A DNA stretch of 64,000 nt from an uncultured Clostridia bacterium (GTDB lineage Bacteria > Bacillota > Clostridia > Christensenellales > UBA3700), in contig CANSGN010000006.1 of NCBI GenBank assembly GCA_947646415.1, positions 2,431-66,430 of the forward strand, read 5' to 3'. The notes beneath the pieces are model-generated. The model searched no databases. It was not told where the DNA came from and saw only the letters and a program-made list of their open reading frames with translations. The number at the start of each line of letters is the position of its first letter. The stretch's first letter is position 1. The translations under genes were made by a program, and so were the position numbers. This document shows, in pieces, positions 1-64,000 of the stretch.

Positions 1-823
1 TGCCTTTTGTCCTATATAAGGAATAATTCGCTTCCGCACTATCCAAAACATTTAAAAGAGTTTTTGTACCTAAGTCAAAAGCGTCATACTTACCCCTTAT
101 CACTACTGTAGGTGGATAATCATTTTTAATAAATCCTAGCGGGCTAAAATCTTGCTTGCAAATCACTTGTTTGTCCTTAAGGTCTTTGTTTGTAAGGTCA
201 AAAAATGCTTTTACATAAGTCTTGCAAAAAGGTGCTTTTGCTTTTAGTATTTCATTTATACTATAAGCACCGTTAATAAGTACGGTACACCCAACTTTAA
301 ACTCATTAATATGCTGAAAATCGATACTATTTTGTCTGTACAAGCTTTTATCACATGTGATTGCTGCAATAAAACTTGCAAAATATGCTCCCGCAGATTC
401 CCCTGCTATCACTATTTTATCCGTATCCAAATTATATTGTTCCGCTCTATCAAGCACAAAATCTATAGCTTTGAAAATATCTTGTAATTGATTTGGAAAA
501 TGACTTTTTGGCGCAAGCTGATATCCTACATTTACTACGAAAAAACCTTGCCTTGCCATTGTACTGCAATATGTCCTGCGAAGCGCAGTTGTACCCGATA
601 TAAACCCTCCACCGTGAATATAAAACATTATTGGGAGTTTTGAGAAGTCCGTTGTAAGTGGATAAAAAATATCTATTTTTTGACTTTTATTATTACCGTA
701 TGCTACGCCATATTCCTTAGATAAACCTTTGCCATTAACAGGTGTAACTGCTTTTAACAACAACTCGGAAGCAGTCAACATTTTGCCTACCGCACAAGCG
801 TAATAATAATCAAACTTTTTCAT
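1..823 (-). CDS. alpha/beta hydrolase, HSL-type esterase/lipase (C-terminal end runs off the window)
   Basis: Not in ORF track (truncated). My own translation from ATG 823-821 (GGAGGGTGG directly upstream) stays open to nt 1: MKKFDYYY...PIMFYIHGGGF (HGGG oxyanion motif)...KIVIAGESAGAYF (GxSxG nucleophile elbow). Confidence 0.8.
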   Translation of the reverse strand, partial: MKKFDYYYACAVGKMLTASELLLKAVTPVNGKGLSKEYGVAYGNNKSQKIDIFYPLTTDFSKLPIMFYIHGGGFISGTTALRRTYCSTMARQGFFVVNVGYQLAPKSHFPNQLQDIFKAIDFVLDRAEQYNLDTDKIVIAGESAGAYFASFIAAITCDKSLYRQNSIDFQHINEFKVGCTVLINGAYSINEILKAKAPFCKTYVKAFFDLTNKDLKDKQVICKQDFSPLGFIKNDYPPTVVIRGKYDAFDLGTKTLLNVLDSAEANYSLYRTKG

Positions 824-987
824 CCACCCTCCAAAATAATTATATATTTAATATAACTATTAATAGTTTACCACTTTTTTGACAAAACTGCAATATTTTT
901 TTTAATATTAGTTAATTATATAAATAGCATTAAGCATTTAACGATTTATTTACCTTTAAAATTTAAAAAATGTTATTATGATTATAA

Positions 988-1018
988 CACAAAAAGTCGG
1001 CTGCCCGACTTTTTGTGT
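988..1018 (-). terminator. hairpin terminator downstream of dockerin protein gene 1
   Basis: ACACAAAAAGTCGG-GCAG-CCGACTTTTTGTGT inverted repeat 20 nt after the stop codon, T-rich on both sides. A homologous hairpin follows paralog 2 (4231-4258). Confidence 0.6.
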
Positions 1019-1037
1019 TTTTTATTTTTACATATTA

Positions 1038-3698
1038 TTAAAAGAATAAGTCCATTGCAAATAATTTATCCACAACATTTCTTACTATTTCCGCATCTGC
1101 ACTTGTCACATTGCCTTTATTTATTACCATACTTGCCAGCTTCTTTTCCACACTTAAATTTTCATATAACGCGCTATCACTTGCTATTTGTCTTAAATAC
1201 GATACATCGCTTGCGCTTATCCTACCATCTCCGTTTACGTCGCCTAGTACGGATAAAGTTATTCTTTCAGTTTCTCCGTCTTTGCTGTACTCTATATACC
1301 AACCTGTTCCTACTGCTAGCTCTTTTCCATTATTCAACAACTCCGCATTTACGCTTGCATTTCCTTTGTCGTAGATTATTGCGCCTTTGCTGTTGTAGAT
1401 TTGTATTTGTGTTTTGTCATATACCAAGTTGCTTATAAACGTGTTTACGCTTGTATTTGGGCTTATATTTCCCATATAGTAGTTTGCTTTTCCTTCTACT
1501 ACATTTACATTGCTGTCATTATCCCCGTGTATCAAGCCTTTGTCTTTATAACTTACTCTCTTATCTCCCTCTAGGATTAAGTAATCGTATTTAGACTCTG
1601 CTGCTGGTCTTATTACATTTGCCTCGCTTATTGTAAGTTTTCCTCCATTTAAATAATTGACTGTTACATTGTAGTTACTGTTACCGCTAAACACTTTGCT
1701 TACGTCAAATGGTTTTATGCTTATTGCATACTCTCCTACATTTACGGCACTATCCGTTGTCACTCCGTCCTTTGTAAACTGTGGCACTATTTTGCTGTAG
1801 TCTATATTAAATACATTAGTTAATGGTTTTCCATTATCTTGACCTAACAAATTTGCAGACAAACTATACCAATCAATTAATTGAACTTCTTTTCCGTTAT
1901 AAGCGCTATTACTGCTTTTTGTACTTGCATTTACAGTAAGATTAGCAGGTGTTATTTTATAAGTTGTGCTTTTTGTCAATGGATTAATTTTGTAATTACC
2001 ATTGTTCAAGCTTCTTGCTTCGGCATAATATCCTGTACCGACATTTGTTTCGCTCCCAAAAACATTTACATTGCAACTATCTTCCCCAATCAACTGTCCT
2101 GCTTTTATTTTAGCTTTAGGGCTTTGCGACACACCGTTGTAAACCAAATTTGTTTCCCATTCCAAATCAATCTGCTTTGGCAAGACAATAAATGTAAATG
2201 CTGTGTTTTTATATGCTCTTGTAGAAACAAAGGCATAAACACCTGCATCTGTTACTTGATAACTTGGTTGAGCGGGATTTGAAAATTTAAATATATTACC
2301 CTCACTTGCAGAGATAGTGAACGGCTCGCCTGTGTATGTAACCGTCATTACTCTATTTGTAGTAGTTTTATCGTTGTATTTCCAAGTTAATGTTTTTAAA
2401 CTGCTTGTAGCATTTACCAACTCTGCCTCATCGCCGTTTTTTACTACCGAATAACTTTCATTATCCGAAAAGAAAAAACTTGCGGGACTTAAAGTACTGT
2501 TATGCACGGAAAAATCTGCGGTAAAAATTCTTGGTGACTCTAAGCTTATACCAACATTTGTAATGTGCTTGGCAATTAAATTAGCTGCAGAGATATAACT
2601 TGTTGCGACTTGCAAGGTATTTGTTGAGCATAAATACAGATTATTTTCCTTATTATCACAAAGATTTCCGTAAATTTGAGTACCTAAACCTATTTTAATA
2701 TTACATCCCGAACTTATATAAGCACCTGCTCCCGCAGCATTGACAGTTGATGTGCTTGAAGCAAGAGTTTCTGCCGAATTATTGGTAATAATCACGTTTC
2801 TCAAATCAACAGTCGAAAGTGAGTATGAAAAAATCCCCGCACCTAAAACAGATGAATTGTTTGCAATTACTCCGCCTCTCACTACCACAGTACTTTCAAT
2901 GCCTGAGCATATACCTGCACCATGATTTGTACTTGTATTACCAAAAATAAGTCCATCATAAAAGTTTATATAACCATTTCTCATAGCAGTTAAGCCTGCT
3001 GCATCCACGCCTTTATTATTGCAAATAATCCCCGAATAAAAGTTCATAACTCCGCCATCGGAAACCCTTATTCCTGCAGCAAAATATCCATCCACGCTAT
3101 TATTCCCGCCTTTAATTTTACCAAAAGGCAAATTGTCAACATTTGTTTGAGTCAATCTATTTTCTGCAAGTAGTTTATATACCTCGTTGGAATCATAAGT
3201 AGAGTCCATAATATTTAAAAATCCCTCTACTTTCATACAATACCCGTAATCAGCACCTGTGGTATCAAACAAATTTCTATCAATATTGTGGCCATTTAAA
3301 TCAATAGTAATATTTGTGCCGGCAATTACACGAATTTTTCCTTCATCAAAGCCGACACCTGTACCAAACTCAGTAACATAAACATTATCTGACTTTGCAG
3401 CAACCCAATCCGATTCCATAGTAATTATTACTGACCTTTTATTGTTGTATGAATCTACAACAGCCGTATTCCAAGTATCTGCCATTTGACTGCAATCGCC
3501 TTTTAATACGTAATCGGAATTTGTTGCCATCAGTGAGCTTTGCTCATTAACTTCAAGCACTTCTGCAGTCCCGTTGTGGTTTATCATGTTGTCATTGCAA
3601 CTTTCATTGTAAATTATCGTAGCACAGCTTACCGCTAATAGAAGGGAAATTACTAGTACAAAAAATACTATCCCAACTTTTTTAATAATCTTTGCCAT
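1038..3698 (-). CDS. secreted/surface adhesin-like protein: N-terminal signal/anchor helix, parallel beta-helix (PMP/pectin-lyase-like) repeats, MBG-type repeat region, C-terminal dockerin-type module
   Basis: 886-aa ORF. Hydrophobic N-terminus MAKIIKKVGIVFFVLVISLLLAV. Recurrent G-x-G-I turns (HGAGICSG, LGAGIFSY, AAGAGAYISSG). YNGVSQSP..NVGTGYY..NYKI..YKITPANLTV pattern. C-terminal LGDVNGDGRISASDVSYLRQIAS...NKGNVTSADAEIVRNVVDKL (two dockerin Ca-loop/helix segments). GGAGG RBS 7 nt before ATG 3698. Confidence 0.85.
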   Translation of the reverse strand: MAKIIKKVGIVFFVLVISLLLAVSCATIIYNESCNDNMINHNGTAEVLEVNEQSSLMATNSDYVLKGDCSQMADTWNTAVVDSYNNKRSVIITMESDWVAAKSDNVYVTEFGTGVGFDEGKIRVIAGTNITIDLNGHNIDRNLFDTTGADYGYCMKVEGFLNIMDSTYDSNEVYKLLAENRLTQTNVDNLPFGKIKGGNNSVDGYFAAGIRVSDGGVMNFYSGIICNNKGVDAAGLTAMRNGYINFYDGLIFGNTSTNHGAGICSGIESTVVVRGGVIANNSSVLGAGIFSYSLSTVDLRNVIITNNSAETLASSTSTVNAAGAGAYISSGCNIKIGLGTQIYGNLCDNKENNLYLCSTNTLQVATSYISAANLIAKHITNVGISLESPRIFTADFSVHNSTLSPASFFFSDNESYSVVKNGDEAELVNATSSLKTLTWKYNDKTTTNRVMTVTYTGEPFTISASEGNIFKFSNPAQPSYQVTDAGVYAFVSTRAYKNTAFTFIVLPKQIDLEWETNLVYNGVSQSPKAKIKAGQLIGEDSCNVNVFGSETNVGTGYYAEARSLNNGNYKINPLTKSTTYKITPANLTVNASTKSSNSAYNGKEVQLIDWYSLSANLLGQDNGKPLTNVFNIDYSKIVPQFTKDGVTTDSAVNVGEYAISIKPFDVSKVFSGNSNYNVTVNYLNGGKLTISEANVIRPAAESKYDYLILEGDKRVSYKDKGLIHGDNDSNVNVVEGKANYYMGNISPNTSVNTFISNLVYDKTQIQIYNSKGAIIYDKGNASVNAELLNNGKELAVGTGWYIEYSKDGETERITLSVLGDVNGDGRISASDVSYLRQIASDSALYENLSVEKKLASMVINKGNVTSADAEIVRNVVDKLFAMDLFF

Positions 3699-3720
3699 AA
3701 TAAAACCTCCGTTTTTACCT

Positions 3721-3747
3721 TACATAGATTAAGTATATCTATGTACA
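3721..3747. repeat. lox-like core site L1 (TACATAGAT|TAAGTAT|ATCTATGTA+CA) in the 5' UTR region of the 1038-3698 gene
   Basis: 9-bp inverted arms around a 7-bp asymmetric spacer. 3730-3747 is the exact reverse complement of 3869-3886. Confidence 0.7.
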
Positions 3748-3826
3748 AAATCGTGGATTTTTTAAGTTTGAATATATAATTTTTGTATGCTTAAAGTAAA
3801 GAGTTTACAAAACCTTTATTATAACG

Positions 3827-3856
3827 TTGACATTATCTTACATTTTAGTTTAAAAT
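3827..3856 (+). promoter_or_regulatory. sigma-A type promoter facing away from the dockerin gene (TTGACA-18-TAAAAT)
   Basis: TTGACA 3827-3832, TAAAAT 3851-3856. Lies entirely between sites L1 and R1. Identical copy at 6648-6677. Confidence 0.6.
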
Positions 3857-3868
3857 ATACATATAATA

Positions 3869-3895
3869 TGTACATAGATATACTTATTCCATGTA
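3869..3895. repeat. lox-like core site R1 (TG+TACATAGAT|ATACTTA|TTCCATGTA)
   Basis: Same arm sequence as L1. The 7-bp spacer ATACTTA is the reverse complement of the L1 spacer TAAGTAT. 25/27 match to the reverse complement of L1. Confidence 0.7.
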
Positions 3896-4006
3896 CCCAA
3901 ACTTTACATTAATGGCAAATTTTTAACCCAGATAGTCCCGATTTTTGATAGGATTATTGCAGTGAACGCCACTTTTTGCCTACTTTAAACTTTACACAAA
4001 AAGTAA

Positions 4007-4050
4007 CACCCCGAAACTAAAATGTTTCGGGGTGTATTTTTTATTTTTTT
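4007..4050. terminator. intrinsic terminator (T-rich on both sides, so bidirectional)
   Basis: 11-bp GC-rich stem CACCCCGAAAC/GTTTCGGGGTG. Plus strand is followed by T-run; minus strand is followed by TACTTTTTGTG. Confidence 0.7.
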
Positions 4051-4230
4051 GCATAGCATATACGAGTTTAAATAAGAAATTATTTGGCTGAAATCACATT
4101 GTATTATACGAAATAAAACAATATCGAGTTAAAAGCAATCCTTATATATCGTTTTAAAGTACAATAAAAAATTTTTATTGACGCAATAGCAAATTACTTA
4201 TAAATATAGATTTATTTTTTAATTATAAAA

Positions 4231-4258
4231 CAAAAAGTCGGTTACCCGACCTTTTGTG
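4231..4258 (-). terminator. terminator of dockerin protein gene 2
   Basis: Minus strand ACAAAAGGTCGG-GTAA-CCGACTTTTTGTTTTATAATT, 23 nt after the stop. Confidence 0.7.
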
Positions 4259-4280
4259 TTTCGTATTATTCATATTTTTA

Positions 4281-6518
4281 TTAAAAGAATAAGTTTATTG
4301 TAAGCAATTTATCAATTACATTCCTTACAATTTCCGCATCTGCTGTTGTTACGTTGCCTTTATTTACAACTGCGCATGCAAGCTTTTTTTCTATATCCAA
4401 ACTCTCGTATAATGCTTTATCGCTTGCTATTTGTCTTAAGTAGGAGACATCACTTGCACTTATCCTGCCGTCGCCGTTTACATCGCCTAGTACGGATAAA
4501 TAAACTGTTTCAACTTTGTTTGTGATAGCGTTGTTATGTTTGATATACCAGCCTGTACAAATCGGCATGTTTATTCCGTCGTCTAATAATGCTTGGTCAA
4601 TATTCATTGCACTTCCGCTATCATATAATATTGTATCCTTATTATTAAATAGTCCCATATTATTTTTATCAATTCCCAAACTTGCCAAGTGACTTACAAA
4701 ATCAATTATTGAAGTGTTTGGATTAATATTACCTATTACATAAACCGGCTGACCGTTTACTATATTTAAGTTAGCATCATTATAACCATGGAATTTATCA
4801 TTATCGCTATAATTCTTACGGCAACCATCCTCTAAGTATATAAAGTCATATATTTTGCCTTGGTCTATTTGATAGTCAAACATTACCTCGTCATTTTTCA
4901 ATTTCGCTACATACTTGCTATTTTTATTATAAAACAAAGTCTTAGGGTCATTGTTTTCGTTTCCGTAAATTGTATATCCTAAAGTAAATGGTCTAAAAAT
5001 TTCGTTATCCTCGTTCATTTCTAAACACATACCTTTGCCACTTTCGCCTAATGACAACTCACCATTAACGTAAATACGTTTATTGGATGCCAAATATATA
5101 TCGCTTACACCCGCACTTACTGTGTTACCGGTTATATCGTTACTTCCTTGCAAATAAAACTTAGCATTGTCCTCTGCACCTATTCCACCGCCATGTGCCA
5201 AACCATAGTTATTCCTTACTTTAACATTGCTTACATATAGCGTACTATTAAACAGTGCTTGTATACCTGCCCCGCCAAATGTAGTACCTCTTTCTCCCAT
5301 TGCTTTATTGTCTTCTATCGTACAATTATCCACATAAGTTATACTTTGTGCTGTAACATAAATTCCTCCGCAATGTCTTTTAGCAATATTACCGCTTACA
5401 TTTGTATCTTTGATTTTTACAAAGGAATCTTCTCCGCAATAAATACCTGCACCATAATCTGCCTGGTTATTTTGGATAGTGGAGTTGTTAATTTTTATAT
5501 TGGCATTACCTCTTATACAAATTCCGCCGTCCATACTATCTGAAATATTATTTGAAACAGTTATATTTTCAAAAGTGTTTACACCTCTTGTACATATACC
5601 AGCACCTTCGGTACTTGCCTTATTGTATATTAGTTCACAATTAACTACATTACAACTACTTTTATCGCTAATACCTATACCCGCACCCCATGACGCAGTA
5701 TTACCTGCAAATAGTGCATTGGATATACTATCATCAGTTTCTGTATATATAGCGCCACCATTATCAGTTACTTTATTAGCTGCAAAAATACCATCAACTA
5801 CATTAAACCTTGTTTTGTTTCCAGCAAAAATCGCTGCACCATCTCTTGCGCGGTTATTATATATCATACCGCCACAAATTTTCAAAAACCCTCTTGATAT
5901 CGTAGAGCCATTTGAGCCATCGCTGTATGAAACATTAAAGGCTCCGCCATGACCTGTTGTATTTGCACCGGTAATCTTTCCGCAAGGTACTTGCTTTAAT
6001 TCATTTAATATTTGCGTTTCGGTTTTTCCGCTTGCATTTGCATAAATTGACTTAACTTGCGATTTTATGCTTTCTTTATTTTTATCATATTCGCTGTCCA
6101 TAATGTAAAGCATACCTTTTACGGAAAACAAACTGCTTGTTAAAGTTGATGCGGCAGTAAGTGTATGACCTTTCAAATCTATAATTATGGTAGTGCCATA
6201 CATAGAAGTTATAGATTCTTTTACCGTCCAATCTTGTCCCAATTCCAATTTAACAATTAGACGTTGATAAGCAGACATTTGCGATGCTTGCGATAGTAGC
6301 CTTTTCATAGTCTCGTCATCGCCTTGCCAATCTAAAGTGTTATCTGCCGTAACATCGGGAACTTCCGAAGTAGTCATCACTTCATCATTTTGATTGCTTA
6401 AATTTACGCGGTCTTCAATTTGAGTATTGTTTGCAATTAATACGCTGCCCATTATAACCAGAAAGGAAATTACTAACGCAAAAAATATTTTTCCCACGTA
6501 TCGTGTAAACTTTGCCAT
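4281..6518 (-). CDS. secreted/surface protein, paralog of 1038-3698: signal/anchor helix, parallel beta-helix repeats, C-terminal dockerin-type module
   Basis: Start moved to MAKFTRYVGKIFFALVISFLV (ATG 6518, GGAGG 7 nt upstream) rather than the ORF-track 6575. Many GGAIY/GAGI/GGGI turns (NGGAIYTE, WGAGIGIS, GAGICTR, YGAGIYCG, HCGGIYVT, GGAGIQAL, HGGGIGAE). C-terminal LGDVNGDGRISASDVSYLRQIASD...NKGNVTTADAEIVRNVIDKL nearly identical to paralog 1. Confidence 0.85.
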   Translation of the reverse strand: MAKFTRYVGKIFFALVISFLVIMGSVLIANNTQIEDRVNLSNQNDEVMTTSEVPDVTADNTLDWQGDDETMKRLLSQASQMSAYQRLIVKLELGQDWTVKESITSMYGTTIIIDLKGHTLTAASTLTSSLFSVKGMLYIMDSEYDKNKESIKSQVKSIYANASGKTETQILNELKQVPCGKITGANTTGHGGAFNVSYSDGSNGSTISRGFLKICGGMIYNNRARDGAAIFAGNKTRFNVVDGIFAANKVTDNGGAIYTETDDSISNALFAGNTASWGAGIGISDKSSCNVVNCELIYNKASTEGAGICTRGVNTFENITVSNNISDSMDGGICIRGNANIKINNSTIQNNQADYGAGIYCGEDSFVKIKDTNVSGNIAKRHCGGIYVTAQSITYVDNCTIEDNKAMGERGTTFGGAGIQALFNSTLYVSNVKVRNNYGLAHGGGIGAEDNAKFYLQGSNDITGNTVSAGVSDIYLASNKRIYVNGELSLGESGKGMCLEMNEDNEIFRPFTLGYTIYGNENNDPKTLFYNKNSKYVAKLKNDEVMFDYQIDQGKIYDFIYLEDGCRKNYSDNDKFHGYNDANLNIVNGQPVYVIGNINPNTSIIDFVSHLASLGIDKNNMGLFNNKDTILYDSGSAMNIDQALLDDGINMPICTGWYIKHNNAITNKVETVYLSVLGDVNGDGRISASDVSYLRQIASDKALYESLDIEKKLACAVVNKGNVTTADAEIVRNVIDKLLTINLFF

Positions 6519-6541
6519 AATAAAACCTCCGTTTTTTACCT

Positions 6542-6568
6542 TACATAGAATAAGTATATCTATGTACA
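6542..6568. repeat. lox-like core site L2 (TACATAGAA|TAAGTAT|ATCTATGTA+CA)
   Basis: Copy of L1 at an offset of 2821 nt, with one arm substitution. Confidence 0.7.
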
Positions 6569-6647
6569 AAATCACGGTTTTTTTGAGTTTGAATATATAA
6601 TTTTTGTATGCTTAAAGTAAAGAGTTTACAAAACCTTTATTATAACG

Positions 6648-6677
6648 TTGACATTATCTTACATTTTAGTTTAAAAT
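6648..6677 (+). promoter_or_regulatory. second copy of the outward-facing TTGACA-18-TAAAAT promoter
   Basis: Identical to 3827-3856. Located between L2 and R2. Confidence 0.6.
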
Positions 6678-6689
6678 ATACATATAATA

Positions 6690-6716
6690 TGTACATAGAT
6701 ATACTTATTCCATGTA
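6690..6716. repeat. lox-like core site R2 (TG+TACATAGAT|ATACTTA|TTCCATGTA)
   Basis: Identical to R1. Spacer inverted relative to L2. Confidence 0.7.
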
Positions 6717-6826
6717 CCCAAACTTTACATTAAAGGCAAATTTTTACCCCTAATAGTCCCGATTTTTGATAGGATTATTGCAGTGAACAGCACTTTTGCC
6801 TACTTTAAACTTTACACAAAAAGTAA

Positions 6827-6862
6827 CACCCCGAAACTAAAATGTTTGGGGGTGTATTTTTT
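6827..6862. terminator. second copy of the GC-stem terminator
   Basis: CACCCCGAAAC-TAAAAT-GTTTGGGGGTG (one stem mismatch versus copy 1) followed by TATTTTTTATG. Confidence 0.6.
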
Positions 6863-6991
6863 ATGTTCATATAATTGATTTTATAAAAATTTCAGACAAA
6901 TTTTGTCTTGTTTTAAAAAAATATTATTAGCCTTATGTATAGTTACATAAAAAATAAAGCTGTAAATAATAATATATAATTTGTTTATAAA

Positions 6992-7954
6992 TTAAGCCAA
7001 AGCGTAAATATCGGGTACTACGTTCATTATCAATGCCATTAATGGCAAGGTAACAACGCTTAAAATTGTACCTAGTAAAACTAAGTTTGCAGCTGTCTTT
7101 TGCCCCTTGCCAAGCATTTCGGCAAAATTTAATGTTATGCTTGCAACAGGTGCTGCTGCCAATATAAATAGCGATTGTCTAATGTAAAAATCTATAGGGA
7201 TAAACCAAATTAAAAGCAAACCAAGCATTGGCATTACAATTTGCTTTACTCCTACAATAGCGTATTGAAAAGGCGAACAAAACATTTCCTTTAATGTTAT
7301 TGTAGCAAGCCTCATACCTAAAATTATCATACATAAAGGAGTTGTCATCTTTCCTAGTAATTCCACACAAGTAAAAATTTCTTTAGGTAACGTTACATTG
7401 CAAATAAACAACGGCAAGCCTATAACAAGACCAAGCATTGCAGGATTGATAAATGCCTTTTTAGCGCTTATAAACTTTTTATCCCCGCTTATTAAATATG
7501 ATGCAAATGTCCAACCTATCAAATTAAGTCCCAATAAAAACATAACGGATAGTACCACTGCATTATTCCTAACAGCCTCCGGCATAATGGCTTGTAATAG
7601 GGGAACACCCATAAACCCACAGTTACCAAAAGCGGTAGCGACTGTTGCGACACGGTATTTTATATCTTTATCGTAATGCTTTTTCAAACAAAAATGAGCA
7701 ATCAAAATAACACCTAGCTGCAAAACACCTGCAAGCACAAAAGCGACAATCATCTTCCAAAAGAAATCCAATGTATAAGTCGCATTTAAAAACGATGTAA
7801 TAGTTAGCATAGGTTGACAAACATACATTAACAAAACCGAAAAGGCGGATATGCTTTCCGCACGAATTAGCTTGCATCTGACTGTCAGGTAACCCGGAAC
7901 AGCGTAGGCAAGCATTGTTGCGACGGCTATTGCCGTAGTGATTAAAACTTGCAT
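6992..7954 (-). CDS. AEC (auxin efflux carrier / malate permease-like) family transporter
   Basis: 320 aa, about 10 hydrophobic helices. N-terminus MQVLITTAIAVATMLAYAVPGYL and the overall layout are typical of AEC permeases. GGGAGG RBS. Confidence 0.7.
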   Translation of the reverse strand: MQVLITTAIAVATMLAYAVPGYLTVRCKLIRAESISAFSVLLMYVCQPMLTITSFLNATYTLDFFWKMIVAFVLAGVLQLGVILIAHFCLKKHYDKDIKYRVATVATAFGNCGFMGVPLLQAIMPEAVRNNAVVLSVMFLLGLNLIGWTFASYLISGDKKFISAKKAFINPAMLGLVIGLPLFICNVTLPKEIFTCVELLGKMTTPLCMIILGMRLATITLKEMFCSPFQYAIVGVKQIVMPMLGLLLIWFIPIDFYIRQSLFILAAAPVASITLNFAEMLGKGQKTAANLVLLGTILSVVTLPLMALIMNVVPDIYALA

Positions 7955-8045
7955 ATTCCACCTCCCACCGCAATATTAAACTTTTTTAGCGAATTTTGCA
8001 AGCGTTTTGATACTAAATTTTATTATTTTTCTACAAAATTTGCTA

Positions 8046-8084
8046 AAATAAAAAAACAGGACAGCCTTTATGCAAACTATCCCG
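8046..8084 (-). terminator. terminator after the thiD-thiC-HAD operon
   Basis: Minus strand GGATAG-loop-CTGTCC hairpin followed by TGTTTTTTTATTTT. Confidence 0.5.
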
Positions 8085-8110
8085 TTTAATTTAACATATT
8101 TAGCACTTTA

Positions 8111-8761
8111 TTATATTAGTTCGCCAAAATCATCTATAAACATATCCGCAACGCTTTTAATTTGGTTTTGGTCGCCTTTTGACTCCTCGTCAAACACACC
8201 TACTACATAAAATCCGCCTTTTTTCGCTCCGTTAACGCCTTGCAAAATATCCTCAAATACCACACAATCGCGTGGCTCAACTTGAGTATGACTTATTGCC
8301 TTTAAGTAAATATCGGGAAAGCCTTTTCCTCTTTTTACTTGTTCGCTGTTTACAACTGTGGCAAAATATTGCAAAATACCATTTCGTTGCAATGCAGGCA
8401 ACGCCAATTCCTTACTTAAAGAAGTTGCAACCGACATTCCTATATTTTGCGACTTTAGCCTTTCCAAAAACTCTTGCACATGTGGTTTTAACATAATTTT
8501 ATTGCAATAGGCTTGCTTTGCCATATCAAGCCATTCGGAAATAAGCTCTTGCGGGCTGTCCTTCAAATTAAATCTTTTAATGGAATACAATGCCGTATCC
8601 ATAATGCTCATGTGGTTTATACACTTCATATAATCGTCTGGAACTTGTACACTGCGTTTTGAAAGATAGTCATAATCGATTTGCTTCCATAGCCACATAG
8701 AGTCAAACATAGTGCCGTCCAAATCAAAAACAGCGTACTTTATATTGCTTGGTAAATTCAT
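8111..8761 (-). CDS. HAD-superfamily hydrolase (beta-phosphoglucomutase-like subfamily IA)
   Basis: Motif [11 protein letters not shown] at the N-terminus; later [13 protein letters not shown] and [15 protein letters not shown] motifs. Start overlaps the thiC stop by 4 nt. Confidence 0.8.
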
Positions 8762-10074
8762 TTATTTTCCTCTTTAAGTTTAACTTTTTGTCCGTCCAAA
8801 ATCATATTTGTTGTTCGTATAGCACACATTTTGCCGCACATTGAACAAGTATGTCTGTTTTTAGGCGGCACACTTTCGTAATATGCCCTCGCCTTATCCG
8901 GGTCGATTGCATATTTAAACATTTCCTCATAATCAACTTTGTGACGGGCATCCGACATTTTGTTGTCAACCTCGCGGGCATAAGGTATGCATTTTGCAAT
9001 ATCCGCTGCATGTGCTGCGATTTTAGTTGCAATCAATCCCTCGCGAACATCGTCTGCGTTAGGCAATCTCAAATGCTCTGCAGGCGTTACATAACACAAA
9101 AAGTCAGCGCCGTTGGTTGCTGCTATAGCCCCGCCAATAGCAGAAGTTATATGGTCATAACCGGGTGCAACATCGGTAACTAGCGGTCCCAACACATAAA
9201 AAGGTGCATTGTGGCACAACTTTTTTTCCATTTGCATATTACTTGCAATTTCATTTAATGCCATGTGTCCCGGTCCCTCTATCATTACCTGCACGTCTTT
9301 TTCCCATGCCCTTTTTGTAAGATAGCCAAGTTCGATAAGCTCTCCTATTTGACCGCTATCAGTACTATCGTCAATACAACCCGGTCTCATAGCATCGCCC
9401 AAGCTTATTGTCACATCGTATTCCCTTAAAATGTCCAGCACTTCGTCGTAGTATTCGAAAAAAGGATTTTCCCTACCTGTCATTTGCATCCAAGCAAACA
9501 AAAGCGAGCCACCCCTAGATACTATGTTCATACGTCTACCCTCACGCATAAAACCTTCCACTACTCTGCGGTTAATACCTGCGTGGATTGTCACAAAGTC
9601 TACACCTTGATGTGCATGAGCCCTTACAACTTGCAAAAAATCTTGTGCGGTAATATCAAGCAAATCTTTTTCCAAATATCCGATAGCATCATACATAGGC
9701 ACTGTGCCTATCATTGCAGTGGACTTTTGTATAAGCTTTTCACGAAACACATTTGTCTTGCCACAGTTGGACAAATCCATAATGCCCTCCGCACCATACT
9801 TTAAAGCTATATCTACTTTTTGCATTTCCAAGTCATAATCGTAAAAGTCCCCCGACACACCAAGATTAACATTTACTTTGGTCCTAAGTCCGCTACCTAT
9901 CCCCTCGGGAGATAAACTTTTGTGATTGATATTGCAAGGTATTGCAATTTCCCCACAAGCAACCTTTTGCATAATAAACTGTGGAGATAATCTTTCTTTT
10001 TCCGCAACGACTTTCATCTCGGGTGTTATAATCCCCTTTTTAGCCGCTTGCATTTGTGTATAATATTCTCTCAT
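8758..10074 (-). CDS. thiC: phosphomethylpyrimidine synthase
   Basis: 438 aa. Conserved ThiC blocks ([38 protein letters not shown]) and C-terminal CSMCGKMC cluster. Confidence 0.95.
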
Positions 10075-10193
10075 ACAAACTCCGATAACATAATTTTTAA
10101 CTTTTTTGGTTTTAAAGTAATTTTTATTTTAATATTGCAGTTTTATATCGCTTTTGGCATCCAAAAGCCAAATTAATGCCGATTTTTGATAGT

Positions 10194-10979
10194 TTATTCA
10201 AAAAATTTCCAAAAATGATTGGTAGGGCCATTACCCTTACCAAGTTCCAACGAGTGTTTTATAGCCCCCGTTACATAATCTTTTGCCAAGCGTACACTGT
10301 CATAAATATTGTGTCCCAAAGCCAAGTTGCTTGCAATACTGCTGGATAGCGTGCAACCCGTACCGTGAGTATTTTTTGTGTTTATACGCTCAGTCACAAA
10401 AGTGTAAAACTCCTTTCCGTCAAACAAAATATCCATTGCTTCGCCGTCGTAGTGTCCGCCTTTTACAAGCACATTCTGTACTCCTAAAGCGTGTATTTTT
10501 TTGCACGCTTGCATCATATCCTGTCTGCTTTTTATTTTCATACCCGCAATACACTCTGCCTCAGGGATATTAGGAGTAATAATGGTTGCAATGGGTACAA
10601 TGGTGTTTAAAAGCACCTCAATACTGCTCTCGGGCATAAGCGGCGCACCGTTTTTGGCATACATTACAGGGTCAACCACAATATTTTTAGGTTTATATTG
10701 CATAAGTTTATCGTATACGGCATTAATCGTTTTAGGACAGGACAGCATACCTATTTTTACACTGTCTACCCTAATATCCTCAAAGACCGCCGTCATTTGG
10801 TCGCAGATAATATTGGGCTCGATATCCTGAATGGATATAACTCGTGCGGTATTTTCCGCAACTACAGCAACAATAACACTCATGCCGAACACCCCGTGTG
10901 CAGACATGGTTTTTAAATCCGCTTGAACACCTGCCCCGCCACTACAATCGGAGCCCGCTATTGTCAAAGCCGTACGCAT
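10194..10979 (-). CDS. thiD: hydroxymethylpyrimidine/phosphomethylpyrimidine kinase
   Basis: MRTALTIAGSDCSGGAGVQADLKT..., VKGGH, THGTGCTLSS. Start set at the ATG 7 nt after AGGAG rather than the upstream GTG at 10985. Confidence 0.93.
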   Translation of the reverse strand: MRTALTIAGSDCSGGAGVQADLKTMSAHGVFGMSVIVAVVAENTARVISIQDIEPNIICDQMTAVFEDIRVDSVKIGMLSCPKTINAVYDKLMQYKPKNIVVDPVMYAKNGAPLMPESSIEVLLNTIVPIATIITPNIPEAECIAGMKIKSRQDMMQACKKIHALGVQNVLVKGGHYDGEAMDILFDGKEFYTFVTERINTKNTHGTGCTLSSSIASNLALGHNIYDSVRLAKDYVTGAIKHSLELGKGNGPTNHFWKFFE

Positions 10980-10991
10980 AAACACTCTCCT

Positions 10992-11019
10992 AAAAAAACA
11001 ACCTCCTATACGGAGGTCA
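10992..11019 (-). terminator. expression-platform terminator of the TPP riboswitch
   Basis: Minus strand GACCTCCG-TATA-GGAGGTT followed by GTTTTTTT, immediately before the thiD RBS. Confidence 0.8.
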
Positions 11020-11032
11020 AAATAACTATTAT

Positions 11033-11115
11033 TTTGCTCCCTACGCTGGTATTAACCATCAGGTTCAAAGGGTTAGGCAAATGCCCTCTCAACTTAAAAA
11101 AGTACCCCTGCTTTA
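11033..11115 (-). promoter_or_regulatory. TPP (THI-box) riboswitch aptamer
   Basis: Minus strand CAGGGGTAC..GTTGAGAGG..CTAACCCTTTGAACCTGATGGTTAATACCAGCGTAGGGAGC matches the THI-box core (GGGG..CUGAGA-like..ACCCUUUGAACCUGAU..UAAUACCAGCGUAGGGA). Confidence 0.9.
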
Positions 11116-11117
11116 AT

Positions 11118-11146
11118 AGTATACAACATTTTTATTAAATTGTAAA
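11118..11146 (-). promoter_or_regulatory. promoter of the TPP-riboswitch/thiD operon (TTTACA-17-TATACT)
   Basis: Hexamers at 11146-11141 and 11123-11118, directly upstream of the aptamer. Confidence 0.6.
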
Positions 11147-11176
11147 GATATTTTTTGTCATACAAATCGATTACTA

Positions 11177-11728
11177 TCAAAAAGTAAAATTCATTGCACT
11201 GCTCATTATCGCAAAATCTTGCGCTCCACTTTGCAGTACGCTCACATAGTTAGTTGATTTTATTCCGCCGATAGCAATAACAGGTAAAGTCGTTGCGTCG
11301 CAAATTTCTTTCAATTTCGCAAGCCCTCTAGGTGGCAAATCTTGCTTGCAAGCTGTCTCAAAAATATGTCCGTAAACAAGCCTTGTCGCACCTTGTTCTT
11401 TAGCAAGTTTTGCCTCTTCAACGCTGTGCACCGAAACACTTATATTGTCAAAATAGTTTTTAGTATCGATTTTCGATAGTTCTTTTATGCTTACATGCAA
11501 GTTTTTTGCACCTAAAAGCTTAGCAACTTTTATATTGTGGCAAACGTAAAAATCCACGCCGATTTTATCGCAAACGGGTTTTATTTGCCTTGCCAAGGAC
11601 AAATAATCATTGTCGCTTAGACCTTTTTCCCGCAAATAAATCGCTTGGGGATGATATAATGTGAAACACTTTGCAAGCACCTCGCCCTCACTCATTTGTG
11701 CATTTTTAAAATCTGTAAATATTATCAT
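11177..11728 (-). CDS. tenI: ThiE/TenI-family protein (short; likely thiazole tautomerase TenI-like)
   Basis: 183 aa TIM-barrel ThiE-family pattern (YLREK, HVSIKEL, VIAIGGI, FAIMSSAMN). A second, full-length thiE is present at 14879-15505. Positioned after thiH as in thiSGH-tenI operons. Confidence 0.65.
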   Translation of the reverse strand: MIIFTDFKNAQMSEGEVLAKCFTLYHPQAIYLREKGLSDNDYLSLARQIKPVCDKIGVDFYVCHNIKVAKLLGAKNLHVSIKELSKIDTKNYFDNISVSVHSVEEAKLAKEQGATRLVYGHIFETACKQDLPPRGLAKLKEICDATTLPVIAIGGIKSTNYVSVLQSGAQDFAIMSSAMNFTF

Positions 11729-11736
11729 ATTACACC

Positions 11737-12894
11737 TTAAATCAAATATTGACTGTCGGTAAAAATAGGTTGCAAACCTTTATTCTCCAACATTTCGTTT
11801 ACTTCCTCAAGTCCGCGAGGGTCGGATATATCAAACTGTTCGTCTCCCTTTTCGTCTCCGTCATGACCGCCCACTCCTACTTTTGAGCCTGCAGATATTT
11901 TATTGCAAGCAAGTCCTACAACACCGTCTCTGAAAGAAGATTTTTCCCTAGTGGAAATATTGATAGTTGCATAAGGCATAAGCAATCTATATGCCAAAAT
12001 AACTTGCAACAACTGTCTTTCGTGCACGTCTTTAGGGTTATTTTGGCTGTTGTTTATATACGGTCTCATCCTCGGACAGCTAAAGCTAATCTCTGCATGA
12101 GGATATTTTTTTTGAATATAAAATGCGTGCGCACCAACAGCAAAAGCATCTTTACGCCAATCATCCAATCCCAACAAAGCCCCAAAACATACACCGCGCA
12201 TACCACCAATCAAAGCACGCTCTTGAGCATTAAACCTGTAAGGGAAAACCCTTTTTGCCCCGCGAAGATGCTGTTCGGCGTATTTTTGTTTGTTATATGT
12301 CTCTTGATAAACACTTACATAATCTGCACCCAAGCTGTTTAAATAAGCATACTCATCGCTGTTTAGAGGATAAATTTCTATACCTATAGTTGCAAAGTAT
12401 TTTTTTGCAATGGTTACAGCCTTACCGATATATTCGACACTAGATTTTTTTCTACTCTCTCCCGTAAGCAACAAAATTTCCTTAAAACCTTGCTTTGCTA
12501 TTGCTTTCAACTCGTTATCAATCTCTTGCTCGGTAAGCATTGCCCGATGGATTTTGTTCATACAATTAAAACCGCAGTAAACGCAATGACTTTCGCAATA
12601 ATTTGCAATATAAAGCGGAGTGTAAACACTGACACTGTTGCCGAAATGTTTAAAAGTTTCCTCTTTTGCACGGGCTGCCATTTGTTCTAAAAACTCTCCC
12701 GCAGCAGGCGATAACAATGCCGCATAATCACCCAAACTTAAACAATCTTTATCTAGGGCGGAAATCACGTTTTCCCTTGTGTAAATATTGTAATCGTAAT
12801 TATTGTACAAAGCATCCACTTTATTCATTATATCATGGCTTATGATTTGCATTCCGTCAAGATACTGCATAATATCTTTATTGACTTCCCTCAT
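11737..12894 (-). CDS. thiH: 2-iminoacetate synthase (radical SAM tyrosine lyase)
   Basis: 385 aa. CESHCVYCGF radical-SAM cluster motif. Position after thiG. Confidence 0.9.
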   Translation of the reverse strand: MREVNKDIMQYLDGMQIISHDIMNKVDALYNNYDYNIYTRENVISALDKDCLSLGDYAALLSPAAGEFLEQMAARAKEETFKHFGNSVSVYTPLYIANYCESHCVYCGFNCMNKIHRAMLTEQEIDNELKAIAKQGFKEILLLTGESRKKSSVEYIGKAVTIAKKYFATIGIEIYPLNSDEYAYLNSLGADYVSVYQETYNKQKYAEQHLRGAKRVFPYRFNAQERALIGGMRGVCFGALLGLDDWRKDAFAVGAHAFYIQKKYPHAEISFSCPRMRPYINNSQNNPKDVHERQLLQVILAYRLLMPYATINISTREKSSFRDGVVGLACNKISAGSKVGVGGHDGDEKGDEQFDISDPRGLEEVNEMLENKGLQPIFTDSQYLI

Positions 12895-13665
12895 TTAATC
12901 CTCCAAAAAACCTGTCAACGGACTTGATGCCTCTGCCTTGCTCTCAAGTACTCTTCCCAATCCTGCAAGATAAGCTTGTCTGCCTGCAATAACCGCGTTT
13001 TTAAAAGCTGCCGCCATTAAATCAACATTGCCTGCGGTAGCTATAGCTGTATTTGCCATAACCGCACTTACACCCATTTCCATTGCCTCTGCCGCCTCGG
13101 ATGGTCTGCCGATTCCCGCATCAACTATGATAGGCAAATCTATTTCGTCAAGCAAAATCTTTATAAAATCTTTTGTCCTTATACCCTTATTTGTACCAAT
13201 CGGGCTGCCAAGCGGCATTACCGCACTTGCTCCTGCAGAAACCAAAGCCCTTGCTGCATACAAATCGGGGTACATATACGGCATAACTATAAAGCCCTCA
13301 TTTGCCAATATCTCCGTCGCTTTTACCGTCTCGTTATTGTCGGGCAACAAATATTTGCTATCCCCTATTATTTCAAGCTTAACAAAATTTCCGCAACCTA
13401 CTTCCCTTGCAAGCCTTGCAATTCGCACTGCTTCCGCAGCAGTCCTTGCACCCGATGTGTTTGGCAAAAGTGTAATATTGTTTGGAATATAATCCAAAAT
13501 ATTATTTCCACCACCTATATTTGCACGACGAAGAGCAACAGTTACCATTTCGACCTCAGCGTTCTCGATAACCGATTTCATAAACTTAAGTGAAAATTTA
13601 CCCGACCCCAAAATAAATCGGGAATCAAACTCCTTACCGCCAATTCTTAGTTTGTCTTGTTGCAT
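12895..13665 (-). CDS. thiG: thiazole synthase
   Basis: 256 aa. [27 protein letters not shown] and [11 protein letters not shown] blocks. Confidence 0.95.
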
Positions 13666-13732
13666 ATCTATCTCCTTTTTATAATTAATACCGATTTTTA
13701 AACGTTTTTTGTACTTATTTTATGATATTTGT

Positions 13733-14521
13733 TCAACATTCCGTTTCCCCAAGTAATATTCTTATGACAGTGTTTGCTTGATGCCCTGCACAAATATTTA
13801 CCCTTGGCGATACCAAACTTACACCCTCTTTTGTTTCCGTTTCGCTGTCTCCGCAAAGATATAGTCTGTTTAAAACTTTGCTTGTTTTTATGGTATTTCC
13901 GCTACCTATACCCGCCATACCCGAGGCCGCTACAACAATTTTATCCGTGCTTTCAAGTATAGTATTTACCAATTCTGCTTTACATATAGGGTTGTCAAAA
14001 GCCTCTACAACAATATCAGCATTGTTTACAATCTCTACACAATTTTCGCTATTCAAATACATATCGTAAGTTACTGTATTTATAAACGGATTGATTTGTT
14101 TTAATAATCTTTGGGTCGCAAAAGTCTTTTTTAATCCTATGTCTTGCACAAAATAATTTTGCCTGTTAAGATTGGTTGGGTCAACAATATCAAAATCAAC
14201 CAAAATCAATTTTCCCACGCCTGCACGTGCAAGCATTGCCGCTATGTTAGAGCCTAATCCGCCAAGCCCGCAAATACACACACAAGCTTTATCCAACTTT
14301 TCCAAAAAAACTTGACCATTGCGTGCAAAAAGCATTTGCTTTAAATTATCCTCATTTGGCATTTGTCCTTTTTTGACAGCAACTATACTATCGCCGTCGC
14401 AAAGTTGGCTTTTGCTATCAATGCCGTATCCGTTACGTACAAAAATGTCATAATCTCCCAAATCGCAAGCTTTGGAACAGTCGTTTATTTCAATCGGCTT
14501 ACCGTTCAATATGATTTGCAT
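13733..14521 (-). CDS. thiF: ThiS adenylyltransferase with an N-terminal ThiS-like beta-grasp extension
   Basis: E1-like core CICGLGGLGSNIAAMLARAGVGKLILVDFDIVDPTNLNRQ. The first ~55 aa (MQIILNGKPIEI...LCDGDSIVAVKKG) mimic ThiS but lack the C-terminal GG. Confidence 0.88.
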   Translation of the reverse strand: MQIILNGKPIEINDCSKACDLGDYDIFVRNGYGIDSKSQLCDGDSIVAVKKGQMPNEDNLKQMLFARNGQVFLEKLDKACVCICGLGGLGSNIAAMLARAGVGKLILVDFDIVDPTNLNRQNYFVQDIGLKKTFATQRLLKQINPFINTVTYDMYLNSENCVEIVNNADIVVEAFDNPICKAELVNTILESTDKIVVAASGMAGIGSGNTIKTSKVLNRLYLCGDSETETKEGVSLVSPRVNICAGHQANTVIRILLGETEC

Positions 14522-14524
14522 AAA

Positions 14525-14719
14525 TCAACCTCCTCCGACAAAACTGACTATTTCCACACTATCCCCATCGTGCAAGCAAGTATTTTCAAAATCGCTCTTT
14601 TTAACGATTTTGCCATTTAGTTCTACCGCCACCACTTTGACATTGTATCCATAATTATTCAAATACTCCATCAAGCTTATGCTGTCCAAGTTTTTCAATT
14701 CTCCGTTTATTTTTATCAT
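14525..14719 (-). CDS. thiS: sulfur carrier protein ThiS
   Basis: MIKINGELKNL...HDGDSVEIVSFVGGG, with C-terminal GG. Start at ATG 14719 (AAGGAGAG 4 nt upstream) rather than the ORF-track 14749, which lies inside the leader terminator. Confidence 0.92.
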   Translation of the reverse strand: MIKINGELKNLDSISLMEYLNNYGYNVKVVAVELNGKIVKKSDFENTCLHDGDSVEIVSFVGGG

Positions 14720-14733
14720 AAACTCTCCTTTTA

Positions 14734-14800
14734 CACAAAAAACGGGCATACAAACGAATACGCCCTTTCGGTGGTGTACCCCATTTATATGCCTTGTTTG
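14734..14800 (-). promoter_or_regulatory. candidate HMP-PP (thiS-motif) riboswitch: short leader with terminator-embedded structure
   Basis: Leader AAGGCAUAUAAAUGGGGUACACCACCGAAAGGGCGUAUUCGUUUGUAUGCCCGUUUUUUGUG. GGGCGUA/UAUGCCC plus U6 forms a terminator, and upstream GGCAUA can alternatively pair with UAUGCC. No THI-box signature. Located directly upstream of thiS. Confidence 0.55.
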
Positions 14801-14807
14801 TATTTAA

Positions 14808-14836
14808 ATTTTATCACTTTTAACATTGTATGTCAA
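14808..14836 (-). promoter_or_regulatory. promoter of the thiS operon (TTGACA-17-TAAAAT with TGn extension)
   Basis: Minus strand TTGACATACAATGTTAAAAGTGATAAAAT. Confidence 0.75.
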
Positions 14837-14878
14837 TACATAAAACGCAATTTAGCGTGATAAATGCTTATTTTTTTG

Positions 14879-15505
14879 TCACACTATTTGTTTTAGTTTG
14901 CAAACAAAATCTTTTGTAGTACTATCAATATCCTGCGCTTTTAGTATTGCGGATACAACTGCCACCCCCGCAATACCACAACCTTTTAGCTCTGACACAT
15001 TATCCGCAGTAATTCCGCCTATTGCGACAACGGGGATATTTACGATATTTGCAATTTCCTTTAAAATATCCCTGGATATAGCTTTTGCATCCGACTTAGT
15101 CATTGTACCAAAAACTGCACCTACACCCAAATAATCAGCTCCCGCATTTTGTGCAAGCAATGCAGTTTTTACCTCTCTGCTTGATGCTCCGATAATCTTA
15201 TCATTTCCAAGTATCATACGTGCTTTTGCAATATCGCAATCGCTACTACCCAAATGTACTCCGTCCGCATCTACAGCCAAGCAAACATCTATATTGTCAT
15301 TTATAATTAGCGGAATATTGTATTTATCGCAAATTTTTTTCATAATCAAAGCTTTGTCACAAAATTCTTTAAACTCCGCTTGTTTTTCCCTAAGTTGTAC
15401 TATTGTCACACCTGCTTTTATTGCAGTCTCCACAACACTTTCCAAATGCTCGCCGCACATATTCCTATCGGTAACCAAGTACAACATCAAATCATTTCTA
15501 TTCAT
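14879..15505 (-). CDS. thiE: thiamine-phosphate synthase
   Basis: 208 aa. LYLVTDR, IVQLREK, GVHLG, YLGVGAVFGT.TK and VVAIGGI blocks. Confidence 0.93.
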   Translation of the reverse strand: MNRNDLMLYLVTDRNMCGEHLESVVETAIKAGVTIVQLREKQAEFKEFCDKALIMKKICDKYNIPLIINDNIDVCLAVDADGVHLGSSDCDIAKARMILGNDKIIGASSREVKTALLAQNAGADYLGVGAVFGTMTKSDAKAISRDILKEIANIVNIPVVAIGGITADNVSELKGCGIAGVAVVSAILKAQDIDSTTKDFVCKLKQIV

Positions 15506-15506
15506 T

Positions 15507-16406
15507 TTAACCGATTATATCCTTTGTTACAAGCAAACCCTTGCCGCTGCTAAACTCGCCGCCTGCCATTACATAATCTTTGGTTAAAGCTTGTAAGCTC
15601 GACTTTATATCATATTTAGAAAGGTCGTAATAGTATCCAAGCTTCTTCTTGTTTTTAGCAAACACTTTTTCATCTTGAATAATATCGTATATCCAACGGA
15701 AATGTTGCTCTGCCCCAGCACTTTCGTCAACCAACTTAAACATATTGGCAAACTTTGCGATATTACTGTCCTTTGCCATAAACTTCGCATTTTTAGGACT
15801 TAATAACCAACTATGACACATCATAACATCCGTAGGGATATTTTTAAAAATATCGCCCAATGTATCAACCGCTAAAGTAATTGATTTTTTGCAGCTTACG
15901 CTGTCCAACTTTGCCCCTCTAGGTATATGGATATTGTAAATTGCATCCCCGTATTTTATTGTTTTACCTGCAACTTCCGTAGCTTTTGAAAAATAGTACT
16001 TGCTAATTTGATATTGCAGTCTGCCGATTTTAAAAATTTCGCAATTAAAATGCAAATGCAACCAATTTATTTCGGTAAGACCGATTTGACCATTATTATG
16101 ACTGCGATAATCTTCTCCCCATATCTTAATATCCGACATTGTATCGTAAAATACGCTTTCGCTAAGTCCCATTCGTATAAACTTGTCATATATCGGCTTT
16201 AAACTTAATGCAAGTGTAGACAAAATAAAAATAGGAGGCATACCTTCAAGCTTAGACCATTTATCGTCCAATAACGCTTCGCTATACTTAAGCAATTTTT
16301 TACTGTCATCTTGTATTTGCTCTTTAACCGCACTAAGCACAGTTTCGTCATTGTAAATTTGTTTAAACAACACCCAATTAGCTCTTATATAATCGTTAAT
16401 TTCCAT
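15507..16406 (-). CDS. uncharacterised protein (resembles the N-acyltransferase-domain / DUF5596-like family), translationally abutting thiE
   Basis: About 299 aa. Start at ATG 16406 (AAAGGAG 5 nt upstream). No motif I can assign with certainty. Stop is 1 nt from the thiE start. Confidence 0.45.
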   Translation of the reverse strand: MEINDYIRANWVLFKQIYNDETVLSAVKEQIQDDSKKLLKYSEALLDDKWSKLEGMPPIFILSTLALSLKPIYDKFIRMGLSESVFYDTMSDIKIWGEDYRSHNNGQIGLTEINWLHLHFNCEIFKIGRLQYQISKYYFSKATEVAGKTIKYGDAIYNIHIPRGAKLDSVSCKKSITLAVDTLGDIFKNIPTDVMMCHSWLLSPKNAKFMAKDSNIAKFANMFKLVDESAGAEQHFRWIYDIIQDEKVFAKNKKKLGYYYDLSKYDIKSSLQALTKDYVMAGGEFSSGKGLLVTKDIIG

Positions 16407-16610
16407 ACCTACTCCTTTCATTAAACTATATATTTAATATATCATATTTTTGTGTCAAATTCAACTGTAATTTGTCGTTTAATACAAAATACGCAATTTT
16501 TTAAAAAAATGACCATAAAATTTAAAATTGTAAGTTTGTTTTAGTCGATTTTTATATTTTTTAATATATAAAAATAATCACAAATAATATTTTTAGATAT
16601 TATTAGTTAT

Positions 16611-16640
16611 AAAAAAATACACCCTGCTTTAACAGGGCAT
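16611..16640 (-). terminator. terminator of lipoprotein gene
   Basis: Minus strand GCCCTG-TTAAAG-CAGGGTG followed by TATTTTTTT. Confidence 0.75.
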
Positions 16641-16659
16641 ATTAATCTTTATTTAAATA

Positions 16660-17433
16660 TTATTTCTTAGGATTCAAATATTTATTCAAAGCGTCTTTTG
16701 CACCGCTTGTAATGGTAATTTTTTCATTTAAATCAAATCTTGAACTTCCGATAACTTTTCCTTCGCCATCTGTCAACTCGCAAACCAATTCGCCTGACTT
16801 AACTTTTAAAGTTAATGTACCTTTTTCCTTGTCATTTGCAACATATTTGCCACCCTCTTTTGTATAATTAGCGTCAAAAGTTTCTGCAATTTCCTTATTG
16901 GTTTTTTCTTGATTTTCAATCATATTTTTAATATATTGGAACATACCGATTTCGTCTTTGTCTGCCTCAACATTCTCTTTAGTATCTTGAATTGCAGTCC
17001 ATTGACCTTTTTTAATGATTTTATCGGAAGTTTCACTTTCCTTACCCCATACAAGCTCATATTTATAAATATTGTACTTACCGTCTTTTAGCTCATAAAT
17101 AATAGCGCCTGTAGGTGTGATTGTATCTGTAGTAGCATCTTTACCATCTTTTTTGATATTGGTAATTTCCACAGCTTTCAACATATATGTATCGCCACTT
17201 TTTGTATAAGATAACTCTTTTGTGGTTTTACCTTCTTTTTTCTCAAAAACACCTTCGCTTGTTTCTACTTGAACATAATCCAAATAATCAATAATAGTTA
17301 TACTTTTGTTTTTGCTGTCATTCCATTTAAGCATATAATCACTTGGCTTGCTTGGAGTACAACCGATTAGCAACATACAGCTTGTTAATACGATTAAAGC
17401 AACTGCCAAAACTAAAGTTATTTTCTTCTTCAT
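16660..17433 (-). CDS. lipoprotein, function unknown
   Basis: MKKKITLVLAVALIVLTSCMLLIGC|TPS lipobox. Lys/Glu-rich mature part. GGAGG RBS before ATG 17433. Confidence 0.75.
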   Translation of the reverse strand: MKKKITLVLAVALIVLTSCMLLIGCTPSKPSDYMLKWNDSKNKSITIIDYLDYVQVETSEGVFEKKEGKTTKELSYTKSGDTYMLKAVEITNIKKDGKDATTDTITPTGAIIYELKDGKYNIYKYELVWGKESETSDKIIKKGQWTAIQDTKENVEADKDEIGMFQYIKNMIENQEKTNKEIAETFDANYTKEGGKYVANDKEKGTLTLKVKSGELVCELTDGEGKVIGSSRFDLNEKITITSGAKDALNKYLNPKK

Positions 17434-17663
17434 ATTTTCCTCCAACTCAAAAGTCTACATTCATTATATACCTTTTTTAATAAATATTATTAAAAATATT
17501 AAAACTTTAAAATAAATTTACATAAATTACATAAAACCACTTATATTTTACACACGCGCATAAATAAAATCTAATAGATAGCAATTAATTGGCTAATCTC
17601 AACCACTTAAAATTGTATTAAACGTATAATTATACATGTTGTTAGAGTATTTACTTTTTGTAA

Positions 17664-17693
17664 ATAAAAACACCCCTTGTAACAAGGAGTGTT
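17664..17693 (-). terminator. terminator of lipoprotein gene
   Basis: Minus strand ACACTCCTTG-TTA-CAAGGGGTGT followed by TTTTATTT. Confidence 0.75.
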
Positions 17694-17715
17694 TGTTATT
17701 TATAAAAGTTAATTA

Positions 17716-18288
17716 TTATTTCAAAGCTGCTTTTGCTTCTGAAGGGATGTTGATTTTATAGTTTAAAATCATTGTTGTTGCTTCAACGCCAGCAATTTTA
17801 ACTTTAAGCTCATTACCATCAACTTTCATTGCACCTGTTAAGCCTGTTGGGTCAGCTTTCAAAGACCACCAACCATCTTTTTCTTCATAAAGTTCAGTGA
17901 ACTTTTCTTGAAGTTTCTCTGCAGTTTCTTTAGCTTCATCACTATTCAACATTTCCTTAATTTGCTCATAATATTTACCATTTGCATCATCCTTAGCTTT
18001 TTCAACTGTAATTGAAGATGCTGTCCAAGTCTCACCTGTCTTTACATACATGTTCAAATCAGAACCTTTCTCTTCAAAAATTACAAGTAGGTTATCGCTT
18101 ATTTTTGCTTGCAATTTTGAACCATCAATACCGAACTCCATAGTACCAACAACTGCTGCTTTATGCTTACTTGTAAGCCAAGCACCCGCGAACTTATCAG
18201 GTCTGTTTGGAACACATCCAACAAGACAAGCGCATGCTGTGATTGCAACTAAAATAACTGCTACAACTAAAACTAACTTCTTTTTCAT
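17716..18288 (-). CDS. lipoprotein, function unknown
   Basis: MKKKLVLVVAVILVAITACACLVGC|VPN lipobox. Start at ATG 18288 (GGAGGC RBS) rather than 18345. Confidence 0.75.
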   Translation of the reverse strand: MKKKLVLVVAVILVAITACACLVGCVPNRPDKFAGAWLTSKHKAAVVGTMEFGIDGSKLQAKISDNLLVIFEEKGSDLNMYVKTGETWTASSITVEKAKDDANGKYYEQIKEMLNSDEAKETAEKLQEKFTELYEEKDGWWSLKADPTGLTGAMKVDGNELKVKIAGVEATTMILNYKINIPSEAKAALK

Positions 18289-18449
18289 ATTTTGCCTCCA
18301 TAAATAAATTATATTTATACATACATTATATAACAAAAATGCCAATTTGGATAGAAATTTTGCATAAAACTAACAATTTTTTATTTTGATTTTACATTAC
18401 TGCATATAAATTACACATAAAATTTGTTTGTGTGTATGGGAGCAATTTT

Positions 18450-19268
18450 TTATAGTAAATTTTCGGCTAAATCAATAAAATCTTGCACATTTAGCACTTC
18501 TCCGCGAATACGGACATCTTTGCCTAAGTTTTGCAAAGTGTTTTCGATTACATCCCTACTCGCCCCTAGTGCCATAAGGTTATTTACTAAGGTTTTTCTT
18601 CTCATAGCAAAGGCTGCTTTTATGATTTGTTTTACCTTTTCCTTATTGCAATTATATTTATTATCGCAAATATCAAGCCTTATCACACTGCTATCCACTT
18701 TAGGCACGGGGTAAAAATTATTTTTTCCGACAATACGCGTGATTTTAGTGTTAGCATAAAGCTCTACTGCAGCCGTTATCGCACCATAGTCGGCTGTTCC
18801 CGCTTTTGCAGTCAGCCTTTCGGCAACTTCCTTTTGAATCATTATTGTAAGTGACTGTGGTTTAAAATCGCCCTCCAAAAACCTCATAATAATTGGAGTT
18901 GTGATATAGTAAGGTAAATTTGCAACCACTTTGTATTGTTCTCCTACTATTTCCTTAAGCTCATTATCCGTAACTTTCATTATATCGCGAAAAACTACTT
19001 GAACATTTTCCACACCGCTCAATGTTACATCCAAAACATCTTTTAAATTTCTGTCAATCTCAAAAGAAATCACTTTTTTTGCGACTTTTGCAATAGCTTT
19101 TGTCAATGTGCCGGCACCTGTGCCGATTTCCACAACAACATCGTCTGCTGTTACACCGCTATCCGCAACTATTGCATCCAACAAGTTATTATCCGTAATA
19201 AAATTTTGTCCAAACTGTTTGTTAAAGACAAAATTTTTATCCTTTAAAATATCCGCTATATTACTCAT
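18450..19268 (-). CDS. rsmA: 16S rRNA (adenine1518/1519-N6)-dimethyltransferase
   Basis: MSNIADILKDKNFVFNKQFGQNFI..., SAM motif VVEIGTGAGTLT, NLPYYITTPI. Start at 19268 (ATGA overlap with the upstream gene). Confidence 0.92.
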   Translation of the reverse strand: MSNIADILKDKNFVFNKQFGQNFITDNNLLDAIVADSGVTADDVVVEIGTGAGTLTKAIAKVAKKVISFEIDRNLKDVLDVTLSGVENVQVVFRDIMKVTDNELKEIVGEQYKVVANLPYYITTPIIMRFLEGDFKPQSLTIMIQKEVAERLTAKAGTADYGAITAAVELYANTKITRIVGKNNFYPVPKVDSSVIRLDICDNKYNCNKEKVKQIIKAAFAMRRKTLVNNLMALGASRDVIENTLQNLGKDVRIRGEVLNVQDFIDLAENLL

Positions 19269-19861
19269 TTGATTTCCTCTCGTACACGAAATTTGCAGCC
19301 AACGTCTTTTGCAATTTGTTCCGCCTGTGCGATTTCTTCCTTTGAAATGCAGTCTACAACGCTCATAGTGGTATCCACACCATGCTGTAAGCATTTTTTT
19401 GCAAAATCTTGCAACTCAAAAAAAGCTTGCTCGCCGTATATAGATATACAATCCTCTTGATATCTTTTACTGCTACCGTTGTTTAAACTTATATTAACTT
19501 TGTCAATATAATCGGCTAACTCTTGTGTTATATCGTATCCGTTAATCAAATTGCCTTGTCCGTTTGTATTTAACCTAGTGATTTTATTTAAAGAATGTGC
19601 AAAACCTGCAACTTCTTTTATGACCGCCCACTTATAAGTAGGCTCTCCGAAACCGCAAAAAACCACTTCATCAAATTCTTGAGTATCATAGCCTTTCAAA
19701 CTTTGGATTATTTCGGCTGCCGTAGGCTCTTTTTCCAACCACAAATAATATCCGCTCACACCCGAAATCCTGTTCCTTTCGCAAAAAGTGCAATCGTTAC
19801 TGCATTTATTTGTAAGGTTGATATAAACCCCACGCCCTATTTGATATGTTATTGTATCCAT
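19265..19861 (-). CDS. radical SAM protein of the TatD-associated family
   Basis: 198 aa. CSNDCTFC (CxxxCxxC) near the N-terminus and a FCGFGEP block. Sits immediately downstream of tatD. Confidence 0.75.
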   Translation of the reverse strand: MDTITYQIGRGVYINLTNKCSNDCTFCERNRISGVSGYYLWLEKEPTAAEIIQSLKGYDTQEFDEVVFCGFGEPTYKWAVIKEVAGFAHSLNKITRLNTNGQGNLINGYDITQELADYIDKVNISLNNGSSKRYQEDCISIYGEQAFFELQDFAKKCLQHGVDTTMSVVDCISKEEIAQAEQIAKDVGCKFRVREEIK

Positions 19862-19947
19862 TTTATCATCCTTATTAAAATACTAATACCGTATATGATT
19901 TGCAACCAAATCTATTTACTAAAAAAACTGAAAGCAAACGCTCAAAA

Positions 19948-20712
19948 CTATTTTATATTATAAAACCTTTTAGTGTTTTCGGTTGTTATTTTTGCAATTT
20001 CATCGTAAGACATGTCTAAATCCAAAGCCATTCTTTTCGCCACAAACTTTAAATTATTAGGGGTATTAATCTCTCCCCTGTGTGGTACAGGCGTAAGGTA
20101 TGGGCAATCAGTCTCAAGCATAAGCCTATCTTTTTTTACCGTTTTTATCACTTCTGCACGATTATTGTTTTTAAAGGTAATTGCACCGCCAAATGCGTAA
20201 TACGGGTCTAAAAATGCAAACCTGTCAATCATCTCGCGACTGCCCGAATAACAATGAAAAAGTATGCCGTTGTTTATATACTTTTTGTATTCCTTTAATA
20301 TGTTTTCCATATCCAAATAAGCATCTCGCAAATGTATTATAACAGGCAAATTTAAGCTGTCTGCCAAGATAATTTGTTTAATTAGTAGCGATTTTTGAGC
20401 GGTTTTATCATAATCGTAGTGATAATCTAGCCCAATTTCGCCAATAGCCACAACTTTATTGTTTTTTGCGAGCATCGCAATTTCCTTTAAATCATCATCG
20501 CTAAAACTCTCCGCACTTTCTGGGTGCAAACCTACCGCGGCATAGATATTTTTGTAGCTATCCGCAAGCTTTACAGCACCTCTGGAAGATTCCATATCCG
20601 CACCAATTTCCACACTCATTTCCACATCGTTTTTTGCAAAGTCCGCAACAATGGCAGGAATATTATCTTTAAGTCTTTCATCAAGCAAATGCGCATGCGA
20701 ATCGATAAGCAT
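19948..20712 (-). CDS. tatD: TatD-family metal-dependent hydrolase/DNase
   Basis: MLIDSHAHL..., GEIGLDYHY, PVIIHLRDA, FHCYSGS, LETDCPYL. Confidence 0.9.
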   Translation of the reverse strand: MLIDSHAHLLDERLKDNIPAIVADFAKNDVEMSVEIGADMESSRGAVKLADSYKNIYAAVGLHPESAESFSDDDLKEIAMLAKNNKVVAIGEIGLDYHYDYDKTAQKSLLIKQIILADSLNLPVIIHLRDAYLDMENILKEYKKYINNGILFHCYSGSREMIDRFAFLDPYYAFGGAITFKNNNRAEVIKTVKKDRLMLETDCPYLTPVPHRGEINTPNNLKFVAKRMALDLDMSYDEIAKITTENTKRFYNIK

Positions 20713-20713
20713 A

Positions 20714-22678
20714 TTACCTAACCTCGCTGCCTGCTTTAATATCGCTTATAGGTGCAACTATGCTCAAATTGTCATTGTCATCGCTTGCACAAAGTATCAT
20801 ACCCTCGCTTAGTATGCCGCGTAATTTAACAGGTTTTAAGTTGCTTACTACAACTATGCTTTTGCCTACCATATCCTCAGGAGTATACCATTTTGCAATT
20901 CCGCTGACGATTGTTCTTGTTTTTTCCTCACCCAAATCAACGGTCAATTTTAATAGTTTGTCCGCTTTTTCCACCTTTTCAGCTGCCAAAACTTTGCCTA
21001 CTCTTAAAGCAATTTTTGCAAAATCTTCAATGGTTATCTCATTTATATTTACGACATTTTCTTGCATTTTTTTATCTTCCTTTTTCTGCTGTGCTGCTTT
21101 TTGATTAGCTTGGGCTATTTTGTCCAACTCTTTTAGTTCTTTTTCAATATCTATACGTTTAAACAACGCTTCGCCCTTTGCGACTTTCAAACCATCAATT
21201 TTTGCTCCGAAAGTTTTAATAGAGTCAAATGTCATTAAGTTTTTGTCCGCAATGCCCAATTTTTCAAAAATCTTTGCAGGGCAACCTGTCAAAAATGCTT
21301 GCAACAATACATTTGCAAACCTTATGCTCTCGCATAGATTATACATTACGGTAGCAAGTGTTCCGCGTTTTGACTCGTCTTTTGCAAGTATCCAAGGACA
21401 CGTTTCGTCTATATATTTATTTGCACGACGAATGATAGTCCAAATGTTATCAATAGCCTCGGGTATTAAAAGATTATCTACATTTGCACTCATTTTATCA
21501 AGTGCGCCTGTTGCGACCTCAATCAAACTGCTATCGAACTCGGTTGCAGTTTGCGGCGCGGGGATAATTCCTCCAAAATATTGTTCAACCATTGCAGTTG
21601 TTCTTGAAACCAAATTACCCAAGTCATTTACCAAATCGCTGTTTATTCTTGTCAAAAAGGCTTTGTTTGAATACATTCCGTCTTGACCGAAAGGTATTTC
21701 TCTTAAAAGATAATATCTTACCGCATCAACGGAATATCTTTCGCTAAGCAAAAACGGGTCGATTATATTGCCTTTACTTTTGCTTATTTTATCACTATCT
21801 AGCATCAACCAACCATGTCCGTAAACTTTTTTAGGCAATGGCAAATCAAGTGCCATTAAAATTGCAGGCCAAATAATGCTGTGGAAACGTACAATTTCCT
21901 TACCAATCATGTGCAAATCAGCAGGCCAATACTTTTTGAACAACTCTTCATTTTCCGAGCCGTAACCCAATGCAGTAATATAGTTGGTTAGTGCATCAAT
22001 CCATACATAAACTACGTGTTTAGGGTCAAAAGGCACTTGCACTCCCCATTGGAAAGATGTTCTTGACACACACAAATCTTGCAACCCCGGTTTTAAAAAG
22101 TTATTTATCATTTCTTTTTGTCTTGTTGCAGGTTGCAAAAAGTCGGTATTTTCCTCGAGCAACTTTATTAGTCTGTCTTGATATTTTGACAAACGGAAGA
22201 AGTAGCTTTCTTCTTTCATCAATTCTACAGGCCTGCCGCAATCAGGACATTTGCCGTCAACAAGTTGGGACTCCGTCCAAAAAGACTCACAAGGCGTGCA
22301 ATACAATCCCTCGTAAGAACTTTTGTAAATATCCCCTTGCTCATAAAGTTTGGTAAATATTTTTTGTACCGCTTTTTCGTGATAATCATCGGTAGTACGT
22401 ATAAATTTATCGTAGCTAATATCAAGCAATTTCCACAAATCTTTCAAATCGCCTACAACTTTGTCTATATATTCCTTAGTAGGGGTATTATGCTCTGCCG
22501 CTACCTTTTCGATTTTTTGACCGTGCTCGTCAGTTCCTGTCAAATAAAAAACGTCTTTACCTTGCATTCGTTTAAATCTTGCGATTGCATCGCAAATTAC
22601 AGTTGTGTAGCAAGTCCCCAAATGCCACTTACCGCTAGGGTAATAAATAGGGGTAGTAATATAATATTTATCTGACAT
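20714..22678 (-). CDS. metG: methionine--tRNA ligase with C-terminal tRNA-binding (EMAP/Trbp111-like) domain
   Basis: YYITTPIYYPSGKWHLGT (HIGH-type), zinc knuckle CTPCE...CPDCG, KISKSKG (KMSKS), C-terminal VGKVLAAEKVEKADKLLKLTVDLGE. Start at ATG 22678 (AAGGAG RBS). Confidence 0.95.
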   Translation of the reverse strand: MSDKYYITTPIYYPSGKWHLGTCYTTVICDAIARFKRMQGKDVFYLTGTDEHGQKIEKVAAEHNTPTKEYIDKVVGDLKDLWKLLDISYDKFIRTTDDYHEKAVQKIFTKLYEQGDIYKSSYEGLYCTPCESFWTESQLVDGKCPDCGRPVELMKEESYFFRLSKYQDRLIKLLEENTDFLQPATRQKEMINNFLKPGLQDLCVSRTSFQWGVQVPFDPKHVVYVWIDALTNYITALGYGSENEELFKKYWPADLHMIGKEIVRFHSIIWPAILMALDLPLPKKVYGHGWLMLDSDKISKSKGNIIDPFLLSERYSVDAVRYYLLREIPFGQDGMYSNKAFLTRINSDLVNDLGNLVSRTTAMVEQYFGGIIPAPQTATEFDSSLIEVATGALDKMSANVDNLLIPEAIDNIWTIIRRANKYIDETCPWILAKDESKRGTLATVMYNLCESIRFANVLLQAFLTGCPAKIFEKLGIADKNLMTFDSIKTFGAKIDGLKVAKGEALFKRIDIEKELKELDKIAQANQKAAQQKKEDKKMQENVVNINEITIEDFAKIALRVGKVLAAEKVEKADKLLKLTVDLGEEKTRTIVSGIAKWYTPEDMVGKSIVVVSNLKPVKLRGILSEGMILCASDDNDNLSIVAPISDIKAGSEVR

Positions 22679-22899
22679 ATATATCTCCTTCGCTATACGA
22701 ATGAGTATAGCTTTAGTTATTTTTTTGTTTTTCATATTGCAAGCTATTTTTTACAGGCAAAAATTGCTTATTTGACATTTTAATAGCTGCTATACTTTTC
22801 TATTTTAACACCTAATAATAAAAAAGTAAATAGTTTTAATGTCATTTAAAAGTCGCTTTGATTATATTTTTAAATTTTTTTATATTTTTATAATATAAC

Positions 22900-22928
22900 T
22901 TGATAAATACATATAATTATGCTATTAT
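22900..22928 (+). promoter_or_regulatory. mscL promoter (TTGATA-17-TATTAT)
   Basis: Hexamers at 22900-22905 and 22923-22928. Confidence 0.55.
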
Positions 22929-22957
22929 TATACTAAGCAAAACCTAAGGAGAATTTT

Positions 22958-23545
22958 ATGAAAAAGTTTTTTAGAGAATTTAAAACGTTTATCACTCGCG
23001 GCAATGTTATGGATATGGCAGTCGGTGTTATTATCGGTGGTGCTTTTACTGCAATCGTAACCGCTCTTACCAACAACATAATTCGTCCTTTTATAAATTG
23101 GATAGTTGCTGCTATTGTAGGAAATCCAAATGAGCCTATTTACACTATTCTTAAGGAAGTAAGGGACTCTGCGGGAAATATCGATCTTGCGGCATCTATT
23201 TATATAGATTGGGGTGCTTTAATCGGAGCGATTATCAATTTCCTTTTGATTGCTTTCATTTTGTTCCTAATCATAAAAACACTTAACACTTTTTCCGAAA
23301 ACCAAAAGAAACTTAAAGATGGTATGAACACTCAAAAACAAGCTGTTAAGAAATATAAAGCAGAAGGCCTAAGCAGAAAAGAAGCTATTGCAAAATACAA
23401 AGCAGACTTAAAAGCTCAAGAGGAAGCTAAAGCACAAGCTGAGGCGGAAGCTCAAGAAAAAGCAAGAATCGCACAGGAAGAAAAAGAACTTGCAAACACT
23501 CGTTTGCTTGAAGAAATCAGAGATTTGTTGAAAAATAAAAATTAA
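22958..23545 (+). CDS. mscL: large-conductance mechanosensitive channel with long charged C-terminal extension
   Basis: FKTFITRGNVMDMAVGVIIGGAFTAIVTALTNNIIRP signature. 195 aa, ending in a Lys/Ala/Glu-rich coiled-coil-like tail. Confidence 0.9.
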   Translation: MKKFFREFKTFITRGNVMDMAVGVIIGGAFTAIVTALTNNIIRPFINWIVAAIVGNPNEPIYTILKEVRDSAGNIDLAASIYIDWGALIGAIINFLLIAFILFLIIKTLNTFSENQKKLKDGMNTQKQAVKKYKAEGLSRKEAIAKYKADLKAQEEAKAQAEAEAQEKARIAQEEKELANTRLLEEIRDLLKNKN

Positions 23546-23574
23546 TCAGTTAAAAAACAAAATATAATACATTA

Positions 23575-23610
23575 CCCTGCTAAAAGCATTTGTCATTTGG
23601 CAGGGTTTTT
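23575..23610 (+). terminator. mscL terminator
   Basis: CCCTGC-loop-GCAGGG followed by TTTTTC. Confidence 0.7.
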
Positions 23611-23762
23611 CATAAAAAAATTAAATAAAATATCAAAATTTATAAATGCAAACCTTTATATTTATTTTTATCTCAAAACATTCTATTATTGCCCTGCTAA
23701 AACTTTAACGATAAATTTTTAACAATAAGAATACCCACAAATGCACTATCATAAACTTTACT

Positions 23763-24329
23763 ATGAACTGCATTTTTTTTATTATGACAACAAGCAGTAT
23801 TGCACTTATGATATACAAATCTCCCGAGCTCGTTTTATCATCAATGATTAACGGGGCAAGCTCTGCAGTTACACTTGCAATAAGATTACTTGCAATATAC
23901 AGCGTTTGGATAGCGGTAATGCGTATTATCGAAAAAAGCGGACTTGATAAAAAAGTTGCAAAAGTTTTATCCCCTATCGTAAAAAGACTTTTTAAAGGCG
24001 AATCGGATGAGGCACTAAGCAGTATAAGTATGAACTTTTCCGCAAATATGTTGGGCATAGGCTCGGTTGCAACTCCGCTTGGCATACAGGCGATTGAAAG
24101 GATGGATAAAGGCAGTCTTTATGCAAGCCACAATATAATACTTTTTGTAGTAATAAACTGCACGAGCTTGGAGCTTTTACCATCTACTATTTTGGGCATG
24201 CGAGCAAGTATGGGCAGTGTGAATCCCGCGGATATTATCTTGCCTACCTTATTATCCTCGCTAATATCCACTATTTGCGGTATATGCCTTTGTATGCTCT
24301 TCCGCAAATTCGGCAAAGAAAAGGTGTGA
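23763..24329 (+). CDS. spmA: nucleoside-recognition-domain membrane protein (spore maturation protein A-like)
   Basis: 188-aa polytopic protein. AIRLLAIYSVWIAVMRIIEKSGL and NMLGIGSVATPLG blocks. Paired with a spmB-like gene. Confidence 0.7.
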   Translation: MNCIFFIMTTSSIALMIYKSPELVLSSMINGASSAVTLAIRLLAIYSVWIAVMRIIEKSGLDKKVAKVLSPIVKRLFKGESDEALSSISMNFSANMLGIGSVATPLGIQAIERMDKGSLYASHNIILFVVINCTSLELLPSTILGMRASMGSVNPADIILPTLLSSLISTICGICLCMLFRKFGKEKV

Positions 24330-24330
24330 T

Positions 24331-24837
24331 ATGGCAAATTATATTATTCCCGTTTTATTTATCACAATCTTTGTTTACGCATTGCTCAAAAAAATCCCGT
24401 TGTACACTTGTTTTACCGATGGCATCAAATCCGCGTTAAGACTAGTTGCGGACATTTTTCCATTTATCGCCGCAATTTTTATTGCAGTGGAATTGCTAAA
24501 CATAAGCGGACTTTCCGACTTGCTAACAAACTTAATGTCTCCTGTTTTCGGTTTTTTGGGTATACCCAAGGAACTTACCAAACTTATGATTTTAAGACCT
24601 TTGAGCGGCAACGGCAGTCTTGCCATTTTAGACGAAATATATTTAATGTACGGCGTAGACTCATATATCGCAAGATGCGGCTCAATTATCGCAGGTGCAG
24701 CAGAAACTATTTTTTACATAACAGCAGTATATTTTTCCACCACAAAAATAACAAAATTGAGGTATGCAATACCTGTCTCCTTGATAAGCACAATTATCGG
24801 TGCAATAGTAGGATGCCTACTTTGCAGAGTGCTTTAA
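24331..24837 (+). CDS. spmB: nucleoside-recognition-domain membrane protein (spore maturation protein B-like)
   Basis: 168 aa. LRPLSGNGSLAILDEI block. Starts 2 nt after spmA. Confidence 0.7.
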   Translation: MANYIIPVLFITIFVYALLKKIPLYTCFTDGIKSALRLVADIFPFIAAIFIAVELLNISGLSDLLTNLMSPVFGFLGIPKELTKLMILRPLSGNGSLAILDEIYLMYGVDSYIARCGSIIAGAAETIFYITAVYFSTTKITKLRYAIPVSLISTIIGAIVGCLLCRVL

Positions 24838-24854
24838 ACTTATATTAATCTTCA

Positions 24855-24885
24855 CAAAAAACCGCCTAACAATAGGCGGTTTTTA
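24855..24885. terminator. bidirectional terminator between convergent genes
   Basis: AAAAAACCGCCTA-ACAA-TAGGCGGTTTTT. Confidence 0.8.
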
Positions 24886-24936
24886 CTAGTTAGTATCGAT
24901 TTTCGGCATGTATTTTTTTAATAAAACGCAAAATAC

Positions 24937-25638
24937 TCAATTTTTCTTTTTGTCTACAATAGCAATTTGGTCATTCTTTAAAGCATCTAAAAATGCTTTT
25001 TCGTCTATCCTAAAAATATGTTTTCTGTTTATATTGCACACGACAACGACTTTTTTTTCTATCTTTTCGATATGCAAATCGCCTATGATTTCACCTTGGC
25101 AAACAGGACATTGTTTATCCAAAACAAGTTCAAAAATATGTCCGTCGATAAGTACTTCCGCAGGCTTTTTAAAACCGTATTTTTTGACCGTTATTTCGTT
25201 GTTTTTAAGGTCTTTAATGCCTTTAGTGTTATAAAATCTTTCTACTGCAAAGCCGAAAGCGGATATCATTGCAAACATAAAAATCAGCAAACATATAAAT
25301 GCGACCATAGGTTTCGGGATAAGTAACTTTGCAACAAGCGCACCAACAAAAAATACTATCCCCAACAATATAGAGGCTATTGTAAGCATAATACTTTTTG
25401 AATAAAGCGATTGTTTGTCGCCTACCCTTTTTACACTTATATCGCTTAGCGCCCAAAAAGCACTGTCGACTATATCTTCGTCATAAACGGTTGCCTTTGT
25501 TTCCTGAATTTTGTCGTCAAGAGCAAGTTTGGAGAGTGGTACTTCCTTTTCCTTTTGAGGAATCAAAAAACCACAATACTTACAATATTTATCGTTTTCG
25601 TCAATCATTTGACCGCAATTTTTACACTTTATATCCAT
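24937..25638 (-). CDS. zinc-ribbon membrane protein, function unknown
   Basis: MDIKCKNCGQMIDENDKYCKYCG zinc ribbon, two or three TM helices, and a C-terminal second CPVC...C..H knuckle. Start at ATG 25638 (AAGGA RBS). Confidence 0.6.
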   Translation of the reverse strand: MDIKCKNCGQMIDENDKYCKYCGFLIPQKEKEVPLSKLALDDKIQETKATVYDEDIVDSAFWALSDISVKRVGDKQSLYSKSIMLTIASILLGIVFFVGALVAKLLIPKPMVAFICLLIFMFAMISAFGFAVERFYNTKGIKDLKNNEITVKKYGFKKPAEVLIDGHIFELVLDKQCPVCQGEIIGDLHIEKIEKKVVVVCNINRKHIFRIDEKAFLDALKNDQIAIVDKKKN

Positions 25639-25790
25639 TTTAAATTCCTTTTTCCGTTTAAAATATTTTAGCATAAAAAGAATTTTTTTTCAAGCGTACA
25701 CCACAAAAAAAATCCGACAAGGCTTTAAAACCTTGTCGGTATATTGAAAAATGTCAAAGATTTTTCCGAAAATAAATATGCTTTATTTAA

Positions 25791-26066
25791 TTAAAATTCT
25801 TCGGAATTTGACATTTCATGGCTCTCATGGCGTTCTCTGCCCATAACACTTTCAGGTGCATTGATTCTTCTGCCACTGAATTTGTTATATGCTAGATAGA
25901 ATACTAACCATAAACCTGCAACACCTACGATACCGTATAAAATTCGTGCACCGATATATGCGTTTGATGTGAAAATCCAATTAATAAAGTTAAAATCAAA
26001 CACACCAACTGAAAACCAATTAAATGCACCAATTATCATTAATATCATTGCTATTACTGTAATCAT
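25791..26066 (-). CDS. DUF378-family small membrane protein
   Basis: 91 aa. IIGAFNWFSVGVFDFN...GVAGLWLV pattern. AAGGAGGG RBS. Confidence 0.7.
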   Translation of the reverse strand: MITVIAMILMIIGAFNWFSVGVFDFNFINWIFTSNAYIGARILYGIVGVAGLWLVFYLAYNKFSGRRINAPESVMGRERHESHEMSNSEEF

Positions 26067-26155
26067 TTTTCCCTCCTTGTAACACTGTTACAACATTATT
26101 ATCTTGCAAAATTGTCAAATTATACGCAATAAATACAAAAATTCTTTCAAATACC

Positions 26156-26184
26156 TTGTGTTTATTTTTATTATATGTTACAAT
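26156..26184 (+). promoter_or_regulatory. promoter of the ACT/UPF0210 operon (TTGTGT-17-TGtTACAAT)
   Basis: Hexamers at 26156-26161 and 26179-26184, with an extended -10 TG. Confidence 0.55.
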
Positions 26185-26217
26185 AATTACAAACTCATTA
26201 CTATTGGAGAAAGAGGT

Positions 26218-26484
26218 ATGAAAGCGATTGTTTCAGTAATTGGTAAGGACAAAAAAGGTATTATTGCTAAGGTAAGCAATATTTTATATGAGAACGATAT
26301 TAATATCGAAGATATCTCTCAAACTATTATGCAAGATTATTTTACTATGATTATGATGGTATCTATCAGCGCTAACAGCGACGTTACCAAACTAAGCGAT
26401 ATTTTGACAAAAACAGGCGAGGAGCTTGGCGTTACCATACGCGTTCAACACGAAGATATTTTTAATGCAATGCACAAACTTTAA
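26218..26484 (+). CDS. ACT-domain protein (UPF0237 family)
   Basis: [48 protein letters not shown]. Start at 26218 (GGAGAAAGAGG RBS). Canonical partner of UPF0210. Confidence 0.85.
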
Positions 26485-26498
26485 TTAGAGGTTTAAAA

Positions 26499-27848
26499 AT
26501 GATAAATAACAAAGAAATTTTTGAAACTATACAAATGATTAATCAACAACATTTGGATGTGCGTACCACTACTTTGGGTATTTCACTTTTGGATTGCATT
26601 TGCGACAGTCCTAAACGCACTGCCGAAAAAGTATACGATAAAATTACTAAAAGCGCCAAAAATCTTGTTAAAACAGCAAACGATTTGGCTAGCGAACTTG
26701 GTATTCCTATCGTTAACAAACGCGTGAGCGTTACTCCCGTAAGCCTTATTACCGCAAACAATGGCGGTCATTTGGAGGTTATCCGTGCGTTGGACAAGGC
26801 TGCCAACGAAATAGGTATCGACTTTTTGGGCGGCTACTCTGCTTTAGTGCACAAAGGCATGACCGAGTACGAAAAACAATTTATTATGTCTATCCCCGAG
26901 GCACTTGCAACAACGGGCAAAGTTTGCTCTTCCGTAAATGTCGGCTCTACTAAAACGGGTATCAATATGGATGCAGTTGCTCTAATGGGTAAAATAATTC
27001 GCGAATGTGCAGAAAAAACTGCAGATAAAGACAGCTTGGCTTGTGCTAAACTTGTTGTATTTTGCAACGCGGTGGAAGATAATCCATTTATGGCAGGTGC
27101 TTTCCACGGTGTAGGCGAAAATGATTTGACTTTGAATGTAGGTGTTAGCGGTCCGGGCGTTGTAAAACACGCTTTGGAAAGTGTAAACGGAGACCTTGTT
27201 CAAGTGGCTGAAAAAATTAAGGAAACCGCTTTCAAAATTACGCGCGTAGGCTCTCTTGTTTGCCGCGAGACTGCAAAAAGGCTTGGTGTTAATTGCGGTA
27301 TTGTGGACTTGTCACTTGCCCCTACTCCTGTTATGGGCGACAGTGTTGCACACATTTTGGAGGAAATCGGTTTGGAAAGTGTGGGTGCTTGCGGTACTAC
27401 TGCTTGCCTTGCAATGCTTAACGATGCCGTTAAAAAAGGCGGTATAATGGCAAGCTCAGCAGTTGGCGGACTATCGGGTGCTTTCATCCCTGTCAGTGAG
27501 GATGCGGGCATGATTCGTGCAACAGAATGTGGCGACTTGAATATCGAAAAGTTAGAGGCAATGACTTGCGTATGTTCGGTAGGTTTGGATATGATTGCAA
27601 TTCCTGGTGACACACCTGCGGAAGTTATAAGCGGTATTATTGCAGATGAGTCGGCAATCGGTATGGTAAATATGAAAACTACTGCTGTCAGAGTTATCCC
27701 TGTTATCGGCAAAGGTGTGGGCGACTATGCAGAGTTCGGCGGACTTTTGGGACACGCTCCTATTATAGCAGTTAACAAAAATTCTCCTTTAAAATTTATA
27801 CAAAGGGGTGGCAGAATCCCTGCTCCGCTACACAGTTTGAAAAACTGA
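26499..27848 (+). CDS. PFL-like UPF0210 (DUF711) family protein
   Basis: 449 aa. [40 protein letters not shown] and [13 protein letters not shown] blocks. Confidence 0.85.
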
Positions 27849-27863
27849 TAAAAAGGTATTACC

Positions 27864-28388
27864 ATGGACGAATTAAACCAAAATATACAAAATAGTAACG
27901 ATTTTCAAAAGGAAAAAGTACAAACAACGAGTAACGAAGATAATAACGCTACTATTTGCGATACACAAACTGATAGCGAAAGTGCAAATAATGATATAAA
28001 TCTTAAAAATGAAATTATAGGCGCAAAAGATACTACTATTGCGGTTGAAAATACAAATGAGCAAATGAACAAAAACTGCTCTTTAAGCCATAAAAAAGAT
28101 GAAAAATTGAAAAATATTTCTTATGCGTCAATTCCTTTTATTTTGGCTGCAATAATTATATCACTATTCAATATGGGCAAAGTTAGACAGCCTTTAAGCT
28201 TTTTGTTGCTTTCTATTGGACTAGTTGTACTAGGCATTACTTATTTTATAAGAAGCAAATTTATATCAAGCAGTTGCAGTTGTAAAGACTGCTTACACCA
28301 AAGCAAAAACTGCATGAAATATGGTATACTTTACAGCATTGCTGCTTTGGGACCTTTAGGTGCATTTATATATTATATGGTTATTTAA
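27864..28388 (+). CDS. hypothetical membrane protein (disordered N/D/Q-rich N-terminus, 3 TM helices)
   Basis: 174-aa ORF with a terminator immediately after it. No recognisable family. Confidence 0.5.
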   Translation: MDELNQNIQNSNDFQKEKVQTTSNEDNNATICDTQTDSESANNDINLKNEIIGAKDTTIAVENTNEQMNKNCSLSHKKDEKLKNISYASIPFILAAIIISLFNMGKVRQPLSFLLLSIGLVVLGITYFIRSKFISSSCSCKDCLHQSKNCMKYGILYSIAALGPLGAFIYYMVI

Positions 28389-28412
28389 GGTTGTGGCTTA
28401 CAACCTTTTTTA
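28387..28412 (+). terminator. terminator
   Basis: AAGGTTGT-GGCTT-ACAACCTT followed by TTTTAAT, overlapping the stop codon. Confidence 0.75.
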
Positions 28413-28479
28413 ATAAAATTTTTACTTATACAAATACTATTAACATACCAAGGTAAATCTTATACAAGGAGCGGGAAAA

Positions 28480-28734
28480 ATGAAAATTTGGGCAAGACTT
28501 ATGATTGACGGAAAAAATGTTAAAGATACCCTATATCAAGATAATAAGTCTTTAACTTATGAAAGCTATGAAAATATGTTGCGAAATATTGCCGATTTGC
28601 TTGATATTTCCTCCCCTGTTACAATGAACATTCACTTTAAACATTTTAAGGAGTTTAATATCCACCGCTTTAAACCGGATGATTTTGTGGAAAGCTTTGA
28701 ATACGACTCTATGGAAATTGAATGTTACGAATAA
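28480..28734 (+). CDS. hypothetical small protein
   Basis: 84-aa ORF with GGAGCGGG RBS 6 nt upstream and a terminator downstream. No family recognised. Confidence 0.5.
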   Translation: MKIWARLMIDGKNVKDTLYQDNKSLTYESYENMLRNIADLLDISSPVTMNIHFKHFKEFNIHRFKPDDFVESFEYDSMEIECYE

Positions 28735-28758
28735 ATAATAATTCTAAACCTATTATGA

Positions 28759-28784
28759 GTCACCGAAACATACGGTGGCTTTTT
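28759..28784 (+). terminator. terminator
   Basis: GTCACCG-AAACATA-CGGTGGC followed by TTTTTG. Confidence 0.7.
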
Positions 28785-28789
28785 GAGTA

Positions 28790-28829
28790 AAAAATAACAA
28801 GCCTGTAAGTTTACGGCTTGTTATTTTTA
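28790..28829. terminator. bidirectional terminator (serves the minus-strand lipoprotein gene)
   Basis: AAAAATAACAAGCC-TGTAAGTTTA-CGGCTTGTTATTTTT. Confidence 0.75.
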
Positions 28830-28840
28830 ATATATTTTAT

Positions 28841-29446
28841 TTATTCTTCATATATAAACTGTACGTATACAAAAGTTGTCTCGTCCTCATCAAGCACCAT
28901 TGACAATAATAATGTATCGTAATCTGCGAATCCTTCCAATTCTGTATTAAATACTCCGTCAATACTCTCTCCAATATACACAGTTGTAGTTTGCTCTAAT
29001 AAATTGGTTTTTTGTTTATATTCATACTGCACTACTCTGCCGTCGGCAAACACTTGTTCCAAAATTCCGTTCGACTTAAATGTCAAGCTGGAATTTGAAT
29101 ATTCAGTATAAATCGCATCCACATAAGCCTGTACTTCTTGTATGGTCAATATAGGATTATCTGTTATATCCCCGTTTATGTTGTTATCCTCTGACGGATA
29201 GACCATAATGTTTAAATCAACAGCCGAAATATCAAACTTAAATGTTTTACCTACAACGGATAATGTCGGTGTTTTGGGATTTGTATTAGGCTTTTGCTCT
29301 TGGTCGGTAAATTCGTTTCCGTTTTTATCCGCAGGGGTGTTATCTGTATTATTATCCGGAATTATAAAGTTACCACAAGCGGACAATGACAATACTGCGA
29401 TTATCAATACTGCAATTACTAAAATTAAAATCGATTTTCTTTTCAT
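28841..29446 (-). CDS. lipoprotein, function unknown
   Basis: MKRKSILILVIAVLIIAVLSLSAC|GNF lipobox. 201 aa. Confidence 0.7.
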   Translation of the reverse strand: MKRKSILILVIAVLIIAVLSLSACGNFIIPDNNTDNTPADKNGNEFTDQEQKPNTNPKTPTLSVVGKTFKFDISAVDLNIMVYPSEDNNINGDITDNPILTIQEVQAYVDAIYTEYSNSSLTFKSNGILEQVFADGRVVQYEYKQKTNLLEQTTTVYIGESIDGVFNTELEGFADYDTLLLSMVLDEDETTFVYVQFIYEE

Positions 29447-29603
29447 AGTAGCACCTACTTTTTTAACTATTTATATTTTACTACTTTTATTAAATAATTG
29501 TCAAGTTTGAATTTTTTCGCCCTTCAATTTTACTAATTATGATAAGTCTAGGGCAATTTTTATAAAAAATAGTTTAATATTGCAAGACACTAAATGTCTA
29601 ACT

Positions 29604-30668
29604 TTAAATATACTCGCAAATAAGGTCTCCTGCCTCACTACATTTTACCAATGTATTATCTGCTTTCATGATATCCTGTGTGCGATATCCGTTTTTCAAA
29701 AACAAATCTATTGCTTTTTCTACACTTGCAGCTTCCTTTTCCAAATCAAAGGAATGTCTTAGCATCATGGCAACACTCAAAATCATACCGATTGGGTTTG
29801 CTATATCCTTACCTGCAATATCAGGTGCCGAGCCGTGAATTGCCTCGTAAAATCCTCTTTTACCATCGCCCAAAGATGCAGAGCCGCTCATACCGATAGA
29901 CCCAATCAATGCACTTGCCTCGTCGCTCAAAATGTCACCGAACATATTTTCAGTCAAAATAACATCGATTTTTGACGGTTTTTTGATTAATTGCATTGCA
30001 CAATTATCAACATACATATATGATACATTAACAGTAGGATAGTTTTTTGCCATTTCTTCCACAACGCTACGCCACAATTTAGATGTTGCAAGCACATTTG
30101 CCTTATCAACCAAAAGCAAACTGCCGCTCCTTTTTTCCGCCAATTCAAAAGCCACTTTGCTTACACGTTTTATTTCCTCTTCGGTATACTTCATAATGTC
30201 GGTTGCAACTTGTTCGCCATTTTCAATACTTTGACTATGCTCCCCAAAATATACTCCGCTTACAAGTTCACGCACTATCATTATATCAATGCCGTCACCT
30301 ACAATTTCCTCCTTAAGCGGGCTATCCAACCCCGCATATAACTTTTGCGGACGAAGATTTGCATAAACTTGCATTGCCTTACGAATCCCCAGCAAAGCCT
30401 TTTCCGGTCTGTTGTTTGCAGGCTCGCTATCCCATTTATTGCCACCTACCGCACCCAACAATGTGCTATCCGTATTAAGTACCGCATTTAAAGTTTCGTC
30501 AGGCAAGCACTTTCCTGTTTTATCAATGGCACATCCTCCTGCCAAACAATATTGATAATCAAATTTATGATTAAACTTTAAAGCAACTTTATTTAATACT
30601 TTGATTGCTTGAGCCATTACTTCGGGGCCTATACCATCGCCCTCTATAACACAAATATTTTTTTGCAT
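29604..30668 (-). CDS. leuB: 3-isopropylmalate dehydrogenase
   Basis: 354 aa. VIEGDGIGPEV, LLGAVGG.KWD, NLRP, ENMFGDILSDEAS, GSAPDIAGK. Confidence 0.95.
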   Translation of the reverse strand: MQKNICVIEGDGIGPEVMAQAIKVLNKVALKFNHKFDYQYCLAGGCAIDKTGKCLPDETLNAVLNTDSTLLGAVGGNKWDSEPANNRPEKALLGIRKAMQVYANLRPQKLYAGLDSPLKEEIVGDGIDIMIVRELVSGVYFGEHSQSIENGEQVATDIMKYTEEEIKRVSKVAFELAEKRSGSLLLVDKANVLATSKLWRSVVEEMAKNYPTVNVSYMYVDNCAMQLIKKPSKIDVILTENMFGDILSDEASALIGSIGMSGSASLGDGKRGFYEAIHGSAPDIAGKDIANPIGMILSVAMMLRHSFDLEKEAASVEKAIDLFLKNGYRTQDIMKADNTLVKCSEAGDLICEYI

Positions 30669-30670
30669 AA

Positions 30671-31165
30671 TTATTTACCGCCTAACTGTTTTTTTACGCT
30701 GTTAATATATCCGTTATTTTTTATTATGTTTTGGATAAACTCCGGGAATGGTTGTACTTGTGCACTCCACCCTTGTGTTTTATTGCAAATTAAGCCATTA
30801 TCCAAATCCACTTGCACCATATCGCCGTTATTTATTTTGTCTGCCATATCGCACTCCACAATCGCAAGTCCGATATTTATACTATTACGATAAAAGATTC
30901 TTGCAAAAGATTTTGCAATAACAATGCTCACTCCGCTTGCTTTAATTGCAATAGGGGCATGTTCTCTCGATGAGCCGCAACCAAAGTTATTACCGCCGAC
31001 AATAATATCCCCTTCTTTCACTTTGCTTGCAAAATCTTTATCTATATCTTCCATACAATGAGCTGCAAGTTCCTTATGGTCTTGAGTATTAAGATATCTT
31101 GCGGGTATAATTACATCCGTATCCACATTATCGCCGTATTTAAAAACTTTTCCTTCAACTATCAT
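30671..31165 (-). CDS. leuD: 3-isopropylmalate dehydratase small subunit
   Basis: 164 aa. [30 protein letters not shown]. Confidence 0.93.
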
Positions 31166-31166
31166 A

Positions 31167-32429
31167 TCAAATATCCTCCGGTGTTGCCAATCTGCCCAAA
31201 ATAGCGCTTGCAGCAGCTACTGCAGGGCTGGCAAGATAAATTTCACTATCAATATGTCCCATTCTGCCTACAAAATTTCTGTTAGTAGTGGAAACGCATC
31301 TCTCCCCTTTTGCAAGTATACCCATAAAGCCGCCCAAGCAAGGACCGCAAGTAGGAGTACTAATTACTGCTCCTGCTTTTATAAAAATCTCTGCCAATCC
31401 ATTTTGTATACATTTTAAATAAATATCTTGAGTTGCAGGTATTATCACGCATTTTAAACCGTTTGCAACTTTTCTTCCCTTTAAAATTTCACTCGCGGCT
31501 AGCATATCTTCGTATCTGCCGTTTGTACATGAGCCAATAACTACTTGGTCGATAGGAATATTTCCCCACTCCTCTTTCTTTTTTATATTTTCCGGCAAAT
31601 GAGGGAATGCTACTGTATAATCTATCTCCGACAAATCAATAGTATAAGTCTTGTAATACTCTGCATCGCTGTCCGCCGTTACAACATTATACGGCATTGT
31701 GCAATGCTCTTTTAAATATGCATGAGTAATCTCGTCAACTTCGAAAATACCATTTTTGGCACCAGCTTCTACCGCCATATTGGCAATGGTAAACCTATCT
31801 GCCATATTAAGATATTTTACTCCCTCTCCTACAAATTCCATACTGCAATATCTTGCACCTTCTACACCTATTTTACCTATTATGTGCAAAATAATATCCT
31901 TACCGCAAATACCTTTTTTAGGTTTTCCCACAAGTTCGAACTTAATGCTTTTTGGTACTTTAAACCAGCTTTGTCCTGTACGCATAGCTACAGCAAAATC
32001 CGTAGAGCCGACACCGCTTGAAAAAGCTCCTATCGCACCGTAAGTACAAGTATGAGAGTCCGCACCGATAATCATATCTCCCGCTTTTACAAGCCCTTTT
32101 TCCGGCAAAAACGCATGTTCTATACCCGATACTCCGATATCGTAAAAGTGTTTAATACCGATTTTTGACGCAAATTCTTTTGTTTTTTGTACTTGCATTG
32201 CAGACTTAATATCTTTACAAGGAACAAAATGGTCCATTATCAATGCTATTTTTTCCTTATCAAAAACTTTATCAAAACCCGCTTTTACAAACTCATCTAT
32301 TGCAAGAGGAGCGGTTATATCGTTTGCCAAAATCATATCCAAATCTGCCATAACAAGCATACCTGCTTGCACAAAATCTTTGCCACAATGCTTGGCAATT
32401 ATTTTTTCCGTCATTGTCATTCCTTTCAT
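31167..32429 (-). CDS. leuC: 3-isopropylmalate dehydratase large subunit
   Basis: 420 aa. [27 protein letters not shown] aconitase-type cluster ligands. ATGA overlap with the leuA stop. Confidence 0.93.
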
Positions 32430-34093
32430 ACGCTTGCCTCCTTATTGCTTCTGTTAATTGCAGAAAGTAATGCTTTGATTGATGAACTTGCGATATCCTC
32501 ATCTTCGCCTACACCCCAAATCTTTTTGCCGTTTACGCTAATGCTAACATAAGATATCGCCAATGAATTGGAGCCGACTTCTTTTGCATGTTCTTTATAG
32601 TCGGTCAATATATAGTGATATCCAAGACAATTTTTTATTGCGTTTGAAACACTATCTAACATACCATTACCGCTACCTTTCAATTTTACAGTTGTATCGC
32701 CGTTTTGTACTTCTAATACAACATTATAATAATTATTATCTCTCTTAAAACTATATTCGTTTAATTTAATAGGATTATCCAAATTTATATATTCGTTACG
32801 GAATATATCCAAAACCTCATCGTTTTGCAATTCCTTATGTAAGTTGTCGCTAAATCCTTTAACAGTATAGCCCAACTCTTCACGCATACCGATAGGAATT
32901 TCATAGCCAAACGCACTCTCAAGCAAATAACTTACACCGCCTTTGCCCGACTGACTGTTAATACGTATTACGTCAGCCATATATTCCTTACCGACATCCT
33001 TAGGGTCGATGGCAAGATAAGGCACATTCCAATACTTGTCATTTCCGTTTGCTCTGTATGCCATACCTTTTGCGATAGCATCTTGGTGCGAGCCACTAAA
33101 TGCAGCATATACCAATTCTCCCACATACGGCTGTCTAGGCGGTACTTTCATTTGAGTAAGTTTTTCGTATAACTTGATGATTTTAGGCATATTTTCAAAA
33201 TTCAATTTTGGGTCAACACCATGCGAATACAAGTTCATTGCAAAAGTAATAATGTCGCCATTGCCTGTCCTTTCGCCGTTACCAAACAAAGTGCCCTCAA
33301 TCCTATCTCCGCCCGCAAGCAAGCCAAGCTCTCCGTCAGCGATAGCAGTACCTCTATCATTGTGAGGGTGCAAGGAAATCACTACATTTTCCCTATAGTT
33401 TATATTTTTACTCATATACTCAACTTGATTTGCGTAAATGTGCGGCATACTTAACTCTACCGTAACAGGCAAATTTATTATTACTTTATTGTCTTTAGAT
33501 GGCTTAAATACTTCTAAAACACTATTTACAACCTGCAAAGCATAATCTGGCTCTGTGCCTGTAAAGCTTTCGGGAGAATACTCGAACGTTACTTTGCCAT
33601 CAAAATCTTTAGCTTTTTGGACAGCATATTGTGCACCGCTTACTGCCAAATCGATTATCTCCTGTTTAGACTTTTTAAACACTTGCTCACGTTGTGCCAA
33701 AGATGTACTGTTATATAAATGGCAAATTACTTTTTTTGCACCGCGCAAACTATCAAAAGTTTTATCTATAATATGTGGTCTTGCTTGGGTTAATACCTGT
33801 ATGGTTACATCGTCGGGTATCAAATTGTTTTCTATCAAAGCACGCAAAAAGTCATACTCCGTCTGCGACGCAGCAGGAAAACCGACTTCTATTTCTTTAA
33901 AGCCTATCTCGCACAGTGCTTTAAAAAACTCCAACTTTTGTTCCAAGTTCATTGGTGTTATAAGTGCTTGATTTCCGTCACGCAAATCCACACTACACCA
34001 TATAGGAGCTTTATCTACATACTCCCTTTTTACCCAATCGAAATTGTCCCCTGCCGGCATAAAATATCCGCGTTTGTATTTTGTAAAATCCAT
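32426..34093 (-). CDS. leuA: 2-isopropylmalate synthase (long form)
   Basis: 555 aa. [32 protein letters not shown]-terminal regulatory domain. Confidence 0.95.
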
Positions 34094-34138
34094 TTTTATC
34101 TCCTAAATACAATAAAACTCTTAAAAATATATTAGCTT

Positions 34139-34167
34139 ATTTTATCAAAAAAATTATAAATTGTCAA
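34139..34167 (-). promoter_or_regulatory. leu operon promoter (TTGACA-17-TGaTAAAAT)
   Basis: Minus strand TTGACAATTTATAATTTTTTTGATAAAAT, about 45 nt upstream of the leuA ATG. No T-box between them. Confidence 0.75.
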
Positions 34168-34252
34168 TATTACCTATGTTTATTTTTTATTAAAGATAAT
34201 ATTTTAAGCAATATTTGGCTAAAAGGTTTTTATCATCATTTGCATAATAATT

Positions 34253-34279
34253 GCGACCTAAGTACTAAACTTAGGTCGC
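34253..34279 (-). terminator. hairpin downstream of the MFS gene (weak U-tract)
   Basis: GCGACCTAAG-TTTAGTA-CTTAGGTCGC perfect 10-bp stem. On the minus strand it is followed by AATTATTAT and preceded by T7. Confidence 0.45.
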
Positions 34280-34390
34280 AAAAAAATGCCGATTGCAACA
34301 TTTACATACGATTTTTGACAGGTTTTTTATTATTTTAATATAAAATAAATAGTCCTAACTAGTTATAATTTAGTCATATTTTATAAATCT

Positions 34391-35623
34391 TTAAAACAAA
34401 GATTTATTTATTTGCACATCTTCGCTGTCAGTCTTTTTCTTGCGTTTAATAAGTGCATATATCGCTATATGACAAATCATACAAAGACATGGCAAACAAG
34501 CAATTATCAAAAACATTTTAGATAAAGATAATTTATCCGCAATATTTCCCGCTATCGCACCAAACATAGATGCTCCGACATCTCCAAAAACGGCAAGTGT
34601 GCTGAATATCCAAGCCCCTGCTTTAGGAAAAGCTTCGCCCGCAATAGAGATAACACCCGGCCAACACATACTGCTAAACAAACCGACCAATATACAAAGC
34701 ACCAATGATAATATCGTATTAATCTCCAAACCAATTAAAAGGTATGCGATAAATGCTAAAAAGCAAGAGACTATCAATACCATATTAAGGTTTATTTTGT
34801 GTCCGAAAAAGCCAAAAATCAATCTGCCCGCACCAAGCATAACAGCAAACAACAACATTCCAATCATATCAGACATTAGTTTGCTTACACCCAAATTAAG
34901 CTCGCAGAAAGTGGAAACATATTGATTCATAATTATTTCCACCCCCGCACCGACTATAATTGCGATGCAACATAAAATATAAATAGGCGATTTTGCGACT
35001 TTAAAACTCGATTGACCTTTGCTTTCGGTACTCCTCTGCTCTACGATTTTTACCGGTATAAACTGAATAGTATTTAACACGGGAACAACTGCCAAAGCCC
35101 CGATTATATACATCCAATTTTCCGCTCCAAAATAGTTTAGGCACAACGCTATAAATACTATACTGACTGCTTGCCACCAAGCGTAAAAGGAATGTAACAG
35201 GCTCATTGCTGCCTTTTTGTTTTTAAATGTATCGGGTATTGTATCCACTATCGGGCTTAACACCACTTCCAACATACCGCTTGCAAACGAAAATACTATC
35301 GTGGACAGCACCATTGGCACAAATATGTTGGACGGCATTATTTTTGGCGACATGCAGTAAAGCACCATACCGATAAAACCCAATAAATTAGCAATATAAA
35401 CAAGATTTTTATATTTAACTTTATCTATAATAAACGTAAGTAAAACATCCGCCAATATTTGAGTACCAAAGTTTATACCGACAAGTATGCCCATTTGCCC
35501 AAGCGTAAGACCGTACAAACTCATAAATGGTACCATAAGCAAAGCAGTCATATTAGCATATATCGCCTGACTTGCATTGGCTGTGCAACTAGCTATAAGT
35601 ATTCTGTTATAATTGTTTCTCAT
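34391..35623 (-). CDS. MFS transporter
   Basis: 410 aa, 12 predicted hydrophobic helices in a two-times-six layout. Confidence 0.75.
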   Translation of the reverse strand: MRNNYNRILIASCTANASQAIYANMTALLMVPFMSLYGLTLGQMGILVGINFGTQILADVLLTFIIDKVKYKNLVYIANLLGFIGMVLYCMSPKIMPSNIFVPMVLSTIVFSFASGMLEVVLSPIVDTIPDTFKNKKAAMSLLHSFYAWWQAVSIVFIALCLNYFGAENWMYIIGALAVVPVLNTIQFIPVKIVEQRSTESKGQSSFKVAKSPIYILCCIAIIVGAGVEIIMNQYVSTFCELNLGVSKLMSDMIGMLLFAVMLGAGRLIFGFFGHKINLNMVLIVSCFLAFIAYLLIGLEINTILSLVLCILVGLFSSMCWPGVISIAGEAFPKAGAWIFSTLAVFGDVGASMFGAIAGNIADKLSLSKMFLIIACLPCLCMICHIAIYALIKRKKKTDSEDVQINKSLF

Positions 35624-35924
35624 TTTTTACCACTCCAACTGCCGTTATCAAAAAATAATCGACAATCAATTTTATTTGTCCATGTATACTTAAAATTAAA
35701 TAAAACATAGACTATGTACATTGACTTTTATACGGTAAGTTAAAAAGTTTTATCGCCTCAAATTATTATACGCAAAACAAATATTAAAAGTTGAATAAAT
35801 TTCGGCTTAAATATTAAACAAATTTTAATGTGTTGCCTATTAATATTAATAAGCAACCTCATTAACAAATTAATTATAACATATCATTACAATGCCTTAC
35901 AAGTATATTATTGCGACACTTTAA

Positions 35925-36263
35925 TCATTTTGTATACAAATTCATAATCGCATTTTTTTGATTACTTGACAGCGTTTTAAAAAACTCCAAAGCCTGTTTA
36001 TCTTGCTTATAAGCATTTATATCGTAATAAAAAAACTCCTCGGGAGTGCTTCCGCAAACCTCAATAATATCCAACCAAATCGAAAGAGACGGCTCGAAAG
36101 TAGTTTTTTCGCTCTCCAACAAACGTATATAACTTGCATTTTTGCCAATAGTCAAGCTCAATGCCCTTGCCGACAAATTTGCTCTTGTTCTTATAATTCC
36201 AATTTTAACAAATTCTTTTACTACAACTAACGGTTATTTATATAAAACTAATTTTGACAACAA
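35925..36263 (-). pseudogene. XRE-family HTH protein interrupted by an in-frame TAA
   Basis: AAGGAGG (36274-36268) then TTG start codons at 36263/36260, then MLSKLVLYK and TAA at 36236-36234. The same frame continues PLVVVKEFVKIGIIRTRANLSARALSLTIGKNASYIRLLESEKT..STPEEFF, which is a full HTH_3 pattern. The ORF-track version (TTG 36176) would lack helix 1. Confidence 0.5.
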
Positions 36264-36371
36264 AAAACCTCCTTAATATTTGTATAAATACAGTTTAAAC
36301 ACATCTATTTAATTAAGGAGAATTATTATTATAGTTATTTAATTTATAATTTTTTTCATACATAACTATTT

Positions 36372-36410
36372 TGTTTAAAATACAATAGCGGGAAGTATAT
36401 TCCCGCTATT
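36372..36410 (-). terminator. terminator of the alpha operon (after rplQ)
   Basis: Minus strand AATAGCGGGAA-TATAC-TTCCCGCTATT followed by GTATTTTAAAC. Confidence 0.8.
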
Positions 36411-36433
36411 TGCTTAGTAACACAATTATTTAA

Positions 36434-36940
36434 TTATACCATCTCGATGATAACCATTTCTGCTGCGTCGCCACGTCTTGCACCTAGTTTAATGATTCTG
36501 GTATATCCGCCGCCTTGACCTAGCTCTTCTTTTCTACCTGCATACTTTGGAGCATACTCGTTAAACACTTTCTCGATTAGTGGGTGTTTAATGTCACGAG
36601 TTCTTTCTTTATAAGCAGTTTTAGACTCTTTTTCGCCTTGAGCTTCTTTAATGTCACGCAAGAAAGACATCATTTGTCTTCTAGCATTCAATTTCTTTTT
36701 GCCGTCATTTTTAAATTCTACAGCAACTTTTTCGCCTTTAGCATTAGTTTTAGTCTTTGTAGTAGTAACTATATCATCATAACTCTTAACGCCTAGAGTA
36801 ACCATTTTTTCTGCAAGTCTTTTAACTTCTTTAGCTCTATCAACAGTAGTCTCAATGCGACCATACCATAATAGTTCAGAAACTTGGTTACGCAACAAAT
36901 GCATTCTTTGGTCAGTACGTTTTCCTAGTTTTCTTGCCAT
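36434..36940 (-). CDS. rplQ: 50S ribosomal protein L17 (with ~45-aa internal/C-proximal insertion)
   Basis: MARKLGKRTDQRMHLLRNQVSELL...GGGYTRIIKLGARRGDAAEMVIIE. 168 aa versus the usual ~115-130. Confidence 0.95.
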   Translation of the reverse strand: MARKLGKRTDQRMHLLRNQVSELLWYGRIETTVDRAKEVKRLAEKMVTLGVKSYDDIVTTTKTKTNAKGEKVAVEFKNDGKKKLNARRQMMSFLRDIKEAQGEKESKTAYKERTRDIKHPLIEKVFNEYAPKYAGRKEELGQGGGYTRIIKLGARRGDAAEMVIIEMV

Positions 36941-36952
36941 TTTTTTATCTCC

Positions 36953-37903
36953 TTACTCGTCCTTACTTTGTAGTTCAAACCCTAATTCATGAATCTTCTT
37001 CATAACTTCGTCTAAAGATTTTTTACCAAGGTTTCTAACCTTTAGCATATCGTCTTCCGACTTTTGAATCAAGTCTTGAACAGTATTGATGCCCGCTCTC
37101 TTCAAGCAGTTGTATGACCTTACTGACAAATCCAAATCGTCGATAGCCATTTCTAATACTTTAGTTTGTTTTTCGTCATCTTGTTTTAATAGGTTTCTAT
37201 CAGCCATATTATCTACAAGTCCGATAAACAAGCTCAATAAATCATTAATGATTTTCGCACTCAAGCTAATAACTTCGTGAGGCGAAGCTGTGCCATCTGT
37301 TACAACATCTATTGTCAATTTGTCATAGTTTATGTCTTGACCGACACGTGCCGGCTCAACAAAATAACTTGCTCTTTCAACAGGAGTATAGATAGAATCA
37401 ACAGGTATGTAACCTAAAGGTTGTTCATCATCTTTATTCATGTTAGCAGAAACATAACCTCTACCGACTCCAACATTAATCTCCATATCAAGTTTTGCAC
37501 CGTTTTCCAATGTGCAAATATACATTTCAGGATTTAAAATATCAATATCCGAACTGTGCTCGATATCTCCGGCAGTTACAACGCCTGGGGTTTCCTTTTT
37601 GATATGCATTAATTGTTTGAAATCTTTGTCTTCTGTATGAGCCTTAATTGCAAGTCCTTTGATATTCAAAATAATCTCGGAAACATCTTCCTTAACGCCC
37701 GGAATAGTAGAAAACTCGTGTTTTACACCATCTATACGAACACCAACCGGTGCAGCACCGGGAAGTGAACCTAAAAGCACACGACGAAGTGCATTGCCTA
37801 GTGTAGTACCAAAACTTCTCTCAAGAGGCTCTACTACAAAACGCGCCTCTCTGCCACTAATTTCTTCTGCACATTCAATCTTTGGCTTAGTAATTTCTAT
37901 CAT
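36953..37903 (-). CDS. rpoA: DNA-directed RNA polymerase subunit alpha
   Basis: 316 aa. GTTLGNALRRVLL, and a C-terminal domain with LDLSVRSYNCLKRAGINTVQDL. Confidence 0.97.
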   Translation of the reverse strand: MIEITKPKIECAEEISGREARFVVEPLERSFGTTLGNALRRVLLGSLPGAAPVGVRIDGVKHEFSTIPGVKEDVSEIILNIKGLAIKAHTEDKDFKQLMHIKKETPGVVTAGDIEHSSDIDILNPEMYICTLENGAKLDMEINVGVGRGYVSANMNKDDEQPLGYIPVDSIYTPVERASYFVEPARVGQDINYDKLTIDVVTDGTASPHEVISLSAKIINDLLSLFIGLVDNMADRNLLKQDDEKQTKVLEMAIDDLDLSVRSYNCLKRAGINTVQDLIQKSEDDMLKVRNLGKKSLDEVMKKIHELGFELQSKDE

Positions 37904-37932
37904 TAAATCATCCTCCTATTTTGGATTTAATC

Positions 37933-38556
37933 TTACTTAGAATACAACTCGACAATCAAGTGCTCTTCTACAGCAATGTCTAGTCCTTCTCTTGTAGGAA
38001 GTTCCAAAACTTTACCGCTTAAAGTAGCATTGTCAAACTCCAACCAACTTGGTAGATTTTCAGTTTTGCCGGCTTTGATGTCAGCAAACAATGTTTTGTC
38101 TACCTTGTTTTCTTTAACAGCGATGATATCGCCTGCTTTTACTAAATAAGATGGAATGTTAACTCTTGAACCATTAACAGTAATGTGTCCGTGGTTAACG
38201 ATTTGTCTTGCATGAGCACGGCTCAAACCAAGTCCTAGTCTAAATACAACATTGTCCAATCTTCTTTCAAGAAGAACTAACATGTTGTCACCGGTAATAC
38301 CACGCATTTTTTCAGCCATATCATAGTAGCCTCTAAATTGCTTTTCGCATAGACCGTAAATTCTCTTAGTTTTTTGCTTTTCACGCAACTGTATGCTATA
38401 TCCTGTAGGTTTCTTTCTGGATGTACCATGTTGACCTGGAGCGGTAGGACGCTTTACAACAGCACACTTATCGGAATAACATTTATCGCCTTTTAGATAT
38501 AATTTGCATCCTTCTCTTCTGCACAAACGGCAGTCAGCACCTGTATATTTAGCCAT
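37933..38556 (-). CDS. rpsD: 30S ribosomal protein S4
   Basis: [26 protein letters not shown]... Start at ATG 38556 (GGAGGTAGAG RBS). Confidence 0.96.
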
Positions 38557-38567
38557 TTCTCTACCTC

Positions 38568-38963
38568 CTATAATCTTCTGCGTTTTGGTGGACGGCATCC
38601 ATTGTGTGGGATTGGTGAAACATCTTTAATCATTGTAACAGCAATGTCCACAACTTGCAAAGCACGAATAGCAGACTCACGACCTGCACCCGGACCTTTT
38701 ACATACACTTCAACACTCTTCAATCCTGTCAAGTCTTTTGCAATTTTAGCTGCATCTTCTGCAACCATTTGAGCTGCAAATGGAGTGCTCTTTTTAGAGC
38801 CTCTTAAGCCCAACTTACCTGAACTTGACCAAGAAATTGTATTTCCTTTTTCATCAGTAAAGGTAACAAGAGTGTTATTGAAAGATGATTGAATATAACA
38901 ACGACCTTTATCAACGCGCTTAACGTCACGTCTTTTTCTTACTACTTTTTTATTAGCAGCCAT
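38568..38963 (-). CDS. rpsK: 30S ribosomal protein S11
   Basis: 131 aa. ...[21 protein letters not shown]...[13 protein letters not shown]. Confidence 0.97.
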
Positions 38964-38977
38964 TTCTTATTACCTCC

Positions 38978-39346
38978 TTATTTCTTCTTACGGCTAACAG
39001 TCTTCTTAGGACCTTTACGAGTACGAGCATTTTGCTTAGTACTTTGTCCTCTAACCGGTAAACCTTTACGGTGTCTAACACCACGATAGCAACCAATTTC
39101 CATTAGTCGCTTAATGTTCAACTTTACTTCTCTTCTTAAATCACCCTCAACAGAAAGGTTTTTTTCGATGTAATCACGAATCGCACTTACTTCTTCTTCT
39201 GTCAAATCTTTAACTCTTTTGTCCGGATTGATGCCGGATTCAGCCAAAATTTTGTTAGAAGTAACTCTACCTATACCATAGATATAAGTAAGACCGATTT
39301 CTACTCTTTTCTCACGCGGCAAATCTACGCCTGCAATACGAGCCAT
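38978..39346 (-). CDS. rpsM: 30S ribosomal protein S13
   Basis: [26 protein letters not shown]... Confidence 0.97.
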
Positions 39347-39623
39347 TCCTCTACCTCCAAATTAATAAAAAAATATTAAATAATACTTTATTCAACGCAT
39401 CAATAGGAGAAAAGATTGCCCGATAATTTGGAATGAGACATCTCTTCAGCCGCTCCTTTTAGCGTAAAATTAACATATAATGTATGTATTCGTTTTGCTT
39501 GCACAAAACAAAAACTAACGTTTTAGCATTTTTGAAACGCTTACAACATTGAAATACTTCGTAAAAATGACCTTACAAATAATCATTTTTATTCGCATTA
39601 TAAAAGCACTATTGCAAGTATAT

Positions 39624-39652
39624 ATTATATCATACCCGCAATAATTAATCAA
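39624..39652 (-). promoter_or_regulatory. internal promoter ahead of rpsM (TTGATT-17-TGaTATAAT)
   Basis: Minus strand TTGATTAATTATTGCGGGTATGATATAAT, inside the 333-nt rpmJ-rpsM spacer. Confidence 0.65.
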
Positions 39653-39679
39653 GCAAATTTTAACTAATTTTTACAAAAA

Positions 39680-39796
39680 TTAGCCTTGTTTTTGCTTATG
39701 TTTCTTGTATTTGCTGCAAATAACCATTACTTGACCATTTCTTTTGATTACTCTGCATTTATCGCACATTGGCTTAACTGATGGTCTAACTTTCAT
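39680..39796 (-). CDS. rpmJ: 50S ribosomal protein L36
   Basis: Not in ORF track (too short). Own translation: [53 protein letters not shown]. Confidence 0.95.
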
Positions 39797-39811
39797 TGTT
39801 TTATCCTCCAA

Positions 39812-40033
39812 CTAATTCTTATTACGCCATACTATTCTACCTTTTGTCAAATCGTACGGACTAAGTTCCACTTTTACTGTATCGCCTTCCAAAATTTTAA
39901 TGTAGTTTTTTCTTAGTTTACCCGACAAATAAGTTGTAATCACAAATCCGTTTGTAAGCTCAACCTTAAAATTCGTATTAGGTAAAACCTCAACTACTTT
40001 TCCCTCGGCTTCTATTACATCTTCCTTAGACAT
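39812..40033 (-). CDS. infA: translation initiation factor IF-1
   Basis: [29 protein letters not shown]...GRIVWR. Start at ATG 40033 (GGAGGG RBS). Confidence 0.96.
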
Positions 40034-40047
40034 AATACCCTCCATTA

Positions 40048-40317
40048 TTATTTTAACACTTCTTTAAGTGCTGTTTGAATGTTTTTGTTGTGAATCACTT
40101 TGTTTCCATTTAACTTTTCCGCAATATCTTCAACTACTAAAAATGTATCTTTAATATGTTTAATCTTCTTGCGTTTAGGCTTTTCCAACGGTCTTGTTTT
40201 GCCGTCGCAAATTTTTACATACTCAGTGTTTTCCAACTCAACTACCACAAAATAATTGCCACTATCATGTCCTGCAGTAGACAATACCACCGAACCGACT
40301 TTGATATTGTTTTGCAT
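40048..40317 (-). CDS. KOW-domain RNA-binding protein (small conserved gene between map and infA in Clostridia)
   Basis: 89 aa. [24 protein letters not shown]-like motif, followed by KPKRKKIKH. Confidence 0.75.
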
Positions 40318-40325
40318 AACAACTC

Positions 40326-41072
40326 CTATAACGATAATATTTCATAACCGTCTTCGGTTATTAGCACGGTGTTTTCGTAATGCGCGGAATACCCGTCGTC
40401 ATCTGTCACAACCGTCCAACCATCGTCGAGTGCAGAAACTTCATAAGTCCCTTCGTTTATCATAGGCTCGATAGCAAGCGTCATATTACGCTTTAATCTA
40501 AGACCTTTGCCTGCTTTTCCGTAATTAGGTACTTGCGGGTCTTCGTGCATATCTTTACCAATGCCGTGACCTACCAAATCCCTTACTACCGAAAAACCAT
40601 TGCTTTCTGCTAAATTTTGTACGGCAGCACCTATATCTCCAAGCCTTGCACCCTCGCGAATAACTTTCATTGCTTCAAAAAAGCTTTGTTCTGTTACTTC
40701 GATAAGTTTTTTGTGCTTTTCGGATATTTCTCCCACAGCAAACGTCCTTGCTGCATCGCTCTGCCAGCCTTTATAAATTACACCACAATCAATCCCTATA
40801 ATGTCGCCGCTAACAAGTTTTCTGTTTGAAGGAATACCGTGTACAACTTGTTCATTCACACTTGCACATATCGACCCCGGAAAACCGCCGTATCCCAAAA
40901 AGGAAGGTTTTGCACCGCGACTTATAATATAATCATGAGCCAACTTATCTAATTCTTTTGTAGTTACTCCGACTTTTACGTGTTCTTTTAGCATATTTAA
41001 AGTATCCCTTAAAATTTTGCCTGCCTCACGCATAAGCTCGATTTCACTATCACTTTTTATTGTAATCATCAA
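40326..41072 (-). CDS. map: type I methionine aminopeptidase
   Basis: 248 aa. SICASVNEQVVHGIP, DIIGIDCG, GHGIG, LAIEPM, AHYENT. Confidence 0.95.
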   Translation of the reverse strand: MMITIKSDSEIELMREAGKILRDTLNMLKEHVKVGVTTKELDKLAHDYIISRGAKPSFLGYGGFPGSICASVNEQVVHGIPSNRKLVSGDIIGIDCGVIYKGWQSDAARTFAVGEISEKHKKLIEVTEQSFFEAMKVIREGARLGDIGAAVQNLAESNGFSVVRDLVGHGIGKDMHEDPQVPNYGKAGKGLRLKRNMTLAIEPMINEGTYEVSALDDGWTVVTDDDGYSAHYENTVLITEDGYEILSL

Positions 41073-41679
41073 TCACCTTGGAAATTTGTTCAAAAACTTC
41101 ATTCAATGGCTTGCCACCATCCACATCGACTACTAAGTTTTTTGCTGTATAATAATCGATAAGCGGAGCTGTTTGATTTTCGTATACTTGCATACGCTCT
41201 TTTACAGTTTCTTCCTTATCGTCGTCACGTTGATAAAGTTTTGCACCGCATTTAGGGCAAGTATCGCCGATTCCCATACTGATATGATAACTTTCGCCGC
41301 AAGCACACATTCTTCTGCCTGTAATTCGGTTAACAATCAAGTCAGGGTCTACCGCAATGTTGATAACGCAATCAATACTTGCTACTTTATCCAAAGCTTC
41401 CGCTTGAGCGCAAGTCCTTGGGAACCCATCCAAAATATAACCATTTTTACAATCTGCTTGTTGCAATCTGTCTTTTACTATATTTATTACTACTTCGTCC
41501 GGTACCAACTGACCTGCATCGATATACGATTTTGCTTGTCTGCCAAGTTCAGTACCCTCTTTTATATTTTTTCTCAAAATATCGCCCGTTGAAATATGTG
41601 GCAAATTGTACTTATCACTGATTCTTGTAGCTTGAGTACCTTTTCCCGCACCGGGAGCACCTAGTAAAATTAATTTCAT
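41050..41679 (-). CDS. adk: adenylate kinase (zinc-lid type)
   Basis: MKLILLGAPGAGKGTQA. Lid with CACGESYH...CPKCG. Confidence 0.96.
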   Translation of the reverse strand: MKLILLGAPGAGKGTQATRISDKYNLPHISTGDILRKNIKEGTELGRQAKSYIDAGQLVPDEVVINIVKDRLQQADCKNGYILDGFPRTCAQAEALDKVASIDCVINIAVDPDLIVNRITGRRMCACGESYHISMGIGDTCPKCGAKLYQRDDDKEETVKERMQVYENQTAPLIDYYTAKNLVVDVDGGKPLNEVFEQISKVIDDYNKK

Positions 41680-41798
41680 ATTTACCTTCCAAAACTATTT
41701 GGATAATCGCTTTTATCCCAAAATATTCGTAAATCCGATAATAAACACAAATTCTCAGTTGTCGAACACAAATATCCGACAACTTAGAATTGAATTTT

Positions 41799-43115
41799 TT
41801 ACTTCAAGAAACCTTTGTAAGTTTTCATCATTATTTGAGATTCCAACTGTTTGTTTGTCTCTAGCGCTACGCTTACAACGATTAGCAATCCTGTTGCACT
41901 GAAAGCATTTGTCAAGCCTAATTCGCTAGGGATTGCAGCTACCAAAATAGATGGTATCAATGCAATGATAGCTAGGAAAATAGCACCGAACAATGTTATT
42001 CTGTTATTGATTTTTGCAAGGTAATCGCTTGTTGGTTTACCCGGTCTTATACCAGGGATAAATCCGCCATATTGTTGTATATTCTTTGACACTTCAATAG
42101 GATTAAATTGAATTTGTGCATAGAAATATGAGAAGAACAATATCAAAAGTGTAATAACCACGATATATGCCCAGCTACCTACACCAAGGTATTTGCTATA
42201 CCAACTATAAAAATCACTTTCAGGCCAAAAACTTGCAATCATTTGTGGGAACATCAAGAACGATGATGCAAAAATGATTGGCATAACGCCGGATGCGTTT
42301 ACTTTCATAGGTATGTTAGAAGTTTGACCGCCGTACATTTTGTTACCTTTAACTTGTTTAGCATAACGAACAGGAATTCTTCTTTCTGCCATATCTACAT
42401 AAACAATGAACAAGAACAACAAAATAACAAATACTATAAATCCGATAAAGTACCAAATACTACCCATTAGAGCAGATGTATCGCCACTTTGTCCTGCCAT
42501 AGTTTTGATTGATTGGATAATTGAATTACCAATACCCGATAAGATACCGATAAAGATAATCAATGATGTACCATTGCCTATACCGTACTCGGTAATTCTC
42601 TCCCCTAACCACATAACAAATGTAGAGCCCGCTGTCAAAATAATAACGGTCATTATTCTTGTAAGCCATTGATTAGCAACACCATTGCCAAATAGACCAA
42701 CAAAATTATCACCCCAACTCATTACAAAGCCAAAAGCTTGAACAACCGCCAAGCCGATAGCTACGTAACGGGTAATTTGAGTTATTTTCTTTCGTCCTTC
42801 TTCGCCTTCTTTGCTCATTCTTTCAAGTTTAGGAATAATGATTGTAATTAATTGCATTATAATGAATGAGTTAATAAACGGCATAATACCTAATGAGAAA
42901 AGTGTTCCTTGGCTACCAAAAGTACCGTTTATAGTAGCGATAATACCAAAGAAACTGCCTGCATCCAAATTAGAATTTGAGTTAATAGCGTTTACATCAA
43001 GACCCGGAATAGGAATAAATGCACCTAATCTGAATATAGCAAGCATCAATAGTGTAAGAAATATTCTTTTACGAATTTCTTTATCTCTAAAAGCATTTGC
43101 TATGGTTTTAAACAT
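41799..43115 (-). CDS. secY: preprotein translocase subunit SecY
   Basis: 438 aa, 10 TM. FSLGIMPFINSFIIMQL and related blocks. Confidence 0.96.
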   Translation of the reverse strand: MFKTIANAFRDKEIRKRIFLTLLMLAIFRLGAFIPIPGLDVNAINSNSNLDAGSFFGIIATINGTFGSQGTLFSLGIMPFINSFIIMQLITIIIPKLERMSKEGEEGRKKITQITRYVAIGLAVVQAFGFVMSWGDNFVGLFGNGVANQWLTRIMTVIILTAGSTFVMWLGERITEYGIGNGTSLIIFIGILSGIGNSIIQSIKTMAGQSGDTSALMGSIWYFIGFIVFVILLFLFIVYVDMAERRIPVRYAKQVKGNKMYGGQTSNIPMKVNASGVMPIIFASSFLMFPQMIASFWPESDFYSWYSKYLGVGSWAYIVVITLLILFFSYFYAQIQFNPIEVSKNIQQYGGFIPGIRPGKPTSDYLAKINNRITLFGAIFLAIIALIPSILVAAIPSELGLTNAFSATGLLIVVSVALETNKQLESQIMMKTYKGFLK

Positions 43116-43558
43116 TATAGCACCTCAGCTTTGCCACCTGCTTTTTCAATTATTTCTGCAGCTGACTTAGTGAATTTTTTTGCTTGAACTGTTAATTTTT
43201 TAGTCAAAGTTCCGTTACCCAAAACTTTAAGACCATAATTTTCAACTTTGCTTAAAACACCAACTTTCAAAAGAAGTTCAGCGTTTACAACAGTACCGTC
43301 CTCAAATCTCTCTAAGTCCTTAACATTTACAACAGAATACTCTTTTGCAAAAATGTTAGTGAATCCTCTTTTAGGAACACGGCGGATTAAAGGCATTTGA
43401 CCGCCTTCAAAGCCAGGGCGAACACCGCCGCCACTTCTAGCCCATTGACCTTTATGACCTTTACCGGAGGTTTTGCCTTTACCTGAGCCAATACCTCTAC
43501 CAAGTCTTTTGCTCTCAGTTTTTGCCCCTTTAGCCGGAGCCAATTTTTGAATTTCCAT
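43115..43558 (-). CDS. rplO: 50S ribosomal protein L15
   Basis: 147 aa. [19 protein letters not shown]. Confidence 0.95.
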
Positions 43559-43571
43559 CTTTTACCTCCGA

Positions 43572-43814
43572 TTAAGCTTGCGCTTCAGCATCAGCTTTTG
43601 GAGCTTTTGCTTTTTTCGCACTCTTCTTTTCCTGTATTTCTTCAACTGAAATCAAGTGTTTAACCACTTTGATTTGACCTTGAAGACAAGGATTATCATT
43701 GTGAATTTTGCTAGAACCGATTTTTGAAAGTCCTAACGCCTCAATAGTTGCTTTTTGCTTTTTAAGGCTTCCGATAGTGCTTTTAATAAGCGTAATTTTT
43801 AATTGTTTAGCCAT
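43572..43814 (-). CDS. rpmD: 50S ribosomal protein L30 (with Lys/Ala-rich C-terminal tail)
   Basis: MAKQLKITLIKSTIGSLKKQKATIEALGL... plus tail EKKSAKKAKAPKADAEAQA. 80 aa. Confidence 0.93.
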   Translation of the reverse strand: MAKQLKITLIKSTIGSLKKQKATIEALGLSKIGSSKIHNDNPCLQGQIKVVKHLISVEEIQEKKSAKKAKAPKADAEAQA

Positions 43815-43829
43815 TATTTTGCCCTCCCG

Positions 43830-44360
43830 TTAGCGTTTAATTTCTTCAACTGTCTTACCGCGAAGACTAGCGATTTGCTCAGCTGTTCTTAGGCTCTTAA
43901 GACCTTCCATAACTGCTTTTACACAGTTGATTGGATTGTTTGTACCAATACTCTTAGTTCTGATATCCTTAACGCCTACAACCTCAAGTATTGAACGAAC
44001 AGGACCGCCGGCGATAACACCGGTACCTTCTTCGGCAGGCATCATAACAACTTTACCGCTACCATACTCACCAATTACTTCGTGAGGGATAGTAGTACCG
44101 ATTAATTTAATGTTAATCATATTGCGTTTAGCATCGGCAGTAGCTTTTTTGATTGCCTCTGGAACTTCGGCAGCTTTACCCATACCAATACCAACATTAC
44201 CATTACCGTCACCAACTGCAACTAATGCAGAAAGACGCATTGTTCTACCACCTTTAACAACTTTAGTTACTCTGTTAACAGCGATAAGTTTATTTAGCAT
44301 TCCGTCATCTTCTTTTTGGAATTTGCCTCTCTTTTCTGACTTTTCATTTCTCTCAGCCAT
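43830..44360 (-). CDS. rpsE: 30S ribosomal protein S5
   Basis: 176 aa. [27 protein letters not shown]. Confidence 0.96.
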
Positions 44361-44376
44361 TATCGTCTTCCTCCTT

Positions 44377-44745
44377 TTATAGTTTCAATCCGGCTTCTCT
44401 AGCACCGTCAGCTACGCTTTGTACGCGACCTGTATATAAGTATCCGCCTCTGTCAAAAACAACTTCGGTAATACCTTTGTCCAATGCCTTTTTAGCAGCT
44501 GTCTCGCCGACAAATTTAGCAGCTTCGACTTTAGTCATATCTTTAATTTTAGCTACAACATCCTTATCCAAAGTTGAGCAAGCTACCAAAGTATTTCCGG
44601 CAACGTCATCAATAAGTTGAACATAGATGTTATTAGTACTTCTATAAACATTAAAACGAGGACGCTCAGCTGTTCCTGACACTTTACCTCTTACTCTAGT
44701 GTGTCTTTTTTGTCTGATAGAATTTTTATCAATCTTCTTAATCAT
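44377..44745 (-). CDS. rplR: 50S ribosomal protein L18
   Basis: 122 aa. [37 protein letters not shown]. Confidence 0.96.
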
Positions 44746-44757
44746 CTTCTACTCTCC

Positions 44758-45300
44758 TTACTTAGTGCTCTTCTTTGCTTCTTTTCTTGCAATAGTCTCG
44801 TCCTTATAACGAATACCATATACATGATAAGGGTCTGGCACTTTAATTACCTTAATATTAGCAGCAACTTGACCTACTTTTTCACGACTGATGCCTTTTA
44901 CTACGATTTCATTGGCATTTGGTACTTCAAAAGTGATTCCGTCGCTCTCTACAACCTCAACAGGATGAGAGTAACCGCAGTTGATAACGATTTTGTTACC
45001 TTGTTTTACAACTTTGTAACCTACACCGTTTACGATAAGAGCTTTTTGGAAACCTTTAGTTACGCCCTCAACCATATTCGCAATAAGTTTACGATATAAT
45101 CCGTGCATAGCTTTGTGTTCTTTTTGCTCGTCGTGTCTTGTTACGTGAACTTCTGTTCCCTCAACTGCAACACTAATATTTTTATCAACCTTTTGGCTTA
45201 ATTCGCCTAGAGGTCCTTTTACTATAACTTCATTACTATCTGTAACATTTACAGTAACTCCAGCAGGAATTACAACAGGAAGTCTACCAATTCTTGACAT
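44758..45300 (-). CDS. rplF: 50S ribosomal protein L6
   Basis: MSRIGRLPVVIPAGVTV... Confidence 0.96.
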   Translation of the reverse strand: MSRIGRLPVVIPAGVTVNVTDSNEVIVKGPLGELSQKVDKNISVAVEGTEVHVTRHDEQKEHKAMHGLYRKLIANMVEGVTKGFQKALIVNGVGYKVVKQGNKIVINCGYSHPVEVVESDGITFEVPNANEIVVKGISREKVGQVAANIKVIKVPDPYHVYGIRYKDETIARKEAKKSTK

Positions 45301-45315
45301 TAAATTTACCTCCTA

Positions 45316-45714
45316 TTACCAAATGTAGGCTAGAACTTCGCCACCGATGTGCTTTTCTCTAGCTTCTTTACAAGTCATAACGCCTTGAGATGTAGAAATA
45401 ATAGCTATTCCTAGACCGCCCAAAACTTTAGGTAACTTGTCTGCTTCACAGTAAACTCTTAAGCCCGGCTTACTAATTCTTTTGATGTTAGTAATAACCT
45501 TTTCGCCCTTAGGACCATATTTAAGAGTTACTTTTATATCCTTTTGTACGCCGTCTTCAATCAATTCGTAAGCTTTAATGTAACCCTCATCCAAAAGAAT
45601 TTGAGCAATGCTTGTCTTGATTTTTGAAGCAGGTACTTTTACTTCATCTTTTTTCGCAATCAACCCGTTACGAATACGAGTTAGCATATCAGCGATTGGG
45701 TCTGTAATATTCAT
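45316..45714 (-). CDS. rpsH: 30S ribosomal protein S8
   Basis: [17 protein letters not shown]... Confidence 0.96.
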
Positions 45715-45730
45715 ATCCTATCTCCTCCTA

Positions 45731-45916
45731 TTACCAACTTGCTTTCTTTACGCCGGGTATTTCGCCCTTATAAGCAAGTTCTCTGAAGCAAATTCTGCAA
45801 ATGCCGTATTTTCTTAAAACTGCGTGTGGTCTTCCACAGATTTTACAACGAGTGTAAGCTCTTGTAGAATACTTAGGTGTGCGCTGTTGCTTATTTATCA
45901 TAGCTTTTTTTGCCAT
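45731..45916 (-). CDS. rpsN: 30S ribosomal protein S14, zinc-binding type Z
   Basis: 61 aa. CKICGRP...CRICFRE. Confidence 0.95.
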
Positions 45917-45929
45917 TTGTCAATCCTCC

Positions 45930-46484
45930 TTACTTAGCGAAAGGCAAGCCCATTAGAGTTAACAACTCTTTTGCCTCTGCATCTGTTTGCGCTGTTGTTA
46001 CAAAGCAAACGTCAAAACCTCTAATCTTCTCGATTTTATCATAACTGATTTCAGGGAAGATAAGTTGCTCTTTAACACCCATATTGTAGTTACCTCTGCC
46101 ATCAAAAGAGTTTGCAGGGATACCTTTAAAGTCTCTTACTCTAGGAAGAGCGACAGATACGAATTTGTCAAAGAACTCATACATTCTTGTAGCTCTAAGT
46201 GTAACTTTTGCGCCGACAGTCATACCCTCACGAACTTTAAAGTTTGCAACGCTCTTTTTAGCTTTTGTAACCATAGGAGCTTGACCTGTGATTTGCTTTA
46301 ACTCGTCAAGTGCGATTTGAACACTCTTTGCATTGTCTTTGATATCTCCAAGACCCATGTTGATAACTATCTTTTCAAGCTTTGGAACTTGGTTTACATT
46401 TTTGTAGCCGAACTTTTTGATTAAAGCAGGTACTACAACATTTACATAATTATCTTTAACTCTGTTTTTAATTTGATTAGCCAC
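45930..46484 (-). CDS. rplE: 50S ribosomal protein L5
   Basis: 184 aa. Position and blocks ([26 protein letters not shown]). Confidence 0.96.
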
Positions 46485-46498
46485 TGTTTAATCCTCCA

Positions 46499-46936
46499 TT
46501 ATTCAGCTTTTTCAGCATCAGCTGCTGCTGTGTCAGCTGCTTTCTTAGTTGCTTTTTTAGCGGTTGTAGCTTTCTTAGTTGCCTTTTTAGCAGCTTTAGT
46601 AGCTTTCTTCTCTAAAGAAGCGTTACATTTTTTGCAAAAACGGATTTTAACTTGTTTGCCGTCTACTTCTTCCATTCTGTGGCCGGCTTTAGTTGCCATA
46701 CCGCATTCAGGACAAATAATCATTACATTACTTGCATCGATAGCAGCTTCCTTTTTAACGATACCGCCTTTTTCTTGTGCATTACGAGGTTTTACATAGT
46801 TGGTAGCAATGTTTAAGCCTTCAACAAGTACTCTGCCATTATCTACATCAACTTTAGTAATAATACCTGATTTACCTTTATCTTTTCCGGCAATAACCAT
46901 AACGTTATCGCCTTTTTTAACATGTAAATTATTCAT
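46499..46936 (-). CDS. rplX: 50S ribosomal protein L24, Cys4 zinc-ribbon variant with Lys/Ala/Thr-rich C-terminal tail
   Basis: MNNLHVKKGDNVMVIAGKDKGKSG KOW. CPECG...CKKC. Tail ATKAAKKATKKATTAKKATKKAADTAAADAEKAE. 145 aa versus the usual ~105. Confidence 0.93.
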   Translation of the reverse strand: MNNLHVKKGDNVMVIAGKDKGKSGIITKVDVDNGRVLVEGLNIATNYVKPRNAQEKGGIVKKEAAIDASNVMIICPECGMATKAGHRMEEVDGKQVKIRFCKKCNASLEKKATKAAKKATKKATTAKKATKKAADTAAADAEKAE

Positions 46937-46950
46937 TGTATTCCCTCCAA

Positions 46951-47319
46951 TTAAAGCACTTCGGGTGCAAGAGAAATAATTCTCATATAGTCTTTATCAC
47001 GAAGTTCACGAGCGATAGGTCCAAAAATACGGGAGCCTTTAGGTTGTTTTTGGTTATCGATAATAACCGCTGCATTGTCGTCAAATCTAATGTGTGTACC
47101 GTCACTTCTTCTGATACCTTTTTTAGTTCTAACGATAACGGCTTTAACAACGTCACCCTTTTTTACTACGCCGCCCGGAGCAGCAGTTTGCACACTTGCA
47201 ACGATAACATCGCCGATATTACCGTATCTACGGAATGAGCCGCCAAGTACTCTGATACATTTAATTTCTTTTGCGCCTGTATTATCAGCCACATTCAATT
47301 TACTCTCTGGAATTATCAT
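46951..47319 (-). CDS. rplN: 50S ribosomal protein L14
   Basis: [27 protein letters not shown]... Confidence 0.97.
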
Positions 47320-47330
47320 ACTGTACCTCC

Positions 47331-47585
47331 TTACTTAGCCTTTTCAATTACTTCAGCAAGTCTGAAATGCTTGTTTTTACTCATTGGACGAGTCTCTACG
47401 ATAAGAACTTTATCGCCGATACCTGCCATATTATTCTCATCATGTGCCATAAACTTCTTAGTTTTATTAACAGTTTTTCCATATAGAGGATGCTTAACTT
47501 TTTGCACTACCGCAACAGTGATGGTTTTGTCCATCTTGTCGCTAACTACTAAGCCAACTCTACTCTTTCTAAGATTTCTTTCCAT
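47331..47585 (-). CDS. rpsQ: 30S ribosomal protein S17
   Basis: 84 aa. [19 protein letters not shown]. Confidence 0.96.
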
Positions 47586-47600
47586 TTACTTATCCTCCAA

Positions 47601-47834
47601 TTACTTAGCCTTTTTAGCAGATTTGCTGTTAGGCTCCGGTGAGATATTCAATTCTCTTTGACGAAGAACAGTCTTTACTCTTGCAATATCTTTCTTAACC
47701 AAGTTAAGTTGATTAGCGTTTTCAAGTTGACCGGTGGCATGCTTAAAACGAAGGTTAAATAACTCTTCTTTTAAAGAATCCAATTTTACTTCCAACTCTT
47801 TGTTTGTCATATCAAATAATTCTTTAGCCTTCAT
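47601..47834 (-). CDS. rpmC: 50S ribosomal protein L29
   Basis: [33 protein letters not shown] overlaps the rplP TAA (TAATG). Short SKSAKKAK tail. Confidence 0.94.
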
Positions 47835-48256
47835 TAACACTCACCGCCTTCTTCTTTTTTAACAAATTTGCATTTAACAGGCAATTTGTGACTAGCAAGT
47901 CTGAATGCCTCTCTTGCAACTTCCTCAGGTACACCTGCCATTTCAAACATAACGCGACCTGGTTTAACAACTGCAACCCAATATTCTACAGAACCTTTAC
48001 CTGAACCCATACGAGTTTCAGCAGGTTTCTTAGTGATAGGTTTGTGAGGGAAGATATTAATCCATACCTTACCGCCCCTCTTTACATAACGTGTCATAGC
48101 GATACGGGCAGCCTCAATTTGGTTAGAAGTAACCCAAGATGGCTCTAAGCTAACCAAACCGTACTCGCCGTAAGCAACTTGATTGCCTTTATTTGCAACA
48201 CCTTTCATTCTACCACGGTGTACACGTCTTCTTTTAACTCTCTTAGGCATTAACAT
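47834..48256 (-). CDS. rplP: 50S ribosomal protein L16
   Basis: [19 protein letters not shown]... Confidence 0.97.
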
Positions 48257-48930
48257 TACGCTTTACCTCCTTCCTTTTTGATACCGCGACCTAATACCTC
48301 GCCTTTGTAAATCCATACTTTAACACCGATAATACCGAATGTAGTATGAGCTTCTGCAGTAGCATAGTCGATATCTGCTCTTAGAGTTTGCAAAGGAATA
48401 GAACCTTCGTGATAACTCTCGGAACGTGCGATTTCAGCACCGTCCAATCTACCCGAACACATAGTTTTAATACCTTTAGCGCCGCCTTTCATAGCTCTTG
48501 AAATAGCTTGTTTCATAGTACGACGGAAAGCAGCTCTCTTTTCAAGTTGTGCTGCAATGCTTTCTGCAACTAATTGTGCATCAACGTCCGGACGATTAAT
48601 CTCATATATATTGATATTGATTTGTTTGCCTGGAGCAATCTTTTTGATTTGCTCTTTCATTTGGTTTACACCTTCGCCACCTTTACCGATAAGAACGCCT
48701 GGCTTAGAAGTGTAAATGTTTACCATAACGATATCTGCAGCACTTGAAAGGATTCTTTCGATAGTGATTTTGCTGATACCACTTGTAAAATATGTCTTTT
48801 TGATGAAGTTTCTAATTTTTTGGTCCTCAATCAAATTTGCCGAAAAATTCTTTTTATCAGCATACCATTGAGCATCCCAACCTTTAATTATACCTACTCT
48901 AAGTCCGTGTGGATTAACTTTTTGTCCCAT
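48256..48930 (-). CDS. rpsC: 30S ribosomal protein S3
   Basis: [19 protein letters not shown]... Confidence 0.97.
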
Positions 48931-48941
48931 GGGATACCTCC

Positions 48942-49331
48942 TTACTCAGTAACCGTATCTAAGATAACGGTAATGTGGCTTGTACGCTTATTAATTCTGA
49001 AAGCTCTGCCTTGTGCACGTGGTTGAACTCTTTTAAGAATTGGACCGCCGTTTGCGAAACATTCTGCAATATACAAATCGTTTTTATTCATATTCAAGTT
49101 ATTCTCGGCATTTGCAGCAGCAGAATTTACAAGCTTAATCAATGGCTCGCAAGCTGCTTTTCTTGTATTTTTAAGAATAGCGATTGCCTCTACATAACTT
49201 TTTCCGCGAATAACATCAAGTACGATTCTAACCTTATCAGGAGAAATTCTAACATATTTTGCAACTGCTCTTGGACGCTTATCAGCATTTAGAGCACGAT
49301 TTTCAGATTTAGTTCTAACTCTTTTTGCCAT
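48942..49331 (-). CDS. rplV: 50S ribosomal protein L22
   Basis: 129 aa. Position, and [17 protein letters not shown]. Confidence 0.95.
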
Positions 49332-49348
49332 TATAAATTACCTCCTAA

Positions 49349-49627
49349 TTATCTACCACCGGTAGTTTTGCCGCCAGCATGACCTTTAAAAGTTCTTGTT
49401 GGAGCGAACTCACCTAGTTTGCAACCTACCATATCCTCTGTAATATATACAGGAACGTGTTTTCTACCATCATGAACAGCGATAGTGTGACCTACCATTT
49501 CAGGGAATATAGTTGATGACCTTGACCAAGTCTTGATAACAGCCTTTTTATTCTCATTGTTCATAGCAATTACTCTATTGATAAGCCTTTCTTCTACGAA
49601 AGGACCTTTTTTAACTGACCTACTCAT
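49349..49627 (-). CDS. rpsS: 30S ribosomal protein S19
   Basis: [13 protein letters not shown]...[17 protein letters not shown]. Confidence 0.97.
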
Positions 49628-49641
49628 TTCATATCCTCCGA

Positions 49642-50469
49642 TTAGTTCACGCGTTTGATAATGAACTTATTAGTTCTGTTCTTTTTCTTTCTGGTCTTGT
49701 AACCAAGTGCAGGTTTACCCCAAGGAGTAACCGGGCTTGGCATACCGATTGGCGACTTACCTTCACCACCACCGTGAGGGTGGTCACAAGGGTTCATTAC
49801 TACACCACGAACAGTTGGTTTAACGCCCATGTGACGATGTCTACCAGCTTTACCGATACTTACGATTTCGTGGTCTAGGTTACCAACTTGACCGATTGTT
49901 GCTCTGCAAGACAATAATACATATCTCATCTCGCCCGATGGCAATCTTAAAATAGCATATTTGTTTTCCTTTGCCATAAGTTGTGCTGCTTGACCTGCTG
50001 CTCTTGCGATTTGACCGCCTTTGCCAGGGTGCAACTCGATATTATGAAGCAATGTACCTACAGGGATATTCTCGATTGGTAAGCAGTTACCAACTTTGAT
50101 TTCTGCATTCGCACCATTCATAACAACATCGCCTTTGTTCAAGCCAACAGGTGCTAAGATATAAGCTTTTGCACCGTCTGCATAATGCAATAATGCGATA
50201 TTTGCTGTACGATTTGGGTCGTATTGAATTTCAGCAACTTTTGCAGGAATATTGTCTTTATTACGCTTAAAATCGATAATTCTGTATTTTTGTCTATTAC
50301 CACCGCCAATGTGTCTGACAGTGATTCTACCGTTATTATTTCTACCGCCTGATTTGCTTTGAGTTTCAAGCAAACTTCTCTCTGGTTTTGTGCTTGTGAT
50401 TTCGTCAAAAGCAGAAACACTCATAAAACGACGGGCAGGAGAAGTTGGTTTATATCTTTTAATAGCCAT
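49642..50469 (-). CDS. rplB: 50S ribosomal protein L2
   Basis: [17 protein letters not shown]...[13 protein letters not shown]. Confidence 0.97.
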
Positions 50470-50486
50470 TATAATTACCTCCGCTC

Positions 50487-50777
50487 TTATGCCAAACTAT
50501 CGAAGAATTCGATGCGTTTGCTGTTCTCAGTAAGTTGAACATAAGCCTTTTTGAAAGATGGTGTTCTTCCTTCACTTCTGCCCATTCTTTTAATTTTACC
50601 ATCATAGTTTACTGTATTTACTTTAGCAACTTGAACTCCGAAAATCTCTTCAACAGCTTTTTTGATTTGAGTTTTAGTTGCTCTTTTGTCCACCTTAAAA
50701 GTGTACTTCATACCCTCGATGCCCTCATAACTTTTTTCAGTTAAGATAGGACTGATAATGATATCGTAAGCGTTCAT
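50487..50777 (-). CDS. rplW: 50S ribosomal protein L23
   Basis: 96 aa. [12 protein letters not shown]... Confidence 0.95.
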
Positions 50778-51397
50778 TATGCGTACACCTCCTCAATTTT
50801 CTTTATAGCATCTTTTGTCATAATGCAGTTTGCATTTGCTACTACATCGTAAACATTTATTAAAGATGCGTTAATTAAAGTTACATTTTCAATGTTGCGG
50901 CAAGCTCTGATAACTAGTTCGTCACGCTCTCCAACAACCAAAAGTACTCTTTTTTCCATTTTAAGATTTTTCAAAACAGTTGCGATTTCTTTAGTCTTAC
51001 CGTTTTCTGCCTTGATTTCGTTGATAACGATAATTTCGTTATCACGAACTTTTTGAGACAAAGCACTCTTTAGTGCAGCAACTTTCATCTTTTGATTTAT
51101 CTTTTGGCTGAAATCTCTTGGCTTTGGTGCAAATACCACACCACCTTTAATCCATTGTGGAGCACGAATGCTACCTTGTCTAGCTCTACCTGTACCTTTT
51201 TGTCTCCAAGGCTTAATTCCGCCTCCGCGAACTTCTGCTCTTGTTAAAGTGCTTTTGGTACCTTGTCTTTTATTTGCAAGTTGAGCAACAACAACTTGAT
51301 GGATTAGAGCCGCGTTATACTCTTGCTCAAAAACTGCAGCATTTAATTCGATTGTACCAACTTTTTTACCGCTGCTATTTACAACTTTCATTTCCAT
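50777..51397 (-). CDS. rplD: 50S ribosomal protein L4
   Basis: MEMKVVNSSGKKVGTIELN...RGGGIKPWRQKGTGRARQGS. Start at ATG 51397 (GGAGGG 7 nt upstream). Confidence 0.95.
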   Translation of the reverse strand: MEMKVVNSSGKKVGTIELNAAVFEQEYNAALIHQVVVAQLANKRQGTKSTLTRAEVRGGGIKPWRQKGTGRARQGSIRAPQWIKGGVVFAPKPRDFSQKINQKMKVAALKSALSQKVRDNEIIVINEIKAENGKTKEIATVLKNLKMEKRVLLVVGERDELVIRACRNIENVTLINASLINVYDVVANANCIMTKDAIKKIEEVYA

Positions 51398-51411
51398 TTT
51401 TAAGCCCTCCA

Positions 51412-52041
51412 TTAACCTTTGCAAGATTGCTTAACGATAACGATTCCGCCCTTAGCACCAGGGATAGCACCCTTAACTAGCAAAATATTACGCTCTGCAT
51501 CTACTTTTACAATTTGCAAGTTTTGAACTGTGCATTTTGTATTACCATATTGACCTGGCATTTTCTTGTTTTTGAAAACCCTTGACGGACTTGAGCAAGA
51601 ACCCATAGAACCTACACCTCTGTGGTATCCTGAGCCGTGTGCCATAGGACCAATGTGGAAATTGTGTCTTTTGATTGTACCGCTAAATCCTTTACCTTTA
51701 GAAGTACCGGAAACATCTACCTTATCGCCGGCTGCGAAAATGTCAGCTTTAATCTCACTTCCGATTTCAAAGCTTGCACAATTTTCAAACTTGAATTCTT
51801 TTAAAATTCTCTTTGGTTCAACGCCAGCTTTCTTGTAGTGACCTGCAACAGGTTTGTTTACATTTTTGCTACTGATAGTACCGAAAGCAACTTGTACTGC
51901 CTCATAACCATCTTTTTCTACTGTTTTCTTTTGCACAACGGGACATGGACCTGCTTCCACAACTGTTACCGGGATAACTTTGCCATCCTCATTGAATATT
52001 TGGCTCATGCCAATCTTCTTTCCAATGATTGCTTTATTCAT
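51412..52041 (-). CDS. rplC: 50S ribosomal protein L3
   Basis: [16 protein letters not shown]... Confidence 0.97.
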
Positions 52042-52076
52042 AGATAAAGTTCACCTCCAAATTTATTCTCTATTTA

Positions 52077-52385
52077 TTAAAGTTTGATGTTGATATCAAC
52101 GCCTGCAGGCAAATCAAGTTTCATTAAACTATCAACTGCTTGTGCAGTAGGGTTGAAAATATCAATCAAACGTTTGTGGGTTCTTAGTTCAAATTGCTCT
52201 CTGCTATCTTTATATTTGTGCGGAGAACGGATAATAGTTACTACTTCTTTTTCTGTAGGTAGCGGAATAGGACCGGATACCTTAGTGTTGTGTCTTTTGA
52301 TTGTCTCTACGATTTTCTCTGCAGCTACATCAATAAGATTGTGGTCGTAAGCTTTTAGCTTGATTCTGATTTTTTGTGTTGCCAT
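52077..52385 (-). CDS. rpsJ: 30S ribosomal protein S10
   Basis: [26 protein letters not shown]... Confidence 0.97.
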
Positions 52386-52577
52386 ATTAAATGACCTCCT
52401 GTTTTCCTAACTCGTTATTATTACACATTACCGTGTGTGTCGTACTGTTGCTTTTAAATAAAGGCGTTTCCGCCCCAAATTTAAGAGTTAGTCGCTCGAT
52501 TGTCGAACCATTGTCCACGATAATTATCCGCAAAATATCGGTAACTTACCGCTTCATCCCATTTCAACAGCCTTATC

Positions 52578-52606
52578 ATTATATACAATTAAAGCCCTTA
52601 TGTCAA
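52578..52606 (-). promoter_or_regulatory. S10 operon promoter, perfect consensus TTGACA-17-TATAAT, followed by a ~185-nt leader
   Basis: Minus strand TTGACATAAGGGCTTTAATTGTATATAAT. The leader contains a GGGGCGGAAACGCCTTT hairpin before the rpsJ RBS. Confidence 0.8.
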
Positions 52607-52960
52607 ACATTTTTTCAAGGTTTTTCAATATTTTTCTCCCACAACCCTCCCACGTGTGTCATTTTTGTAAAAATAACGCTTTTTAATCAAATTTAGGGTA
52701 ATTTCCGCCCATTTTTGCAAAAAATTTTTTATTTTTACCAAATTTTCCGGCAATTTTTAGCAATATTTAGGCTAATAATTTGTTGTATTTTATCTTATTG
52801 ACAAATTATTTAGGAACATTTTCTATTCAAATTAAAAAATGATTTAAAAATTTACAGTGCTATAAATTTCTTTTCTATAAACTGTAAATGATTGAATTTA
52901 CTCCTATTTTTCTATTTTAAAATTGCAAAGATTAATTAAGGATATTTTAATAATAAACTA

Positions 52961-52990
52961 TTGTTAAACTAGTTTAATTTATGGTATAAT
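52961..52990 (+). promoter_or_regulatory. promoter of the four-gene HTH array (TTGTTA-18-TGgTATAAT)
   Basis: Hexamers at 52961-52966 and 52985-52990, with an extended -10 TG. 34 nt upstream of the first ATG. Confidence 0.65.
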
Positions 52991-53023
52991 GATTTTAAAC
53001 AAAAAACACAATAAGGCAATTCA

Positions 53024-53476
53024 ATGATTAAACAAACTGTTTCAATAAAAAACTTTACCGAAAATTTTACAGATTTATTTTTAAACACTAATATTACAAA
53101 ACATCAATTTGCAAAAGAAGTTGGTATCGACCATTATCAAATAACCTGCTATCTACAAGGGACTATCCCTATTACTAGAAGTATTGTTAAAATTTGCGAT
53201 TACTTTAATTGTTCCATTGACTATATGTTAGGACTAAGCGATTGCTTTGCTTATCCCAATATGCAAAAAGGCTTTAAGAAAGATTGTTTTTACCCTGAGT
53301 ATCAAAGGTTGTTAAAACTTAATAATAAAACCCATTATACCTTAGCGAAAGAAAAAATCGTAACTTCAACTAAACAAAGTTTGTGGAAAAAAGGCGGTCT
53401 GCCTAAATTTGAAGTTATTATCGCAATCGCATACGAGCTTGGTGGGTCTATCGACAAAATGTTGGGACGAATTTAA
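53024..53476 (+). CDS. dual-HTH (two XRE/Cro-like domains) transcriptional regulator, array member A
   Basis: 150 aa. Domain 1: FAKEVGIDHYQITCYLQGTIPITRSIVKICDYFNCSIDYMLGLSD. Domain 2: YTLAKEKIVTSTKQSLWKKGGLPKFEVIIAIAYELGGSIDKMLGRI. Confidence 0.75.
   Translation: MIKQTVSIKNFTENFTDLFLNTNITKHQFAKEVGIDHYQITCYLQGTIPITRSIVKICDYFNCSIDYMLGLSDCFAYPNMQKGFKKDCFYPEYQRLLKLNNKTHYTLAKEKIVTSTKQSLWKKGGLPKFEVIIAIAYELGGSIDKMLGRI
53054..53463 (+). repeat. 410-bp exact direct repeat, copy 1 (partner 53997-54406, period 943 nt)
   Basis: Base-by-base comparison of the two stretches shows no mismatch. Identity breaks at 53053/53996 and at 53464/54407. Confidence 0.9.
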
Positions 53477-53493
53477 AAACATAAGGAAATTAT

Positions 53494-53937
53494 ATGATTA
53501 ACGATACTAATAAATTTACAGAAATTTTTACAGATTTACTAAGCGAAACACAACTATCAAATTTTCAGTTTTCAAAACTAATAGGGGTTGACCACAAAAG
53601 AATAAAGGCATATATATCAGGTGGCATTCCTACAACTGAAACAATAGCTAAGATTTGCGACTATTTTAAGTGTTCAATGGATTACCTTACAGGTCTTAGC
53701 AATGAGTTTAACTATAAAAACATGAAAAACGGATATTCTACATCATTTTTTATGACTGAATATCAAAAGCTACTTACTATTAATAATACAAATCATTTTG
53801 CGCTATCCAAAAAGGGAATCGTCAATGAATCAAGTTTAAGTTGGTGGAAGAAAGGTCATTTACCACAATTTGAAGTAATTTTTAATATCGCGTATGAACT
53901 TGGTGGCTCAATAGATAAATTGCTTGGGCGTATATAA
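53494..53937 (+). CDS. dual-HTH regulator, array member B
   Basis: 147 aa, same two-domain layout (..KICDYFKCSMDYLTGLSNE.. / ..WWKKGHLPQFEVIFNIAYELGGSIDKLLGRI). AAGGAAAT RBS. Confidence 0.75.
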   Translation: MINDTNKFTEIFTDLLSETQLSNFQFSKLIGVDHKRIKAYISGGIPTTETIAKICDYFKCSMDYLTGLSNEFNYKNMKNGYSTSFFMTEYQKLLTINNTNHFALSKKGIVNESSLSWWKKGHLPQFEVIFNIAYELGGSIDKLLGRI

Positions 53938-53966
53938 AATAATATCCATTATTACGAGGATAACTA

Positions 53967-54419
53967 ATGATAAACTCAATAAAATTTAAAGACTTATTTA
54001 CCGAAAATTTTACAGATTTATTTTTAAACACTAATATTACAAAACATCAATTTGCAAAAGAAGTTGGTATCGACCATTATCAAATAACCTGCTATCTACA
54101 AGGGACTATCCCTATTACTAGAAGTATTGTTAAAATTTGCGATTACTTTAATTGTTCCATTGACTATATGTTAGGACTAAGCGATTGCTTTGCTTATCCC
54201 AATATGCAAAAAGGCTTTAAGAAAGATTGTTTTTACCCTGAGTATCAAAGGTTGTTAAAACTTAATAATAAAACCCATTATACCTTAGCGAAAGAAAAAA
54301 TCGTAACTTCAACTAAACAAAGTTTGTGGAAAAAAGGCGGTCTGCCTAAATTTGAAGTTATTATCGCAATCGCATACGAGCTTGGTGGGTCTATCGACAA
54401 AATGTTAGGTCGAATTTAA
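53967..54419 (+). CDS. dual-HTH regulator, array member A' (identical to A except for the first ~10 codons)
   Basis: 150 aa. Protein identical to A from FTENFTDLFLNT to the end. GAGGATAAC RBS. Confidence 0.75.
   Translation: MINSIKFKDLFTENFTDLFLNTNITKHQFAKEVGIDHYQITCYLQGTIPITRSIVKICDYFNCSIDYMLGLSDCFAYPNMQKGFKKDCFYPEYQRLLKLNNKTHYTLAKEKIVTSTKQSLWKKGGLPKFEVIIAIAYELGGSIDKMLGRI
53997..54406 (+). repeat. 410-bp exact direct repeat, copy 2
   Basis: See 53054-53463. Confidence 0.9.
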
Positions 54420-54442
54420 AAATTATTTAATAGGGATATATA

Positions 54443-54871
54443 ATGAATTTTACGGAAATTTTTACTGATTTGTTTTTAGAAACTGCACTAAACAAAACAA
54501 CATTTGCTAATCAACTAGGCATTGGTCATTCCTCAATTCAAAAATATATGAATGGAGTTATTCCGTCTCCAAAAACTGTCGCGTTGATTTGCGATTATTT
54601 TAATTGTTCAATGGACTACATAACAGGGTTGAGTGATGAATTTAATTACAAAAATTCTAAAGGCGGATTGGACAAGCAATGTTTTATAACGGAATACCAA
54701 AAGCTTTTAGAGATAAATAAAACTAACCACTATACTTTATCAAAAAGCTATTTGGTTAATGAATCGAGTTTGAGTTGGTGGAAAAAAGGCGGTCTGCCTA
54801 AATTTGAAGTGATTTTTAATATCGCGTATGAACTTGGCGGGTCAATAGATAAATTGCTTGGGCGTATTTAA
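54443..54871 (+). CDS. dual-HTH regulator, array member B'
   Basis: 142 aa, about two-thirds identical to B by eye. AGGGATAT RBS. Confidence 0.75.
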   Translation: MNFTEIFTDLFLETALNKTTFANQLGIGHSSIQKYMNGVIPSPKTVALICDYFNCSMDYITGLSDEFNYKNSKGGLDKQCFITEYQKLLEINKTNHYTLSKSYLVNESSLSWWKKGGLPKFEVIFNIAYELGGSIDKLLGRI

Positions 54872-54889
54872 TTGTCAATTAAATTTTAA

Positions 54890-54926
54890 AACAAAAGCAA
54901 GCCGTAAAGTCGGCTTGCTTTTAATT
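54890..54926. terminator. bidirectional terminator between convergent operons
   Basis: AAAAGCAAGCCG-TAAAGT-CGGCTTGCTTTTAATT. Confidence 0.8.
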
Positions 54927-54942
54927 ATATATTAATGTAATT

Positions 54943-55728
54943 TTATATTATATTATAAAAATGAATTATATTAATATCTTTATCTATATTTTTACCGTGA
55001 TTCCCTAACAAGTACCATTCCCTATGCACGCCATGGTCGGTTATTGTTGCAAATAAAGTTTTTTGATTTTGATAAGATTGTTTGATTGCCTGCAACAACA
55101 TTTTATGACTTTGATTATAGTGCTTTAATGCCCTTTGGGAAAGTAATGACTTGGGATGAGTACGATGCATAATGTCATCATATTCCTGATTGTAAATGCA
55201 AATTACGTCATACTCTTTGCTATTTATAATTTGGATAGCCTTACTTATAACTTCTTTATCATTTTTTAGTGTATAGTAGTCAATCGCTCTGCCTCTAAAC
55301 AAAATATCCATACTTTGATTTTCAACGGTCACAATGCAAGTTTTTTTATTGGCTCTGACAAGTGCATCAAAAAAACTGTCAATTTCTATCTTCTTTTTTT
55401 CATAATGCTGTATACCATGTTCTTCGGGTGTACTACCCGTGTATATACTGCCAAAACAAACAGGTGTTTTGGGAGGTATAACAGAACTCATTTTTACCTT
55501 AAGTTCGCTATCCCAAATATCACTTAATAAATTTTTGTATTTGTCTGCTACCCACTCCCCAATGGCATCCGGATTAAAAACGATAATGCGGTCAACACCC
55601 TTACCCAAAGTGTTTTGCTCCACAAACTTATCCAACTCGTCTATCCCATCCCTTGCATAAGCAGGCGGAGAGATTTTTATTGCATTGCATAACGATTTTG
55701 TTATAGCTGTAATCGAATATCTTTCCAT
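54943..55728 (-). CDS. alkaline-phosphatase-superfamily (NPP/type I phosphodiesterase-like) hydrolase, cytoplasmic
   Basis: 261 aa, no signal peptide. Metal/nucleophile motifs appear intact: VFNPDAIG (Asp), PPKTPVCFGSIYTG..PEEHGI (Thr nucleophile), YDDIMHRTHP (Asp/His), ITDHGVH (Asp-His..His). Confidence 0.65.
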   Translation of the reverse strand: MERYSITAITKSLCNAIKISPPAYARDGIDELDKFVEQNTLGKGVDRIIVFNPDAIGEWVADKYKNLLSDIWDSELKVKMSSVIPPKTPVCFGSIYTGSTPEEHGIQHYEKKKIEIDSFFDALVRANKKTCIVTVENQSMDILFRGRAIDYYTLKNDKEVISKAIQIINSKEYDVICIYNQEYDDIMHRTHPKSLLSQRALKHYNQSHKMLLQAIKQSYQNQKTLFATITDHGVHREWYLLGNHGKNIDKDINIIHFYNII

Positions 55729-57227
55729 TAAAACAACTCCTTTTTTAATAGCTCCAATTCCTGTTGTTCTTCTGTAGATAACAATTCCAATTCGTTATCA
55801 CGTTGTTTTTGCACAAAATATCGTATTCTTTCACTTTTTCTCGTAGTTATTTTTATCATATATGCACCTAAAAATGCAATAACCAAACAAATCGGTATGC
55901 TAATTCCCAAAATCAAGCGCATACCCAATACCGCACTTTCCGGTTGCAAAGCATTTGTTCCAAGTTGCTCGTCATAGCCAAAGCCTTGCAAAACCCAACC
56001 GACTATAAGCACAGCAATGCCTGATGCAAACTTTTTGAAAAATGTCATTGTACTGTTATGAGCACCGGGGTTTCTGTCGTTTGATTTAAGTTCGGCAACA
56101 TCCACAACGTCGGGGAATACCAACCACGGTATCATTTGTGCCATACCAAAGCCAAGCCCCGCAATAGCAAGCGGTAAAATGATTAAGACAGGCATTGTCG
56201 AATGTAGCGGGAATGCCGCAAGTGATATCGCACCGATTATAAACATTGGAATACCGCACATAAAAATTATTGGTTTTGCGACCTTTTTTTGCAACATAGT
56301 AAATGATATAGGCATAATTAATGCAGCACCTATAAGCATAGACATATTTGCAATCGCAGATAATGACAAGCCCAAAATTTTGACATCCGAGCCACCTGTA
56401 ACGTTAAATACATACATCATTATTACATTTGCGATTATCTCGTTGCAAACAAAGGAAAATACATACATTAAAAGCAATCTTCTAAAACATTTTAGCTTAA
56501 AGGTAGCCAAAATATTTTTAAAGGAAAACCTCAGTTTTTCATTTGGCAAAGGAGTTCTTTCCTTGCGGAATAAAGCCGTCAATAAAATAGGAACTGCAAA
56601 CAACACCGAAAAAACACCTGCCACAATCAATGAAAATTGCGTTTCAGTAAGTTTTGCAACACCCGTTACAGGGTCTACGATAAGCATATCTTTTAATGCC
56701 GAAATTACAAGATAACAAATTGCGGTTGACAGCATACCCATGGCTAGCCTTACAAAATTCATGGAATTACGTTCTTTTAAATCCTCGCTGATTTCCGAAG
56801 ATAATGATAAATAAGGCACATTAAAAATTGTAGAAACAGTACTATAAAACAAGTGTGCAAATACTACATAAGCAACTTTACCCGCGGTACTACTCCACCC
56901 CTGTATAGGCATAAACAATACGAACAAAGCGACTACTATCAACAATCCCGACAAAAAAATGTAAGGTATTCTTCTGCCCCATTTTGTCCTAGTATTATCT
57001 GAAATACTACCCATAATAGGGTCGGTAAAAGCATCCCAAAACCTTGCAAGCATAATTATCGTACCCGCAGTACCTGCAGGGATTTTTAAAATATTAACTA
57101 AAAACCAAAGATAAAGTAATGACAAAATTGCCACGCCACCCGAGCCATAAATCTCCCCGACAGCAAATGACAACTTTTCAAATATACCGATTTTCGACGT
57201 GTTTTTGTTCATTTTATTCCTTTTCAA
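55728..57227 (-). CDS. GPH-family (glycoside-pentoside-hexuronide:cation symporter) MFS transporter
   Basis: 499 aa, 12 TM. N-terminal KLSFAVGEIYGSGG and ARFWDAFTDPIMGSISDNTRTKWGRRIPY signature loop. Confidence 0.8.
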   Translation of the reverse strand: MKRNKMNKNTSKIGIFEKLSFAVGEIYGSGGVAILSLLYLWFLVNILKIPAGTAGTIIMLARFWDAFTDPIMGSISDNTRTKWGRRIPYIFLSGLLIVVALFVLFMPIQGWSSTAGKVAYVVFAHLFYSTVSTIFNVPYLSLSSEISEDLKERNSMNFVRLAMGMLSTAICYLVISALKDMLIVDPVTGVAKLTETQFSLIVAGVFSVLFAVPILLTALFRKERTPLPNEKLRFSFKNILATFKLKCFRRLLLMYVFSFVCNEIIANVIMMYVFNVTGGSDVKILGLSLSAIANMSMLIGAALIMPISFTMLQKKVAKPIIFMCGIPMFIIGAISLAAFPLHSTMPVLIILPLAIAGLGFGMAQMIPWLVFPDVVDVAELKSNDRNPGAHNSTMTFFKKFASGIAVLIVGWVLQGFGYDEQLGTNALQPESAVLGMRLILGISIPICLVIAFLGAYMIKITTRKSERIRYFVQKQRDNELELLSTEEQQELELLKKELF

Positions 57228-57232
57228 CTACT

Positions 57233-58111
57233 TTATTTACATCTTTTATTTGTTATCATAAATGTTAAAATGTTGCCCTCTTCCTTGCCTAGTGCAAGTT
57301 TGGTTTTGCCGCCACAAGTGGTTGCAACGATTATAAGCCAATCTTCGCCTACCCTTGCTTTGATTTCGTCATACATATCCGCAAGGTAATAATTCAAATG
57401 CAGTAGTGCAGATAAATATGCAGAGTTACTCATTTTAAAGTTGCCGTCCGCAACAAGATAAGGGTTTGAAACCGCTGCAACTATAAAATCGTTTGCATCC
57501 AAATTATTAATACTTTCCGTCCTTAAAGCATTTAAATCCATACAGGAGGTAAAACTTAATTGTTGTGTTGATTTACTGCCAAATTCTGCAGCTAATTGCG
57601 TATCGATATAGTTTTTGTTGTCGGTTAAAAATTTTACTCTGTATTTTTCCGACATTGTTGTCATTACCGAATATGGAGTTTCTCTTTTTGCATCCGTCTT
57701 TTTTAAAACATTGAATGTCGAAGGCTCTTGTCCTGTTACAATACTCAAAAAATTAACCCCAATATCTATATTGGCTTTTGTATCCAAATTGGCAGGTTTT
57801 GTCCAATACAAACCGCCCTCTTTTGCAATCGATAACATACCAAGGTCATTGCCCATCATATACTCTAAACCTTCTGCCCTAAAGCCGTCTATAGTAATTA
57901 AAATGGCCTTTTTTCTTGTACCGCTGTTATTGGTAAAATGCGAAGAAATTTTGTTTGCAATATCAGTTTGTAAAATAGCATTATCGTAACTATTGGAAAA
58001 ATAGCCCTTATCGGATAATTTATTTAAAATTTTATTGTTGTTACAGCCACTTAAAACTGCGGTTACTGCAACAAGCAACATTGCTGCTGTCATATATTTA
58101 ACTCTCTTCAT
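57233..58111 (-). CDS. lipoprotein with a degenerate NPP/alkaline-phosphatase-like fold
   Basis: MKRVKYMTAAMLLVAVTAVLSGC|NNN lipobox. AILITIDGFRAEGL resembles the NPP IDGFR motif, but the nucleophile region (GVNFLSIVTGQEPSTF) and the DHG motif (ATTCGG) are not conserved. The start could instead be 58129. Confidence 0.55.
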   Translation of the reverse strand: MKRVKYMTAAMLLVAVTAVLSGCNNNKILNKLSDKGYFSNSYDNAILQTDIANKISSHFTNNSGTRKKAILITIDGFRAEGLEYMMGNDLGMLSIAKEGGLYWTKPANLDTKANIDIGVNFLSIVTGQEPSTFNVLKKTDAKRETPYSVMTTMSEKYRVKFLTDNKNYIDTQLAAEFGSKSTQQLSFTSCMDLNALRTESINNLDANDFIVAAVSNPYLVADGNFKMSNSAYLSALLHLNYYLADMYDEIKARVGEDWLIIVATTCGGKTKLALGKEEGNILTFMITNKRCK

Positions 58112-58158
58112 ACATTTACCTTTATCCATATAGTATTTAATTTTTCAATCTTAAAGTG

Positions 58159-58479
58159 CTATTTAATAAACCTATTAATTTGCACCAAATGCTTTTGCAT
58201 ATCCACCTTATCCCCTTTAAAAGTCACACCTTCTTTTTCAAGGCGATTTCTTTGCTCATTTTCGCCACCAAAAACAAATGCCGGGGTAAGACTGCCGTCT
58301 TTCATAACCACCCTGTGGCAAGGTATATGCTCGGGGTCGGGATTGTTATGCAACGCTCTGCCGACCTGTCTTGACCTAGTCCTATAGCCTGCAAGTTCAG
58401 CCACCATACCGTAATTCATAACATACCCGCAAGGAATATTTTGCACTACCATATAAACTTTTTTATCAAACTCACTCAT
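58159..58479 (-). CDS. MGMT-family protein (methylated-DNA--protein-cysteine methyltransferase DNA-binding domain only)
   Basis: 106 aa. IPCGYVMNYGMVAE...IPCHRVVMKDGSL (PCHR active-site motif). Confidence 0.85.
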   Translation of the reverse strand: MSEFDKKVYMVVQNIPCGYVMNYGMVAELAGYRTRSRQVGRALHNNPDPEHIPCHRVVMKDGSLTPAFVFGGENEQRNRLEKEGVTFKGDKVDMQKHLVQINRFIK

Positions 58480-58548
58480 TTTGCACCTTGCCCAAAATAT
58501 CTTTTGAAATATGCTGTTAATTAAAAATTATAAGCAGCTAATAATATA

Positions 58549-58577
58549 ATTATATAATAAAAACATACTTTTGTCAA
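58549..58577 (-). promoter_or_regulatory. perfect consensus promoter TTGACA-17-TATAAT for the MGMT-lipoprotein-GPH-AP operon
   Basis: Minus strand TTGACAAAAGTATGTTTTTATTATATAAT. Confidence 0.75.
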
Positions 58578-58656
58578 TCACGCTTTGTAATACAAATTTT
58601 GATAATAATGCTCAAATTTATTTGATTTTAATCAATAAAATTATTGCATAAAACGC

Positions 58657-58685
58657 TTGCTATATCCCTAAAAAAATGCTACAAT
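58657..58685 (+). promoter_or_regulatory. promoter of the THF riboswitch/folT unit (TTGCTA-17-TGcTACAAT)
   Basis: Hexamers at 58657-58662 and 58680-58685, with an extended -10 TG. Confidence 0.7.
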
Positions 58686-58690
58686 ATTTT

Positions 58691-58786
58691 TGCTGAGTAG
58701 AAATACTGCGTTAAGTGCCATAGAACGGGATGTTGACTATGGACGAAAGAGAATAATCTCTGCGGTTGTATTTCACATCCGAGGCA
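58691..58786 (+). promoter_or_regulatory. THF (tetrahydrofolate, folT-motif) riboswitch
   Basis: CUGAGUAG..CUGCGUUAAGUGCCAUAGAACGGGAUGUUGACUAUGGACGAAAG..CUGCGGUUG..CACAUCCGAGGCA aligns block for block with the classical THF aptamer (GAGUAG, GCGUUAAGUG, GGGAUG, ACGAAG, GCGG, CAUCCG). Upstream of an ECF S-component gene. Confidence 0.9.
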
Positions 58787-58845
58787 AGTTATTTGTTTAA
58801 TAATTTTCTCGGTACTCTCCATTATTTTCAGGAGGTACTTTTTTT

Positions 58846-59472
58846 ATGAAAAAGTTAAGTTTCAAACTTACAAAAAGGCGTTCCCTTTTTATTGCGTACA
58901 CTGCAATACTTATAGCAATTAGCGTTGCTTTGAAATTTTGCAGTATCTTATTGGGGTCTTTCTCGATTTCCTTTACTTACATTCCTTGTTTTATAGCGGG
59001 CATGTTTTTAGGGCCTGTTTCGGGCGGTCTTGTAGGATTGTTGGGGGATATAATCGGCGTACTTGCAAAAGGTGCAACTCCGTCTCCGGTTGTTTCCATT
59101 TCGTGTGCTTTGATTGGCATTATTCCGGGGCTTATTTTTATGATAAAAAAATGGCATCCTTTTATCAAACTTGCCATATCACTTGTTTTGGTACTGTTTA
59201 TTTGCACAATGGGATTATCAGCTTACGGAACATGGCTTTTGGTCGCAGCAGGAGCAAACGGCAAATCATTTGCGGCATATTGGTTAATTGACCGCCTGCC
59301 AAAACAACCTGCCATACTTGCTATAAACGCCGTAATTATATATCTACTTTATTATCCGCTTAAAAAACTTATATTTGACAGAATGGGCAACAAAGTCGCA
59401 ACCAATGCAGATATTGAAAAATCGGAAATTTCCGAAGTTGCAGCTACTACCAATGACAATATAGAAATGTAA
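58846..59472 (+). CDS. folT: ECF-transporter substrate-specific (S) component, folate family
   Basis: 208 aa, 5-6 TM. FTYIPCFIAGMFLGPVSGGLVGLLGDIIG motif. Directly controlled by the THF riboswitch. AGGAGG RBS. Confidence 0.8.
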   Translation: MKKLSFKLTKRRSLFIAYTAILIAISVALKFCSILLGSFSISFTYIPCFIAGMFLGPVSGGLVGLLGDIIGVLAKGATPSPVVSISCALIGIIPGLIFMIKKWHPFIKLAISLVLVLFICTMGLSAYGTWLLVAAGANGKSFAAYWLIDRLPKQPAILAINAVIIYLLYYPLKKLIFDRMGNKVATNADIEKSEISEVAATTNDNIEM

Positions 59473-59533
59473 AAAATAAAAAATTTAAAATTTCATCTAA
59501 AATCTATTTCTATGAATATGAAAAACAAAAAAT

Positions 59534-59560
59534 AAAACGGAAAACTCCGTTTTATTTTTT
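59534..59560. terminator. bidirectional terminator
   Basis: AAAACGGA-AAACT-CCGTTTT followed by ATTTTTT, with an A-run upstream. Confidence 0.8.
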
Positions 59561-59574
59561 ACATAATAACTTGA

Positions 59575-59829
59575 TTAAAATATTTCGTCCTGTTTGATTT
59601 TATGTGCGGTAATTATTGTATAACTTGTACGGTTTACAACTATTTTGTCGCCGTCTAAATAAATATACCAATTTTTACCATGACTTACTATCTTTGAGTT
59701 TTTATCTATAATTTTACTTTTGCAATACTGCACAGCATCCACATTATCCAAGGACAAATTTTTACTTATCCTATAAACACCGAGTTCCGTAGTATGCACT
59801 TTATCTATATTTTTGATTAACTCAGTCAT
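59575..59829 (-). CDS. DUF3781-family small protein
   Basis: 84 aa. VHTTELGVYRISKNL...GKNWYI...VNRTSYTIITAHKI. Confidence 0.65.
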   Translation of the reverse strand: MTELIKNIDKVHTTELGVYRISKNLSLDNVDAVQYCKSKIIDKNSKIVSHGKNWYIYLDGDKIVVNRTSYTIITAHKIKQDEIF

Positions 59830-59831
59830 GT

Positions 59832-61097
59832 TTAAATCTCGCTTTGTCTTAAGGCATTGCCGTAAGTAGCACCCTCACTTTTAGTACAAATAATATCGAT
59901 TTTCGACAGATTTTTTAATGTTTCCACAAAATATCTGGCTTTTGTAGCACCGCCTGTCATTACGATTTTTTCTATCTTTATACCCGTTACTTGTTGTAAA
60001 CGGTTTACTGCAATCACTACTCTTTTTGCAAGTGAAAAATACACTGTTTTTACCAAATCATAAATATCGCAATCGGATATACCAAGCTGAGTTTTTATAT
60101 CTCCCGTCATATCGTTTTGGGACATTAATTTATCTACATCAAGTTCGCCAAGCACAGTCGCACTGTCTATATGCTCATCAATTTCCTTATAGTTTAAATC
60201 GTTTTCCGCAACCACACGTTGCACTACAAACAAACCGTTTATATTGTCAAGCAAACTTACTCTGCCTCCATTTATCCGCTCATTGGTGTATTTATTTTCA
60301 AAAGCCACTTTATCGCAAACAGGTTTATCCAAAACTTTACCAAAAAGCAACCACGAGCCGGACGCCAAAAAGGCGGTTTTGCTATCCAATCCCTCCAATG
60401 CGTAAATAGCGGATGCTGTATCGTGAGTTCCGACAGCAACAACAGGCACATTACAAAACTCCCCGTACGCTTGTCCGTCAAAAATTATTTGAGGGAAAAC
60501 CGAACTATCTAAGCCAAGTTTATCAATCAAATCGTAATTCCAATCATCCCCTGTTACATTTAACAGCCCTGTTGTACTTGCATTGCTACGTTCTGCTCGG
60601 ATATTTCCCGTCAAGTAATAGGCTAAAAGGTCGGCAATCAAAGCAATTTTCACTTTTTTATCAGCATACCTACCCTCGCATTTATCCGCGTATAATTGAT
60701 AAATAGTATTTATAGGGTTTGGATAAATACCGCTTATGCTATATAAATCCTCTTTAGTTATCCCTTGGTGCAATTTGCAAAAAGCATCTTCGCCGCGTGC
60801 GTCACGATAACAATACGGCATATCTATCAATTTGCCGTCTTCCCCAATAACGCCGTAATCAACACCCCAAGAACATATACCGATAGACGCTATTTTATCA
60901 ATTTCTATAGTTTTTTTAATCTGCTCTACGATATTGCCAAACAAATGGTCAATATCCCACCTGTAATGCCCTGCATTATCCAGAGCCGCACAGTGGGGGA
61001 ATCTTGCTATTTCCGTTAAAGTTATGTTTTGATTTTCTTTTTCCGCAAGCATTATCCTTGCACTTGAAGAGCCCAAATCGATTGCCAAATACTTCAT
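59832..61097 (-). CDS. FGGY-family sugar kinase (rhamnulokinase / L-fuculokinase-like)
   Basis: MKYLAIDLGSSSARIMLA...RWDIDHLF..., VGTHDTASA, MTGGATK. 421 aa. Lies in the fucI-aldolase operon. Confidence 0.8.
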   Translation of the reverse strand: MKYLAIDLGSSSARIMLAEKENQNITLTEIARFPHCAALDNAGHYRWDIDHLFGNIVEQIKKTIEIDKIASIGICSWGVDYGVIGEDGKLIDMPYCYRDARGEDAFCKLHQGITKEDLYSISGIYPNPINTIYQLYADKCEGRYADKKVKIALIADLLAYYLTGNIRAERSNASTTGLLNVTGDDWNYDLIDKLGLDSSVFPQIIFDGQAYGEFCNVPVVAVGTHDTASAIYALEGLDSKTAFLASGSWLLFGKVLDKPVCDKVAFENKYTNERINGGRVSLLDNINGLFVVQRVVAENDLNYKEIDEHIDSATVLGELDVDKLMSQNDMTGDIKTQLGISDCDIYDLVKTVYFSLAKRVVIAVNRLQQVTGIKIEKIVMTGGATKARYFVETLKNLSKIDIICTKSEGATYGNALRQSEI

Positions 61098-61098
61098 A

Positions 61099-62352
61099 TT
61101 ACCACCCGTTAAAAGTCCTATCTATCTCCGCACTTTGCTCGTCATTGATAGGCGTAATTTGTGCAATATTGCAAGCTGCAATGATAGAACGTGCAGAATA
61201 GTCTGTAACTTCCATTCTGTCAAAAGCTTTTGTAAGGTTTTTGCCTATTGTTATAACACATTCGTTATTTACTATAGCTAGCGGTTTTGTTACACCCATA
61301 TTAGCCGCAATATCTTGCGCAGTTACACCACACTCTAACTGCACTGCGTTTTTAAGCATTATGTAACTTTCTGGTATTAATTTTGCATCAAAATATTTAT
61401 GCGAAACGCTAAAGCCCATAGTAGCATTAGGCATACAAATAAAGCATACTTTTGCCTCTTTGATTTTATCAAAAATTTGCAATGCAATTTTCAAATAATC
61501 CGCGTTTGTGTCGCTGGTATTGTAAAACTTTCCGTCGCTGTATTTTGCAATATCCGAAACCTTTATATCATGCCTGCCTACACTGTCGGGATTAAACAAA
61601 ATAGTACCATTATCCAACCTAACACACAATGTGCCCAAAGTTGTAGACATTAGTTTTTGATAAAAACTTCTTTTGATAAAGTCTACCATTTGCTCTGCCA
61701 TTTCGCTTTCTTCTTTGGTGAATTTACTATTTTTAGAGTCAATCTTCATGCTGTAATCGCTATGGTTATCGCATTTTTTTACACCACCCAAAATGCTTGC
61801 ATTTATCAATGTTGCACACAAATTGTCAAGTGTTTCATATTTTCTGTATGCAATTTCCAAGTCTTCTGCGCCTACTGTTGCACCATGATTGTGCATCATT
61901 ACACTGTTATATCCTTGGTCGAACTTAGCTTTTACAATATCTCCCAAACTCAATGAGCCGGGCAAATCATAAACGCTGTCAGCAACTTCCCCCAAAATCT
62001 TATAATAGCAAGGACAAACGCTACTATCAGGGATTTTTCTTGCAGTTGCATAAGCTACGACACTAGGGGCGTGAGCGTGAACAACCGCCCTTATATCCTC
62101 CCTGCATTTGTATATGTTAGAGTGAAAAGGTAGCTCCATTGACGGGGTATGCTTACCTTCTATTTTGCCGTCCGCTTTGACAGTCATTATATCTTCTTCC
62201 TTAAGCGTTCCTTTATCCACGCCCGACGGAGTGATATAAATAGTACCCTCGCTATCCATACAAGAAATATTACCGCCGCTTGTTGTTGTAAGTCCGTTAT
62301 AGTAAACTCTGTTTATTGTCTCAAGCACACCGATTTTTGTGTTTTTTACCAT
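61099..62352 (-). CDS. tandem class II aldolase/adducin-domain protein (intact FucA-like N-domain plus degenerate C-domain)
   Basis: 417 aa. N-domain has SGGNIS, SMELPFH (Glu), VVHAHAP (HxH) and MMHNHG (His). C-domain (about residues 225-417) repeats the fold pattern, but FICMPNAT and VNNECV replace the His ligands. Confidence 0.75.
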   Translation of the reverse strand: MVKNTKIGVLETINRVYYNGLTTTSGGNISCMDSEGTIYITPSGVDKGTLKEEDIMTVKADGKIEGKHTPSMELPFHSNIYKCREDIRAVVHAHAPSVVAYATARKIPDSSVCPCYYKILGEVADSVYDLPGSLSLGDIVKAKFDQGYNSVMMHNHGATVGAEDLEIAYRKYETLDNLCATLINASILGGVKKCDNHSDYSMKIDSKNSKFTKEESEMAEQMVDFIKRSFYQKLMSTTLGTLCVRLDNGTILFNPDSVGRHDIKVSDIAKYSDGKFYNTSDTNADYLKIALQIFDKIKEAKVCFICMPNATMGFSVSHKYFDAKLIPESYIMLKNAVQLECGVTAQDIAANMGVTKPLAIVNNECVITIGKNLTKAFDRMEVTDYSARSIIAACNIAQITPINDEQSAEIDRTFNGW

Positions 62353-62454
62353 AAATTATCCTCTCTTTTACAAAATACCCTCGATTTTTGATAGGATATT
62401 TGCTTTTTATCTAATTTTTTATTAAATTTGTGGGCAAACATTGCCCACAAATTT

Positions 62455-64000
62455 TTATTTATATAAAGGTCCGTAAGTTTTGCAAGCTCTGTAGTCGGCA
62501 GACTCCAAATCCTTTGTTCCAAAAGCAGTCCAAGTATGTGGTCTAAACAATCTATCCTCGCTGACATTGTGCATATTTACAGGTATTCTTAGCATAGATG
62601 CAATAGTAATCAAATCCGCACCTACATGGCCGTAAGCCAATGCTGCGTGGTTTGCTCCCCAATTTGCCATTACACTATAAACATCTTTAAATGCGCCCTC
62701 TCCTGTTAGGTTTGGTACAAACCAAGTTGACGGCCAAGTTTTATCTGTCCTGTTTTGCAAAATTGTATCTACTTCGTCAGGAATAACAGCCGTATATCCC
62801 TCTGCAATTTGAAGTACAGGGCCTAAACCGTCAATCATATTTATTCTTACTGCGGTTACAGGCATTTCGGCTATTGTCTTAAAGTTGGAACTAAATCCGC
62901 CCCCTCTAAAATAGTCAAGGTTTGCTTGCGACCATGTAACATTATCCATAGTGGCTTTTATATCTTCCTTAGTAATCTTCCACCACTCTTTCATACATGC
63001 GTTGCCATTTTCATCCTTGCAAGCACCAATACCGTCAAGTGCTGCTGCACCACTGTTTATCATGTGAATAAATCCATTTTTAGCAAGTCCGTCAGGTGTC
63101 CAACCTGTAACGCGTTTAACTGCATCCGGCGACCAATATGTACGTACATCTGCAAAAATGCTTGCACGGTTGGTAATAAGCTTGTTAATAAGCATTGACA
63201 TACCATTTAAGGTGTCATTTTCCGTTGCCAAAATAAACGGCTCTTTTTTACCGCGCCAATCAAATGAGGTGTTCATTATAGCTTCCATAAAATCGCCGTT
63301 TGGCAATCTGTCAATCCATTGTCTTTGACCTTGGAAACCGCCTGCAATAGCATTTCTTCCGTTTGCCTCTTCAGGGAATCCCATTTCCTTAAGTTTAGGG
63401 TTGCCAAACATAATATCGTTAACGATAACAGTCATTTTTGCAATATACTCCCACAACTTGTCTTTAGTCATTACTATCCTAGGTTTGTTGTAGTCATTGA
63501 TATCAATACCCTCTTTGCAGTTTGCTTTTATCCAGCTTAAAGCTTTTTCATACTCTTTTTCGTCATAAATACCAAGATTGATACGTCTGTCGATTTCAAC
63601 CATATCAACCCACTCACTACGAATACCAAAGTATTGTTGCATTAAGTTACCATCTAAGAAAGAGCCTGCAATACCCATAGATACAGCACCCAAACCTACG
63701 TAAGTTTTGTTTTTCATTTGTCCTACTGCAATCGCACACTTTGCAAAAGACAAAATCTTTTGTTTTACATCCTCAGGGATAACAGTGTCGCCAAGGTCTT
63801 GAACATCCTTGCCGTAAATAGAAAATATCGGTAAACCTCTTTGAGCACTTGCTGCAACCGCACAAGCCAAAAATACCGCGCCCGGTCTTTCCGTACCGTT
63901 AAAGCCCCAAACTGCCTTTATTGTATTTGGATTGATATCTATAACTTCCGTACCGTAGCACCAACAAGGCGTTACAGTAAGGGTTGCAACAACATTTTCG
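62455..64000 (-). CDS. fucI: L-fucose isomerase (N-terminal end runs off the window)
   Basis: The ORF-track M at 63870 is an internal TTG. The frame stays open to nt 64000 (…PCWCYGTEVIDINPNTIKAVWGFNGTERPGAVFLACAVAASAQRGLPIFSIYG…). C-terminal ...ACKTYGPLYK. Confidence 0.9.
   Translation of the reverse strand, partial: ENVVATLTVTPCWCYGTEVIDINPNTIKAVWGFNGTERPGAVFLACAVAASAQRGLPIFSIYGKDVQDLGDTVIPEDVKQKILSFAKCAIAVGQMKNKTYVGLGAVSMGIAGSFLDGNLMQQYFGIRSEWVDMVEIDRRINLGIYDEKEYEKALSWIKANCKEGIDINDYNKPRIVMTKDKLWEYIAKMTVIVNDIMFGNPKLKEMGFPEEANGRNAIAGGFQGQRQWIDRLPNGDFMEAIMNTSFDWRGKKEPFILATENDTLNGMSMLINKLITNRASIFADVRTYWSPDAVKRVTGWTPDGLAKNGFIHMINSGAAALDGIGACKDENGNACMKEWWKITKEDIKATMDNVTWSQANLDYFRGGGFSSNFKTIAEMPVTAVRINMIDGLGPVLQIAEGYTAVIPDEVDTILQNRTDKTWPSTWFVPNLTGEGAFKDVYSVMANWGANHAALAYGHVGADLITIASMLRIPVNMHNVSEDRLFRPHTWTAFGTKDLESADYRACKTYGPLYK

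What the first reader, a model, noticed from the sequence alone, without database searches (positions are those of the whole stretch)
3721..3895. Lox-like inverted core sites bracket a consensus promoter: candidate invertible (phase-variable) switch, currently pointing away from the dockerin surface-protein gene
Seen directly:
- Site L1 (3721-3745) is TACATAGAT|TAAGTAT|ATCTATGTA. Site R1 (3871-3895) is TACATAGAT|ATACTTA|TTCCATGTA.
- Each site has 9-bp inverted arms around a 7-bp asymmetric spacer.
- The R1 spacer is the exact reverse complement of the L1 spacer. The exact inverted match extends to 18 nt (3730-3747 versus 3869-3886), and 25 of 27 overall.
- The ~125 bp between the sites carries a strong TTGACA-18-TAAAAT promoter on the plus strand, facing away from the gene. 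Its predicted TSS lies just inside R1.
- Only weak minus-strand hexamers (TTTACT-16-TATATA) face the gene.

Established knowledge: arm-spacer-arm sites with an asymmetric spacer are the architecture of tyrosine-recombinase core sites such as loxP and FRT. Oppositely oriented spacers give inversion. Inverted repeats flanking a promoter upstream of surface-protein genes define invertons, for example Bacteroides capsule promoters and the C. difficile cwpV and flgB switches.

Inference: flipping 3746-3870 would aim the consensus promoter through L1 into the RBS at 3708 and give a ~55-nt 5' UTR. The assembled state would therefore be OFF or low. No recombinase is encoded in this window, so it would have to act in trans.
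Basis: partly seen in the sequence, partly recalled or inferred. Interest (0 to 1): 0.8.

Follow-up and report, generated by a model that had tools for sequence, protein, structure and literature searches.

The report
Invertible promoter switch for dockerin-protein genes
The inverted sites at 3721-3895 are one copy of a many-copy family of flip-flop promoter switches, sitting here in the "off" direction, that an uncultured mouse-gut Clostridia lineage places in front of each of two dozen or more dockerin-bearing secreted-protein genes; the mechanism is well known, but this family has apparently not been described.

Summary

- **The sites are real.** Sites 3721-3745 and 3871-3895 are 9-7-9 sites with reverse-complementary spacers. 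They bracket a TTGACA-18-TAAAAT promoter that points away from the dockerin gene.
- **The element is multi-copy.** A second near-identical copy lies at 6542-6716 before the next dockerin gene. At least 45 distinct copies occur in related mouse-gut MAGs, always with 150/151-bp site spacing.
- **Inversion is seen directly.** In one family member, the 125-bp inner segment is the exact reverse complement in one assembly (L046) of that in six others (e.g. L056), with identical flanks. An ortholog of the window's second gene (99% nt identity, L088) carries the predicted ON junction.
- **Site conservation fits a recombinase.** The arms are conserved. The spacer differs between lineages (five classes) but always matches its partner, which is the tyrosine-recombinase crossover signature.
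- **Not established.** No recombinase lies in the window. A candidate tyrosine recombinase sits about 2 kb from a unit in three species. No flipped allele of unit 1 itself was seen, and there are no expression data.

Verdict: a real inverton, assembled OFF, and a new member of a known kind. The function of the conserved 110-bp block beyond R1 is unexplained.

The parts
1038..3698 (-). Controlled gene 1: an 886-aa secreted protein of the MAK[IC]IKR family, with an N-terminal hydrophobic signal/anchor and a C-terminal dockerin.
   Evidence: ORF. Pfam Dockerin_1 at residues 818-874, E 7e-5. Paralogs in related genomes share the N-terminus and the dockerin end.
3706..3710 (-). Ribosome-binding site (GGAGG on the minus strand), 7 nt upstream of the ATG at 3698.
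   Evidence: Read directly. The motif GGAGGTTTTATTATG is conserved in most units.
3721..3745 (.). Gene-side core site L1: TACATAGAT | TAAGTAT | ATCTATGTA (outer arm, 7-bp asymmetric spacer, inner arm).
   Evidence: The inner arm is invariant in 45/45 distinct units and the outer arm varies.
3746..3870 (.). Invertible segment of 125 bp, class A, assembled with its promoter pointing away from gene 1 (OFF).
   Evidence: The same segment class lies in the opposite orientation, between unchanged flanks, in L046 versus L056 (exact reverse complement). An ON junction is seen in L088. Site start-to-start spacing is fixed at 150/151 bp in all units.
3827..3856 (+). Promoter P1: -35 TTGACA (3827-3832), 18-nt spacer, -10 TAAAAT (3851-3856). 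Predicted TSS is ~3863 on the + strand; after inversion it would be ~3753 on the - strand, giving a ~55-nt 5' UTR.
   Evidence: 11/12 matches. The -35 and -10 columns are invariant or nearly so across 41 OFF-orientation units.
3871..3895 (.). Distal core site R1: TACATAGAT | ATACTTA | TTCCATGTA. Its spacer is the exact reverse complement of the L1 spacer.
3896..4005 (.). Conserved upstream block of about 110 bp with three near-invariant islands: TTTACAT at 3902-3908, CCCGATTTTTGATAGGATTATTGCA at 3938-3962, and AAACTTTACACAAA at 3987-4000. Its function is unknown. Candidates are accessory sites for the recombination synapse or a regulator/second-promoter region.
   Evidence: 97% identical between the two window copies while the coding sequences diverge. 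The islands are conserved across species. No conserved RNA structure is predicted in it.
4006..4045 (.). Terminator hairpin (4006-4035) with T-runs on both strands. It insulates the cassette from upstream read-through and stops the OFF-direction transcript of about 180 nt.
   Evidence: 12-bp stem, 7 GC pairs, found on both strands. The hairpin is kept through compensatory changes in 7 pairs across units.
4281..6518 (-). Controlled gene 2: a 745-aa paralog with Beta_helix and a C-terminal dockerin.
   Evidence: The ortholog in L088 (21/2238 nt different) carries the ON junction.
6542..6716 (.). Second copy of the switch: L site 6542-6566, 125-bp segment 6567-6691 with P1 at 6648-6677 (+), and R site 6692-6716. 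It is also in the OFF orientation.
6717..6865 (.). Conserved block and terminator hairpin (6826-6855) of the second cassette.

Best explanation
The element is a promoter inverton. Two 25-bp recombinase core sites (9-bp arms around a 7-bp asymmetric crossover spacer, in inverted orientation) flank a 125-bp segment that carries a near-consensus sigma-70-type promoter.

A site-specific recombinase encoded elsewhere in the genome, most likely a tyrosine recombinase, exchanges strands within the spacers and flips the segment.

- In the orientation assembled here (OFF), the promoter fires away from the dockerin gene. It runs across a conserved 110-bp block into a terminator hairpin that belongs to the cassette.
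- In the flipped orientation (ON), it would transcribe through L1 and the GGAGG ribosome-binding site into the gene, with a ~55-nt leader.

The same cassette (terminator, block, switch, RBS and signal-peptide start) precedes the next gene in the window and at least two dozen paralogous dockerin-protein genes per genome in related mouse-gut Clostridia (labelled Christensenellaceae/Christensenella in the MAG records). The system therefore most likely gives each cell a variable subset of a large surface or secreted protein repertoire.

Shown: the anatomy, the multi-copy family, both orientations in natural assemblies, and spacer covariation. Inferred: promoter activity, the ON/OFF expression consequence, the recombinase class and identity, and the switching of the 3721-3895 copy itself.
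For: 1. Anatomy at the stated coordinates, with a chance expectation of 0.04 against 4 sites observed.
2. A second copy is 97% identical from the RBS to the terminator, while the adjacent coding sequences diverge.
3. A genome-contig scan returned 48 loci. Nearly all are in three mouse-gut MAGs, and paired sites are always 150 bp apart. There are 45 distinct complete units.
4. Direct inversion polymorphism. The switch before the DUF6273+dockerin gene is ON in L046. It is OFF in L056-L059, L064 and L078 of the same species. The 125-bp segment is an exact reverse complement, and the 150-bp upstream and 35-bp downstream flanks are identical. The ortholog is ON in 4 of 4 assemblies of another species (L037, L074-L076) and OFF in a third (L020, L065-L069).
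5. L088 is the ortholog of the window's gene 2 (21 of 2238 nt differ, same downstream sequence). It begins with the -10-proximal end of the segment joined to the gene-side site. That is 1 mismatch to the predicted ON junction and 9 to the OFF junction.
6. Site conservation pattern. Inner arms are 45/45 invariant and outer arms are variable. The spacer falls into five classes (TAAGTAT, TAAATAT, TAAGCAT, TACATAT, TATATATA), and the two sites of every complete unit are exact reverse complements.
7. The -35 and -10 elements are invariant or nearly so across units.
8. A 304-310-aa tyrosine recombinase (Phage_integrase + SAM_3) lies about 2 kb from a unit, in a conserved neighbourhood, in three species.
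9. The low ON fraction is not unusual. cwpV is ON in about 5% of cells (PMC2784873).
Against: - No flipped allele was found for the 3721-3895 copy itself. Other assemblies of that gene break at the site (L049).
- Orientation is very skewed. Roughly 50 or more OFF observations stand against 6 ON, and only one ON is in the MAK family. That one rests on 18 nt at the end of a Logan contig, and it could also come from recombination between two different units.
- An ON-junction-specific scan of JGI metagenomes found only a SNP false positive.
- The recombinase is not in the window, and the candidate is supported only by linkage.
- The strongly conserved block beyond R1 is not explained by a simple inverton.
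- A weak gene-facing promoter-like site inside the segment (3800-3771) and an extended -10-like TGCAATAAT in the block (3982-3953) leave room for some orientation-independent transcription.
- There are no transcript or read-level data.
Confidence: 0.85

Rival explanations
1. Fixed divergent promoter with palindromic operators. In this reading the two 9-7-9 palindromes bind a dimeric regulator and loop the DNA. The strong promoter permanently drives a ~180-nt RNA (3863 to ~4042), and the dockerin gene uses a separate fixed promoter. The window copies would never invert, even if a few relatives do.
For: - All MAK-family units seen in full are in the same orientation.
- The promoter-to-terminator unit looks like a self-contained small transcription unit.
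- The block downstream of the promoter has near-invariant islands.
- Weak gene-facing promoter-like hexamers exist.
Against: - Exact inversion is seen between unchanged flanks in a family member, and an ON junction is seen at the ortholog of window gene 2.
- An operator model does not predict a spacer that changes between lineages yet stays reverse-complementary within each unit.
- There is no Rfam match, and no conserved RNA structure is predicted in the block.
- In the MGBC121002-type units the T-run follows the hairpin only in the gene-sense direction, so the outward RNA is not consistently terminated.
Confidence: 0.07
2. The element is a real inverton but is catalysed by a serine invertase (Hin/Gin/Mpi type) rather than a tyrosine recombinase. 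The 25-bp sites would then be read as imperfect palindromes with a central crossover.
For: - Multi-locus promoter inversion by one serine invertase acting in trans is known in Bacteroides (own knowledge).
- The recombinase has not been identified.
- The sites are near-palindromes of about the length of hix-type sites.
Against: - The sites have odd length, with a 7-bp spacer centred on a single base. This fits a 6-8-bp staggered tyrosine-type overlap better than a 2-bp serine-type core (inference from established knowledge).
- Concerted changes occur at spacer positions 3, 4 and 5 in different lineages, which is wider than a 2-bp core.
- No serine-recombinase motif was found in about 500 kb of held sequence.
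- A tyrosine recombinase is syntenic with units in three species.
Confidence: 0.08
3. A dispersed repeat that carries a promoter. Orientation differences would arise from occasional RecA-dependent recombination between the 27-bp inverted repeats, or from independent insertions, and not from a programmed switch.
For: - Dozens of near-identical copies per genome.
- Contigs of many assemblies break at the repeats.
Against: - Every copy sits in the same register immediately upstream of a paralogous gene start, so it is not scattered.
- The sites are the most conserved part of the cassette across species, while the inner segment has diverged to about 74% identity between classes.
- Spacing is fixed at 150/151 bp.
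- There is no match in the phage or plasmid collections.
- 27 bp is short for efficient homologous recombination (established knowledge).
Confidence: 0.04

Closest known systems
Mycoplasma penetrans mpl (P35 lipoprotein) promoter inversions
   Same: A large paralogous family of surface-protein genes (38 mpl genes). Each gene has its own short invertible promoter, giving independent ON/OFF switching per gene (PMC10502178, citing Horino et al. 2003). This is the best functional analogy.
   Different: The lineage is unrelated and the proteins are lipoproteins, not dockerin proteins. The inverted repeats are shorter and without the 9-7-9 lox-like layout (from memory; the primary paper is not held). 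There is no equivalent of the conserved block plus terminator cassette. No sequence homology was tested or expected.
Bacteroides fragilis capsular-polysaccharide and other gut Bacteroidales promoter invertons
   Same: Many invertible promoters in one genome share a repeat consensus and are served by a recombinase in trans. They control surface structures of a gut commensal. Invertons are very widespread in gut bacteria (PMC11602134, PMC11892184).
   Different: The B. fragilis PS promoters use a serine invertase, Mpi (own knowledge). The phylum, the repeats and the targets (operons, not single genes) all differ.
E. coli fimS switch (FimB/FimE)
   Same: A tyrosine-recombinase inversion of a short promoter-bearing segment flanked by 9-bp inverted repeats. 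Orientation bias is set by the recombinase and by accessory-protein sites in and next to the switch (own knowledge). This is a possible model for the conserved block.
   Different: It is a single locus with a 314-bp segment, and its recombinases are encoded next to the switch. Here there are two dozen or more loci, a 125-bp segment, and a recombinase in trans.
Clostridioides difficile RecV-dependent switches (cwpV, flgB and others)
   Same: Clostridia. One tyrosine recombinase acts in trans on several short invertible elements upstream of surface-protein genes, and most cells are OFF (about 5% ON for cwpV) (PMC2784873, PMC5903667, PMC7446863).
   Different: [quoted passage not shown] The flgB switch acts through Rho (PMC7446863). 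Here the invertible segment carries the promoter. The repeats are not similar.
Cre/loxP and FLP/FRT core sites
   Same: Two inverted recombinase-binding arms surround a short asymmetric spacer that sets directionality and must match between partner sites. Spacer variants behave as separate classes.
   Different: Those sites are 13-8-13 rather than 9(11)-7-9, and they serve phage or plasmid maintenance rather than gene regulation. The resemblance is architectural only. The nearest solved relative of the candidate recombinase is the Tn1549 integrase, not Cre.

Membership tests
Promoter inverton (invertible promoter, site-specific) | Two inverted repeats flank a short DNA segment upstream of a gene. 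| tested here: met
   27-nt repeat, 25/27 matched, 121 nt apart, with the near site 23 nt from the ATG.
Promoter inverton (invertible promoter, site-specific) | A promoter lies inside the segment and reads out through one repeat. | tested here: met
   TTGACA-18-TAAAAT at 3827-3856. The hexamers are invariant or nearly so across 41 units. This is a consensus match only; activity was not measured.
Promoter inverton (invertible promoter, site-specific) | Both orientations of the segment occur in natural populations, with breakpoints in the repeats. | tested here: met
   Met for the family: L046 versus L056 is an exact reverse complement with identical flanks. An ON junction is seen at the ortholog of window gene 2. 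A flipped allele was not observed for the 3721-3895 copy itself.
Promoter inverton (invertible promoter, site-specific) | A site-specific recombinase that catalyses the inversion. | tested here: inconclusive
   None in the window. A candidate tyrosine recombinase lies about 2 kb from a unit in three species. Catalysis cannot be tested here.
Promoter inverton (invertible promoter, site-specific) | Gene expression depends on the orientation. | not testable with these tools
   This needs RNA-seq, 5' RACE or reporter fusions.
Tyrosine-recombinase core site (lox/FRT/dif-like) | Two inverted binding arms around a 6-8-bp spacer. | tested here: met
   9-bp arms (11 bp on the inner side) around a 7-bp spacer. 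A minority class has an 8-bp spacer.
Tyrosine-recombinase core site (lox/FRT/dif-like) | The spacer is identical between partner sites, and its asymmetry sets the outcome (inverted spacers give inversion). | tested here: met
   There are five spacer classes across lineages. In every complete unit the two spacers are exact reverse complements. One class (TATATATA) is symmetric, which is an exception to the asymmetry.
Tyrosine-recombinase core site (lox/FRT/dif-like) | Arms are conserved as protein-recognition elements independently of the spacer. | tested here: met
   Inner arms are 45/45 invariant, and the arms are kept in species whose spacers differ.
Tyrosine-recombinase core site (lox/FRT/dif-like) | Cleavage at the spacer borders by a catalytic tyrosine through a Holliday junction. 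| not testable with these tools
   A biochemical assay is needed.
Serine-invertase system (Hin/Gin/Mpi type) | A serine recombinase gene and sites with a 2-bp central crossover. | tested here: not met
   No serine-recombinase motif was found in the held sequence (a regex screen with limited sensitivity). The sites have odd length, and concerted changes span 3 central positions. The rest of the genome was not available.
C. difficile cwpV-type switch (inversion in the leader, no promoter inside) | The promoter lies upstream of the invertible region, and OFF is caused by termination in the leader. | tested here: not met
   The strongest promoter is inside the segment. Only a weak extended -10-like site lies upstream in the block, and its -7 position is not conserved.
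Known RNA family (small RNA or riboswitch) in the promoter-to-terminator stretch | A match to an Rfam covariance model, or a conserved structure with covariation. | tested here: not met
   No match reached even half of any family's gathering score, and there is none at gathering thresholds. RNAalifold finds only the site hairpin and the terminator.

The most novel reading that the evidence does not exclude
The cassette may be more than a simple switch, in two ways.

- Geometry. The invariant 150/151-bp spacing and the conserved 110-bp block could form an accessory architecture that restricts recombination to the two sites of one unit. That would be needed because two dozen or more units share identical sites.
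- Cross-talk. The roughly 25 near-identical ~180-nt RNAs made by OFF-state promoters could act in trans to limit how many dockerin genes are ON at once.

Together these would give a counted, combinatorial, phase-variable cellulosome-like surface. The separate spacer classes and the two promoter classes (A/B) would define independently switching sub-regulons, or would allow promoter-cassette exchange between loci.
Probability: 0.12. Interest if true: 0.8.

Novelty: new member of a known kind. Interest (0 to 1): 0.58.

Why it matters
If the switches work as inferred, a small-genome, uncultured mouse-gut Clostridia lineage puts most of a large family of dockerin-bearing beta-helix proteins under individual ON/OFF control. 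There are at least 24 genes in one MAG.

That would be one of the largest inverton regulons per genome outside Bacteroidales and Mycoplasma. It would also be the first link between phase variation and dockerin/cohesin-type surface display. No paper in the searched library combines dockerin with invertible elements, or Christensenellaceae with invertons.

Practical consequences:
- The family gives a clean natural set of lox-like sites, with conserved arms and several spacer classes, that could be exploited as orthogonal recombination targets.
- It explains why assemblies of these genomes break at these positions.
- Expression of these genes cannot be inferred from a consensus assembly.

Tried and rejected
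- **Known RNA in the promoter-to-terminator stretch.** Rfam at a permissive E-value and at gathering thresholds gave nothing relevant.
- **Functional structured small RNA from the OFF promoter.** RNAalifold on 21 diverse units found only the invariant site hairpin and a covarying terminator. It found nothing in the conserved block.
- **A second, gene-facing promoter in the block (extended -10 TGCAATAAT).** Not adopted. The -7 T is replaced by A in several units and no -35 is conserved.
- **ON-junction-specific scan of JGI metagenomes.** The single hit (L053) was a SNP false positive in the OFF orientation. The collection evidently holds very few contigs of this lineage, so the result says little about ON frequency.
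- **Other assemblies of the window's own genes (L049-L052).** They show the same OFF orientation or break exactly at the sites.
- **Recombinase in the window.** A motif screen, tblastn with the candidate, and Pfam on 45 of the ORFs of at least 150 aa found none.
- **Phage or plasmid origin of the cassette.** No blastn match.
- **Candidate recombinase as XerC/XerD.** Rejected; the scores are far below the NCBIfam cut-offs.
- **Literature.** No paper combines Christensenell* with inverton, or dockerin with invertible. The M. penetrans primary paper is not held.
- **The bare 9-mer TACATAGAT.** Not enriched in the window. Only the full site is.

Full report

- L1 (3721-3745) reads TACATAGAT|TAAGTAT|ATCTATGTA, and R1 (3871-3895) reads TACATAGAT|ATACTTA|TTCCATGTA.
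- The repeat finder reports one inverted repeat, 3721-3747 versus 3869-3895, 27 nt and 93% complementary. It also reports the perfect 9-bp internal palindrome of L1.
- The promoter scan places TTGACA-18-TAAAAT at 3827-3856 on the + strand (11 of 12 matches). The only gene-facing match inside the segment is a weak one.
- The full site pattern with up to 3 mismatches occurs four times in the window against 0.04 expected.
- The two further matches are a second copy of the same pair at 6542-6566 and 6692-6716, in front of the next gene.
- Both downstream genes (1038-3698 and 4281-6518, minus strand) end in a dockerin.

**The unit is larger than the finding.** The two upstream regions align almost without mismatch from the ribosome-binding site to a terminator hairpin (4006-4035 and 6826-6855), over about 345 bp. 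The adjacent coding sequences diverge quickly. Each cassette, read in the direction of its gene, has this order:

1. terminator hairpin
2. conserved block of about 110 bp
3. distal site
4. 125-bp segment with the promoter
5. gene-side site
6. GGAGG ribosome-binding site
7. ATG

**A multi-copy family.** A scan of one genome per species with the site pattern returned 48 loci. Almost all are in three mouse-gut MAGs, labelled uncultured Christensenellaceae MGBC162486 and Christensenella sp. MGBC121002 and MGBC100798. Paired sites are always exactly 150 bp apart.

- I extracted 45 distinct complete units. MGBC162486 alone has at least 24.
- Almost every unit lies 21-24 nt upstream of a gene whose product starts MAK[IC]IKRxGIxFF. 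These products are 580-1050 aa long and end in one or two dockerin modules.
- A second gene type (M[EK]NLK..., DUF6273 plus dockerin) has the same switch.
- Many contigs of fragmented assemblies end exactly in a site.

**Orientation test.** In all complete MAK-family units and all half-units at contig ends, the promoter points away from the gene. The M[EK]NLK gene behaves differently.

- In MGBC162486 (L020) the promoter points away from the gene. In MGBC121002 (L046) and MGBC100798 (L037) it points at the gene, with the conserved block still upstream and the RBS still downstream.
- I retrieved independent assemblies of this gene through its homologs. In the MGBC121002-like species, six assemblies (L056-L059, L064, L078) carry the OFF orientation.
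- The 125-bp segment of L046 is the exact reverse complement of that of L056. The 150 bp upstream and the 35 bp downstream are identical.
- The MGBC100798-like species is ON in 4 of 4 assemblies (L037, L074-L076).
- The window-like species is OFF in all assemblies (L065-L073).

This is inversion of exactly the segment between the sites, within a species.

**The window's own family.** The last look-up returned a Logan contig (L088, run ERR14056448) with the ortholog of window gene 2.

- The coding sequence differs at 21 of 2238 nt, and the downstream sequence is the same.
- Its 5' end reads TAATATACATATAATATG | TACATAGATATATTTATTCTATGTA | AGGTAAAACGGAGG...ATG.
- The 18 nt before the site have 1 mismatch to the junction predicted by flipping 6567-6691, and 9 mismatches to the OFF junction.

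So a MAK-family switch orthologous to the window's second copy exists in the ON state. Only 18 nt of the segment are visible, so local inversion cannot be told apart from exchange with another unit. Both would be recombination at these sites.

**Site architecture.**

- Across the 45 distinct units the inner arms are invariant (45/45). The outer arms occur in six and three variants. The spacer is TAAGTAT in 44 units.
- The exception (L054) has TAAATAT in one site and ATATTTA in the other.
- Units in more distant species have TAAGCAT/ATGCTTA (L080-L082) and TACATAT/ATATGTA (L084-L087), with unchanged arms.
- A minority class within MGBC162486 has an 8-nt TATATATA spacer in both sites (L024, L042).
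- In every complete unit the two spacers are exact reverse complements.

Arms conserved for recognition, together with a spacer that is free to change only in concert, is what established knowledge of Cre/lox, FLP/FRT and Xer/dif predicts for a tyrosine-recombinase crossover region. Three features favour a tyrosine over a serine recombinase, though they do not prove it:

- the odd site length
- the 7-bp overlap
- concerted changes at three central spacer positions

**Recombinase.**

- The window is chromosomal core, with thiamine and leucine operons, metG, ribosomal-protein operons and fucose genes, at about 35% GC. No recombinase was found in it by motif screen, tblastn or Pfam.
- In the held loci, one tyrosine recombinase was found (L003 6476-7405; Phage_integrase plus SAM_3).
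- Its homologs (89% and 77% identity) lie in a conserved neighbourhood: PI-PLC-X, recombinase, metallophosphatase, then a cassette with a family gene. A unit lies about 2 kb away in three species.
- It is not XerC/XerD. Its nearest solved relative is the Tn1549 integrase core.
- It also belongs to a very large Clostridia family (7338 hits below 1e-30).

It is a lead, not an identification.

**The rest of the cassette.**

- The terminator hairpin is maintained by compensatory changes in seven pairs.
- Its T-run is conserved in the gene-sense direction in all units. A T-run in the outward direction is present in the window-type units.
- My inference is that the hairpin insulates the switch from upstream read-through. 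In the window it also stops the OFF-direction transcript (about 180 nt, 3863 to ~4042) before that transcript becomes antisense to the neighbouring gene.
- The block between R1 and the terminator has three near-invariant islands, no predicted RNA structure and no Rfam match.

The block's function is unexplained. Accessory sites that define the synapse are the reading I favour. This would fit the invariant 150/151-bp spacing and the need to avoid recombination between the many identical sites. It is untested.

**Comparison with known systems.**

- Invertons are a well-known and very widespread kind (PMC11602134, PMC11892184, PMC5903667).
- Functionally the closest case is the M. penetrans mpl family, where each of 38 surface-protein genes has its own invertible promoter (PMC10502178).
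The cwpV inversion region contains no promoter (PMC2784873), and flgB acts through Rho (PMC7446863).
- The cwpV figure of about 5% ON cells shows that an all-OFF consensus is not evidence against switching (PMC2784873).
- I found no paper linking dockerin proteins or Christensenellaceae to invertons. The cassette has no match in the phage or plasmid collections.

It is a new member of a known kind. Three things make it notable:

- the size of the regulon
- its target, a dockerin-protein repertoire
- the clean comparative evidence for arm-spacer-arm sites

Still to be shown:

- switching of the 3721-3895 copy itself
- promoter activity
- the recombinase
- the role of the conserved block

Noticed in passing
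window 6542-6716 (cassette to 6865): A second, near-identical copy of the whole switch cassette lies upstream of the next dockerin gene (4281-6518). It is 97% identical to the first from RBS to terminator, while the coding sequences diverge.
   Followed up: yes
window 3896-4005; direct repeat AAACTTTACA at 3899-3908 and 3987-3996: The conserved block between R1 and the terminator has three near-invariant islands (TTTACAT, CCCGATTTTTGATAGGATTATTGCA, AAACTTTACACAAA) that are kept across species. No RNA structure is predicted and no convincing promoter is present. The TTTACA-like motif also recurs twice inside the invertible segment. Function unknown.
   Followed up: partly
L002-L048 (MGBC162486 units), e.g. 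L026 22-196 versus 3400-3574: The invertible segments of one genome fall into two discrete classes: A (93-97% identical to the window's) and B (about 74%). The flanking blocks are 89-94% identical regardless of class. This could mean two regulatory classes, or promoter-cassette exchange between units.
   Followed up: partly
L042 6262-6438 and L024 3890-4066: These units in the same genome have an 8-nt symmetric spacer (TATATATA) in both sites. The sites are then essentially palindromic and lack the asymmetry that dictates inversion over excision.
   Followed up: no
L003 4343-4517 and L008 5647-5821: An 'orphan' switch unit with its block and terminator sits about 155 nt upstream of an mgsA/rarA-type AAA+ ATPase gene in two species, with no family gene attached. 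In L003 it lies 2 kb from the candidate recombinase.
   Followed up: partly
L003 6476-7405; L080 6001-6915; L084 5668-6600: A tyrosine recombinase of 304-310 aa has a conserved neighbourhood (PI-PLC-X, recombinase, metallophosphatase, then a switch cassette) in three species. It is the candidate invertase.
   Followed up: partly
L049, L050-L052 (3' ends), L001, L004, L009, L022, L024, L029, L043-L045: Contigs from many independent assemblies start or stop exactly inside the 25-bp sites. These switches are a systematic cause of assembly breaks in this lineage. L060 has a scaffold gap and foreign sequence at the gene-side site.
   Followed up: partly
L034 (CBFGCD010000030.1): A 1.9-kb contig binned in a Candidatus Gastranaerophilaceae MAG carries the same block and site. 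This is probably a mis-binned contig.
   Followed up: no
L088 19-43, L054 700-874: The spacer variant TAAATAT/ATATTTA occurs in a strain whose gene is 99% identical to the window's gene 2. Spacer classes can therefore differ between close strains.
   Followed up: partly
window 11021-11119 (-) and 58691-58786 (+): A TPP riboswitch lies within the thiamine biosynthesis cluster, and a THF riboswitch lies ahead of an ECF-transporter S component. No tRNA genes are present in the window.
   Followed up: no

What the first reader, a model, noticed from the sequence alone, without database searches (positions are those of the whole stretch)
6542..6716. Second, near-identical copy of the switch upstream of the paralogous gene; four compatible sites within 3 kb allow shufflon-like rearrangements
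- L2 (TACATAGAA|TAAGTAT|ATCTATGTA), the TTGACA-18-TAAAAT promoter (6648-6677) and R2 (identical to R1) repeat the 3721-3895 element at a constant offset of 2821 nt.
- The promoter again faces away from its gene (4281-6518).
- The whole ~355-bp module is duplicated with only a handful of substitutions and one 1-nt indel. It runs from the signal-peptide codons through the terminator (about 3690-4050 versus about 6510-6865). This is far better conserved than the coding bodies.
- Inference on rearrangements: L1/L2 and R1/R2 are direct pairs, predicting deletion or circle formation of the 2.8-kb gene-2 cassette. L1/R2 and R1/L2 are inverted pairs, predicting inversion of a whole gene.
- One recombinase could therefore produce several expression states, not just two independent ON/OFF switches.
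Basis: partly seen in the sequence, partly recalled or inferred. Interest (0 to 1): 0.65.

Follow-up and report, generated by a model that had tools for sequence, protein, structure and literature searches.

The report
Second copy of an invertible-promoter switch
The flagged element is one of two copies here, and of at least 11 per related genome, of a probable flip-able promoter cassette upstream of secreted surface-type protein genes in mouse-gut Christensenellaceae; it is a new example of a known kind of switch, flipping was never directly seen, and nothing supports multi-site shuffling.

Summary
Window 6510-6867 repeats 3690-4047 at about 96% identity, while the two downstream proteins share only 28-48%.

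Each copy has the same layout:
- a terminator and a conserved ~110-nt block;
- site R, then 125 nt holding a TTGACA-18-TAAAAT promoter, then site L;
- a ribosome-binding site and the gene.

L and R are 9-7-9 sites (TACATAGAA|TAAGTAT|ATCTATGTA) with asymmetric spacers in inverted orientation.

The pair is not special. The same module occurs at least 11 times in one related mouse-gut Christensenellaceae MAG, and in other MAGs and metagenome contigs. Site spacing is always 150-151 nt.

The strongest evidence for recombination is comparative. The arms stay constant, while the 7-nt spacer differs between lineages. It always matches between the L and R of one module: TAAGTAT, TAAGCAT or TACATAT. A 309-aa tyrosine recombinase with conserved chromosomal context lies next to a module in relatives. 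None is encoded in this window.

Every one of the ~55 assembled copies has the promoter facing away from its gene, so inversion is inferred rather than seen. The shufflon-like idea is geometrically possible. However, the locus looks the same in the window and in contigs from three other assemblies, and each gene has its own promoter.

Verdict: a new member of a known kind, an inverton family.

The parts
1038..3698 (-). Gene 1: 886-aa secreted or anchored protein with an MAKIIKKVG... hydrophobic N-terminus and a C-terminal dockerin type I domain
   Evidence: ORF; Pfam Dockerin_1; paralogue of gene 2
3699..3720 (-). Gene 1 leader with GGAGG ribosome-binding site, conserved in the family
   Evidence: Sequence; alignment of 18 modules
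3721..3745 (.). Site L1, gene-proximal 9-7-9 site TACATAGAT|TAAGTAT|ATCTATGTA
3746..3870 (.). Putative invertible segment 1 (125 nt) holding the promoter at 3827-3856 (+), which points away from gene 1
   Evidence: 11 of 12 match; -35 and -10 conserved across module types while the spacer varies
3871..3895 (.). Site R1, TACATAGAT|ATACTTA|TTCCATGTA, with its spacer inverted relative to L1
3896..4005 (.). Conserved non-coding block with AAACTTTACA at 3899 and 3987 and CCCGATTTTTGATAGGATTATTGCAGTGAAC at 3937-3967. Probably protein-binding DNA
   Evidence: Conserved as sequence, with no RNA covariation; no Rfam family
4006..4042 (.). Bidirectional intrinsic terminator 1: 12-bp stem with T-tracts on both strands
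   Evidence: hairpin kept by compensatory changes in 26 of 28 distinct variants
4230..4257 (-). Terminator of gene 2
4281..6518 (-). Gene 2: 745-aa paralogue with a right-handed beta-helix and a C-terminal dockerin
   Evidence: Pfam Beta_helix, Dockerin_1; identical protein on three other contigs
6519..6541 (-). Gene 2 leader with GGAGG ribosome-binding site
6542..6566 (.). Site L2, TACATAGAA|TAAGTAT|ATCTATGTA
6567..6691 (.). Putative invertible segment 2 (125 nt) holding the promoter at 6648-6677 (+), which points away from gene 2
   Evidence: Simulated inversion places the -10 element 64 nt upstream of the ATG
6692..6716 (.). Site R2, identical to R1
6717..6825 (.). Conserved non-coding block, copy 2 (AAACTTTACA at 6720 and 6807; 31-nt block at 6758-6788)
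6826..6862 (.). Terminator 2. It has one stem mismatch and folds at -19.0 kcal/mol. The pattern scan missed it
   Evidence: (row L138-2776, the copy-2 module on a contig identical to window 3873-9000)

Best explanation
Window 6542-6716 is one copy of a family of promoter-inversion switches (invertons).

Proposed mechanism (inferred):
- A tyrosine recombinase encoded elsewhere in the genome binds the 9-bp arms of L and R.
- It exchanges strands across the identical, asymmetric 7-bp spacers. Because the spacers are inverted relative to each other, this flips the 125-nt segment.

The state seen in every assembly I read as OFF. The strong sigma-70-type promoter reads outward through R and a ~110-nt conserved block into an intrinsic terminator. 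That same hairpin also blocks read-in from upstream genes.

After inversion the promoter would read through L and a ~57-nt leader into the MAK... gene. That gene encodes a secreted beta-helix protein with a dockerin.

Each paralogue has its own switch. The family (at least 11 modules per related genome) would then give a population in which each cell displays few or none of a repertoire of surface proteins, with OFF as the majority state at every locus.

Shown: the anatomy, the copy family, promoter and terminator conservation, spacer covariation, and a recombinase next to a module in relatives.

Inferred: that inversion happens, which enzyme does it, and the OFF bias.
For: - Site anatomy is 9-7-9 with an asymmetric spacer, inverted between L and R.
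- In 44 modules with both sites readable, the arms are constant. The spacer is TAAGTAT/TAAGTAT (33 modules), TAAGCAT/TAAGCAT (4) or TACATAT/TACATAT (7), and always matches within a module.
- A 59%-identical recombinase in another element is followed directly by a pair of sites whose arms differ at 6 of 18 positions but whose spacers match in inverted orientation (TATCTCA/TGAGATA). These flank an outward-facing promoter upstream of a lipoprotein gene.
- The -35 and -10 hexamers are conserved across three diverged promoter cassettes, while the sequence between them varies.
- The terminator stem is kept by compensatory changes.
- Start-to-start site spacing is 150 or 151 nt in all modules.
- A 309-aa protein with Phage_int_SAM_3 and Phage_integrase domains lies 2 kb from a module in MGBC162486. 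Its 89% and 77% homologues keep the context PI-PLC, recombinase, Metallophos, module, MAK gene. Its closest solved relative is the Int protein of 6EN0/6EMY.
- The region between R and the terminator shows no RNA structure covariation and no Rfam match.
- Published read-level surveys find that most confirmed invertons have about 2% of reads in the minority orientation. Consensus assemblies showing one orientation are therefore expected (PMC11602134).
Against: - No flipped copy was seen. A junction pattern specific to the ON state found 0 hits in metagenome contigs, whereas the orientation-neutral pattern found 28 contigs, all OFF.
- All 38 promoter-proximal junctions face the terminator side. 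So do the modules in loci L141-L151.
- No recombinase is encoded in the 64-kb window.
- The link between the candidate recombinase and these sites rests on proximity and co-occurrence only.
- A weak leftward promoter-like match (9 of 12) exists in the present orientation at 3800-3771 and 6621-6592. Some expression in the 'OFF' state is therefore possible.
Confidence: 0.75

Rival explanations
1. Fixed regulatory module with no inversion. L and R are palindromic operators for a dimeric regulator that loops the 150-bp segment. The strong promoter makes a short ~170-nt RNA ending at the terminator. The gene is transcribed from a weak leftward promoter inside the segment.
For: - All ~55 assembled modules are in one orientation.
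- The constant 150-151-nt spacing would also suit looping.
- A weak leftward promoter-like match lies at 6621-6592.
- The terminator downstream of the strong promoter is conserved.
Against: - The operator model does not predict spacers that change between lineages yet stay exactly matched, in inverted orientation, within each module while the arms stay constant.
- The putative RNA body has no conserved structure and no Rfam hit.
- In the Christensenella-type modules the T-tract after the hairpin is poor on the promoter's strand and good on the gene's strand.
- The leftward promoter-like hexamers are not conserved between cassette types.
Confidence: 0.12
2. Shufflon-like multi-site system. The recombinase regularly recombines sites of different modules (L1/R2, R1/L2, L1/L2, R1/R2). 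This inverts or excises the 2.8-kb gene-2 cassette and creates extra expression states.
For: - All four sites share one spacer, so they are chemically compatible.
- Strain comparisons show mosaics with breakpoints in or near modules. L133 combines the terminator-side flank of L010 with the promoter cassette and gene of L037, with a crossover interval of ~55 nt that contains R.
- L133 and L135 have near-identical genes (identical leader and first ~40 codons) but different promoter cassettes.
Against: - The locus has the same architecture in the window and in contigs from three other assemblies.
- No hybrid junction was found in metagenome contigs.
- At least 11 modules with identical sites are spread over one genome. 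Free inter-module recombination would scramble or delete chromosome segments.
- The sites lie outside coding sequence and every gene has its own promoter, so no new product or state would arise.
- Another mosaic (L128 against L065) breaks at the outer edge of the whole unit rather than at the sites.
- The mosaics could come from homologous recombination between repeats or from assembly chimeras.
Confidence: 0.08
3. Decayed or locked switches. The modules descend from invertons but no longer invert in this lineage, for example because the recombinase was lost, so the genes are permanently silent or use other promoters.
For: - All copies are in one orientation.
- No recombinase is in the window.
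- The recombinase was found on contigs of related genomes, not shown for this strain.
Against: - Sites, spacing, promoter and terminator are under visible purifying selection across several species, and L/R spacers remain matched.
- The large genes remain intact as open reading frames.
Confidence: 0.05

Closest known systems
Mycoplasma penetrans mpl (P35) lipoprotein family with one invertible promoter per gene (Horino et al. 2003, as summarised in PMC2268961)
   Same: - A multigene family of surface proteins spread over several chromosomal loci.
- Each gene is thought to be switched independently by inversion of its own short adjacent promoter segment.
- The proposed enzymes are tyrosine (Xer-like) recombinases encoded near some family members.
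   Different: - Unrelated host (Clostridia versus Mollicutes) and unrelated proteins (beta-helix with dockerin versus lipoproteins).
- Different site sequence.
- Here the module also carries a conserved terminator and a ~110-nt accessory block.
- Inversion has been shown for mpl and not here.
Bacteroides fragilis polysaccharide and surface-protein promoter invertons acting genome-wide (Mpi, Tsr recombinases)
   Same: One recombinase acting in trans on many dispersed promoter invertons that control surface structures in a gut commensal (described in PMC2268961; the rest from general knowledge).
   Different: - Mpi is a serine recombinase.
- The inverted repeats are simple repeats without a 9-7-9 arm/spacer layout.
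- Reference genomes show a mix of ON and OFF, whereas here all copies are OFF.
E. coli fimS switch (FimB/FimE tyrosine recombinases)
   Same: - Inversion of a short promoter segment by a tyrosine recombinase.
- Sequences outside the repeats and accessory proteins set directionality, which offers a possible role for the conserved block here (general knowledge).
   Different: - A single locus of 314 bp with 9-bp repeats.
- The recombinases are encoded next to the switch.
- No family of copies.
Shufflons and multiple-inversion systems (R64 Rci; Mycoplasma vsa, vsp, vpma)
   Same: Several recombination sites in both orientations within a few kb, served by one tyrosine recombinase.
   Different: In those systems inversion swaps coding segments or moves silent genes to a single expression site (PMC2268961). 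Here every gene has its own promoter, the sites are non-coding, and no alternative arrangement was found.

Membership tests
Invertible promoter (inverton) phase-variation switch | Short intergenic segment flanked by inverted repeats | tested here: met
   27-nt inverted repeats, 93-96% complementary, 121 nt apart. The same layout is seen in at least 44 other modules.
Invertible promoter (inverton) phase-variation switch | Promoter inside the segment that drives the adjacent gene in one orientation only | tested here: met
   TTGACA-18-TAAAAT scores 11 of 12, and its hexamers are conserved across cassette types. Simulated inversion gives a ~57-nt leader to the ATG. This is consensus-level evidence only, with no transcript data.
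Invertible promoter (inverton) phase-variation switch | Both orientations present in a population | tested here: inconclusive
   0 of ~55 consensus assemblies are flipped, and the ON-junction scan found 0 hits. Reads were not available, and consensus sequences cannot show minority states.
Invertible promoter (inverton) phase-variation switch | A site-specific recombinase that acts on the repeats | tested here: inconclusive
   None in the window. A candidate tyrosine recombinase lies next to a module in related genomes. Activity was not tested.
Tyrosine-recombinase core-type site (arms around a 6-8-bp overlap) | Two inverted ~9-13-bp binding arms around a 6-8-bp asymmetric overlap | tested here: met
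   TACATAGAA | TAAGTAT | ATCTATGTA, a 9-7-9 layout.
Tyrosine-recombinase core-type site (arms around a 6-8-bp overlap) | Overlap identical between partner sites while free to differ between systems | tested here: met
   Three spacer classes with constant arms, each matched between L and R. A fourth class occurs in a distant homologous system.
Tyrosine-recombinase core-type site (arms around a 6-8-bp overlap) | Cleavage and strand exchange at the overlap borders | not testable with these tools
   Needs biochemistry or recombinant junction sequences.
Shufflon or multiple-inversion system | Several sites in both orientations within one cluster | tested here: met
   L1, R1, L2 and R2 lie within 3 kb and have identical spacers.
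Shufflon or multiple-inversion system | Inversions swap coding segments or bring silent genes to a single expression site | tested here: not met
   The sites lie upstream of the start codons, and each gene has its own promoter module.
Shufflon or multiple-inversion system | Alternative arrangements of the cluster found among clones or strains | tested here: not met
   Same arrangement in the window and in L138-L140. No hybrid junction in metagenome contigs. Consensus level only.

The most novel reading that the evidence does not exclude
A single chromosomal tyrosine recombinase runs a genome-wide, strongly OFF-biased repertoire of at least 11 self-insulated promoter switches in gut Christensenellaceae. 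Each switch gates one dockerin-tagged beta-helix surface protein. The cell would then plug varying cargo into a common cohesin-type anchor, giving a phase-variable modular surface display. The fixed 150-bp geometry and the conserved external block would confine recombination to the two sites of one module, even though all sites in the genome are identical.
Probability: 0.25. Interest if true: 0.6.

Novelty: new member of a known kind. Interest (0 to 1): 0.4.

Why it matters
If the switches are active, a heritable, health-associated gut family (Christensenellaceae) varies a repertoire of secreted, dockerin-bearing proteins by DNA inversion. I found no paper linking this group, or dockerin proteins, to such variation.

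The module is unusually well defined. It has constant-length, matched-spacer core sites, a built-in insulating terminator and a conserved accessory block. That makes it a clean system for two questions:
- how a recombinase is confined to neighbouring sites when dozens of identical sites exist in the genome;
- how OFF bias is set.

For annotation, these 360-bp repeats also break assemblies of these genomes.

Tried and rejected
- **ON-junction scan.** Exact-pattern scan of metagenome contigs for the ON junction found 0 hits. The orientation-neutral control found 28 contigs, all OFF. The collection does hold the organism, but consensus contigs do not show minority states.
- **Contig ends as a sign of heterogeneity.** Several SPAdes and Logan contigs stop inside or just after the R site. 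The stops are compatible with ordinary k-mer repeat breaks: some metagenome contigs start exactly 55 nt before a distinguishing SNP, L162 ends 55 nt after one, and the Logan ends lie 31 nt after a possibly length-variable A-run. None lies exactly at the repeat boundary that inversion would give. Rejected as evidence.
- **Small-RNA reading of the promoter-to-terminator region.** RNAalifold found no conserved pairs apart from the R-site palindrome. There was no Rfam match above chance.
- **Recombinase in the window.** Pfam scans of 56 of the 71 ORFs of at least 90 aa, including all large ORFs outside the ribosomal-protein block, and tblastn with the candidate recombinase both found none.
- **Flank-combination analysis for inter-module rearrangements.** It gave a few mosaics. 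One breaks at the edge of the whole unit. Homologous recombination or chimeric assembly cannot be excluded, so these are kept only as hints.
- **Horino et al. 2003 (PMC141813).** The paper could not be read, so the mpl comparison rests on a secondary source.

Full report
**1. What is in the window**

The region 3690-4047 is repeated at 6510-6867. The repeat breaks down as follows:
- 265 nt at 96% identity, offset 2821;
- 74 nt at 97% and 77 nt at 81%, offset 2820.

There are therefore two single-base indels.

Read on the plus strand, each copy has this order:
- the start of a minus-strand gene (ATG at 3698 or 6518) with a GGAGG ribosome-binding site;
- site L (3721-3745 / 6542-6566);
- a 125-nt segment;
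- site R (3871-3895 / 6692-6716);
- a ~110-nt conserved block;
- a GC-rich hairpin with T-tracts on both sides (4006-4042 / 6826-6862).

L reads TACATAGA(T/A) | TAAGTAT | ATCTATGTA. R reads TACATAGAT | ATACTTA | TTCCATGTA. Each site is thus two 9-bp inverted arms around a 7-bp asymmetric spacer, and the spacers of L and R are in inverted orientation.

The 16-nt core occurs exactly four times in the 64 kb, which is more than in any shuffle.

The best promoter-like match in either intergenic region is TTGACA-18-TAAAAT at 3827-3856 and 6648-6677, on the plus strand (one equal-scoring match lies inside gene 2). It points away from the genes and towards the terminator.

The two genes encode paralogous proteins of 886 and 745 aa:
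- both have a hydrophobic N-terminus (MAK...);
- gene 2 has a right-handed beta-helix hit;
- both have a C-terminal dockerin type I domain;
- they share 28% identity over the N-terminal and beta-helix part and 48% over the last ~240 residues.

**2. The pair belongs to a large family**

I scanned one genome per species for the 16-nt core. Complete modules were found in these genomes:
- 11 separate 8-kb blocks of the mouse-gut MAG 'uncultured Christensenellaceae bacterium MGBC162486';
- four blocks (plus three partial modules) of 'Christensenella sp. MGBC121002';
- one block of MGBC100798.

A second pattern found 28 metagenome contigs. Protein look-ups added contigs identical or near-identical to the window.

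An alignment of 18 modules shows three diverged promoter cassettes. Conserved features are:
- the -35 hexamer (invariant TTGACA) and the -10 hexamer (TATAAT or TAAAAT);
- both sites;
- a TTTGTAAA motif inside the segment;
- AAACTTTACA next to R and next to the terminator;
- the block CCCGATTTTTGATAGGATTATTGCAGTGAAC.

The sequence between these features varies.

The start-to-start distance between L and R is 150 nt in every one of these modules, and 151 nt in two more distant lineages.

Most modules precede MAK-type genes. One precedes a DUF6273-dockerin gene. In two species one precedes a rarA/mgsA-ABC operon.

**3. Is it a recombination site or an operator?**

The decisive comparison came from more distant relatives, reached through the recombinase (see section 4):
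- In contigs carrying an 89%-identical recombinase, the neighbouring module has TACATAGAT | TAAGCAT | ATCTATGTA at both sites.
- In contigs with a 77%-identical recombinase, two different modules have TACATAGAA | TACATAT | ATCTATGTA at both sites.

Over 44 modules with both sites readable, the spacer pairs are TAAGTAT/TAAGTAT (33), TAAGCAT/TAAGCAT (4) and TACATAT/TACATAT (7). There is no mismatched pair.

So the arms are constant, the spacers are free to change between lineages, and the spacers are always matched in inverted orientation within a module. That is what established knowledge of tyrosine recombinases (lambda Int, Cre, Flp, Xer) predicts for core sites with a crossover region. It is not what a palindromic operator predicts.

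A further case points the same way. A 59%-identical recombinase sits in a relaxase-bearing element. It is followed at once by:
- a terminator;
- a site GTACATATAA|TATCTCA|TTCTATGTAC;
- 112 nt with an outward-facing TTGATT-17-TATGAT promoter (read by eye);
- a second site whose arms differ at 6 of 18 positions but whose spacer is the exact reverse complement (TGAGATA);
- a ribosome-binding site and a lipoprotein gene.

**4. The enzyme**

The window encodes no recombinase. Pfam scans of 56 of its 71 ORFs of at least 90 aa, including all large ORFs outside the ribosomal-protein block, found none, and tblastn with the candidate found nothing.

In MGBC162486, a 309-aa protein with Phage_int_SAM_3 and Phage_integrase domains lies 2 kb from a module.
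- By eye its sequence carries the expected IRLGE, HSLRH, LGH and RYAH motifs.
- Homologues at 74-96% identity keep a chromosomal, non-prophage context. For the 89% and 77% homologues this is PI-PLC, recombinase, Metallophos, module, large MAK-type gene.
- The closest solved relatives are the 'Int protein' chains 6EN0/6EMY/6EMZ, followed by XerA. From memory, these Int chains are the Tn1549 integrase.

That this enzyme acts on the sites is inferred from proximity and co-occurrence.

**5. Has inversion been seen? No.**

- In all 18 genome modules the promoter points away from the adjacent gene.
- All 38 promoter-proximal junctions across all loci face the terminator side.
- All 28 metagenome contigs are in the same state, as are the modules in the distant lineages.
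- A pattern specific to the flipped junction found nothing in the metagenome collection.

I also checked whether contig ends inside the modules betray heterogeneity. The ends are compatible with ordinary k-mer repeat breaks: some metagenome contigs start exactly 55 nt before a distinguishing SNP, L162 ends 55 nt after one, and the Logan ends lie 31 nt after a possibly length-variable A-run. None lies at the repeat boundary, so they are not evidence.

All of these are consensus sequences. A published read-level survey reports that most confirmed invertons have about 2% of reads in the minority orientation (PMC11602134). With at least 11 loci, and if only a few are ON per cell, every locus would be majority-OFF. 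The data therefore exclude unbiased 50/50 switching. They do not exclude an OFF-biased switch.

**6. The rest of the module**

The hairpin is kept through many compensatory changes. Examples are ACACCCCGAAAC/GTTTCGGGGTGT, GCGGTGTAAAAC/GTTTTACGCCGC, GCACCATAAAAC/GTTTTATGGTGC and ACACACTAAAAC/ATTTTAGTGTGT.

Its T-tract is consistently good on the gene's strand, and good on both strands in the window's type. I read it first as an insulator that keeps upstream transcription out of the silent gene, and second as the stop for the parked promoter.

The ~110 nt between R and the hairpin are conserved as sequence. They show no covarying pairs and match no Rfam family. Accessory-protein or directionality sites are the likeliest role, by analogy with fimS. 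This is inference.

Simulated inversion of segment 2 puts the -10 element 64 nt upstream of the ATG. The hybrid site and the conserved leader lie in between.

**7. The shufflon-like idea**

The arguments against are:
- The gene-2 cassette has the reference arrangement in the window and in contigs from three other assemblies.
- No hybrid junction exists in the metagenome collection.
- The same sites occur at least 11 times around a related genome, so unrestricted cross-recombination would be destructive.
- Cross-inversion would only place promoter 1 in front of gene 2, a state that local inversion already provides.

Strain comparisons do show mosaics:
- L133 joins the terminator-side flank of L010 to the promoter cassette and gene of L037. 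The crossover interval is ~55 nt and contains R.
- L133 and L135 have near-identical genes (identical leader and first ~40 codons) with different promoter cassettes.
- L128 and L065 carry the whole terminator-module-gene unit at different chromosomal places, with the break at the outer edge of the unit.

These mosaics fit occasional exchange over evolutionary time. It could be site-specific or homologous, and assembly chimeras are not excluded.

In one relative, two modules on the same contig carry different spacers: TAAATAT, and TAAGCAT at 12902/13053. That difference would insulate them from each other. The window's modules are not insulated in this way.

**8. Comparison with known systems, and verdict**

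In function this looks like the Mycoplasma penetrans mpl family, which has one invertible promoter per surface-protein gene, many loci, and Xer-like recombinases nearby (PMC2268961). It also resembles the genome-wide promoter invertons of Bacteroides. In site chemistry it looks like a lambda-Int/Xer-type core site.

It is not a shufflon. The defining feature of a shufflon is that inversion swaps coding segments or feeds a single expression site, and that feature is not met here.

I found no paper linking Christensenellaceae or dockerin proteins with invertons.

My verdict:
- The invertible-promoter reading is well supported by comparative anatomy, but is unproven at the level of reads.
- The multi-site rearrangement reading is not supported.
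- Novelty: a new member of a known kind.
- Interest: moderate.

Noticed in passing
window 53024-54871 (+): Four tandem paralogous genes of ~142-150 aa, each with a Cro/C1-type HTH domain (HTH_3/HTH_26).
   Followed up: no
window 3896-4005 and 6717-6825: Strongly conserved non-coding block outside the invertible segment. It holds AAACTTTACA twice (3899, 3987 / 6720, 6807) and CCCGATTTTTGATAGGATTATTGCAGTGAAC (3937 / 6758). A related TTTGTAAA motif lies inside the segment. The block is conserved as sequence, without RNA covariation. Its role is unknown; accessory or directionality sites are possible.
   Followed up: partly
L010 4343-4670; L024 5647-5972: In two species the same module sits upstream of a rarA/mgsA AAA+ ATPase gene followed by ABC-transporter genes, with no MAK-type leader. 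The module therefore acts as a portable cassette and is not tied to the dockerin family.
   Followed up: partly
L154 10912-11164 (also L155-L157): A 59%-identical tyrosine recombinase in a relaxase-bearing element is followed by a terminator, a site with spacer TATCTCA, 112 nt with an outward-facing promoter, a site with spacer TGAGATA, and a lipoprotein (Flg_new) gene. This is the same design in a distant system, and it is again in the 'OFF' state in four contigs.
   Followed up: partly
L141 positions 12-36 versus 12902-13077: Two modules on one contig carry different spacers (TAAATAT versus TAAGCAT), which would prevent cross-recombination between them. In L149 the R site at 13226 has TATATAT where the orthologous site in L147 and L151 has TACATAT; its partner lies off the contig.
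   Followed up: no
L133, L135, L010, L037, L128, L065: Strain-level mosaics around modules: the same gene with different promoter cassettes, the same terminator-side flank with different genes, and a whole module-plus-gene unit at different chromosomal places. Assembly chimeras are not excluded.
   Followed up: partly
L138-L140 ends; L113, L131 starts; L145, L146 ends: Assemblies of these genomes break inside the modules. For some contigs (L113, L131, L162) the break lies exactly one k-mer (55 nt) from a distinguishing SNP; for the others a repeat or A-run variant is the likeliest cause. The ~360-bp repeats fragment MAGs of this group.
   Followed up: yes
window 1-1331 versus L131 2007-3343: A related strain has the same left-flank esterase gene and dockerin-coding end at 92% identity, but a different, shorter family member (about 730 aa) in the place of gene 1. 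The cassette content at one locus therefore varies between strains.
   Followed up: no
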